Shown here: in pieces, positions 1 through 64,000 of the stretch
Layout of the letters: the number at the start of each line of letters is the position of its first letter
Numbering within the stretch: position 1 is the stretch's first letter
From: a virus
Virus record (IMG/VR): IMGVR_UViG_3300045012_000066
Span: 1-64,000 of that record
Length of the DNA: 64,000 bases
Direction: 5' to 3' (one strand)
Position numbers and translations under genes: made by a program
The notes under the pieces: generated by a model
What the model was told of the DNA's origin: nothing
Databases searched by the model: none
The model's input: the letters and a program-made list of their open reading frames with translations, nothing else

Positions 1-9
1 CCGGATCAG

Positions 10-645
10 CTAGTGCCACGCACCGCCCGCGACCGTACTCTCATTCAGGAACTTGTTCTCGTCTTCCTCAGCGCCCCCATCGCCTTCTACCGGAAGCTCG
101 ACCCCGATAGCGCCACCCCCTCCGCGAGAACTCAAGGTATTGGCCGGGTGAAGCTCCTGCGGGACAGGCATTCGCGGCACCTGTGGCGGTGGCGGCTGCG
201 CCGGGATGTCATACCGGGGCGGATTGGCGTACGACAGCGGCTGATCGCCCACGATCTGTTCCAGTGTCGGCGCGGAAACGATGCCGCCGTACGAGGCTGT
301 GCCGGGGAACTCCATCATCCCCATCGGATTCTTGAGGGCTAGGATGATGCGCTGAAGCGACGGAATCTCCGCGCTCACGACCGCGTACTTGGCAGCAGCT
401 TCGGCGCGTTCAAGGATGGCCTTTGCCAGCCGCTTCTCTGCCGTTTTAAGGGCCGAGGAGAACTCCCGTGGGCCTGAGACCCCTTTCCTGCTCCGCGAGG
501 GCTTAGAAGCGGCCTTGGCGGCTTTAGCCTTGGCCTTGCGCTCCCTCTCCCAGCGCTCTTTAGCCGCAGCGCTCAAAATCTTGGACCGCTCTTCCTTGGT
601 CAGCTTCGAAGGTGCCTGTTTTTCGGGGGTCTGTTCGTCCGCCAT
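10..645 (-). CDS. hypothetical protein, basic N-terminus and Pro-rich C-terminus
   Basis: 211-aa ORF with SD-like AGGAG upstream, co-oriented with neighbours. Confidence 0.6.
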   Translation of the reverse strand: MADEQTPEKQAPSKLTKEERSKILSAAAKERWERERKAKAKAAKAASKPSRSRKGVSGPREFSSALKTAEKRLAKAILERAEAAAKYAVVSAEIPSLQRIILALKNPMGMMEFPGTASYGGIVSAPTLEQIVGDQPLSYANPPRYDIPAQPPPPQVPRMPVPQELHPANTLSSRGGGGAIGVELPVEGDGGAEEDENKFLNESTVAGGAWH

Positions 646-714
646 GACTGAATTCTCCTGTGAGTGGGACTTATGGCGCAGTTAGACGGAATTTAATTCC
701 CACTTACTCACAAG

Positions 715-1452
715 TCAAGGGGTTTTAGCCAGCTTCCACTCTTTGGGTAGCACGCCGAAGGGGTGAGTAAATTGTTCTTCTCCGACTACACCGCCCCACT
801 TGGCGCGGTAATACTCACGATACAGCGGGAAAGTAACACTGTTCAGGTGGCGCAGATAGGCATCACTGTTGATCGTCTGGCTCCCATGCCCCTCTGGGCC
901 GTGTTTTACCACGATTCCTGAACTGATACGCTCCCAGCCAGCGAGGTCCATGCGCCGAAAATAGTCATTGTCGGAAAAGTAGGCGGCAAAGGTGGTGTCG
1001 TAACCGCCTATCGCCCCATAGACTTTTGGGTTATAGACGCATAGTACGTCGTGCAGGGTGTAGATAACTCCCCATTTAGGATGAGGAAGAGGAGGAAGAG
1101 GATTATTGATAGCGCGAGCATACTCCAGCAGCTTCTCGCATGCACCTTCGGGGATAACTGCATCGTTATGCATGTGTATGCAATAAGACTTGCCCCGGCG
1201 CAGCGTCTCTTCGAGTTCCCAGTTCATGCTCTGGGTGAACGACAGCGGAACGGGCGGACGAAAGACTTTCACAGGTGGTAGCCATCTCATAACCACGCCG
1301 CTATCGTCGAGAATCTTGATGTTTGCGACCATCCCGTCCGGAGAATTGTCGATGATGGTCAGATCGTCGTGCAGGCAGGTGACCGAATTCACCGCGTTTA
1401 TCAGCAGGTCAGGCCGGTTTACGACAGGAATAAAGGCCGCAAAGTCAGACAT
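715..1452 (-). CDS. GT-A fold glycosyltransferase (GT2-like)
   Basis: N-terminal FIPVVNRPDLL, IIDNS, HMHND acidic motif, and GGYD..F..YFSDND motif typical of GT2. Confidence 0.75.
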   Translation of the reverse strand: MSDFAAFIPVVNRPDLLINAVNSVTCLHDDLTIIDNSPDGMVANIKILDDSGVVMRWLPPVKVFRPPVPLSFTQSMNWELEETLRRGKSYCIHMHNDAVIPEGACEKLLEYARAINNPLPPLPHPKWGVIYTLHDVLCVYNPKVYGAIGGYDTTFAAYFSDNDYFRRMDLAGWERISSGIVVKHGPEGHGSQTINSDAYLRHLNSVTFPLYREYYRAKWGGVVGEEQFTHPFGVLPKEWKLAKTP

Positions 1453-1495
1453 GGTGAGATTCTAAAATTTAATTGCAGTCGCTACCAGATAACTT

Positions 1496-1702
1496 TCAGT
1501 ACCGCCCTTCAATCCACGCGTCCACTTCTTCATCTGTCATTGGATCGAAGACGTGCGGGTCGAGGATCACCTTGCCCTTGAGCGTACCGAATTTTGGTTT
1601 CGGCCTTGATTTAATTTTCCCCAGACATAGCCAAATAAGACCCGTGGTTGCTACTCCGATCACGGCCCACCAGTTGCCAGTCTTAGAGTCTTTCCGAATC
1701 AT
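1496..1702 (-). CDS. small DUF2281/antitoxin-like protein
   Basis: C-terminal RPKPKFGTLKGKVILDPHVFDPMTDEE resembles the FGxLKGKI..FD.P motif of DUF2281-like antitoxins; start uncertain. Confidence 0.45.
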   Translation of the reverse strand: MIRKDSKTGNWWAVIGVATTGLIWLCLGKIKSRPKPKFGTLKGKVILDPHVFDPMTDEEVDAWIEGRY

Positions 1703-2214
1703 GGCGCGATCCAGATGGTGTCCACTACTTCGACGCCGGGAATCAATTCATCGACGATGCGCTTCACATCCGGCCAGCCCGCGAAGCCGTAATCGTGGCC
1801 GCAGAAGGTTCCGCCTTCGGCCAGCAGCGGTTGCCATGCCATGATGTCCTGCCGCACGTTGTACTCATCATGGGCAGCGTCGATAAAAATCAGGTCGAAG
1901 CGCCGACTGAGCTTGACGGCCTTGCGAGCGGCCCAGATCGAAGCGTGGTTCATGGGGCGCACGTTGGTTAGATGGGCGGTGTTGGCGCAAAACACGTCGT
2001 AGTACCAGCCATCCGTACCGCATTCGGACCAGATATCGACGGAGTAGACTCGCGCCTCTGTGTTCTCGGCCAGAGCGCATGTACTGCGGCCTTTGTAGCT
2101 TCCGATCTCCACGATGCTGCCGCCCTTGGGAACCTTCGCTGCTGCTTGTGCCAGCCAGAGCAACTCGGAACTAGACATCCACCCTTGAATCGTCAACGCC
2201 TTCTCGATATTCAT
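1699..2214 (-). CDS. class I SAM-dependent methyltransferase (Methyltransf_24-like)
   Basis: VEIGSYKGRST motif I, DLIFIDAAH, GGTFCGHDY. Confidence 0.85.
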   Translation of the reverse strand: MNIEKALTIQGWMSSSELLWLAQAAAKVPKGGSIVEIGSYKGRSTCALAENTEARVYSVDIWSECGTDGWYYDVFCANTAHLTNVRPMNHASIWAARKAVKLSRRFDLIFIDAAHDEYNVRQDIMAWQPLLAEGGTFCGHDYGFAGWPDVKRIVDELIPGVEVVDTIWIAP

Positions 2215-2780
2215 ACACCCATCCCACTCGTCGGTACGTTAATAATAGGAGCAATCTCCGGGAAAGCGATATAGGAATAACGCTCTTTGAGGGCATCACA
2301 AAAGATGCCGTCCAGCGTGTACTCATCCCGGTTGGGCCACTCCGCGATCTCCCGCTTGATGACCATGTTGGCGGTATCGACATGGCAGCAGCGTGGGTCT
2401 TCGGAGAAGAAAATCCGGCCATGGCGCAGGATGGGGAAGACGGCCCAGTCAGGACGCGCCTGATCGAGAGCGCGGTAGATGTCGGTGAGCGCGTCGGAGC
2501 GCTGGAAGAAGTTGTCGTCGTCCAGATAGATGCAGTAGTCGCCAGCCGCCAGCCGCCAGCCGATCCCACGGGGTGTGTTACCGAAATTACCGTAACGCTT
2601 GCCGAGACAGACGATCTGGCGGTCGGGATGCTGGATGGAATTCAGGAGATCGGAATTCAGGGGACCGCCGTCCACGACGACGATGTGTTGCCACAGGTCC
2701 AGTTGGGTTTCGATGGACTGGCAGCAACGAAAGAGACTGTCACGCTGAAGCGTGGCGGTGATAATGCTGAACATCGGCAT
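2211..2780 (-). CDS. glycosyltransferase family 2-like
   Basis: FSIITAT start, VVVDGG, YCIYLDDDN (DxD motif). Confidence 0.85.
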   Translation of the reverse strand: MPMFSIITATLQRDSLFRCCQSIETQLDLWQHIVVVDGGPLNSDLLNSIQHPDRQIVCLGKRYGNFGNTPRGIGWRLAAGDYCIYLDDDNFFQRSDALTDIYRALDQARPDWAVFPILRHGRIFFSEDPRCCHVDTANMVIKREIAEWPNRDEYTLDGIFCDALKERYSYIAFPEIAPIINVPTSGMGV

Positions 2781-2795
2781 AACAGCCTCATTGTC

Positions 2796-3098
2796 TCATT
2801 CCTTTTTGAGATCGCCGCTTGGCTCAGCGGCTTGCTCTATGAACGTCATCATGGCCTCTGCCGCCTCCGTCCGACTGGCATTGGACGTGACATAAAACGT
2901 ATCCGCGCCGCGATCAGGAAAGATCAGCAAGACGAAGCCGTAAGTGGGGAATGCTTCGGTGAGGGTGGCGGTTAGTTTTCCGCCAACCTCCTTCAGCGCG
3001 GCTGCTAGCTCAGGATCAGGACTATCACCTATGCGCATGCGAAGCTTACCTTCTCCCGAGATCGCCTTCGTGAACTTCGAAGTCTTGGGGCGTGTCAC
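2796..3098 (-). CDS. hypothetical protein
   Basis: 100-aa ORF within the minus-strand operon. Confidence 0.5.
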   Translation of the reverse strand: MTRPKTSKFTKAISGEGKLRMRIGDSPDPELAAALKEVGGKLTATLTEAFPTYGFVLLIFPDRGADTFYVTSNASRTEAAEAMMTFIEQAAEPSGDLKKE

Positions 3099-3223
3099 CT
3101 TTCTTGATATGCATCGCTAGGTGTAACGCCTGCCAGCGCCGCCGCAAGTCGGTGCGGTGCATTTCCTTCGGTGGCACAGCTTCGCAAAACATGCAAAAGG
3201 TTGGAACCCCGAAGCCGCGTCCG

Positions 3224-4123
3224 CTACGACGAATAATGCTGGCCAAGAGCGAGAATGACCCTGCGGGCAAACTGGCGTGGAGCGACATCATGCTCGTCCG
3301 CAGCATGGCTGAGGAAACCTTTGATGTTTCCGACTGCATCAGCGACTGCAATCGTTTCGGCAAACGAGGCATCATGGGAATTACCGTGCCGCTCGGTTGC
3401 GTGGACTGTGTGGGCTGCTGTTCTTTGCGTGCTGCCATTGGCATGTATTAGCTCCTCAGTGGTGGCTGGAAGGATTTGAAGTCCGCGTGGATCGACCTGA
3501 TGTTTGCGCTTAAGGTGAGCCGCCAAGAATTTCAATGCCTTAAAAGTGTTGGGGCATTGCGGACACTGAACCCTGCCGTTCGAATTCACGGCTACCTTCG
3601 GATTCACGATGACCCCATTGGTTCGTTGTTCGATTCGTTGCTCTTGGCGACGCTCCAACGCGACTTGAGCCTTAAGGTGATTGCGCCCAAGAACGCCATG
3701 CTTGAAACGGCGGTGCTTCCCAAGTTCGGTTGCCGTAGGAAAGTCAATCTTTCGGTGTAGGCTTTGCATGCATTCCGGACAACGAAAGATACCTTGCTGA
3801 GCAAGAGCCGCGTAGTGTCTCGCAGCTTTATCGGAAGAGACGTTTACGGTTGCCTTGTCAATCGCCGTGTTGAGCTTTTTCCTCTTTGCATAACTAGCCT
3901 TGATCGCTACCTTGGCTTTCTTCCGTGCTTCGGGCGAATGCCAGCCGCTATCGGAGTGCCTTTTTAGCTGCGACGCTTTAATGTTTTCCTTACGTTTCTC
4001 TATAGCCTCTGGGGGCAGCGGCTCTCCGTTTCGTAAGAGATTATGAGCCATCGCCATGTGGGACGATAAGCCAGAGTTACTCTTGAACTCTTTTCCGCAT
4101 TCAGGAACTGGACATTGTGACAT
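3224..4123 (-). CDS. multi-C2H2 zinc-finger protein
   Basis: Three C2H2-like motifs: CPVPEC..F......H....H, CPEC....H....H, CPQC..F......H....H. Confidence 0.7.
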   Translation of the reverse strand: MSQCPVPECGKEFKSNSGLSSHMAMAHNLLRNGEPLPPEAIEKRKENIKASQLKRHSDSGWHSPEARKKAKVAIKASYAKRKKLNTAIDKATVNVSSDKAARHYAALAQQGIFRCPECMQSLHRKIDFPTATELGKHRRFKHGVLGRNHLKAQVALERRQEQRIEQRTNGVIVNPKVAVNSNGRVQCPQCPNTFKALKFLAAHLKRKHQVDPRGLQILPATTEELIHANGSTQRTAAHTVHATERHGNSHDASFAETIAVADAVGNIKGFLSHAADEHDVAPRQFARRVILALGQHYSS

Positions 4124-4211
4124 TAACTCTCCTTTACTTCGATTCAGTCTGTTTACTTGTTTTGTTCTAAATTAAATTTCAAATTTTCTCAGTTTGAAAG
4201 GGGAACAAGTC

Positions 4212-5432
4212 TTACTGCTTTGCGAGTGCTTTTCGAAACCACGCGTCAAAGCGGGGCCAAACGTTACTCCAGTCGAGTTGACTAGGCTGATTAACCCTCT
4301 TCCCTAGAAAATACTCTATCTTGTCCACCCAGTCCTTAGCGTCAAAGATCGGGCGGTAGCAGTTGTACACGCCTTCCAAATGAAGACGAACTGGATTTAT
4401 TAACAGGTCTTGGTCTACAAAATCAACTGCGCCTGCGTATTTTCCGTGAATGCAGGGTGTGCCACAAAACAAGCTCTCGGCTATCGGATAGCCAAAACCC
4501 TCACCGGCTCCGATCCCAAGGGTGACATCGCAAGCTGAGTAAGCTTGGGCCATTTCGTCATCGTCCAGATAGCCCAGCGAGAACATGGCAGTGTCAGCGA
4601 GTCCGAAGTCCACCAGCAGGGCAAAGAGCGACCAGTAGTTCTCCATCTTGTCGGTATGAATCCAGAATCTCGCCTTGGGGTGATGACGATGGAGGAGCAT
4701 CTCGCAAATCTCCGCCCACAGTCCCCAGTCCTTGCGGGCCTGATTGGTGGCGACCGCGCCGATCAGGATTTCGTCCTCCCGAATCGGTGGCGGCGTTGTG
4801 CCACGCAGGTTGCCGCAGCCAGTCAGCGACGCGAAGTTCTTACGCGCCTCGCTCCGGTCGCGGGGGTAGAAGATGGCAGGGTCGATGCCGTGCGGGATCG
4901 ATCCCAAGTCTCTTTCTTGCGAACGCTCGTTTCCCAGAGAGCGGCGGATGATGTCTTCGCTCCACTGTCCGTAGGCCAGAATACGGTCGAAGCCCAGAAG
5001 GCTCTGGACGAGCGGGTAGGAGAGCGTGTCATGCGGCCCTTCAGCATCGACCGGATTGTAAATCCAGCGCTCGATCTTGGCGGAGGTGAGAAATTGCTTC
5101 AGCGGTTCGACCTCGCACATTACGTTGGGCCGCGAGAACCAGCCGAGACGACCGGCGTCCCAGACAAAGAGAATGACGCCCGCCTGTTTCCCGGCCCAGT
5201 CCGCCCAGACCTCTGGAAGCGTAGGGAGGACAAAGTCGGCCATGCCTTCAATTGCGTACTGGGGAAATTTAAATCTCTGTGATCCGGGGCCACCGTAGCC
5301 AAAGCTGGCGATGCGGCAAACGTCTTTAAGATTCGCGTCGGCTCGTATAGCGATTTCGCCAGCAATTCGGCCCAATCCTGTTCCTGCGGACACAGCGTCG
5401 CTAACGATCAGCACAGGGGTTGGTGCGACCAT
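4212..5432 (-). CDS. GT-B glycosyltransferase (GT4-like)
   Basis: IPHGIDPAIF, ATNQARKDWG, GEGFGYPIAESLFCGTPCI (E-x7-E motif). Confidence 0.85.
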   Translation of the reverse strand: MVAPTPVLIVSDAVSAGTGLGRIAGEIAIRADANLKDVCRIASFGYGGPGSQRFKFPQYAIEGMADFVLPTLPEVWADWAGKQAGVILFVWDAGRLGWFSRPNVMCEVEPLKQFLTSAKIERWIYNPVDAEGPHDTLSYPLVQSLLGFDRILAYGQWSEDIIRRSLGNERSQERDLGSIPHGIDPAIFYPRDRSEARKNFASLTGCGNLRGTTPPPIREDEILIGAVATNQARKDWGLWAEICEMLLHRHHPKARFWIHTDKMENYWSLFALLVDFGLADTAMFSLGYLDDDEMAQAYSACDVTLGIGAGEGFGYPIAESLFCGTPCIHGKYAGAVDFVDQDLLINPVRLHLEGVYNCYRPIFDAKDWVDKIEYFLGKRVNQPSQLDWSNVWPRFDAWFRKALAKQ

Positions 5433-5442
5433 GCAGGCCAGT

Positions 5443-5528
5443 CTAGGACGGCGTCCCTAACATGTCAAGCGTATTTACGCATCCATACGCTTACTTGTGT
5501 TGACACTGAAACCGGGTGGTTTTATTCT
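5443..5528. promoter_or_regulatory. divergent sigma70-like promoters
   Basis: Minus strand TTGACA-17-TAGACT toward the GT4 gene; plus strand TTGACA-17-TATTCT toward the HTH gene. Confidence 0.7.
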
Positions 5529-5534
5529 TGAAGT

Positions 5535-5807
5535 ATGGGACAAACGGCGGTAGTAAGAAAACAGCAAACGAGGGCGACAAAAGTGGCCAACACCTTAACC
5601 GAGGCTGAGGTACTCAACATCATGAAGGCCGAACAGGGGGCACAGTCCCTCCGTGAATTTGCGGCCACGATTGGTGTCACCCCGGCATACATTTCGGACA
5701 TCTACAACGGCAGGCGTCACCCCGGCGCGAAGGTTCTGGATCATTTCGGCATTGGCAAAACGAGCCAGATTATCGTAGAGTACGTATTCTTCAGAAAGAA
5801 GAAATAG
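5535..5807 (+). CDS. XRE/Cro-like helix-turn-helix regulator
   Basis: SLREFAATIGVTPAYISDIYNGRRHPG is a canonical HTH_3 pattern. Confidence 0.85.
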   Translation: MGQTAVVRKQQTRATKVANTLTEAEVLNIMKAEQGAQSLREFAATIGVTPAYISDIYNGRRHPGAKVLDHFGIGKTSQIIVEYVFFRKKK

Positions 5808-5825
5808 CCGGGAGGGCAATCCCCC

Positions 5826-6716
5826 ATGCCCATGATCGAACTGCATGAAGGCTTCTACGTCCGTATTGGCAGCGACATCGCATTTGCGGTAGTCAAGGCA
5901 AGCGAGGACGGAAAAGCGTGCTCTGCGTTTTCCGATGGCCAGTCAGCCGTGGATGGAGGCTTCCTCATCCCCTACAAGGCGTCCGAGGTTTGCGAGCAAC
6001 TGAACGACGCCGAGGAAGAGCTTTACGGCGAAGAAGAGGACGAAAAGTAGAATGCCGCGTCACGTCTTCGTTGGGGACGCCGTACATCTGAAGCAGTCTC
6101 CCTGTCCCGTCTGCGGCCACAAGCTCGACGGCCTCACCCCCGCCAAATTTGACACCCCTCCTGCCAAGCCAGACGACTGGGTTCCGACCAACACCTCTTT
6201 CAGTATCTGCATCTACTGCGCATCCATGCTCCGTTTTGAGGGTGAACGCAAACTGCGCAAAGTCACCCCTGAAGACCTCGTGGAACTGCTCAACGCTGAG
6301 CCGGAACTCTTCAACCTGCTGCATAAGATGGCCGACTTCGCGAACGGGATGATCCGGGATCGGCAGCGCAAGAACTACAGGAAAAACTGATGCAGGCCAG
6401 CGACAGGCTCAAAACGGTGCTGGGGCTGGGAGACGTGGTCGCCCTGTTCCCGGTGCTCAAGGATTGGAGCACGGATGAGCTACGGGCACTGCTTAGGGAT
6501 ATTGAGGAGTACGCCTCTGTGAGTCACAAGGCCATCGATAGAGCGTGGGAAACAGTTGCGTTGTCGCCCAACGTTTTCCTGAGTGACGCGTTGTCGAAGA
6601 CGGTTGACAAGTATCGCGACGAAAAGAAGATAGAAGTGATGCAGATTATGTCGGAAATTAGTTCGGTGGCGATGTTCTATTTGAACCAACGACGTGGAAT
6701 TAAAATTCCCGAGTGA
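5826..6716 (+). other. three small hypothetical CDS (5826-6050; 6052-6390, Zn-ribbon CPVC/CIYC; 6390-6716)
   Basis: Tightly coupled ORFs with RBS; the last stop codon overlaps the first array repeat. Confidence 0.6.
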
Positions 6717-8757
6717 ACCAATGGGTATGAGTGCGCCAGAGCAGTGGAGTGAACCAACACCATAGAGCGTGCCCAAGCCTGAGAGTGAAAACCAGTACTC
6801 GTGCCAAGATTGGATGAGTGAACCAACGCTGGAAAGAGTGCCAAAGTGCGGGAGTGCAACCATTTGCGTAGCGAGTGCCAAGATCGGATGAGTGAACCAA
6901 AGAGTGAGAGAGTGCCATGATCCAATGCGTGAACCGGGCAGGACGAGCGTGCCCGGAAAAGTGAGTGAACCAAGCGCAAGGAGAGTGCCATGGTTGAAGA
7001 GTGAACCAATAATTGGGAGAGCGCCAGAAAGAGGAAGTGAACCAACGCTGGGAAGAGCGCCAAAGTACGGGAGTGCCAACCAAATAATCCGCGAGTACCA
7101 AACACTGGGAGTGAACCATATCCTCTGAGGGTGCCAAATATCGAGCGTGAACCAAATACGACGTGCGTGCCAATGTAGATGAGTGGGAACCAATATGTGG
7201 GAGCGTGCCATGAAACAAGAGTGGGAACCAAGTCTGCTGAGAGGGCCAAGAAAGGTGAGTGCAGCCAAATCTGATGAGAGGACCAAAAGTGGCGAGCGAA
7301 AACCAGAGTGCTTGAGCGTGCCCGGAAAAGTGAGTGAACCGTCTTATCGGAGAGTGCCAAAGGTGGTGAGTGAAACCGACTAGGGCGTGAGCACCAAAAC
7401 CCATGAGTGAACCAAGTGCAAGGAGAGCGCCAATGTAATCGCGTGAACCAAATGAGTAGCGAGCACCAGTTTTCGTGAGTGCAGCCCACGGAGATCGTGA
7501 GCACCAATGCTGAAGAGCGGGAACCAACACCAAGGTGAGTACCATGAAGGCGGAGTGCAACCATGAACAGTGAGAGCACCATAGAAGTCGAGTGAGCCTA
7601 GAAGAACGAGAGTGCCAATACTTGGGAGTGAAAACCAATAATGTTGCGAGTGCCGAAGGTGAAGAGTGAACCATGTCAAGTGATAGCGCCAAGGGTTGAG
7701 AGTGAACCACATCGTGCCCAGCCAGACATTCCGTGAGTGCTAAAGGATGCGAGCGGGAAATACAACCATGAGCTATGCGAGTACCGGGAGTCCCGAGTGA
7801 ACCAATCAAGGATGAGCGTGCCAGAGATGCTGAGTGAACCAAAATACAAGTGAGTACCAAAAGGTTTGAGTGAGCCATCTCCGCAGAGAGTGCCAAACTC
7901 GAAGTGCGAACCATACGTGACGCGAGTGCCATAGTACGTGAGTGAACCAGAGTCAGTGCGAGTACCAAATAGGTAGAGTGAACCGTGATATTTGAGAGCA
8001 CCAAGTAGTGGGAGTGAACCAGATAACCGGCGAGTGCCAGAAGATGAAGAGTGAGCCATCATCGAGGAGTGCGCCAAGGTTAATGAGTGAACCGTACAGA
8101 GGAGAGCACCATAGTTGAGGAGTGAACCAGCGTCAGTGAGCCGCACCACAGTGGAAGAGTGAACCGAGAAAGCGGAGGAGCACCAACGGAGTGGGAGTGA
8201 ACCAACGTCAAGGAGAGTACCAATGTGCCAGAGTGCAACCATGATCGTGGAGAGCGCCACTGAACTGGAGTGAACCAATCATGCCGCGAGTACCAAAGCC
8301 CCTGAGTTGAACCCATGTAAAAGGAGAGCGCCAAATGTAGGGAGTGTCAGCCGTGTACGCCGTGAGCGCCAAGGTAGGAGAGCGAACCATATCCACCTGA
8401 GAGTGCCAAGAAGAGAGAGTGAACCATAACTAGTGTGAGCACCAAAATGAGAGAGTGAACCAAACCTAGCGGAGAGCACCATGAAAAGCGCGTGAACCAG
8501 AAATCCAGAGAGCGCCATATGATGAGAGTCGAACCATGAACGGAGAGGGTGCCAGAAATCCAGAGTGAACCACAGACAGAGAGAGTGCCAGACATGCCGC
8601 GTGAACCATCAAATCGGAGAAGCACCAGAAGACGAGAGTGAACCAGAAATCCAGAGAGCACCATATGATGAGAGTCGAACCAAGCTGTGAGAGAGTACCA
8701 GAGCGGAGAAGTGAACCAAAATCGTAGAGAGCACCATCATTCAGGAGTGAAAATCAG
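6711..8757 (+). repeat. TIGR-like dual-repeat array 1 (about 56 units of 36 nt)
   Basis: Alternating ~10-nt repeats GAGTGAACCA and GAG(A/C)G(T/C)(G/A)CCA separated by ~8-9-nt variable spacers; 18-nt half-period, 36-nt period (e.g. repeats at 6711, 6729, 6747, 6765). Confidence 0.9.
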
Positions 8758-9651
8758 ATGAGCACCACGCCGATCATTGAAGCCATGGAGCCGCTCAAAC
8801 GGCTCACGAAAGATTTAGCCAAAGCAGCCGTCACCCTGTCGCCCCACGAAGCGCGGTTTCTGGTAGACGCGTATTACATCATGCAACACAACCGTATTTC
8901 CGCTGCGCATCAGGTGCGCACGCTGGACAAAGGCGATGAGCCGCACAGCGTGATTGACTGGTTCGCAGTGCAGAGCGAGATGCTGGAGAATCAGGTCAAA
9001 CGCGCTCTGGATAAGTGGACCGACGGCCAGCCGGTCGCGGTCTGGGCCAAGTCGATCTGCGGGATCGGGCCGGTGATCGCGGCAGGGCTGGAAGCCAACA
9101 TCGATATCAGCCGCTGCGAAACGGCAGGACATATCTGGTCGTTTGCCGGACTGAACCCGGATATGAAGTGGGAGAAGAAAACCAAGCGGCCTTACAACGC
9201 TTCACTCAAAACCCTGTGCGCCTTCAAGCTGGGTGAGTCATTCGTCAAGGTGCAGTCCAATGACAACGACATCTACGGCAGAGTCTTCGTCACCAGAAAG
9301 AAACAGGAAGCAGAGTGGAATGAAGCCCTGAAGTTTGCCGATCTGGCCAAAGAGAGAGCCACCAGCGTTAACAAGAAAACCGATGCCTACAAGGCGTACA
9401 GCGTGGGCAAGCTGCCCCCGGCCCACATCCATGCGCGGGCACGGCGCTACGCGGTAAAACTGTTTCTAGCGCATTACCACATGGTGGCCTACTTCGTGCA
9501 TCACCAGAAGCTGCCGCCCTTTCCCTACGCCTTCTCGCACCTTGAAGGGCACATCCACTTCATCGCGCCACCCCACGCCGATCTGGTGGATGGCCTGCTG
9601 CCTGCGCTCAAAAAGTACGAAGACGAACTGCGCAAGCGCGGGGAAAAATAA
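8758..9651 (+). CDS. tasA: Nop-domain / IS110-related RNA-binding protein without nuclease domain (TasA-like)
   Basis: SICGIGPVIAAGL..ID.....AGHIWSFAGL is Transposase_20/Nop-like; no N-terminal DEDD RuvC; 297 aa; embedded between two dual-repeat arrays. Confidence 0.8.
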   Translation: MSTTPIIEAMEPLKRLTKDLAKAAVTLSPHEARFLVDAYYIMQHNRISAAHQVRTLDKGDEPHSVIDWFAVQSEMLENQVKRALDKWTDGQPVAVWAKSICGIGPVIAAGLEANIDISRCETAGHIWSFAGLNPDMKWEKKTKRPYNASLKTLCAFKLGESFVKVQSNDNDIYGRVFVTRKKQEAEWNEALKFADLAKERATSVNKKTDAYKAYSVGKLPPAHIHARARRYAVKLFLAHYHMVAYFVHHQKLPPFPYAFSHLEGHIHFIAPPHADLVDGLLPALKKYEDELRKRGEK

Positions 9652-9665
9652 AATCCAAGCGACTG

Positions 9666-20189: not shown

Positions 20190-20760
20190 ATGAGGCAGAA
20201 AGTGCAATTCGGCATTGTTGTTGAGCTTGGCGGCGGAGATGGTATTTACATAAAGCCGCGAGGATCAACCCTTGGCGAATGGCAGGTTAAAAGCGGATTG
20301 ATGTTTTATCCGATGGCGGGGTGGCAGATTAGACAGATGCAGCTTGGCGTTATCGAATACGACCCGTTCACCGGCTGCTGGCCTTCGGAGGCTTGCGAGG
20401 AGGATGGAACGGTGAAGCAGGAATACATGGACTACGTCCACGAGCACTGGGACGAGATCATGGAAAGGGCACGGAAGGTGCATGATCAGGTTCGTTGATC
20501 TCGGCAGGCAAATCGCGTTGGATGAGAATGACGAAAACTGGCCGCGCCAGTTCGCCTTCTACGACACGATGTTTAATCGCTTCGTGGGAATTAACGGCTG
20601 GCAGATTTTCGATTCGCTGGGTGACCTGATGCAGGAGATGGAACAGGACGAATCGATAACAGCGGAGTTCGCGACGCGGCTGATTAATCTCACCCCTAAG
20701 TGGGTGCGAACAGTTCCCGCGCCACGTAACAACGTGCAGATTTTCGGAATCAAGGGTTAA
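20190..20760 (+). other. two small hypothetical CDS (20190-20498, 20482-20760)
   Basis: Overlapping ORFs between RNA elements. Confidence 0.55.
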
Positions 20761-20768
20761 GAAGATTT

Positions 20769-20838
20769 CTCCAGATGGTGAAGCGAGTCGGTTACTTCAT
20801 ATTGAAAAAAGCTACCGTTCGCGTTTGTTCCTCTGGAG
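20769..20838 (+). ncRNA. Y-RNA-like element 2
   Basis: CTCCAGA/TCTGGAG terminal helix; GGTGAA, GTTACTTC and TTTGTTC motifs. Confidence 0.55.
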
Positions 20839-20847
20839 GTAAGAATT

Positions 20848-20940
20848 AGGCCGTAGTGAAGTTGGGACTTACTTCGTTCAAATCGAAGACTCCATAACAC
20901 GGAGACTGGTCGTTAGTTCCGACAGAGTTGTTCTCGGCCT
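20848..20940 (+). ncRNA. Y-RNA-like element 3
   Basis: AGGCCG/CGGCCT terminal helix; GTAGTGAA, TTACTTC and GTTGTTCT motifs. Confidence 0.55.
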
Positions 20941-20948
20941 TTAAAAGT

Positions 20949-21079
20949 TCGGGCTGGTGTAGGAAACAGTTACTTCCATTTTAAGGATGAGGTCGGGGGT
21001 TCGAATCCCTCCACCATAGCAATATGGTGTAGCTCAGTTGGTAGAGCGCATACGTCACTGTTCCGTTTGTTCCGCCCGA
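20949..21079 (+). ncRNA. yrlA: YrlA-like Y RNA with permuted tRNA-like module
   Basis: TCGGGC/GCCCGA ends; the T arm (TTCGAAT) precedes a loop-closed acceptor-like stem and then a D arm (GCTCAGTTGGTAGAGC); near the Ro60 gene. Confidence 0.75.
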
Positions 21080-21095
21080 TCTAAACATTGAGGTT

Positions 21096-21374
21096 ATGAA
21101 GCACAGCGAATTCGTGATCGGCGAGAACTTCTGGTGTGGCAAGAAAGAATGGCGCTGTACGGATATCGGCACGCGCACCGTCGCTGCCATTCTTTTGGAT
21201 GACGGAGAGGTGGTGGAATACACTCCCGGCCCGCCCGAGACGACGATTCGCAATGTGAGTCGCGACGAGAAAGAGATGCAGGGGTGGTTTAATGGGCCAC
21301 CCTACGCGGTAGTTGAGCACGTCTTTGATGAGAATGACTTCGGTGGCTGTTCGGCCACGCAGGAGTCGAGTTAA
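21096..21374 (+). CDS. hypothetical protein inserted among Y RNAs
   Basis: 92-aa ORF with GAGG RBS. Confidence 0.6.
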   Translation: MKHSEFVIGENFWCGKKEWRCTDIGTRTVAAILLDDGEVVEYTPGPPETTIRNVSRDEKEMQGWFNGPPYAVVEHVFDENDFGGCSATQESS

Positions 21375-21379
21375 ACATT

Positions 21380-21495
21380 GAGCCGTAGTGAGCGTAACGG
21401 TTACTTCGGGTAAATTGCCTTCGGGCAATGTGGTTCGATCCCACAAACCAGCCGCATAAGCTGGGTAACACAACCGTTGCTAAGGTTCTCGGCTC
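21380..21495 (+). ncRNA. Y-RNA-like element 5 (with T-arm-like hairpin)
   Basis: GAGCCG/CGGCTC ends; GTAGTGA, GTTACTTC, GTGG-TTCGATC-CCAC, GGTTCT. Confidence 0.6.
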
Positions 21496-21506
21496 TCTAA
21501 AGAAAA

Positions 21507-21640
21507 TCGGGCTGGTGTAGGGAACAGTTACTTCTTCAAGAGACAGGGGTCGCGGGTTCGATTCCCGTCATCGTGGCAACACGGTGTAGCTCAACGGTAG
21601 AGCACTGTAAAAATGTCACTGCCCCGCTTGTTCCGCCCGA
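21507..21640 (+). ncRNA. yrlA: YrlA-like Y RNA, second copy
   Basis: Same 5' end TCGGGCTGGTGTAGG and 3' end TTGTTCCGCCCGA as 20949-21079; T arm then D arm. Confidence 0.75.
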
Positions 21641-21713
21641 TATAAGAGAGAGCCACTCTTTGACTGGAGGAGTGGCTTTCTGTTGTGTAAACCAGTTTTC
21701 GGGAGGTAATGAA

Positions 21714-23105
21714 ATGAGGACCAATGTAGCAAGTCGCAAGGCGCTTTTGTTTACCCACGAGGGTGCGGTGGCAGTTTTTATCGACCCGATTCACCAGCTT
21801 CGCCGGTCGGTGATGGCGAACATGCTGTTCGAGGACCAATTCTACGAAGACGGTCAGAGTATCGCCACGCGTATCCAAGAGGAAGTGAAAGACGTGCTGA
21901 AGGGGAAGGACGGCGCGACCAAGCTGGTGGAGATCGCCTACGAGGCCCGTACCCAGATGAAGCTGCGCCACGTGCCCTTGCTGCTTCTGGTGGCGCTGAT
22001 CCGGGAGAAGACCAAGGCCACGCGTGCCGTAGTCGCTGACGCCATCGCTCGTGTCGTGCAGCGGCCCGATGAGATGGGCGAGTTGCTGGCGCTCTACTGG
22101 CAGGAGGAGGGCAAGCCCAAAAAGCAGCCTCTGACTGCGCAGATGAAGCGTGGACTGATCGCGGCCTTCCAGAAGTTCGACGCCTACACGCTGGCCAAGT
22201 GGAACAGCGACGGCGCGTCGATCAAGCTGCGTGACGTGCTCTTCCTGATCCATGGCAAGCCCAAGGATGAGGCACAGGCCGAAGTGTGGAAGAAGCTGGC
22301 CGACAAGCAACTGGAGTCGCCGGATACGTGGGAGGTAGCGCTTTCGGCGGGTGCTGACAAAAAGGAGACCTTCACTCGGTTGCTCAAGGAAGAGAAGCTG
22401 GGTGCTCTGGCCCTGTTGCGTAATTTGCGCAACATGCAACAGGCGGGTGTGGAAGTGGAGACCATCCGTCAGGGCCTGAGCAAGATGAAGGTGGAGCGGG
22501 TACTGCCGTTTCGTTTCATCACGGCGGCACGGTACGCGCCGACGCTGGAGCCGGAACTGGAAGCCAGCATGCTGAAGTGTCTGGGTGACCATGACAAGCT
22601 GCCGGGTAAGACGGTGCTGATCGTGGACAACTCGGGTTCGATGGAGGCCAAGGTTTCCGGCAAGTCGGAGATCATGCGGAATGACGCGGCCTGCGCTCTG
22701 GCCATGTTGCTGCGGGAGATTTGCGATGAGGTGCAGGTGGTTGTTTTCTCTGACGAGGCTGTTCTGGTTCCTCCGCGCCGTGGCTTTGCGCTGCGCGATG
22801 TGATCCTGCGGGCAACTCCGCATGGTGGCACGCGCACGGAGACCGCTCTACAGGCGGCAGCTAAGCAGGGTTACGACCGTTGCATCGTAATCACTGACGA
22901 GCAGTCGCACCAGACGATCAGCGGCCCGGTCAAGAATACGAAGGGCTACTTCATCAACGTGGCCAGCTACCAGAACGGTATTGGCTACAAGGATTGGGTG
23001 CATATCGACGGCTGGAGCGAAGCAGTGGTCGAGTACATCTTCCAGTACGAGCGCTTCACCGACGAAGCCTTGACCTCGCCGGGTGAACCGGAGACAATTA
23101 ACTAG
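21714..23105 (+). CDS. rsr: Ro60/TROVE-domain RNA-binding protein with C-terminal vWA
   Basis: THEG..., QLRRSVMANMLFED.FYE, FDAYTLAKW, LRDVLFL.H.KP, TWE, LLRNLRNM, LPFRF, VDNSGSM, ITDEQ. Confidence 0.92.
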   Translation: MRTNVASRKALLFTHEGAVAVFIDPIHQLRRSVMANMLFEDQFYEDGQSIATRIQEEVKDVLKGKDGATKLVEIAYEARTQMKLRHVPLLLLVALIREKTKATRAVVADAIARVVQRPDEMGELLALYWQEEGKPKKQPLTAQMKRGLIAAFQKFDAYTLAKWNSDGASIKLRDVLFLIHGKPKDEAQAEVWKKLADKQLESPDTWEVALSAGADKKETFTRLLKEEKLGALALLRNLRNMQQAGVEVETIRQGLSKMKVERVLPFRFITAARYAPTLEPELEASMLKCLGDHDKLPGKTVLIVDNSGSMEAKVSGKSEIMRNDAACALAMLLREICDEVQVVVFSDEAVLVPPRRGFALRDVILRATPHGGTRTETALQAAAKQGYDRCIVITDEQSHQTISGPVKNTKGYFINVASYQNGIGYKDWVHIDGWSEAVVEYIFQYERFTDEALTSPGEPETIN

Positions 23106-23224
23106 GCGATAGAGTCGGTTTCCCTACCGATTTTGGCGTCCTTTCCTGTAAATCATGAGCGCCCCTCTTGGCCCCTCCCGGCTGGCAGGGGCGCTCTGAT
23201 ATTCCCTCCGGTTCCATCTCGTCG

Positions 23225-23755
23225 TCAGGCAACTTGGGACTCATTGGCGATACTGGCTGCGGCCAGCGCTTGGCGATCCAATTCCTGATTGCGCCTCGCG
23301 GCAGTGCGTTCGACCCTGCGGGTTTCTCGGTAGCGCTTGTTAGCGCAGGTCCGGCACTCACGCACTAAAAACTGTTTCCCTGTGGCGTCGTAGCGGGTAT
23401 GCCAAAGCAGATTGTCTCCGCCCATTTCGTGACCGTGACGGCACTTCTGTGAAGGTGTTCGTGCCATGCAAGGGATTTTAAGACAAATCGGAGAGGGGAG
23501 GCCAGCCATACATCAGGCAAGGATGCACGGCTGGCGGGCAGCAATCGCCCCTCGATACAAGATAATCGCCTTCGGACCCTCTTTGACCAGCGCCAGCGAT
23601 GGCGGCTCCTGCGTCCTCCAAGGCCAGCGGCAGAGATGCAAAAGGAGAACCGGCGCAGGACCGACCCAGACGACTCTGCGCCCGTAGTAACGAGCTTCCA
23701 TCCATTGCCCGTTCTCTTCGTAGTAGAGGCGTCGCAGCAATACGTCGTCGCTCAT
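23225..23755 (-). other. two small hypothetical CDS (23225-23509, Zn-ribbon CRHGH/CRTC; 23513-23755)
   Basis: ORFs convergent on the TROVE gene. Confidence 0.5.
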
Positions 23756-23787
23756 GGTTTCGAACCTGTAAAATCCGTACTTACCAT

Positions 23788-23862
23788 GGGAGCATTGGTT
23801 AATTGGCAAACCAGCGGACTCCAAACCCGCGACTGGAAGTTCAAGTCTTCCTGCTCCCGCCA
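23788..23862 (+). tRNA. tRNA-Trp(CCA), antisense to flanking genes
   Basis: GGGAGCA/TGCTCCC, GCGGA-ctCCAaa-CCCGC (one A-C mismatch), TTCAAGT, encoded CCA. Confidence 0.85.
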
Positions 23863-23866
23863 TGCT

Positions 23867-24553
23867 TCATTTTGGCAGCAGCTTCTCGAACTGCCTGCGC
23901 TTCTTCACTAGGTCTTCCAGACCGCCCGCCTCTGCCCGCGCCAGCGTCTCCAGTGCGACGATCCCGTTCTCGATGGACTGTTCCACCTCGATGCGGGTAG
24001 CGGCGCGTCCACGGCAGTACCACTCCACTTCGTGCGGCCTGCCCATTGTGATCAGGTACTTTCCCATTCCGTCCGGGAACAACTCGTATTCACGGGTGAT
24101 CCAGAGCATGGTCACGCCGGGGTTGCGCGTGATCGCGAAGCCGGGAGAGTGCTCGGTGATCGATGCATTGTTTATCCGATCATCCTGACGGCGCACCATG
24201 TTGGGGTTGCTGAGAAAAGGGCAGTTGCGGGCGCTCCAGCGGGCGCATTCAAGATGGCTGGGCGGCTCCGATGCAGTGCGATTGATGCCGCACATAGGAC
24301 CGGCTACGAAGGCGAAGCGCGTCTCCAGCTTTTGGCCGCACACCCAGCACAGGCGCTGTTTGATGGCCTGCACATACTTGCGCCTGTCCATGGCGCGGAA
24401 CTCAGGCTTGCCGTTGATCCAGTCTACAAACCAAGGTACAACGTACAAGCGATCAGGATCGACCGGGAGGTGAGCCATGCGGCGGGGCACTGGCTGCGTC
24501 TTCACTACGGTTTCAGTGGCCATGATTTTAATTATGCTCCTTCCAGCATTCAT
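23867..24553 (-). CDS. conserved Cys/His hypothetical protein
   Basis: VPWFV..INGKPEFR, CWVCG, EPPSHLECA, CPFL; paralogous to 50741-51214. Confidence 0.7.
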   Translation of the reverse strand: MNAGRSIIKIMATETVVKTQPVPRRMAHLPVDPDRLYVVPWFVDWINGKPEFRAMDRRKYVQAIKQRLCWVCGQKLETRFAFVAGPMCGINRTASEPPSHLECARWSARNCPFLSNPNMVRRQDDRINNASITEHSPGFAITRNPGVTMLWITREYELFPDGMGKYLITMGRPHEVEWYCRGRAATRIEVEQSIENGIVALETLARAEAGGLEDLVKKRRQFEKLLPK

Positions 24554-25055
24554 GATTCTTCGTTGGGGCCGGTGTTTCGTACCCGCAGCGTGGACAGCGA
24601 AAGAGTACCTTGCCGCTGCGTGTTGTCTTGGGAATAAGCTCCCAGTCGATGTCGCCGTTACGCTTCGCGTTGTAGTTGATCCGGCGCGAACCTTTCTTCA
24701 TATTGCATGCTTCGTGCGCTGCGCCGTTCTGCCACTTTACCTTAGCGTGGCCGTTCCTCTTTTTCTCTTTCACCTCGATACGGTCGTCCTGCGATCCCCC
24801 ACCATAACCTCGCGGAATCTCGTGGTCGAAGGTGGCGTCGGCCCAGTTTAAATTTCCGGGGCAACTGGGAATGTAATCCTTCAGGCAGCAGAGGTGATTC
24901 TGTCGCTCCCACATAGCTCTTTTACGGCCCTTGTAAATCTCACGGCCCTCTGCTGTCTGCTGGTTGCAGACCTCTCTTCCACTCCGGTACACGTAGACTG
25001 CTTCCGGCAACTGCTTCTTTTTGTCCTTCGGCTTAGGAAGTGCCAGCGGTGTCAT
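24528..25055 (-). CDS. HNH endonuclease-like protein
   Basis: TFDHEIPRGYGG ... AHEACNMKKG. Confidence 0.75.
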   Translation of the reverse strand: MTPLALPKPKDKKKQLPEAVYVYRSGREVCNQQTAEGREIYKGRKRAMWERQNHLCCLKDYIPSCPGNLNWADATFDHEIPRGYGGGSQDDRIEVKEKKRNGHAKVKWQNGAAHEACNMKKGSRRINYNAKRNGDIDWELIPKTTRSGKVLFRCPRCGYETPAPTKNHECWKEHN

Positions 25056-25314
25056 AAGTCGCCTTTCTCATCCGCGCCGCTGTAGCTTCGGCGCGAGTCG
25101 CAAATACGCGGCATCCGGGATAGCAGTCCCACCAGAGATCGCCGTCCAGCGCGTAACCCTCGCCATGCGGGTACGCCGGGTGACGATCCGGGTGATAATG
25201 AACCTCGCGCACCGTCGCCCGGACAATCGTGTAGCCGCCCGTGTTCTTGCCGTGCGAGGCGTCGCGTACCCAGACTTGGTCGCCGACCTTGAAGCGGTAC
25301 TGTGGTTTAGCCAT
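25033..25314 (-). CDS. hypothetical protein
   Basis: ORF starting MAKPQYRFKVGD, coupled to the dnaB stop. Confidence 0.5.
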   Translation of the reverse strand: MAKPQYRFKVGDQVWVRDASHGKNTGGYTIVRATVREVHYHPDRHPAYPHGEGYALDGDLWWDCYPGCRVFATRAEATAARMRKATYDTAGTS

Positions 25315-26650
25315 CGAACTCGCTCGTATCGTCGAATCTGTCGCGAAACGCTCCCCATGGTTCCGCCTTGATACCCAGCGACTGAATCTCTTGCAGTTCA
25401 CGCATTTTCCCGATAATGCAGTAGTCTTCGTTTGTGTAGCGCTTCTCTTTTCGGGTGCGGTGCAGCATCAGGATCATCTGCGCCGCCTGCTCAAAGGCTG
25501 ATGACCCGTAGATGTCTTCGATGTCGGGGTATTTATTCAGGTCGTTGGGTGGGGCGCGGCGAAGCTGGGCCAGCGCCAAGGTGCGGCAGTAGTCACGGGC
25601 GATGTGGCGCAGCGTTTCTGCCTGCTTCTTCGCTTCCTCCAGCGCGTTCTTGGCCTTGGGCACGATGAGTAGCTGCGCGTAGTCGGTGACGATCAGATCA
25701 GCCTTCCAGCGCTTCGCTGCCAGAACACTCCTAGAGCGATAGTCTGATGTGGTGAGTTCGTGGGTATCGTCGATCACAATCGGCAGGCTGCTGAGTTCTT
25801 CCCGCGCCTTGAAGAGCCGGAATTTTTCGTTTGGGGTAAGACAGCGAGGATCGCGCATCTGTTTGATGGGCACCATGGCGATATACCGAGCCATGCGGCG
25901 CACGATCTGGCTGGACTTCATTTCCAGAGAGAACATGTGGACGCGCAGGCCGCGACGCGCATTCTCGACGATGGCCTGTATGGCTGCTTCCGTCTTGCCC
26001 TGATGCGGACGAGCGCACAGGAGGCAGAGTTCTCCGGCCTGAATCCCGGAAGTCGCCTCCGAGATGAAGGGGGTAAACAGGGAAGCGCCGAGGACACCTT
26101 GTCTCTGGGCCGCAGCTTCAGCTTCAAAGCGTGGACCGTCTTCGGCAAGGATGTTGTCGATCCCCCTTCCGCTGCGTTTCCTGTCACGCGCCAGAGAGTC
26201 TTCCATCGCCTCAATCGCGGTGGTGAGCACCTCTTCGGCTGGATCGCACTGGTCGGCAGCGCGGGTGATCGCTGTCGATGAAATCCCGATCAGGCTCCGC
26301 GCCATCGACTTATCTTTGACGATGCGGATGTACTCATCAATCGAGATGCGGCGTGGTAGCCCTTCGGTCAGCGATGCGAGATAGGCGACTCCACCAATGA
26401 CGGTGACCTCCTTGCGTCGCGCCAGTTCTTCCGAGAGCGTCACGATATCAACGGCACGCTGCGTGTCCATGAGTTCGCCCATGCGCCGGAAAATGCGCCT
26501 GTGGGAGTCGAGCGCAAAGTCGTCGGCTTCAATCTGTTCAGTGGCTTCGTAGTACGCGACGTTGTCGAGTAGAATTGCCCCAAGTATGGAGCGCTCAGCA
26601 TCAATCGAAGCGGGCAGGCCGCGTTCAAAGGCTACGTCCGGGGTAGACAT
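25307..26650 (-). CDS. dnaB: replicative DnaB-like helicase
   Basis: LPASIDAERSILGAILL N-domain, Walker A ARPHQGKT, FSLEM, IVTDYAQLL, LAQLRR, GSSAFEQAA. Confidence 0.95.
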   Translation of the reverse strand: MSTPDVAFERGLPASIDAERSILGAILLDNVAYYEATEQIEADDFALDSHRRIFRRMGELMDTQRAVDIVTLSEELARRKEVTVIGGVAYLASLTEGLPRRISIDEYIRIVKDKSMARSLIGISSTAITRAADQCDPAEEVLTTAIEAMEDSLARDRKRSGRGIDNILAEDGPRFEAEAAAQRQGVLGASLFTPFISEATSGIQAGELCLLCARPHQGKTEAAIQAIVENARRGLRVHMFSLEMKSSQIVRRMARYIAMVPIKQMRDPRCLTPNEKFRLFKAREELSSLPIVIDDTHELTTSDYRSRSVLAAKRWKADLIVTDYAQLLIVPKAKNALEEAKKQAETLRHIARDYCRTLALAQLRRAPPNDLNKYPDIEDIYGSSAFEQAAQMILMLHRTRKEKRYTNEDYCIIGKMRELQEIQSLGIKAEPWGAFRDRFDDTSEFDG

Positions 26651-26683
26651 GAATACCTCCAGAAAGACGAAAAACGCACGTTT

Positions 26684-28507
26684 TTAAGCGTGCGCCGCGT
26701 CTTGTAAAACACTGAAAGGAATGTAGATAGGTAGTTGGTCAGTGAGTTGTTGCATCGAGCAAAGTGACAAATCATTGACCAACTCTGAACTGCCTGATTT
26801 TACGTGATTTACCGATGGCGGCTGTCTGCTGCTCCTGTCAGTTTCGTCGTCTTCGTCTGCCAAGCCCACCCACAAGCCAAGGACTTTGGCCCCGTCCGCC
26901 GTCCTGCCACGTCCCTTTTCGCCTTCGATTAAAACGTTGAAGATTGGGCAAACGGCGGTGAGCGCACTCCGCTTTTCATCTATCGTCATCTTCAGTACGC
27001 CCCAATTGTCGAATGGGCGCATCGCCAGAGATAGTTCATCCGCTGAAATCATGGAGGCCGCAGGGGTCAACGAGTTGAGAACTCGCTGCGCGGCTTTAAT
27101 CGCCACGTCCAAGCGCTCATAGTCGCGGTCAAGCTCCGCTTCGCCATACCCCCTCATCTTCTTCTTAAACAGGATGAAGCATTGCTGCTTCTCGTCCTCC
27201 ATTGCCGCGATCTCTTTTTTGGTTTGCTCGATTCGCAGGCCATTATCGCCACGCTTTGCCGCCGCCTCGTGGTCTTTGAGCATCCCAAACAGTCGGAACG
27301 GATCGCGCAGCTTCTCGGCGACCTCTATATCTAGAAGGGCATCCAGTTTTTCCCGTCGAATCTGTGGGGCATCGCACTTTAATTCAATCTTGCTGATCTC
27401 ATTCTTACTGTTCATGTGCCATCCTCCCCTAGAGGCGCGGCAGATGTAATACTCGCGGACGATTCCGTTTTGATGATGGGGGCGAGTCATTAAACGCTCG
27501 CCGCAGCGAGCACAGCGAAGAAAGTTGCGAAATAGAAAGTGATCTACACTGGTCGAATTGCGCCGCGCCCTCATCCCGGCTTTATGTTTAATGATTTTTT
27601 GCGCGTGCCAGAACAGGTCGGGAGGGATTGCTGGAGGCACCGGTTTACCGTCCGCGCCTAACATGCGGACTCTCTCGATCTCCTCTTCATGGCGGCGCAC
27701 TCTGGTTTGAGAAATTAATCGCCCGTCTACAACTTTGTTAAGAGAGGGATCAACCTCCGCATCATAAGTGCGGTAACCAATGTACGCGGTGTTACATAGG
27801 ACATTTCTTTTCAGATTACGGTAAGACAGCTTAGTTTCTTTTGCGATCTGGAAATAATTTAATTTTCCTTCAATTATGAGGTCTAGTGCGCGATGTACTT
27901 GGCTGATCTTGGCGTCGTCGTAAGCGTATGCCCAGCGATCAGCATCAGCATCGCGGTATCGTACTTGCTTAACGCCGTATGGCAAGGTTAATTCCGACGA
28001 TGGGCATAGTCCGCGTGCTCTTAACCCCAGTCGCTTAGTGTAGGTTCGCTGTTTAATTAAACGGCGCTCGCGTCCATTGAAGAGCGCGAGCATTTGGAAG
28101 ATCATCATCCCTTCCGGGGAGCCGGTATCGTATGCAGCAGTCTTAGTGAAAATTGTGATGGCGTTATCTTTGAACATCTGCAATAACACTTGGTCTTCCG
28201 GCTCGTCGGGCCTCATTAAGCGCGTATCCTCGACCATCACCACGCCGTAATATTCACCAGACTCTAAGTCAGTTTTAAGCTGCGCAATCTCCGGCGTATC
28301 CTTCACGTATTTGCCGCTGACGCCGGGTAGCCTAATCTGCTTCTTTAAGTCGAGTTGTACCCCGTTGCGTCGCGCAATTTCCACGCACTCCTCGTGCTGC
28401 GTATCGAGACCGCCCAACTCTACCTGCTTGGGTGTGCTGACACGCAGAACTTCCAGACAGAGCCGCCCCCGTTGCTCACTACTGAGCTTTCTTGTTTTTA
28501 GTTTCAT
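26684..28507 (-). CDS. large serine recombinase (integrase)
   Basis: RVSTPKQ catalytic Ser, GVSG, DTRLMR, recombinase domain, Zn-ribbon CARCG...YYIC, coiled coil; 607 aa. Confidence 0.9.
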   Translation of the reverse strand: MKLKTRKLSSEQRGRLCLEVLRVSTPKQVELGGLDTQHEECVEIARRNGVQLDLKKQIRLPGVSGKYVKDTPEIAQLKTDLESGEYYGVVMVEDTRLMRPDEPEDQVLLQMFKDNAITIFTKTAAYDTGSPEGMMIFQMLALFNGRERRLIKQRTYTKRLGLRARGLCPSSELTLPYGVKQVRYRDADADRWAYAYDDAKISQVHRALDLIIEGKLNYFQIAKETKLSYRNLKRNVLCNTAYIGYRTYDAEVDPSLNKVVDGRLISQTRVRRHEEEIERVRMLGADGKPVPPAIPPDLFWHAQKIIKHKAGMRARRNSTSVDHFLFRNFLRCARCGERLMTRPHHQNGIVREYYICRASRGGWHMNSKNEISKIELKCDAPQIRREKLDALLDIEVAEKLRDPFRLFGMLKDHEAAAKRGDNGLRIEQTKKEIAAMEDEKQQCFILFKKKMRGYGEAELDRDYERLDVAIKAAQRVLNSLTPAASMISADELSLAMRPFDNWGVLKMTIDEKRSALTAVCPIFNVLIEGEKGRGRTADGAKVLGLWVGLADEDDETDRSSRQPPSVNHVKSGSSELVNDLSLCSMQQLTDQLPIYIPFSVLQDAAHA

Positions 28508-28727
28508 TTACACTCCCGTCGTTATGAAGTACGAAGAATTCACGCATAAGTGCTAGCGCCATAGCGTTATCGCCCGCGTCCAGCGCATCCCGAATACGCC
28601 GCAAGTCGGCAGATTGTCGCTTACCGATCTCAAAAGCAATGCGTGCGATTCCTTCGTAGCTACTCTTTCCTGTTGCACTTATTGTAGTGCTTTCTGATGG
28701 CTTTTTCCTATAACTTTGTGGGTTCAT
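28479..28727 (-). CDS. hypothetical protein
   Basis: 82-aa ORF overlapping the recombinase start. Confidence 0.45.
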   Translation of the reverse strand: MNPQSYRKKPSESTTISATGKSSYEGIARIAFEIGKRQSADLRRIRDALDAGDNAMALALMREFFVLHNDGSVNETKNKKAQ

Positions 28728-28789
28728 CTCATTAATTCCTCAGCTAGTTAACTACCAGTTCCACCGGCTTGCTCAAGGTGTCTATATTT

Positions 28790-29656
28790 TTATGGGGGCC
28801 GGGATATAAGCAGCGGCTTAGGCTGGTCCGTCTCCCGCTCCACTGGCTTGCGCGGGATGTGTAACTTCTCAGGCTGATTGCTTTTCGTGAGCGGTTTGCC
28901 GTAGCGGTCAAGTGGGCCAGCGGCATAGCTCGTGATATTGCGAATCCAGAGCGACGGACGGTCAGAGGGAGTCACCTCTGACTTGGCGCGGTTGCGCAGG
29001 TATTTTTTGAATTGATCGATGGTGGTGTTGGGACTGGCGGCGAGCCACATCCCTAGAGCTTTGCCTTCTGCCCCATCCCATGGCATTTCGTCGTCGGGAT
29101 TCTTAAATTTCCAATATGCCTCGATGGCAGCTTTGAATTCTGCATGGCGACTCTCAACCGCTGCGGATTTTGTCTCAGGTTTCGTTTTCGGTCCCTCGCG
29201 CTGCTTTTTTGCGCGAGAGGATTTTTCTGGTACTGGCTCTGGCTCTGGCTCTGGTAGGCGGGATGCCGTACCCAGATTGAGATTTCCATTCGTACTCTGT
29301 ACGTACTCTGTACGTACAGCGGGTGTACAGAATGGAAGGTTCGCTCTCTTCAGTGCGTTCTTAGTCGCCTTGTCCGCATGCTGATCCCAGTCATGTACGA
29401 GGAGCCGGTGCGTCGCGTCTATGTTGATCCAATGACACTTCACCAGCGCTTGTACCATAGCGCCCGCAGGACCGGTCCATCCCACCCAAGCCTCTATCGC
29501 CTGATCGGAGTATTTGCCGACGTTCCCTTGCGGCGCGTAGCGCCCGGTGAAGTGCCACACTCCCTCCAGAATGCCCAGCGTCGCAAACTTGGGCAGGTTC
29601 AGCGTCGCCATAAGCTCAGCGAACTTCGGGTGGTCTGGTACGGCGCGGAGAGCCAT
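28790..29656 (-). CDS. phage replication initiator / replisome organiser-like protein
   Basis: N-terminal wHTH-like region (LGILEGVW...HDWDQH), EPEPEP linker, internal direct repeats, upstream of dnaB. Confidence 0.6.
   Translation of the reverse strand: MALRAVPDHPKFAELMATLNLPKFATLGILEGVWHFTGRYAPQGNVGKYSDQAIEAWVGWTGPAGAMVQALVKCHWINIDATHRLLVHDWDQHADKATKNALKRANLPFCTPAVRTEYVQSTNGNLNLGTASRLPEPEPEPVPEKSSRAKKQREGPKTKPETKSAAVESRHAEFKAAIEAYWKFKNPDDEMPWDGAEGKALGMWLAASPNTTIDQFKKYLRNRAKSEVTPSDRPSLWIRNITSYAAGPLDRYGKPLTKSNQPEKLHIPRKPVERETDQPKPLLISRPP
29292..29317. repeat. 11-bp direct repeats, possible iterons
   Basis: GTACTCTGTAC twice plus GTAC, inside the initiator-like gene. Confidence 0.4.
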
Positions 29657-37511: not shown

Positions 37512-39442
37512 AGCTGATCAAACTGCACTTGGAAAATTTCCGTATCCACAAAGACTCCACCCTGTCACTCGGAGAGAGCGCCTTCGTGGTGATTCGCGGC
37601 AGCAACTTTGCCGGGAAGTCCACTATTGGGCAAGGTCTTTCGATGTGCCTCACACCATCGACCACCGGCCTCGATGCGCAGGGCCGGGGCTACGCCTCGA
37701 AGATTAAGCGCGGCGCTACTAGGGCGGTGATCACGGCAGACTTCCAGACGAAGCGTCATCTGATCGAACGCACGGTCACGCTGAACGCCAACGCTGCGGG
37801 CCGCACACAGAAAACAGTTTGCCTGAGTGATCCAAGCTGGAAGCCGACCAAGTTTGACGACGAGATCGACCGGCAGAAGGCCGCGCTGACGGTGGTGCTG
37901 AACACCGACGCGTTCCTGCGCATGGACGAGAAAGAGCAGAAGAACCTGCTGGCTGGGCTGGCGCTTCCCAGTCACTACGACTTCGACCGGCAGATCGTCG
38001 CGGACGTGGAGGCGGTCCTCGGCGAGTGGTCTGTCAACTTCACAGGCGAACCATTCGCAGCGATCAATCTGGCATACAAGAAGCTCTTCGACGAGCGCCA
38101 GATCGTCAACCGGCAGGTGAAGGAATTCGTGATCCCGGAAGCGTTGGCGGCTCCTGAAGACGTGGACTCCAACTCGCTGCAAAGCAGGCTGGCAGAGTTA
38201 CGGGAGCAGCGTCGGGAGAAGCAGCGCGAGCGCGATCAGGCGGTAGCGGAGGCCAGCAAAGAAGAGACCGCCCGCCAGCGGGCCAAGGATAAAGTGCAGC
38301 AGGCTCTCGACGGTGAGTATCGCCGGGGGAACTCGATCCGGGACAAGCTGGTCAAAGAAGGTCAGTTGGTTTATCTGCGCAAGATCGCGGAAAGCAAGCC
38401 GGAACTGGACAGACTGATGAAGGAGCGCGAGGCGTCCTTAAGGCTGCGCAACCATTACGACATCCAGCTTAAAGCTCTGGAGGCGGTGCCATGGAACGCG
38501 AAGGAATGCCCTACGTGCGAGCAGCCGGTGGACGTGGAGAATTTAAAAAGGCTGAGCGAGAAGCTAAAGAAGGACATCCGGGAATCCAACGGAACGCTGG
38601 GCGTCGTCGAGCAGAAAATCAAAGCTCTGGGCGACGTGGATGATGCAATCGCTCTCATCGAAAGGCACGAGGCGGCGCTGAAGGAACTGGGCACGTTCGA
38701 TGAACAGGCGGAAGAGAGGAAGAAGCAGATCGAAGAGGCGGAACGCGACATTCCGGGTCCGACGCTGTTCGACTTTGCCCCCTTCAATATCAGCATCTCT
38801 GAAATCGAACTGGAGATCGAGCGGCTGTCCGGCCTGCTTCGCCCGGTGATCGTCGCGGAGGAGCGGCGCAAGGAGATCGCGATCAAGCAGGGACAGCTAG
38901 CGGTCCTGAAGCAGAAGGCAGCGACGCTGGACCGGCTGGTCAAGTACTTCGACAAGGGCGGCATCAAAGCCAAGCTCATCGGCCAGTATATTGGCGGTTT
39001 CGAGTCGAAGCTGAATGAGGTGATGGGCGCGTGGGGCTACTCCTGTGCGCTCTCGATTGAGCCGTACTCGTTCGACGTAACCAACGCCCGTCAGGATGTG
39101 ATTCCGGTGCGCGAGCTTTCCGGGGCCGAAGAGGTCATGTTCTCGCTGGCCTTCCAGTGCGCGGTGAGCCAGACGGCCAACATCGGCATGGTGGTGATCG
39201 ACGAGGTCGCCATGTTCCTGCCGGAAATCCGCCGCGTGCTGAATGCGCGACTCTACGACATGATCCAGCGCGGCTTTCTGGAGCAGGTCATTCTGCTGGT
39301 CGCGGACACCTCGGAGCAGGCATCCAGCCTGCCGGGAGCGGCCTTCTACATGGTGGAAAACGGCGAGGTGCGTGCTCTGCCAGCAAACGGTGTACGAAAG
39401 GAGACACAAAGTGAGCGACGAAACGACCAACGTATTGCCTGA
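37508..39442 (+). CDS. SbcC/Rad50-like SMC ATPase
   Basis: Walker A GSNFAGKST, coiled coils, Zn hook CPTC, signature LSGAE, Walker B VVIDE. Confidence 0.9.
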   Translation: MKLIKLHLENFRIHKDSTLSLGESAFVVIRGSNFAGKSTIGQGLSMCLTPSTTGLDAQGRGYASKIKRGATRAVITADFQTKRHLIERTVTLNANAAGRTQKTVCLSDPSWKPTKFDDEIDRQKAALTVVLNTDAFLRMDEKEQKNLLAGLALPSHYDFDRQIVADVEAVLGEWSVNFTGEPFAAINLAYKKLFDERQIVNRQVKEFVIPEALAAPEDVDSNSLQSRLAELREQRREKQRERDQAVAEASKEETARQRAKDKVQQALDGEYRRGNSIRDKLVKEGQLVYLRKIAESKPELDRLMKEREASLRLRNHYDIQLKALEAVPWNAKECPTCEQPVDVENLKRLSEKLKKDIRESNGTLGVVEQKIKALGDVDDAIALIERHEAALKELGTFDEQAEERKKQIEEAERDIPGPTLFDFAPFNISISEIELEIERLSGLLRPVIVAEERRKEIAIKQGQLAVLKQKAATLDRLVKYFDKGGIKAKLIGQYIGGFESKLNEVMGAWGYSCALSIEPYSFDVTNARQDVIPVRELSGAEEVMFSLAFQCAVSQTANIGMVVIDEVAMFLPEIRRVLNARLYDMIQRGFLEQVILLVADTSEQASSLPGAAFYMVENGEVRALPANGVRKETQSERRNDQRIA

Positions 39443-40262
39443 TCCTGAGGAGCAGGCGCAAACCACAACCAACGGGGACGACGAAGAGGGCGACGACAGC
39501 AAGGAAGAAACGCCAGAACCGGTGACGGAAGGAACGGTCAAAGACGCAGTGCCTGAGCAGCATAAGACCGTTACTGTTCCGTGATTGGCGTCTGGGTGCG
39601 CGACAACTGCGAACGCCATCCACGTATTGCGGGTGGCGTCGTGGTCATATTGCGGCACATGAATGCGTGGCTGACGGAGCACGGCCACAGGACGTACAGC
39701 CTCGACGATTTTAAATCTGCTCTGGAGAAAAATGGTCTGCCCGTGATCGAGGTTGCCGGAACACTGCTGGTGCCGGGTCTGGGCTTCAAGGAAGACTGTA
39801 AATGCCTACCAAAGAACAAGCCAAGCAGCCGATCATCCCGAAAGAAATAGTTCACATGGCCAAGTTCTGCTACGCGGCCATGCGAGTCAGTCAACAGTGT
39901 CCGGAGCTTGAAGGGCATGCGCGAAAGGCAATCGACGCGGTCAAGCGAGCGCAGATACAGATGATCGACGGCAAGCCAACCCGCTGGCGTGCGAGCCGCC
40001 ATGTGAAGCGGCTGGTGAGCGACATTTACGAGCGCTTCGGAACGGTGCCGTACTGAGGTGCAATATGGCTCTGAGCAAAGAAGATCAGGAGTACTACGAA
40101 ACACAGCGAATCGAGCAGGAGAGGCGCGACGATTTTGAATGCGAGCGCGACTTCTGGACCAACGTCATGCTGGCGGTTCTAGGTGAACCCGGAGCCACGG
40201 TAAGGAAATCGGTTGAGCAGGCAGACGAGGCGCTGCGACTCTACAAGGAGCGGTTTCAGTAA
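39410..40262 (+). other. four small hypothetical CDS (~39410-39584 acidic, 39581-39850, 39802-40056, 40065-40262)
   Basis: Coupled ORFs. Confidence 0.5.
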
Positions 40263-40780
40263 TGGGCGACTTCAAGAAGAGGGCGCGTTACAAGACCGGC
40301 TCCGGGATTTTATTTCAGGACGCAGTGAAATCAGTTTTCCTGCGCGTCACCGGGCAGACGTACGACAACATGCTGGTGAGAATCAGAAAGAAGGGATTCC
40401 CCGGCCTGCCATTCGACAAGGACGCCTTCCGGGATCACGTCCTGTCCGCCATGGGCGGGAACTACGACGGCTACTTCCGCTGCCAGTACTGCAACGGGTT
40501 TTTTACTCTGGAACAGGTTGCCGTGGATCATGCCCACTCGCTAGGACGGGCCGGTGGTGTCGAACTCAGCAATCTCGACTATCCGTGTAAGCCCTGCAAT
40601 GCCCGCAAGGGCACCATGCTACCCGACGAGTATCACAGGCTCCTGAAGTTCCTTGATGACGAGCTTCCGCTGGCCAAGACTGACATATTGCAGCGGCTGG
40701 AGATCAGCGTCCAGCTTGCGGCGGCGGATCGGGCGCGGCGAGCCAAGGAAAAGCGTCAGATGGAAGCTAAAACGTTTTAG
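40262..40780 (+). CDS. HNH endonuclease
   Basis: CQYC...VDHAHSLGRAG...NLDYPCKPCNARKG. Confidence 0.85.
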   Translation: MGDFKKRARYKTGSGILFQDAVKSVFLRVTGQTYDNMLVRIRKKGFPGLPFDKDAFRDHVLSAMGGNYDGYFRCQYCNGFFTLEQVAVDHAHSLGRAGGVELSNLDYPCKPCNARKGTMLPDEYHRLLKFLDDELPLAKTDILQRLEISVQLAAADRARRAKEKRQMEAKTF

Positions 40781-40797
40781 CTGCCCCGGTGCGCTCA

Positions 40798-42101
40798 TCA
40801 CTCTGGCGGCGGAGGGTAGAAGGCGTTGAAGTGCTCGTCGATGTACTCCAACGCCTCGGTATAGGTTGCAAAGTTGCAGACCTGCGTGTCTCCAGTGGGG
40901 ATGCCCTCGCGATGCGGCACCCAGCGCGATCCGCTCCATGCCAGACCGGGATGGTTGTTGTGGATAATGACGCAGCGGCCAAGTGCCCCTTGGATCACGC
41001 CGATGGGAAGCGGCGGCGCTTTGGCAGGCTGGGCCAGTACACCCCACTGGTCGCCTTTGCGCATCACGACGCTGCCACACTTCTTGCAGCCAGCCATGAG
41101 TGCCTCTGGTGACGTGCCGACGTACAGGAATTGCTCCCAGTCATTGTTTCCGCAGGTACACCAGACTTTTCCGTCTGCGATCCGCTGTATGTCTGCGAGG
41201 TCCATCAGTGCCTCTCCCAAACGAATTCCCATGAGCGCAGGCCAAGGTCATCTTCGTACACCGGCTCACCCTCAAAGTGATTGCTTAGAAAACGAATGCC
41301 GGTGTGATCGTTGTTGGGGTAGATTGCGCCCTTGAACTGGCCATCTACAAAGACCTCGACCACCTCGACCTTCCTGACGGTGTGCAGCTTCTTCCTGAAT
41401 TCGATCATCGCTCACCAACCCCTTTGCTGAACACCATCTCCGTGTCAGCGGGGAAAACTCTGTAGTAGTCGATCTCGTCGAAAGAGATTCTCTTGGTGCC
41501 GTTGTCGGTCTTCTCCCGCCAGATTTTATTCGCCTCGTCATAGGGCAGGGGGCCGGACACATCGATCCACTGGTTATCCATGCCGTCGTAGAGCCGCACG
41601 ATGAACAGGGAGTCCATCTTCATTCGTGTGCCTCCTTTAGTTCTTTCCACTTCGCGTTAAAAGCTTCGTCGGTAGGAGCCGGAAGTATGCCGAAAGCAGC
41701 CATGATTTTCAGTTGCAAATCACGAGCGCCGCGACAGAGATGCGTTTCCCGCTTGCCGTGCAGTGCCGGGTGATGGCAGAGTTGTGAGCCTTGAAACTGG
41801 GTGCTTCGTTTTACGACGCCTGCGTGGACAGTCGGGTCACCGTTGGGGCCGAATGGGCACGTGGCGCACTGGCTCTTCATTACGGGCAGGTCGAGGGCAT
41901 TGCGACGGGACCGCCGCCTCATGCGGCCTCCAGTGCTGCTTCCTCTGTGCGTTCGTCGTCATAGCAGAACAGGGCATCGCCGCCGTCATCGTGGTAAACG
42001 GCGTCGTACCCCATCTCCCCACAAAATTCAGGAATCCTGTCCACCCTCACCGGGCGACCGCAGTTCTTGCACTTTAACTCGCTCATTCGTATACTCTCCA
42101 C
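40798..42101 (-). other. small hypothetical CDS (40798-41232, 41205-41408, 41405-41650, 41620-41922, 41919-42101)
   Basis: Coupled minus-strand ORFs, several Cys-rich. Confidence 0.5.
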
Positions 42102-42697
42102 ACTTCGGTCAGGTCGAGGTTGAATCCTTCAACCGGGCCGGAACCCTCCATCTCGCTCGCTGGTGTGCCTATCGCCGCCGCCCCCGCCGCTGCCGCGATG
42201 AAGTAATAACTCTTCCGTCTGTAGGGGTCGATCAACCAGCCTACCTCGACACCGTTATGGCTCCACTCGTGCATCTTGTCTATCGCCTCTGTCAGCGAGT
42301 CCGTAGCTGACATCAGTTCAATAACGAAGTTCGGGCAAACGGGTGCAAACTTGCGCAGCGCCTCGCGTGGTACGGTTGCCAGCCGCTCAGCGGTAATGTA
42401 GGCAGCGTCCGGCCCCTTCTTTGATCCATCAGGCAGGATGAACAGCGTATTGGAGTCGTAAACGCGCCCGGTTTTATGGGTACTCCACCAGCTATATAGT
42501 TGCGCGATGATCGCTGCGTTTGCCTCGCTGCTTTCGTTGCCGGATGGCGTCATCATGCGGATCGTACCCTCTTTCGTCACTTCAAAATTCATGTCATCGT
42601 AGCGAACGCAAAGCTCGAAAAACTCGTCATCGCTCAGTGGTGGTGCAAAAGTAATCGTGTGGTTCTCAAACAGCAGCGGCTTCTCAAGCTGTGGCAT
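42083..42697 (-). CDS. Uma2-family endonuclease
   Basis: F.LPDGS..GPDAAYI, P..CPNFVIELMS, K..EW...GVEVGWLIDP. Confidence 0.9.
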   Translation of the reverse strand: MPQLEKPLLFENHTITFAPPLSDDEFFELCVRYDDMNFEVTKEGTIRMMTPSGNESSEANAAIIAQLYSWWSTHKTGRVYDSNTLFILPDGSKKGPDAAYITAERLATVPREALRKFAPVCPNFVIELMSATDSLTEAIDKMHEWSHNGVEVGWLIDPYRRKSYYFIAAAAGAAAIGTPASEMEGSGPVEGFNLDLTEVWRVYE

Positions 42698-43352
42698 ACT
42701 GCTCCTCCATGCGGCGAAGTATCTTTGCCACCGTGGTGCCGCGCCACGGCTTGCCAGAGCGGCTCCTGTGGCCCCCGGCGTTGAGGTGCGCTGCGATATG
42801 CTTCGCCGTTGACCCGGTGCTGCGCCACGCCAGAATAAACTTCATAGTGGCGACCTCTTCCGGCTTCTCACCAAAGGCATGACGACCCTCACCCTTGCCG
42901 TGTTTTAATTTCTTGCGCTGACGGGCGGCGCGAAGCTTCTGCACGATCATCACGCGATCATACTCGGCTATCGCGCCCATGATCTGGCGCATCAGTTTAC
43001 GGCTGGGATCATCGCTGCACAGGTCCGGCTCATACGCTGAGATGAGCGTGAAGCCACGCTTCTGGATATCGGCAAGAATCGTTTCCTGCACCATCAGGTC
43101 GCGGGCTAGCCGGTCGAGCTTTTCGATGATGACGACCGTTACACCGTTCTCTTCCAGCGCTACGAATAGCTCCGCAAGCGCAGGGCGGTCGTCCAGTTCC
43201 TTGGTGCCGGATACGCCCTTCTCCTGAAAGACCTCGGCGATCTCGTAGCCGTTCCCAGCGGCGTACTTCTCGCAGGCGAGTTGCTGACGATCAAAGCCGT
43301 CGCCATCAATTTGGCCCCGGCCAGATACACGTAAATAAGCAAAGGCTTTCAT
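42684..43352 (-). CDS. small serine recombinase/resolvase
   Basis: AYLRVS...Q, EKGVSG, RPAL, EKLDRLARDL, E.DR..IV.KL..AR. Confidence 0.9.
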   Translation of the reverse strand: MKAFAYLRVSGRGQIDGDGFDRQQLACEKYAAGNGYEIAEVFQEKGVSGTKELDDRPALAELFVALEENGVTVVIIEKLDRLARDLMVQETILADIQKRGFTLISAYEPDLCSDDPSRKLMRQIMGAIAEYDRVMIVQKLRAARQRKKLKHGKGEGRHAFGEKPEEVATMKFILAWRSTGSTAKHIAAHLNAGGHRSRSGKPWRGTTVAKILRRMEEQYATA

Positions 43353-43421
43353 TTACCCCTCCCGGTAAGTGATGCAGTTATGTTCGCAGAGTATGCGTAC
43401 AGTTGTCAACGTTGCATGCGT

Positions 43422-43694
43422 TCATGCCTGATGCCCTTTGACGTTGATGTCAGCGAAGTGCTGCAAGCGGGCGTCCATCTCTCTGCTCTCTAGCTTGTTG
43501 GCGTAGAGGCGCAGCAAGTCCACGATGTCGGAGCGAGTCCCGTCATCCATCCGCACGCCATTGATCTCGCGAAAGATTTCCGGAAGCCACATGAAGCGGA
43601 TCGTTCCGTTCCGGTCCATGCGCAGATAGGCAAGGACCACACCATCATCATCCATGGGTTTCATGTATCCGGTAACTGGAGTCTCAGCGTCCAC
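43422..43694 (-). CDS. hypothetical protein
   Basis: 90-aa ORF. Confidence 0.45.
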   Translation of the reverse strand: MDAETPVTGYMKPMDDDGVVLAYLRMDRNGTIRFMWLPEIFREINGVRMDDGTRSDIVDLLRLYANKLESREMDARLQHFADINVKGHQA

Positions 43695-44163
43695 TTATCA
43701 CCTCACAGAAAGGGGTTCTAAAGAGTTCAAAGTCTGAATGGATATTGTCGAGCACAGTGCTGCCATCGTGAGCAAGCGCCGCCTTCGCCACGTCCACCGG
43801 GAACGTGACGCCAAAGTAGGCCCGTCCGAGCTTATCCCAAGTGCAGTCGATTACCTTTCCGTCGTGGTCGAGGTTCCACGCGTGGTGGGCAGGGAAGTCC
43901 AGATTGTTAATGTCGGGAACGGCGTATCCTTCCACATACCGATAGCCGCGCCTCCGGCTCACCTGTAGCGCGTTGTAGAAGCACTGCCTCGGCATACCGC
44001 GCCGGATATCCTTCGGCAGCGGCTTCGGCTCGTACCAAACGCCGTGCTGCGTCAGGAAGTCGCCGATCCCGGCGTAGTGGTAGCCCTCAGGCACGCCGTT
44101 ACTGCGACAGTTCTTACTGAGCAAGGTCAGCCACTCAGTGATCGAGTCTTGCGGGCTTGCCAT
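43684..44163 (-). CDS. hypothetical protein, possible papain/transglutaminase-like C-H-D triad
   Basis: QCFYNA ... YVEGYA ... HHAWN ... VIDCTW. Confidence 0.5.
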   Translation of the reverse strand: MASPQDSITEWLTLLSKNCRSNGVPEGYHYAGIGDFLTQHGVWYEPKPLPKDIRRGMPRQCFYNALQVSRRRGYRYVEGYAVPDINNLDFPAHHAWNLDHDGKVIDCTWDKLGRAYFGVTFPVDVAKAALAHDGSTVLDNIHSDFELFRTPFCEVISGR

Positions 44164-44898
44164 TCTTCGTTACCTCTTCCTCTTCGTAGTGAATTCCAGT
44201 CAGTTTCTCAACGCGCTTGATGCGCTCGTTGAGTAAATAAAACACTTTGTTCCAAGCCTTATATGCTCGCTTCGACGTAATCAGGACGTAAACCTGTATG
44301 ACGAGCACGGCCACAGCAATCACCAGATTGATGTACACCGGCTTCAGCATTTACCCACCAAATTCTTTCTTCGTGCCGACGAGTACATTGCCGACTACGA
44401 AGTCCACAATACCAGCACGATTGCCGAACAGGAGAATCGAAGCCTCCCGGTTGATGGGCTTCTGCTTCATCTTGCCGTCCTCGTCCATGAGCATGAGCTT
44501 GCCGTTAGCCATCCGCTGCATTTCGAAGTAGCCGCCGACGTGCTCCTGTATCTCTGCCAGCGTGAAAGAGTTGCCGCTTATCGGCTTAATCTCTTCCTGT
44601 GCGCCGCTTGCTTTTATCAGTGTTGCCATTTATTCCTCCCGGTTTATGGGTCTTCCTCGTAGTCAATCAAGGCGATAGTTTCCGTCATGGTATGTCGCCT
44701 GCCGCGTTCACGCACAGCCGGAAATTTAATTTCGTGAATATGTGACTGTGTGTGTATCTTTTTACCGTTCCACTCTCGCGACCGGCAGTCCTGATTGCGA
44801 CAGTGCGACGGGAGCGGATTGTCTTCGTATATCGTCCACTCGCGACCGCACACGTCGCATTTGCAGCGCTTCGCCGGGACAGTGATGTCGGTGATCAT
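44135..44898 (-). other. small CDS (44135-44350; 44351-44629, DUF3846-like; 44644-44898, Zn-ribbon)
   Basis: 44351 protein has LAEIQEHVGGYFE...DEDGK....N..A...IVGNV. Confidence 0.55.
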
Positions 44899-45410
44899 CA
44901 GCTTTCCAGCATCCTCGCCCGCTTGTCCTCAGGCGGTTCAGACTCGTGCCCGGACTCCATGAGGTGACACCAGACGCGCTTGTACAGGGAGTCGGTTTGC
45001 CACGCATCAAAGACGGCCTTCAGCCCGCGCTGGGAAAGCTGGTGCTGGATGCGGTCCTGCTCAGGGTCATCCTTGGACCGGCAGTCAAAGAAGGCACAGC
45101 CGAAAGGGGAAGTCTCCCAGATGAGGCACTTGCGCTTCTCAAAATAAATGCACGAGCCGTCTTCCTTGCTAGCCATGACCAGCGTCGGGATTCTGAAGGT
45201 CTCGCCGTCTTTCTTGACGATGGCTCCCGGTGACGCCTCCAGATTCACCTCGGCCCACTTCAGCGGGTCTTCACCATCCGGGATCATGCGCTCCAGATCG
45301 GCGGGGATGAGAAACCCCGGAAGATACATACAATTCCTGCGGCAGGTGCGGCAGGAGCAGCCCTCGCCGCGCTCTACGCCGAATTCGATTCTTGTGGCAG
45401 TCTGTGTCAT
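44898..45410 (-). CDS. YkgJ-like cysteine-cluster protein
   Basis: CSCRTCRRNC ... CIYF...CLIWETSPFGC. Confidence 0.7.
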   Translation of the reverse strand: MTQTATRIEFGVERGEGCSCRTCRRNCMYLPGFLIPADLERMIPDGEDPLKWAEVNLEASPGAIVKKDGETFRIPTLVMASKEDGSCIYFEKRKCLIWETSPFGCAFFDCRSKDDPEQDRIQHQLSQRGLKAVFDAWQTDSLYKRVWCHLMESGHESEPPEDKRARMLES

Positions 45411-45832
45411 GCTCTCCTGAATGGTCGTTGTACTGCGTTCTTTGCGGCTGGGACAGGCCGGGGACTCACGCCATCCCATAGCTGGCGACCCGTCTCCCAG
45501 CACAGGCCCATTCTCGTGAAAACCGGTTCTCCGGTGAGGAGTCCCCAGAGGTGGTACTGATTCGAATAATCGACCAGTTGCGACTCTCGCGGGTATATCT
45601 CAACCATCTCCGTCTCCGGCCCAACGATCTCGTTCTTGATCCGCTGGAAGTCGCGCCAGTCATGCTTTGCTGTCCGCTCGTTGTCGCGGATCGAAAGGTG
45701 AATGATGTCCGGCCCGCCATCGTGCGGGTTCGGGTACTTGCGCAGGATGACGTGATACCGGTTGTTGTGGAATAAAATTCCATTGCCCTCTGGTATCTTT
45801 TCAGCCGCAAACGGTCGCCAGCTTTTAGGCAT
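45407..45832 (-). CDS. conserved phage hypothetical protein
   Basis: HLSIR...HDWRDFQRIKNEIVGPE...VEIYP..S.LVD..N.YHLW. Confidence 0.7.
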   Translation of the reverse strand: MPKSWRPFAAEKIPEGNGILFHNNRYHVILRKYPNPHDGGPDIIHLSIRDNERTAKHDWRDFQRIKNEIVGPETEMVEIYPRESQLVDYSNQYHLWGLLTGEPVFTRMGLCWETGRQLWDGVSPRPVPAAKNAVQRPFRRA

Positions 45833-47687
45833 CCACTAACTCCCCGTTCTTCAGGGCAGACGCGGAGCGTCGCAGCGCAGTCAGTCTCTCAATATGCTCG
45901 TCAATTTCAGGCATCAGTTTTTTCAGGTCAGCGCGTTTGTACGTTTCGTGAACAAGAATCTCCTCGATAATTGCTTTTATACTGGCCAACGTTTCCAGCA
46001 GGGCAGCGCTGTTCGGTCCACTGGGAGCGAGAGTGCCGACCTTAATCTGCGCCCTCGCGGGGACATTTGAGTTCTTGTTGTTGTAGGGATTCTGGAAGCG
46101 GTGGTCTTCACCGTTCCAGCGTCGGCTCTTGCACGACGAGCATCGCCCCGGCTTCTTCTCGGCGCTCCACTCGTGGCCGCACTTGATGCACTTACAGTCA
46201 AAAACCCTTTTCGTTCTGAGAGTAATGGGCACTGGGGAAATCTCTTTCTGTGTCAGTTGACCTGCTGCCTATTCTCGCGGAATTGGCGGTGCAGATCGGA
46301 AATAAATTTACGCAAGTCGCGCTCCGGGATCATGCCGCCGAACTTCACGCGGAACGTCTCGACGCTGCGTTGCAACAGGGCGTCCCACTGGCTGGCATCG
46401 ACGAGGTCGGCGCAGGTTTTGCATGCCGCCCAGTCGGCCTGCGAATTGATGTTCAGCTTCTTGCCGTCTGGGTTTTCCACTTGCTGCGTAAAGGTCTTGG
46501 CCGGGTAACTGGCGTAGATGGGAGTGCCGGAACAGAAGTCGCAGATTAGACCCTCCGCTGGCGCGGTGACGTAGACCTCCTGCTTCATGCCTGAGTCGCT
46601 TCCCAGAAGCCCTCACCGTAAGTGGTTTTACCGTCCTGAGAGTGGAAGACAAGCCTGTCGCCGCCCTCGCAGACGCGCACTTCTTTCTTTTGCGCGATGG
46701 CTTCAACGGCTCGCCGCATAGCCTCTCCGACGGCGATCTGCTCGTCCTCGTACTCGACGACCTTGGCGAAGTATTGGCATCCGCTGTGCAGTCCGTCATC
46801 GCCGAAGATGTACAACGCCCACGGACCTTCGCTGTCCTCGGTATACTGAAGCTCAGTCAATTCGTGGACGATGCTCACCCGATCCGGGGTCGCCATAGCC
46901 GGGTGGCCCGCCACGGCGCGAAGGAAGTCGTCCTGCTTGCGCTGGCGAGCACTGATGAGTGCATCCATCTGGTGAATCGCTTCGCGCAGGGCGGCATAGT
47001 TCTCGTCGTCAGCGATCTCCAGCAGCGTCGTGCGATGCTCGTTGAAAAACTCGGACGCCTCATTCGCAAACGCCACCGTGGCAGCTTCAAGCTCCTGTAC
47101 AGCAGTATTTACGCGCTTGGCACCTTCCGGGGTGGTCAAGCCTCGGGGTGTGAGGTCGATTGTCTGTTGATTGGCCAGCGCGTAGCGGGGCGTGAAGACA
47201 TCCTCGGTCAGCTTGCCGGTCTGGCGGTTGATGGCTTTACGGATGCCGTAAACGTCATGCGAAAAGTCCTGCATGGGAGCCGCCAGCAGTCCCGCGAAGT
47301 CCAGCGGGCATCCATTGGCGTGGCAGGCGGTCAGGTCCATAATCAGGGTGCGTGGCTCGTCGGGATAGCCCGTAAGGTCGCGCATGGCCCGGTCTACAAC
47401 CTGCATGAGGAGATCGTGTTCCTGCTCCGTGATTTCCCAGTTGGTGATCGTCATTTATTTTCTTCCCTCTCCTGTAAACCTGTTTACGTGTTGAACTTCT
47501 CGCGCCTCGGGCGCTTGGTGATCGGCTGCGCATTCCCGCAACTGCCGCAAACGTTGTAGCGGAGTCCCGGCATGCCGCCGACTTCCGAACCGTCCCGCTC
47601 GGTCAGCGCCATCTGGCCGCACTTGCGGCAGCGCAGATTGCGTGTCTGATTGCTGACTCGTATTGCCTCTCTCTGATCGTCATCCAT
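45825..47687 (-). other. hypothetical CDS (45825-46232, 46253-46588, 46585-47454, 47484-47687)
   Basis: Coupled ORFs, Zn-ribbon motifs common. Confidence 0.55.
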
Positions 47688-47694
47688 ATTGCGC

Positions 47695-48249
47695 TTAGCC
47701 CTGAGCTAGTGCGGTAATCTCCGTCATCATGAAGTCGATGCCCATGAAGACTTTTCTCGCCTCGGTTTCATATAGAAAGCGCTCTGTAGGAACCAGCACG
47801 CCGTCAATGTAGCGTTGCCATACTCCCTTATCCGGGTCCACGAACCAGATGTGCGGTATCTCTGCCTCGTCATATTCCGCGAACTTGCGACGGATGCGCC
47901 TCATAGATTCATCGGGGCTGAGTATCTCAAATACGGCTAGCGGCGTTGCGGTGACAATCTTCCCTTTGGCTCTTTCTTTGGTAGCGTCGAGAATGGTAAC
48001 GTCGGGAACCCGGTGCATGCCGGGGCGCAGCCGCACGCGCACCTCGGGCAGGCTTTCGATGGCCCACTCTCTTTTGTGCTGCGCAAACCAAAGCATAATG
48101 GCTTGCTGCCATCTACTGTGCTCAATCGTTCCCACTGGCCTCTCCTCAACAATCCCATCGGTAAATTCTGCATCTGGCTCAAAGCTGAAATGGTTGAGGT
48201 ACTCTTCCTCGGTCATCATCATTGGCGGATGCTGATATGCGGTTGCCAT
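47695..48249 (-). CDS. second Uma2-family endonuclease
   Basis: EFTDGIVEERP.G...HS, RVPDV, PLAVFEILSPD, K..EY....I.HIWFVDP. Confidence 0.9.
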   Translation of the reverse strand: MATAYQHPPMMMTEEEYLNHFSFEPDAEFTDGIVEERPVGTIEHSRWQQAIMLWFAQHKREWAIESLPEVRVRLRPGMHRVPDVTILDATKERAKGKIVTATPLAVFEILSPDESMRRIRRKFAEYDEAEIPHIWFVDPDKGVWQRYIDGVLVPTERFLYETEARKVFMGIDFMMTEITALAQG

Positions 48250-48647
48250 TAAGACTCCTTCTGTCCGTTCTCCTGTGGGCTTGTCCGAAAGAGAAACGCC
48301 CAGCCCTCTTCGGCGTCGAAGCTGCCCAGACGGTTGCCCTGCGCGTCGTACCACGTCCGGCGCTGCTCGTCGTTTTCCTTCTGGCTCTTCCAGCCCCGCG
48401 CCGCGACGGCCTCGTGCAGGGTCTGGCCTTGGGCCATGTTCTTCTTAATCCAGAACGGATCGTAGGCAAACGGGATGTCGTAGCAGAGCTTCCCGGTCAC
48501 CTGATTGTGGAACGTAGTCGCGTTGGCTTTCTCCAGCGGGTAGCGCGACAGGATTCCCTTGTTGACTTCGTTGACTTCGATGTATAGATCGGCCTCGTGA
48601 TCGGCGATATAGCCGCCTGTTGCTTTTACTTCTTCGTAGAGACTCAT
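48249..48647 (-). CDS. hypothetical protein
   Basis: 132-aa ORF. Confidence 0.55.
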   Translation of the reverse strand: MSLYEEVKATGGYIADHEADLYIEVNEVNKGILSRYPLEKANATTFHNQVTGKLCYDIPFAYDPFWIKKNMAQGQTLHEAVAARGWKSQKENDEQRRTWYDAQGNRLGSFDAEEGWAFLFRTSPQENGQKES

Positions 48648-48796
48648 TAGCTGCCGACTCTCTCGCGGCGCAGGTCGGCCTCGATGTTGAGTAGCCGGGT
48701 GTCGGTGCGGCTCTGCCCAAGCTGGTCAAGCAAAATGCCCACGAGGACTAGGAAGCTGGGAATGCCGATGGCAAGAAAAAGTTGCGAGTTGGTCAT
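48647..48796 (-). CDS. 49-aa membrane protein MTNSQLFLAIGIPSFLVLVGILL...
   Basis: GGGAGGAG RBS and a single TM helix; resembles small proteins I associate with Acidobacteria (from recall). Confidence 0.55.
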   Translation of the reverse strand: MTNSQLFLAIGIPSFLVLVGILLDQLGQSRTDTRLLNIEADLRRERVGS

Positions 48797-48841
48797 GCGT
48801 GTTCTCTCCTCCCAGAGATTGGTTTAGGTGTGTGTTCGTCT

Positions 48842-51800
48842 TCAGTCAATTTCGCCGCCTGCCTCGATTGGCCCGCAAATTTTAATTCGCAGCACATGCC
48901 ATTCTTCCGGCGTCATGCAGTCCAGCGGGTGATGGCCGACGGTCATTGCTGAAAGCTTGTAGGCGATAGCGGATGCGTGGCGGTAGTCTTCGCGGGAGTA
49001 AAATGCCTGCACCTCGCGCTCGCGCCTGTCGCGCTCTGCCTGCTTTTGATTGAACTCGGCGATCATGTCCGGGGTTGCGACGATGTAGTGGCTGGCACCG
49101 TGCAGCCCCGGCTCGCGGCCAGTGCCTTTCTCGATCCGCTGACTGCCCATGAAAATGAATTTAGGTGTGACCTTGGTGACCCCGCGCAGAGCGCCCGTCC
49201 ACTTGGACTCGTTCTCGCGGTCAACTCTCATCGGCGCAAGCTGGTCGCCGACCTGTACGTCCTGAAGACTGTGTTTCGCCATTACCCCTCCCGGTAAATT
49301 AACTGAAATCACAGTACAGCATGCTCGGCACCGCAGTGTCAAGTAGTGTCAGGCTTGCTCCTGACCGGGGGTCTTCCATCCCGGCTGGCTGCGAATTTCA
49401 AGTACCTGCTCAATGGTGAGGTTTTCGGCGTCCCAGTTCTTCGCTGCGCAGTACGCGATTGCGAATTCACCGCGTCTGCGCAGGAAGTCGTGTTCTTGCT
49501 GCGTACCGCCTGCGACAGTGACCCCGAAGGGGAGTTTGGTCGCGAGCTTTTCGGTCATCAGGGCTTCTCCTGTAAACAGGTTTTAGGTTGTGACGAGGTC
49601 GGCGTCGAGCAGGGTTACTTTCCGAATGCTGCGCAAAATTAAACTCCTTCCTTCTGCCACGAAACCACAACCGCGACGACCATTGGCTGTAACGGAACGA
49701 ATGCACCTGTGTACGGCGTGAATTGGTTCCACGGCCCGCCAGCGTAGGAAACGATAGGCACCCCTGTGGTCGATGTGGCCCAGCGTGTGGTTGTAACGAC
49801 TGGCTTGTATTCGCAATACTTCTCGCCGATTGGCGCAGCGAGGAAGTCGCAGTCGTGCGGTTGCTTGCCAACGAAAACATTGTCGTAGCGAACCCGGTTG
49901 GGGTTGACGTTGTACTGGATAAAGTAGCGCAACCTGCTGTGCCAAAGATCACCGGGCATCAGGTGTATCAGAGAAAGAGTGACGAGCAGCGAAAATAGCA
50001 TGTAGCCCGCATAGGTCCAGAAAGCCAAGCTAGTCGTGGAGCTTCTCTCTACCGCATCCTCAACTCTTGAGACTGCTTGTTCGATATCGTAAAGATTGGT
50101 CGGCATTTTCTTTATGCTCTCTTCCTCGTCGTTTTCTTCGCATGCGCGACGGCCCAGTTATAGCCGCAGGACGCACCGCAAAAGAGGCTGTCACGAAAGC
50201 GCCCGTAGTCTCCGGTGAACTGCTCCGGGTGCCCTTTTACCCACGCCTCACGCTGCGTGCGGCGGCGACCATCTGCAAGGTCCGGGGGCATCGCCTCGGT
50301 TATAAACTGCGGGTCTAGTTCCTTGGTGCAGTACAGGCAGCGGGGGCGCTGGCCCTTCGGTTTAGGTTTAAGGTTGATGTTTTTGCTGCCTGACTTCATT
50401 GGTTTGCTCCTGTTGTTGAGTTGTTTGGTACGTCATTTAAATTGCACCCTCTTCGTGAAAAGCTGTTTCAGTGCGCCACGCGAGTAACTCTGCGTTGTCG
50501 ATGGTGGGCAGGTTATAGCTGGTGACTAGGTCGCTGTAAATCTCTTTCCCGTTGTCACTCAGGGACTCGAAGCCGTTGAAGGCTAAGGCGGGCTTGAACT
50601 TCAGGCGGTGAAGCTGAACGTGCGTCGCCTCGCTGCGCCTGCGGTTGCTCGGCCTCTCGTGCAGCCAGCCGCCCACGTTGTAATCGCTCTCCAGCGCAGC
50701 GTAAGCCTCGCAGATATCGAATCGGTCAAAATAGGCCATGTTAAAACTCCTTTACCACTGTCAGTTGTTTGCCAGCGTAGAGTGCCGCCGACTCCGACCC
50801 TAGCTCGTGCCACTCGATAGCGCCGGTCAGTCCGCGCAGGAGGTACATCTTCGCGGGCCGCTCGTCAGCACCCTGTAATGGCATCGCCTTCACGTCATCG
50901 CCGCGATACGTCGGTTTCGTTCCATTCAGAAACGGGCAGAGGTTGATCGATAGCTCCGCGCACTTCTCATGCATGGGACCATCGGCGAAGTAGTGCGAGT
51001 CCGCGCTGGCCTTCCCGCCGACCCAGTAGCAGGACAGCTTGAGCTTGGTGCCGCAGACGGAGCAGAGCTTGTACCGGTAGTGTTGAACGTAGGTCTCCCC
51101 GTCGATCTGCCGGAAGTCCGGCTTGCCGTCGATCCACTTCACGACCACCGGGACCGGCATTCCTGCAAACGTCTTTAGGCGTGCGATGGCTCGCGTGATA
51201 GGGCACTTGCTCATTGATGCTCCGTGTACCAGCGATCCATAAAGGCCAGCACTCGCTCGATCAGACTCATTGAATCACTCCTGTGTCTTCGTGGTTGGAA
51301 ACGCTGGAACCACAGAGCCGACAGTGAATCGTCGGCCCGGAGATGACGCAGCGCTCACCTACCCAGATATCGCGTCCGCAGGTGTTACAGTCCCGCGCCG
51401 CCGTGCATTCCGTCCAGTACGGCACAGCGGAAGTAGGCGGTTGGATCAATCCCGTTCTATGGTGATAGCCAAGCCAGTTCACGCCTATGCCTCCTCAACT
51501 TCCCGCAGAAACGCTGTGCTGTAAGCCAGAAAGGTAACGATGCGCCCGTCCTTAAGGTTGCGTGCCTTGCCTCCGTGGTGTGCGTCAACGGTAAGGCGCG
51601 TCCAAGGCTCCAAGTTGGCTTCCTTGTTGAGCGGCAGGTTTGTGCGCAGCACGATTGGCTCGCCGGGGGCAGGGGATAAGAACGCTCTGCCCACGGGAAT
51701 ATTTTTAAATAGCGGCAGCTTCGCCTCGCGACGCGCCCTCTCCTCTTTGCTTAACTTCGGCATGTCAGTGTTTCCCTCCGCAGCGGCAATGCTCCCGCGC

Positions 51801-53106
51801 TACCTCGTCCCACTTGTCGGAGACGGCCAGACGGTCGATGTTGTAAATAAATCCGTGGCTCCGTACCATGCGATCTGACTGCGCCCAGTAGCCCAGCTTC
51901 TTCATGCCGCGCACGCTGCCGGTCTTGTCGATGTTCGGGTGGCAGGTGTGCCCGCATCCGGCGCTGCCGTTCTCGACCCATGCGAGTCCGGTGCGCTCGT
52001 CGAAGTGAAGCTCGATGTATGGCGCAAGCTGCTTTACGAAAGTCTTCTTGTGCTTCTTCGCCTCGATATCCTCTCCCAGCGCTTGGCGGTTGCCCTTCTC
52101 GAATTTGGCACGTAGCCGTGCAGGCACATTCACGCGGTCGTCGATGTAGTAGCCCTCTCCGCGCTTCCAGTGGTCCTCGGTTGCGGATGCAAGGAAGAGG
52201 CAATTGCGATTGCGGAGCCTCGTCAAAACGTCTTTCTGTAACTCGGTCAATTCGTTCGGCATTTAAATTTTTCTCCAGTAGCCATACACGCAGCGGTTGC
52301 CGTTGCGGGACGGGTCATAGGTGTCGTAGATGATGCCGTCGATGACGGCTGTAACGTGACGGCTGACGTTGACCACCAGTCGTCCCATAGGAAGCTCGCC
52401 AGCCCGAAGGTGGACTTTGCAGCCTTGGCCGATGTGCATCGTCGGAATCCACTCAAAGCCCAGCGACGCTATGTAGTTTTTGAACCACTGCCGCTTGATG
52501 TGGATGCCGCGCTCGGCGGATGCCACCCGCTTCGGAGTGTGCTTGGTACGCCTCTGCGCTCCGGTGCCTTCGGCCAGAGCCTGATGAATCTCGGCGTAGG
52601 GCATACCGCTGGCAATGGCGATGGCTCGCGTGGTGCAGTCCCAAGCTTTGTCGTAGTATCCGGCAGCGCGTCGCCCGCCGTCGTGGCGGACCCACGGCAG
52701 AGTGCGCGGCTGGACCCGGAACCCGTAGATAATTTCGTGGCTCAAAACTCAACCCCTCCCGGTTAGTTTTTAAAGTTACGACAATGTTAGCGTACACACG
52801 CGTACACGTCAAGCGCGGAATTTATTTCGGCCAGCGCAGCCACGATATGAAGACGAACACTAGCACGCTGGCGACCCACCAAAGGAAATACTGGCGTGCC
52901 TTTTTCGGCTCCTTCTTTACGGCCCAGTAGATACTGCAAGGCAGCAAACACATGGCGGCGATCAGGGCATAGGTCTGGCTGACAAAAATCAGAAACAGAA
53001 CGACTACGGCGATCCCTAGAAAGCCAAGGATGAGAACATCAAGACCGGCATCGCAAAGCAGGATGAATGCGGCGATGCCCATGAGAATAAGTGCGATAGT
53101 ACCCAT
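48842..53106 (-). other. run of small hypothetical CDS (48842-~49281, 49349-49558, 49639-50106, 50112-50399, 50437-50739, 51267-51482, 51485-51763, 51765-52262, 52263-52745, 52822-53106)
   Basis: Co-oriented ORFs with recurring leader motifs. Confidence 0.55.
50741..51214 (-). CDS. paralog of the 23867-24553 Cys/His protein
   Basis: PVPVVVKWIDGKPDFR, CSVCG, GPMHEKCA, CPFL. Confidence 0.7.
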   Translation of the reverse strand: MSKCPITRAIARLKTFAGMPVPVVVKWIDGKPDFRQIDGETYVQHYRYKLCSVCGTKLKLSCYWVGGKASADSHYFADGPMHEKCAELSINLCPFLNGTKPTYRGDDVKAMPLQGADERPAKMYLLRGLTGAIEWHELGSESAALYAGKQLTVVKEF

Positions 53107-53738
53107 TAGACTGAAACCTCTTTTCCTGTAATTCGTTCGCGCATCAGGCGCATGATCTTCAAATACGCTTCCGGTCTGCCAGCATACTCTTCGCGCCAGT
53201 TCTTTCCGGTCGTGTAGCTATCGTCCCGCAACCGCCTGTAACTCACCAGACACTCACCGACCTTGACTCCCGTCCGCTGGCCCTTCGACTTCGCAAAGAA
53301 GCTGGAGCCGGGATGACCGCATAGCAGGGCAGGGAGCAGGATGCCTTTCTGTTCGCGCTGTGCCTGTTGCAGGGAAGCGTCTACCAGCACGCCATTCACG
53401 TTGAGTACCAGATGCCCGCCAAAGCTGTTCGGTTTAAGCTGCCCATTCTCCGGTGGAACGATGCCGACTCCCCACGCGCCGTGCTGGTTGAAGAGCGCCA
53501 TGCGCTCGTCATGATCCTCGGGCAGCGGTCCTTGTTCCACCAGCTTCTGCATGGGACCATTGAGGACTTGGACGGTCACTGCGACCGCACGCGCCTTGTA
53601 GCCATACTCCGCGAAGACAGCCTGTAGTATCTTGCAGGTCGCAACGCAGCAGTCAGGCCGAAAATACTCCAGCATGGTCTTGCGCACCACGGGCAGCATG
53701 ACGTTGAGCAAGGTCGGCAGTGGAATTTTATTTGCCAT
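53106..53738 (-). CDS. hypothetical protein, possible C-H-D protease/transglutaminase fold
   Basis: DCCVATC ... GGHLVL ... VDAS. Confidence 0.45.
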   Translation of the reverse strand: MANKIPLPTLLNVMLPVVRKTMLEYFRPDCCVATCKILQAVFAEYGYKARAVAVTVQVLNGPMQKLVEQGPLPEDHDERMALFNQHGAWGVGIVPPENGQLKPNSFGGHLVLNVNGVLVDASLQQAQREQKGILLPALLCGHPGSSFFAKSKGQRTGVKVGECLVSYRRLRDDSYTTGKNWREEYAGRPEAYLKIMRLMRERITGKEVSV

Positions 53739-53842
53739 CTCTCCCTAAAACCTCTTTTCCTGTAAGCTTCCGGTTTTTCAAATTCAAATGCATTCCCCGG
53801 TTCGGTAAAATAATTAACCAAACCGGGAAGACTGACAGGGGT

Positions 53843-53901
53843 TGGTGGACCGGACGGGATTTGAACCCGCAAAGCGCTCACCCTACCACGGGTTCCGGCC
53901 C
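53843..53901 (-). ncRNA. 59-nt tRNA mimic lacking the anticodon arm, with Ala identity (G3.U70, A73, CCA)
   Basis: GGGCCGG/CCGGTCC acceptor, CCC-gtggta-GGG D arm, 10-nt linker, GCGGG-TTCAAAT-CCCGT T arm, ACCA. Confidence 0.7.
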
Positions 53902-53910
53902 ACATTTGGT

Positions 53911-54519
53911 TTACTTGGTGGCCTCTAATGCAGCCGATGTGAACTTGGACTGATCGAGTGCCATGTCGCCCACAGTGTACGCGGTAAGCTCCGTCCCTGA
54001 AGGGATCGTGATGTCCTTGCCGTGCATCATGAGGAACAGGGCAGAGCCGCCCAGCGTGAAAATTGCCGTTGCCGCCATCGCGCCGATCATGGCTCCCGTG
54101 TGTCCGCCGCCTTTGCCTCCGGTGGTTGCCGCAAGGTCGTCGCGCTCGCCGTCCGTTAGACGAACGTAGTTGAGGGTGACATCCAGCTTGCCGCCCCGGC
54201 CAGCCCACTTCTTGCCCTCGTGCTCGTTGATAGTGCCCAGAGCCTTGGTGCCCTTGGCGATCACCACGATGCCATTGACGGTGACATCCTCGACGACATC
54301 GAAAGATATCTTCTCGCCCACGTAATCGTGAAACGCGTTTGAGGATGATATGGCTTGCGCGATCCTCAGCTTTACAGGCGTTCCGTCCACCAGTATGAAC
54401 GGCTTTGCTGCCGGTGCTGTCTGTGCGGGTGTATGGTTAGCCTCGACCGCTTGCTGCTGGCCGAAGACCGTAGGAGTTATCAAGGCAGATATGGTTGCAA
54501 TTGCTAAAAACTTTCTCAT
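53911..54519 (-). CDS. secreted beta-rich protein with Gly-zipper
   Basis: Signal peptide MRKFLAIAT..., LVDGTPVKLRI, V.V.GIVVIAKGT.A.G.I, GRGGKL, I.IPSGTE. Confidence 0.7.
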   Translation of the reverse strand: MRKFLAIATISALITPTVFGQQQAVEANHTPAQTAPAAKPFILVDGTPVKLRIAQAISSSNAFHDYVGEKISFDVVEDVTVNGIVVIAKGTKALGTINEHEGKKWAGRGGKLDVTLNYVRLTDGERDDLAATTGGKGGGHTGAMIGAMAATAIFTLGGSALFLMMHGKDITIPSGTELTAYTVGDMALDQSKFTSAALEATK

Positions 54520-54604
54520 CGTTCTCTTTCCTGTAATTTTATTTACTGCAACTCCGCAGTCGGTTGGGGTTATTTCAACGGGGGGCGGCACTCGATCTTC
54601 TCTC

Positions 54605-55713
54605 TTAAACCTGTTTATGTGTGAATGATGTTGTTTGCTGTGCTGCCAAGGTGCAGCCGGGATGATGGCCAAGCTCCAGCGGGTTTTGCCCGCAATGGAC
54701 GCAGAGTGATTCGCGCCGTCTCTTTATACGTGAGCCAATGAAGCTAATGCCGCCGCCGACCAGCCCGCAGAGGACAGCGGTCACCAGTATCGGATGCTCC
54801 GGGCTGATTGCGTGAGCCAGCCCGAACTGGCGGGACGCCGTGGCCGTGAGCGCACCGGCAATCATACTTAAAAAGCTCCAGCCATCCCGCTGCGCCTTGG
54901 TCGGTTGTGGGGTCGTTGGGGTGGAATCTATATCAGTCAAAAAATCTCTCCTTGGTAGGAACGTGTTTATGTGTGGGTGTAGCCGTCCGGTTCGATACCG
55001 ACAAACATGCCGCACCAGTTAATCCCGGCGTAGCGGTCAGAGCCGATGCCGCTTTCCTGCACGCGGGTAAAGAACTCGTGACGGTTGCGTGAGCCATCCG
55101 GGCTGCGCTTGTACAGCGCATTGATAGCCTCGACCTGCTTGGGTGTCATCCACTCAGGAATGACGATATGCGGTTCACCGCGCACCAGCCGTTCGTCGCG
55201 ATCCTGTGAGCCAGCGGAATAGCCCTCAAAGTATGCCTCACGGTTGGACACGCCACGGGTGTCAGGCATCTCTGAATCGGAGCCGTGACGATATCCCAGC
55301 GCGTAATTCTCGGTCTTGGTCATGACTTTCTATTCCTCCGGTTTCGTATAAATTGGTTTAGCGTTGAGGTCCATGAAGAAGACTGCATCGCATTCGTCAC
55401 AGGCTCGCAGTGCTTGCGCCGGGACGCCTTCGGCTGGCTTCGTATGCACCCACTTGCCACACTCAGGGCAAAGCAGGAACTCTCGCTGCGCGTCGCGTTC
55501 AAGGTCGGATGCTGATTGGGGACACACGCCGTTGGTGTGATCTGTGAATGGTTGGCCGCAGTTGCGGCAGCGGTCTGGCACGTCGTATCCGGCGTTGCCG
55601 CGCTGATGTTCCTTGGGATCGAGCGGTTCAAAGTGGGTCATTGCCTCTCCTGTAAACGTCTTTGTGTGAGGGTCAGATTTCAAAGTGGCCGGTGGTTGCC
55701 GACCACTTTTCAT
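54605..55713 (-). other. small hypothetical CDS (e.g. 54967-55323, part of 55330-55713)
   Basis: Short ORFs with leader motifs. Confidence 0.4.
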
Positions 55714-55725
55714 CCGGGGTAGTTC

Positions 55726-56700
55726 TTAGGCCGCTTTCTGCGGGCGGGGGACAAGTACCCGGTACGCCTTGTGTGCGGCGACCAGCTTCTTCTCCGTGTC
55801 TGCGGTGGCGTTCTCCAGCCACGCATCGAGTGCGCGGGCTACAGTCTCAGCCGCCTCATAGACGGAGCTTGTCACCTTCGGTACAGGAGCGGCAGCAGGG
55901 GCAGGAGTATGGGTGGGTTTCTTGCCAGCCTTCCTGTCCTGTGAGGCTTGGACCTGAGCCTTCGCCCTCTCCGCCGTCTTGCCCTTACCCTTGGCGAGGA
56001 CAGCGGCGACCTTGACGCGCTTCTTGCCCTTCACCACGCTCGCGCTCTCAGCGATGATCTTGCGCTGCTCGTCCTTGCTCACCTTCGCCAGTTGCTTCGC
56101 AGTGGTGACCTTGATTTCGCCCTTGGTGACGGCTTCCTGTGCTTCGACGGCCAACTCTGCCAGTGCAGCGCGATCCTTGACCCACTTTGCAGCGTTCGCC
56201 CTCTTTTCGCCCTGCTTCGCCTCGGGGAAATAGATAAATGCAATCTCTTCGTCGGACTTCTTGAAGCGTTTGCGCAGCAGAGTGATATTCCAGCAGTCGT
56301 CCATTGGCGAGGTGCCTACGCGGAAGCGGTTCTCGCTGATGGCGGTGATGAGAGCCTCTTCCTCGGACAGAGTCTCGTAGATACCCTCGACCTTAAGAAG
56401 CTGCTCTTCGGAGGTTCCCTTGGCGCGGAGCTTCTTATTAATCAGGTTGATGGCATGGTAGCGGCAGTAGCCGAAAACCAGAACGGGCTGACCCGCATCG
56501 TTCTTGCGGAACTTGACCGGCGTGTCCTGACCTTTAGCCTGAATGTCTGCGGCCAGAGCTTCAACAGCAGCCTTGACATCAGGGTTGTCGCGCTCGTAAC
56601 GCCCATTTAGCTGGGGGTCGAGGACAATGTTTTCGGGGTAGTCGGCAACGACCAGCGTGCTAGTGCGCTTAGTCGTCTCGTTAGAAAAGCTTACGTTCAT
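55726..56700 (-). CDS. ParB/Srx N-terminal-domain protein with HTH
   Basis: LAADIQAKGQDTPV...LVFGYCRYHA (GxxR variant), ISENRFR...SPMD, HTH region, Lys/Ala tail. Confidence 0.75.
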   Translation of the reverse strand: MNVSFSNETTKRTSTLVVADYPENIVLDPQLNGRYERDNPDVKAAVEALAADIQAKGQDTPVKFRKNDAGQPVLVFGYCRYHAINLINKKLRAKGTSEEQLLKVEGIYETLSEEEALITAISENRFRVGTSPMDDCWNITLLRKRFKKSDEEIAFIYFPEAKQGEKRANAAKWVKDRAALAELAVEAQEAVTKGEIKVTTAKQLAKVSKDEQRKIIAESASVVKGKKRVKVAAVLAKGKGKTAERAKAQVQASQDRKAGKKPTHTPAPAAAPVPKVTSSVYEAAETVARALDAWLENATADTEKKLVAAHKAYRVLVPRPQKAA

Positions 56701-56783
56701 TTTTTAAATTTCCTCCCGTGTGATGTTTCGTGAATGCGAGCATCTAACCTCCCTGAGTCAGATGCAGTTTCGTCGTTAGAGTC

Positions 56784-56930
56784 AGCTTATTTCCTCGGTA
56801 CTGCGGTGTCAAGCAGAATCTTGGAAATTCCCTAACTATTTTCTTCTCATGTAAAGAGTTATAGGTGAGATGTCGAGTCTCACCAAAACATGTTTTTGTA
56901 AGGTTTTTCGGTACTGCCGTGTCAGCGGGG
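56784..56930 (-). promoter_or_regulatory. tandem promoters with AGTACCGA box
   Basis: TTGACA-ccgcAGTACCGAggaaa-TAAGCT and CTGACA-cggcAGTACCGAaaaacc. Confidence 0.65.
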
Positions 56931-56999
56931 GGAAATTCTCGGCAAGCCAGAAGCGCAGGATAGGCGCAGGATGGACTGATATTTATTTCGACCTCTCGA

Positions 57000-58754
57000 T
57001 TATGAAGCTGTCTTAACCAAATGCATCCCTAGTTTTGTCCGCGTCTCTAGGAACTCAAGCAGGGAAACCTGAGACTCAGGCTTCATAATAACCGCTTCCT
57101 GCGTGGCGTAATCAAAGACGTAGTATGCACCGTCGCCCGCTTTGGCCACTTCGGCGCGGATGCGGCGGGTGGCTGCGTCAGTACATTTGATCTGCATCCC
57201 GCCGTCGCTCCGACGTAAGCCCACCCTAAAGCGTTTAACCGGCAAGTCTTTGGCGACAAGCACGTCGGCTAGGTCGGTAATGATGCAGGCAGGTGATGTA
57301 CCCGTCCACCATGCGGGCTTAGGACAGGGTTCGCCCTCGGCAGTGAGTGCAGGTGTGGTTACCGTGCGGGCCGGGTCGGCTAGGTTGGCGGACTGCCAGA
57401 TGGCGATGCCGCCCCTGTCGCGTATCCACTCGGTTACCTGTATCGCATTCTCAGGCGATGTGATGTACGGCTTTAAATTCATTCACTCCCCCTGTACTGC
57501 GTCGAAGATGCGAGCGCCAGCGAACAGGACGATGGCTGCGATGATGCCAGCGATCCACCCAAGGTGTATCCAGACAAGAACTATCACGGCGATGATTGCC
57601 GCCCAGATTAACCAAACCATTTTATGCGCCACCTCTCTGCGGCTGAACTGGCGACCGCCAGTCAGTGACGTTGGCCTTGTACAGGCGGTCGAACTCGGAG
57701 CGATCCTCGTCGGTTAGCTCGGTGCGGTACTCGCTCAGGTTGCGCTCTAGATCGTCGGCGCTGCCGATGAATGCGCCTCCGCCGTCTGACATGGTTGAGG
57801 CTGCGGTGACGAAGCCGTCAGACGTAATGCTCAGGCCGTACAGTTTGCCGCTGCGCCCGTCGCGTACTCCGTAGTCATGACCGATGATTGCGCCCACGAT
57901 GGCGACCAGCTTGGGGCTGAAGTTGAACTTGCTCGGATTGATGCGATCTGCGAAGTCGATGACTCCCGTTTCGTTTCCCATTGCGATTCTCCTGTAAATA
58001 GGTTTTACGGTTGCTGCGTGGCCGGGATTTAGTCGGCCACGGGGTTAGGTGGGGCGAGTGATACCAGACCTGCCGTAGATGACCACTGGTAATTCACAGG
58101 CTCGGCGGACTCAACGACTTGGTAGCCCTCGGCTAGCGTCCATGCTGCCACCTTGTTGCGGCCATAGGACTCAGCTTCCTCGCGGGTCGCCAGTGCAATG
58201 CCGTTCTGGTAATACTTCGGGTCGTCGTAGACTTTGATTGCTGCTTTGAAGCTCATGTTTAAAATTTCCTCCCGGTTGATTTCGTGTAAACAGGTTTAGG
58301 TGTGGGTAGCTTTGATCCGCCAGCTTGCGATCTTGCGACGGCGAACCTCACTTGCGCTGGATGGCACACGCTGCCGCACATCCAAGTGATATACGTATGG
58401 CTCGGACTCCAATTCTTGTTTCAGACTCGCGTACTCTTCAGGCTTCGCCAGTGTGGTGCGGTAGATGATGTCAAGGTTCGCTGCGCCATGCCCTCCAAGG
58501 TGCTCGTAGCTGTCGCAGTCATATGCATTGGTGCCGGGGTCGCAAGGGAACAGGGCGAAGACATCGCCACCCTCGGACTTCGGCCACTTGCGGAAGATGA
58601 CTTGCGTCTTGCACAGCGCGAACCATAGGCCAGTGGGGCCGATGACTACGGTGTGGTTGTGCTCGTCCTGAAGGCACTCTTCGCAGTAGTTAAACTCAAA
58701 CGTTTTCCGCAAGAACTCTTTTGCGGAGATGCCGCTCGCGTCTTTGATTTCCAT
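57000..58754 (-). other. small hypothetical CDS (57000-57482, 57622-57981, 58029-58256, 58296-58754)
   Basis: Co-oriented ORFs with shared leaders. Confidence 0.6.
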
Positions 58755-58924
58755 TTCCCCTCCCGGAAACGTGTTTGTGTGAACTAGGTTGGGACATGCC
58801 GGAATCGAACCGGGATGTTACTAGCACCATGAGTACCTCCAACGGGGCCGCTTACCTAACCAGCTTGACCTAGTAAGCCCACTGGCAATTCGGCGGGTTC
58901 CCGCAGTACACATGCCCCATAAAA

Positions 58925-59100
58925 AGCTTGCGCTTTCGGATGCCCATCGATGATTCCTGCGACTGCGCTTGTCCGCAGGACAATCAAGATACTCGCGGCT
59001 GCGTCCAGCCGCACTAGATTTCCACCCAGCCCCGCTACACCCGGTAGGGTGCTGTTTCACGAGGGTAGTACCTGACGGGCATCCGAAAGAGCAATGCTCT
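58925..59100 (-). ncRNA. orphan structured RNA
   Basis: Perfect 13-bp closing helix 58933-58945/59077-59089, two 7-bp internal hairpins, promoter directly upstream. Confidence 0.55.
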
Positions 59101-59106
59101 TCCTTG

Positions 59107-59146
59107 AAGATACTTACTCGGTACTACGGTGTCAAGCAGTACCGGG
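59107..59146 (-). promoter_or_regulatory. promoter TTGACA-17-TATCTT with inverted AGTACCG boxes around the -35
   Basis: cggtactgcTTGACAccgtAGTACCGAgtaagTATCTT. Confidence 0.75.
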
Positions 59147-59500
59147 TAATTTAAATTTACGTCCCTCGGCCTCCTCAATGGCCTCGACGGGCAGGGGAAC
59201 CTCGATCCATCCAACCGGGGCGCACGCATAGGCCGTCTTGCTGTTGAGGACAATCACGTCGCCAACGCTCATGCTGCGGTTGCGGTAGTCGGCAGGGTGA
59301 CCGATGTTGAATGTCTCAAACAGTCGATTGCAAGCGTCGCGCTCCTCAAAGCGTTCGCGGCCTTCCTGCGTCTCGCGCATATGCGCTGCCAGTTCGCTGT
59401 CAGGCTCGACCTCGCCAGCATACGCAAGCTCCAGCGTGTCGCCCTCCCGGTAGCCGCTGAAAAAGTCTGTCTGCGTGTTCACGAAGAACAGGTACTTCAT
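59132..59500 (-). CDS. YodL-like domain protein
   Basis: FETFNIGHPADYRNRSMSVGDVIVL...AYAC...GW. Confidence 0.7.
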   Translation of the reverse strand: MKYLFFVNTQTDFFSGYREGDTLELAYAGEVEPDSELAAHMRETQEGRERFEERDACNRLFETFNIGHPADYRNRSMSVGDVIVLNSKTAYACAPVGWIEVPLPVEAIEEAEGRKFKLPGTA

Positions 59501-59560
59501 TTCGATCTCTCCCATGTAAACCAGTTTCAGTGTGGCGGGGGAGACTCGCTCCCCCGTGTT

Positions 59561-62500
59561 TTAGCTTCGACTCAGGTAGGGAATGCCGGGGCCTTCAAAG
59601 AACACCTCGCCAGCCTTACCATCGTCCGTGCTTGTGAATGACCAGTGCGGCAGCGGCAGAAAGACCTTGAACCGCGATACCAGTAACTTAGTCTTGCTGG
59701 CCTCGCTTGTCGCTCGCGTGAGGCTTTCTTCAAAGCGTCGCCACTCATCCTCGGGCAGCGTGTCGCGCAGCGCTGCAATGGCCTGTTCCAGTGCTTTCGG
59801 GTCGCGCTGCCGCAAGTGTTCGCGGATGTGCGGCGTAAGCACCAGAACGAGAAGTGCGTTGATCGTTTTCCGTTGGCTGTTTTCCAATAAGCTCTCCTGT
59901 AAACCGGTTTTCGTATCAGGCAATGCGCCTGTTCAAAGCCTCCAGCGAAGCCTTGAATAGGCGCACGGGCCGTAGCCCATGCGGGTTTAGTGTGTGTGCG
60001 GCTTCGATTGCAGGGCGTGCCACGGCGTCATGGCATCCAGCTTTTCCATCAGCGTGCCACCGTGTACTTGCCAGTACAGGTTCGCGTCCTCGTAGTTGGT
60101 GAAGGCTCGCCCGTTGACGCGGTACTTTCGCTCGTCCTCTCGGGGTTGCTGTGCGGGTGTCGCCATTTCAATCTCTCCTGTAAACCTGTTTTCCTGTGTA
60201 CTTGCGCGATATTCTCATCGAACCTCTGGGAACTGCATCCCGGCCTTGTTGCCGTGCTTGGTGTAGAACGCTTTGATAGGTGCCAGCGTCTTCTTCAGGT
60301 CTGCATCTGTCGGCTCGGGCAGTCGTGGATATGCGCCCATGCCCGCGAACATATGACCGTGCAGGATAGTCATCAGCTTGTCGGCTGCTTTCGTCGGAAG
60401 CTTCCAGTAGGCCCAGCCATCGCTGTGCTCGTTGACTTCATTCTTGAACGCGTCCAGAAACCTTGCGTACTTGCCCAGCACAGGATGCGACTTGAACCTC
60501 TCCGCTGCCTCCTCAACTTCCCACTGATTCATCCACATAATTTTTTCCTCCCGGTTTGTGTAAGTTGGTTTATCTGTAGGCGCTGCGTCGTTCAGCGCGT
60601 CTCTTTGCTTCCTGATTGGCTCGCTCTACCTCCGCGTAATCAAATACGGGGTCAAGCAGTATCAGCGTCTCGCCATCCACGGCTAAGTTACGCTTGGATA
60701 TCTCGATCAGATACTCGCCGTAGGAGCATGCCCAGTTCACCAGTGCGCGAACGTCATCGCGGATACTCTGCGGCAGTTCGTCGTCCTCTTCGACCAGTGA
60801 AGCAAAGTCCTCATTGACTCGCTGCACGTTCAGCCTTTCGTTGTATTTCGGCTGCGCCTCTCTCAATGCTTGCTCAGCGTAGCGCTGGAGCACCTTGAAA
60901 AGGTTCCATGCTGGCCTGTTGCTGGCCGTCAGCGGCTCATAGAACTGTGTGCGATACAGAGTCTCCTCGGCAGTGAACTGCCCGCACTGTTCCAGCTTGG
61001 GGATGTGTACGCCGTCAAGGTGACTGAGTAGTTCTTTGCTGTTGTCTCTGTCGCTCACTTGGAGATAGACGACGGCAGGATTGGAGACGCTGCGCCATGC
61101 AATCGTATAGCGACCCTTGCCCAGCTTCTCCACCTCTGCGGCTGCACCTGTGTCCAGCGTCAGCATGGCGCGACGCGGCAAACTTTTTAAAGTGACTGTC
61201 ACATTTACCCTCCCGGTAAAGATGTTCTGGTGTGATTGCGTTCTAACCTCGCCGTTACTGGCGGATTGCCGTAACGATGCCGTTCTCAAGAGCGCAGTCT
61301 ATTTTGCCTAGACGGATGGCTTCGGCTTCGCTGTCCGCGTTCACGGTGACCTCAAAGCGAAACGTCCATGTCGGTTTTAACGGATCGTTTATCAGCGTCG
61401 CTAAGTCTGGCTTCGGCTTTGCCTCGGCCTCGTCGATCACTGCGATAGCTCGGACAAGCAAGTCATGCGGACTATTGGCATCGCGTGGTGATGTGTGCTC
61501 ACGCGCCCAGTCTGTCAGCGCTCGCAGTGCCTCCAGTAATTCAGCGTTGACTGGTGATGGTGTCGGGAACTCGCCCTCGACTACGATAGGCTCGCGGCTT
61601 GGCGCGATGCCAGACTCGTACACCAGCGCCTCCAGTCGAGTATCAAACTGGCGACTCGTCGCCAGCACATAGGAACCGCTCTCATCGCGGCAGACGACAA
61701 AGTGCTTCATGGTTTTCTCTCCTGTAAATCAGTTGTGGTGTGATGCGGCTCATGCCGTGCGGTTGATAATCTCCTCGGCTTGCTCCCACGTCAGCGGCTG
61801 CGTCTCGTCCGAGTATGTCGGCTCGTCGTTGTTAAGTGTGGCCGTTGGATTGAACAGAGTCCCGTGTGCGGTATGCTTCTCAACGTTAAACGTGATACGT
61901 GCAAAGCCTTCCGACCTGTACTTGACAGGTTCAAAGTCGCGGTAATCCTCGTATGTCTGGAGTAAATACCACTGGTTGCCAGTCAGCTTCGGCTCGCGCT
62001 GTGCTGGCAGGTTGCCCTCGTTGCGTGTCGTGGCTGTTGCCGTATCCGTCCACGGACGCGATACGTTCGCGGCTGTATTAATCGCGCTCTCGTGCTGCCA
62101 CGAAGTAAGCACAGCATCCGGTGTGTACGTCTCCGTATACCTGTGCTTGAAACTCCCGCGCAGAATGGACCCAGCGGGGATAATGGCCGCGCCTTTCAGT
62201 TCCAGCGCGATAGAGCGCAGCGCGTTGTCGGCGGACTCGGCACGCGCTCGCTTTTCCTTCTCGGCTCGCGTGAGTCTCGACTTGCGGTCTAGGATTTTAA
62301 CTTCTGTGCTTCGCCGCAAAGCTTCCATGTCGATGTATTCGGCCACTTCTTTCAGTAGCTCCTGCGGTGTCAGTGATTCAAATGCAAGCATGTTCTCTCC
62401 TGTGTAAACGTGTTTAGGTGTGATGGGCTTACTTCGATTGCAAGCTGGCGTTTATCGCCGTCGCTCCTGCCGGTTGCCGTGCGAGTATGTCTGCCGCTTC

Positions 62501-62689
62501 CTTGGCCGGGATCGTCACGCGTCCAAGCTCTACCCATTGCTCGCCGCTGCCAACAACTGGAACGATCAGCAAGCGCGGCTTGCCCCATGCGTTCTTTACG
62601 TCCTTTACCCAGCATTCAACGGTCAGGGACTCAAAGCGGACTAGGACGTGTGCGCCCAGCGCGGGGATCATCTCTCTTGCTGTTGTCAT
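59561..62689 (-). other. hypothetical CDS (59561-59923, 60215-60538, ~60570-61170, 61255-61710, 61750-62391, 62429-62689)
   Basis: Co-oriented ORFs with shared TTTACAGGAG or CCGGGAGG leaders. Confidence 0.55.
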
Positions 62690-62754
62690 TGACTCTTCTC
62701 CTGTAAATTGCTTTGTGTGTGAAGGGCCGGACCCTTGCGGGTCCAGCCTGTTGA

Positions 62755-63990
62755 TTACCAGCCTACGTACACCGTCTCGCCAAAGGGTGCCTCGCGTTCC
62801 AGCGTGGCCAGCCAGAGCACCGGGACTTGCGGTTCAACCTGCGGGAAGATGCCCAGCAAGTCAGTGATGAAGATCGTGCAGACCGGTTGATTCTCGTCTG
62901 CGTCGATTGCCTCAAGCACGGGCCGGAAGTCTGTTCCCCATCCGCCCTTCGGCTCCCACACCAGCGTGTCGCCACGCTCAAGTCGTTGTACGTGGCAGAC
63001 CTTCTCGTCTGCGAAGTACAGGGTGACTCCAGCGGGTTCGACCTCGTCCAGCACCTCCTGTACGATTGCTGCCGCCTTGCCTAGCGCCACTTGATCGATT
63101 GATCCAGAGGTATCGATGGCGATGGCCACCTCGCCCATCTCCTTGCTGTGCCGCTTCGGGAAGAAGTAACCGCTGCCCGCGTAGCGGGGGTTGGGCCTCT
63201 GCCAGTCGTAGGACGCTGCGTTGCTCTCTTGCATGAAGCGCAGGACTAAGCTGTACACGTCCACGCGTGGTTGCAAGGTCTGCTCGAATGCTCGCGTGAG
63301 TGCTTCGCCCGTCTCCAGCCCTTGGCCTTTGGCCAGTGCTGAAGTCTGCGCGACGCGCTCTTTCCACTCGTCCTCTGAGGGTGGGCCGTCGCCTTCGGCG
63401 TCACTGTCAAGCGGTGCATCGCGGCACTCACCCAACTCGTCGCCTTCCTCGTCGCCTTCCTCGTCGCCTTCGCCCTGACCTTCGCCCTCGCCTTCGCCGT
63501 CCTCGTCGCCAGACTCCCCGTCGCCCTCGTCCTCGTCTCCCTCTCCGTCCTCGTCACCTTCTGGCTCGGACTCGTCGTCGCCGTCCTCGTTCTCGCCGTC
63601 CTCTTCGCCCTCTTCCTCGCCAGACTCACCCTTGCCCGGTTCAGGCTTGGGCTTGTCTTGCGGTTCGTCGAATGGCATGTGGTCGTATATCCACTCCGCT
63701 GATTGGCCTTGCTCGTCGCCTTCGGCGTAGTATGCGCCGTCCGGCAACTCGAAACCGAATCCGCGAAGCAGGGTATTGATTGCCTTGTCGCAAGCAATAT
63801 TCCAGCGTCGCATATCGCGATTGCCACGCCGCCACGGATGCCCCAGCGCGACGTGCAGGACTTCGTGGGCTACCAGCGCAATCAACCGCTTCGGAGTCAG
63901 GCTTAGGACGAAGTGGGGGTTGAACCCCAGACTCCGCCCGTCTACCCATGCCGTTTTGCAGCGCGGGTCTGCCAGCAGCTTCAGCCCCAT
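62755..63990 (-). CDS. DUF2201-like metallopeptidase-vWA protein (5' end outside the window)
   Basis: HEVLH zincin motif, WNIACD.AIN, long acidic linker, vWA AIDTSGSI, GGTDF-like GWGTDFRP, FITDL. Confidence 0.85.
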   Translation of the reverse strand: MGLKLLADPRCKTAWVDGRSLGFNPHFVLSLTPKRLIALVAHEVLHVALGHPWRRGNRDMRRWNIACDKAINTLLRGFGFELPDGAYYAEGDEQGQSAEWIYDHMPFDEPQDKPKPEPGKGESGEEEGEEDGENEDGDDESEPEGDEDGEGDEDEGDGESGDEDGEGEGEGQGEGDEEGDEEGDELGECRDAPLDSDAEGDGPPSEDEWKERVAQTSALAKGQGLETGEALTRAFEQTLQPRVDVYSLVLRFMQESNAASYDWQRPNPRYAGSGYFFPKRHSKEMGEVAIAIDTSGSIDQVALGKAAAIVQEVLDEVEPAGVTLYFADEKVCHVQRLERGDTLVWEPKGGWGTDFRPVLEAIDADENQPVCTIFITDLLGIFPQVEPQVPVLWLATLEREAPFGETVYVGW

Positions 63991-64000
63991 CGCCAGTGCT

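Follow-up and report, generated by a model that had tools for sequence, protein, structure and literature searches.

The window, by which we mean the whole 64,000-nt stretch of DNA analysed here, covers the opening 64 kb of a virus record that is 122,463 bp long and rated complete, and it carries, inside a run of small minus-strand genes, a 59-nt tRNA(Ala)-like gene that has no anticodon arm (positions 53843-53901, minus strand). The upstream ORF (53911-54672, minus strand), listed as 253 aa and probably about 202 aa when read from an internal Met, ends with a stop codon some 10 nt ahead of the element, and the downstream ORF (53106-53738, minus strand), which encodes a hypothetical protein of 210 aa whose nearest protein-atlas clusters are mostly viral, starts 104 nt beyond the CCA end. 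Between the element and the downstream ORF lies a long hairpin of about 13 bp, AU-rich in its loop and lacking a U-tract (53790-53830, minus strand), which is kept in a relative of the phage that is 97% identical overall (contig L150). Neither neighbouring protein belongs to a Pfam or PHROG family, the protein atlas placed both in hypothetical clusters only, and an attempt at synteny found no relatives of either in IMG/VR or GenBank phages; a blastn search of the 4 kb around the element against phages likewise returned nothing. Because neither a promoter nor a terminator of its own was predicted for the element, it is probably co-transcribed.

Reading the element on the minus strand, so that RNA position 1 is window position 53901 and position 59 is 53843, revealed a compact arrangement of tRNA parts. 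The acceptor stem joins a 5' strand GGGCCGG (53895-53901, minus strand) to a 3' strand CCGGUCC (53847-53853, minus strand) through six Watson-Crick pairs and one G3.U70 pair (53899 with 53849), and a single unpaired A separates its 5' strand from a D-like hairpin (53880-53893, minus strand) that is supported by the predicted fold and by covariation and consists of a 4-bp stem, ACCC/GGGU, and a 6-nt loop, GUGGUA, the GG of which could make elbow contacts. A 9-nt linker (53871-53879, minus strand) then stands in place of position 26, the anticodon arm and the variable loop, and contains the self-complementary block AGCGCU (53873-53878; 8 nt when G.U ends count). The T arm (53854-53870, minus strand) has a 5-bp stem, GCGGG/CCCGU, with one G.U among its pairs and a 7-nt loop, UUCAAAU, matches the motif GGTTCRANYCC, and leads through the acceptor 3' strand to discriminator A73 (53846) and an encoded CCA (53845-53843), which together close the element at 53843-53846 (minus strand). 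The minimum-free-energy fold computed with ViennaRNA for the 59 nt alone is exactly this structure, at -26.3 kcal/mol, and the element adopts the identical fold inside 181 nt of context. An earlier note had described an anticodon-less tRNA mimic at this place, and its anatomy and coordinates proved right, with the minus-strand reading and the fold in agreement; the anticodon arm is indeed absent, whereas the linker, given there as 10 nt, measures 9 nt, or 10 if the hairpin is taken as 3 bp. The 59-nt element is thereby confirmed as a genuine feature at 53843-53901.

Standard searches pass over this gene. ARAGORN made no call at 53843-53901, though five ordinary tRNAs are found in the genome, and Rfam gave no match there at gathering score, with a permissive Rfam search yielding tRNA-Sec as the best clan match (21.4 bits, E 0.09); the element scores 92.7 bits against covariance model R1. 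Acceptor stem, D and T arms, T-loop and D-loop GG are present as in a canonical tRNA, whereas the 7-nt-loop anticodon arm of such a tRNA is missing and a 9-nt unpaired linker runs between the D-like hairpin and the T stem. The encoded CCA is shared with the genome's other tRNA genes that were checked, four of the five, and the phage genome encodes no tyrosine integrase, SmpB or CCA-adding enzyme. A structural scan requiring a T-loop motif, a paired T stem and a paired 7-bp acceptor stem within 40-68 nt returned a single non-tRNA match in the real 122-kb genome, which was the 59-nt element, as compared with 0.32 matches per genome for T arm plus acceptor stem across sixty simulated genomes, none of whose matches had CCA. 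This comparison rules out a chance origin of the element.

Elsewhere in the window we observed another tRNA-like feature. A Ro60 orthologue (21573-23105, plus strand; TROVE and Ro60-vWA domains, phrog_850) is preceded, about 1.4 kb upstream, by a tRNA-like domain at about 20037-20180 (plus strand) that is enclosed by a long stem and contains a partial Rfam tRNA match (20047-20108) with no acceptor pairing. Together, the Ro60 gene and this domain resemble a bacterial Y RNA module of the YrlA type, which is among the known tRNA mimics.

Evaluating relatives of the element by BLAST of the 59-mer against GenBank phages revealed a match in unannotated DNA of Roseobacter phage DSS3P8 (L138, KT870145.1), and Ruegeria phage V10 (L137, MH015255.1), a relative of DSS3P8, also carries a mini-tRNA (601-673); both homologues came from BLAST and are thus independent of the search patterns used below. 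The DSS3P8 homologue, at 62 nt, has the same acceptor and T stems, A73 and CCA, and differs in its short hairpin (GCU/AGC) and in a 12-nt linker that replaces the anticodon arm. It belongs to a tRNA cluster whose next tRNA begins 5 nt further on, in a genome that also has a separate normal tRNA-Ala and that has essentially no proteins in common with the phage studied here (one weak tblastn match from all ORFs). The V10 element likewise has the same acceptor and T stems, together with a D-like stem, GCU/AGC, and a linker other than those of the window, and it bears an 11-nt tandem duplication inside the T arm, with the neighbouring type-II tRNA lost; this duplication could be a real inactivation or an assembly artefact. 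Neither mini-tRNA is annotated in the published DSS3P8 and V10 genomes.

Two further unannotated genes were seen in DSS3P8. One is a second anticodon-less mini (7873-7930, 58 nt) with C3-G70, discriminator U, CCA and a linker palindrome GTGCAC, and a search pattern for its class returned almost only chance GC-rich matches. The other is a 74-nt irregular tRNA-Ala-like gene (14399-14472) directly after the normal tRNA-Ala.

The most informative relative came from contig L143, which is 93.3% identical to the window over exactly the element's 60 nt, so that the boundaries of the match are the ends of the RNA, and which has nothing else in common with the entire 122-kb genome at the DNA or protein level. 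There the element is flanked by two same-strand ORFs: a stop codon precedes it by 18 nt, and the next start follows after about 25 nt. Scanning IMG/VR and metagenome contigs with patterns extended the set to about 20 distinct lineages of mini-length elements with a common architecture, situated in unrelated phages and metagenomes; no recurring partner protein was found beside the elements across contigs, an exact 26-mer of the element's 3' half had no match in virus contigs, and the encoded CCA is absent in many family members. These observations show that the element spreads as a discrete unit among unrelated phages.

Other tRNA-like genes were encountered in further contigs. Virus contig L005 has tandem hairpin-less minis (6312-6368 and 6251-6299, both minus strand) with a similar 17-nt interior, and in L151 (2903-2968), L154 (9345-9412) and L159 (3165-3232) tRNA-like genes have an anticodon arm shrunk to a 2-4-bp hairpin with a 3-4-nt loop.

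To evaluate covariation, 17 alanine-type minis were aligned with a covariance model built from two gapless copies, which was used instead of MAFFT since MAFFT alignments misplaced the short hairpin. Both sides had changed in 4 of the 4 pairs of the D-like helix, with 95.6% of cells paired, and in 4 of the 5 pairs of the T stem, with 98.8% of cells paired. The covariation score was 0.311, as compared with 0.071 in shuffles (0/500 of which reach it) and at most 0.065 in slid controls, and these values are to be read with the caveat that the alignment was fitted to the model and that several members had been chosen by scans demanding paired stems. No pattern or scan had ever demanded the D-like helix; for the T stem, the search pattern imposed no pairing, whereas a filter did, and the invariance of the acceptor stem is an artefact of the search patterns and uninformative. 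Covariation in homologues, which the earlier note had named as a check, is thus present in both helices.

These comparisons bear on whether the gene is simply decaying, that is, a tRNA-Ala pseudogene left without selection after loss of the anticodon arm. Degenerate tRNA genes are frequent in phages with tRNA clusters, the tandem duplication in the V10 T arm should break the fold, and tRNA finders make no call on the element, all of which would suit such a history. Against it, some 20 lineages of unrelated phages have the same architecture, two stems of which show compensatory changes, the window copy is fully paired in its stems and complete in its CCA, and its identity to a copy with unrelated flanks reaches 93%; in addition, the 97% identical relative L150, which is too similar for selection to be measured, has several changes in the flanks and none in the element. 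We consider decay very unlikely. The narrower idea of a recent deletion from a full tRNA-Ala, named in the earlier note, is rejected on the same conservation across about 20 lineages with compensatory stem changes.

We next consider what the acceptor end would specify. All of the alanine identity elements that can be read from sequence (G1:C72, G2:C71, G3.U70, A73 and CCA) are present, in support of the earlier note, and they occur in a 7-bp acceptor stem stacked on the T arm, which are the features of an AlaRS substrate. A scan that did not constrain the acceptor stem recovered a new mini (L225) in which three acceptor pairs had changed with compensation while G3.U70, A73, CCA, the GG-loop hairpin and the AGCGCT linker block were retained. 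The acceptor-free scans also returned anticodon-arm-less minis with non-alanine acceptor stems (L228, L235, L321 and L340). Because these non-alanine minis and the second mini of DSS3P8 exist, the anticodon-less architecture is generic and the alanine type is one subfamily, namely the one in which charging would need no anticodon. It may also be that the alanine identity was simply inherited from the parent tRNA, because many of the minis from the acceptor-free scans are not of the alanine type.

Unusual tRNA genes that standard finders overlook include the irregular 8/4 and 9/3 'allo-tRNAs' of phages and bacteria, of which some have G3.U70 and are AlaRS substrates, and some are found where alpha-proteobacterial phages cluster their tRNA genes (Mukai et al. 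2017, PMC5389517). Our element resembles them in being overlooked, whereas allo-tRNAs keep an anticodon arm and can decode and the window element has none. A set of 73-76-nt tRNAs with an Ala-type acceptor stem and G3.U70, observed in genomes of Acidobacteriota (L022, L035, L071, L086 and L048) and read by ARAGORN as having Arg or Asp anticodons, probably belongs among the irregular tRNAs of Mukai et al. 2017.

A natural comparison for an alanine-type RNA that lacks an anticodon arm is the tRNA-like domain (TLD) of tmRNA. A 'TLD only' tmRNA is encoded by mycobacteriophage DS6A; in E. coli, a molecule like it is a strong inhibitor of tmRNA, possibly through titration of SmpB, and organelles, namely some plastids and jakobid mitochondria, have CDS-less tmRNAs of about 65 nt (PMC4131195, PMC11915505). 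We located the DS6A element at JN698994 28478-28557 and used it as a positive control, for which the Rfam tmRNA model (RF00023) gave 34.7 bits (E 1.2e-12) in a match that spans the deleted middle and takes in the UCGAC/GGAC junction. For the window element and for its DSS3P8 homologue, this sensitive Rfam search gave no tmRNA match, the DSS3P8 homologue being matched as tRNA (27.8 bits). Like the DS6A RNA, ours is a small phage RNA with a 7-bp acceptor stem bearing G3.U70, A73, a T arm and no anticodon, and both would be expected to be recognised by AlaRS and not to decode. The two differ in that the DS6A RNA is a genuine derivative of tmRNA, in which the D-loop has no stem and ends in UCGAC, a P2 hairpin is present and CCA is not encoded, whereas the window RNA scores as tRNA-like only, its D arm is stemmed, a single-stranded linker of 9 nt takes the place of P2 and CCA is encoded. 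As in a tmRNA TLD, then, the acceptor stem with G3.U70, the discriminator A and the T arm are there; the stemless D-loop, the UCGAC/GGAC junction and P2 are not. Because the tmRNA model finds no match and the D arm is stemmed and covarying, sequence comparison shows the family as tRNA-derived and not as a tmRNA homologue, and the element may work like a TLD, though it is not one.

We also observed bacterial elements of about 70 nt, in Actinomycetes and others, that combine the same Ala-type acceptor and T arm with a stemless TGGT-type D-loop and one long hairpin (L034 5517-5587, L055 7715-7785, L065, L108, L111, L124 677-747 and L126 1886-1959) and that match no Rfam family at gathering score. 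Two of them, L124 and L126, gave weak tmRNA matches (about 22 bits, E about 6e-5), and elements of this type may be TLD-only tmRNA-like genes as in DS6A. Given these weak matches, a distant link of the mini-tRNA family to tmRNA is possible.

The earlier note had gone further and proposed a stand-alone mimic of the TLD, which by analogy would bind host SmpB, and EF-Tu once alanylated, and so block or divert trans-translation. What speaks for this is the combination, as in tmRNA, of alanine identity with a missing anticodon arm, the DS6A precedent with its inhibitory E. coli counterpart (PMC4131195, PMC11915505), and the weak tmRNA matches of two bacterial elements that have the same acceptor/T-arm module. 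The tmRNA model, however, picks out the DS6A element and neither the window's nor that of DSS3P8, the D arm is stemmed and covaries, the junction and any P2-like helix are lacking, non-alanine siblings exist and the phage has no SmpB. Kinship with tmRNA therefore does not hold, while the mimic has a phage precedent in DS6A; because sibling minis with non-alanine acceptor stems exist, tmRNA mimicry is an analogy at best, and we regard this explanation as improbable.

The linker provides a further trait that varies among lineages. In about 60% of the alanine-type lineages, the window's included, it contains a perfect self-complementary block of 6-8 nt whose sequence differs by lineage (AGCGCT, GCGCGC, AGCGCGCT, TGTACA, CCCGCGGG, CTCTAGAG and TTCCGGAA) and whose position is restricted, starting 0-3 nt past the hairpin and ending 1-3 nt before the T stem; in V10, one change converts TGTACA to the 8-nt TGTGCACA. 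Considering linkers alone, at least 6 nt are self-complementary in 6/8 lineages (P about 6.5e-5 against shuffles, a post hoc value), and with whole interiors and a conservative null, at least 6 nt are so in 9/14 lineages as compared with 3.6 expected (P 0.002) and at least 8 nt in 4/14 as compared with 0.9 expected (P 0.009). The palindrome is absent in about six alanine-type lineages and in the non-alanine minis L235, L321 and L340.

A palindrome without a spacer cannot form a hairpin, and co-folding predicts dimers in which two linkers form a common helix between two cloverleaf-like junctions. For the window RNA the predicted gain on dimerising is -13.7 kcal/mol, as compared with -8.1 +/- 2.4 when the linker is shuffled, and 0.7% of shuffles match it. 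On the basis of this modelling, dimerisation of the RNA is a tentative possibility, and a still more speculative form of it is a homodimer in which the linkers pair as a 6-8-bp helix at the place of the anticodon stem, giving a double-headed, tRNA-shaped particle with two CCA ends, for which co-folding predicts two four-way junctions. If this were true, the dimer would be chargeable with alanine at both ends and never able to enter the decoding site, and it would represent a new kind of phage tRNA decoy against host factors that are dimeric or that read tRNA shape, with AlaRS, EF-Tu, SmpB and tRNA-targeting defence enzymes as candidate targets.

A palindrome beside a tRNA-derived sequence also raises the thought that the locus acts as DNA, as an attP remnant of a tRNA gene that an integrase targets, with the palindrome as the core site. 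The phage does encode a large serine recombinase with Resolvase and zinc-ribbon recombinase domains (26684-28507, minus strand), and may be temperate; attP sites often contain tRNA 3' halves (PMC10865867). This recombinase gene nevertheless lies 25 kb from the element, no tyrosine integrase is present, and the complete 5' acceptor strand, the D-like hairpin and the CCA would be superfluous for an attP core. The stems covary at the RNA level, the DSS3P8 integrase is 44 kb away from that phage's element and beside a tRNA-Phe, and the palindrome sequences differ among lineages, so that we give an attachment or recombination site hardly any credence.

Taken together, we propose, with a probability of roughly 0.5, that the element is a conserved phage gene for a non-decoding mini-tRNA that would be processed and alanylated and would act in trans as a mimic of the tRNA top half. 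Such a gene would have arisen from a tRNA(Ala)-type gene by loss of the anticodon arm and variable loop, with the acceptor/T-arm helix, D-like hairpin, A73 and CCA kept. An acceptor/T-arm coaxial helix with G3.U70 and A73-CCA suffices in vitro for AlaRS, RNase P, the CCA-adding enzyme and EF-Tu. Lacking a promoter of its own, the element would be transcribed together with the upstream ORF. Because an acceptor/T-arm helix with CCA is enough as a substrate for bacterial RNase P, host RNase P would be expected to cut at G1, with the 3' end trimmed to the encoded CCA, and the transcript would consequently be severed between the two ORFs; we hold processing of this kind to be quite probable. The released 59-nt RNA would carry all of the anticodon-independent AlaRS identity elements, and because G3.U70 in such a helix suffices for AlaRS, alanine charging is expected, which we favour by a little over even odds. 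Being without an anticodon, and for that reason non-decoding, the RNA would then act in trans by competing for, or decoying, factors that recognise the half of tRNA(Ala), or of tRNAs generally, made up of acceptor, T arm and elbow, perhaps as a homodimer, as the self-complementary linker suggests. For this last part the chances come close to even, and titration of SmpB would be a minority sub-case of it by analogy with TLD-only RNAs.

The principal alternative keeps the cut and dispenses with the product. Here the tRNA-like fold would only recruit RNase P and 3'-end enzymes to divide a polycistronic transcript between ORFs, as a purely cis-acting phage counterpart of the t-elements of plant mitochondria, and the excised RNA would be a functionless by-product. 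In plant mitochondria, t-elements have been shown to mark mRNA ends made by RNase P/Z, and the excised t-element RNA can be stable (Forner et al. 2007, PMC1920247). The likeness is considerable, as both have a non-canonical tRNA-like fold with a conserved T arm, both are placed between coding regions, and in both excision by tRNA-processing enzymes would create mRNA ends; indeed, the T arm of our element fits GGTTCRANYCC, the motif used for finding t-elements (PMC1920247). The position about 10 nt past an upstream stop codon with no promoter of its own also suits a cis signal, as does the arrangement in the closest homologue, and anticodon-less minis with many acceptor identities fit a role that needs tRNA shape only. 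The tight placement between same-strand ORFs here and in L143 would be explained by a purely cis-acting signal.

The element departs from t-elements in belonging to a phage and not an organelle, in its uniform compact architecture with an 8-12-nt linker for the anticodon arm, in retaining the alanine identity set and CCA, in its frequent palindromic linker, and in occurring inside tRNA clusters as well: the element lies at a junction of coding regions in the window and in L143, and inside a tRNA cluster in DSS3P8. It is on such points that we slightly prefer a trans-acting role over a signal for cutting alone, because 93% identity across phages with unrelated flanks is conservation at the sequence level that exceeds what shape alone would need, because in the DSS3P8 cluster, 5 nt from the next tRNA, an extra cutting mark would be redundant, because L225 keeps G3.U70, A73 and CCA despite its altered acceptor stem, and because cutting does not explain the enriched self-complementary linkers. 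The cutting signal is accordingly the less probable account, though one that we entertain seriously.

Among known kinds of RNA, those that come nearest are TLD-only tmRNAs, t-elements and synthetic minihelices. The last of these, the synthetic alanine minihelices attributed to Francklyn and Schimmel in 1989, are acceptor/T-arm hairpins reportedly charged by AlaRS, and our element is like them in its acceptor/T-arm helix, G3.U70 and A73-CCA, while it differs in being a natural gene that has a D-like hairpin, with which an elbow can form, and a linker of conserved length. In the literature on anticodon-less phage tRNA-like genes, we found no description of this mini-tRNA family. Standard tRNA finders and Rfam overlook such genes, which are therefore absent from phage annotations, and the covariance model from the work on 17 minis could seed a proper family.

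Our observations indicate that the element is a conserved RNA, unable to read codons, that most likely serves as a tRNA look-alike, as a transcript-cutting signal, or as both. The usual explanations for phage tRNA genes are codon supply or escape from anticodon nucleases; when a conserved tRNA gene has lost its anticodon and yet keeps all that processing, CCA recognition and, here, alanylation require, a role for tRNA shape other than decoding is suggested. If the RNA acts in trans, it would be a natural decoy of the minihelix type and a compact model for the manipulation of AlaRS, EF-Tu, RNase P or SmpB during infection, and if it acts in cis, the tRNA punctuation of transcripts known from organelles would extend to phage operons.
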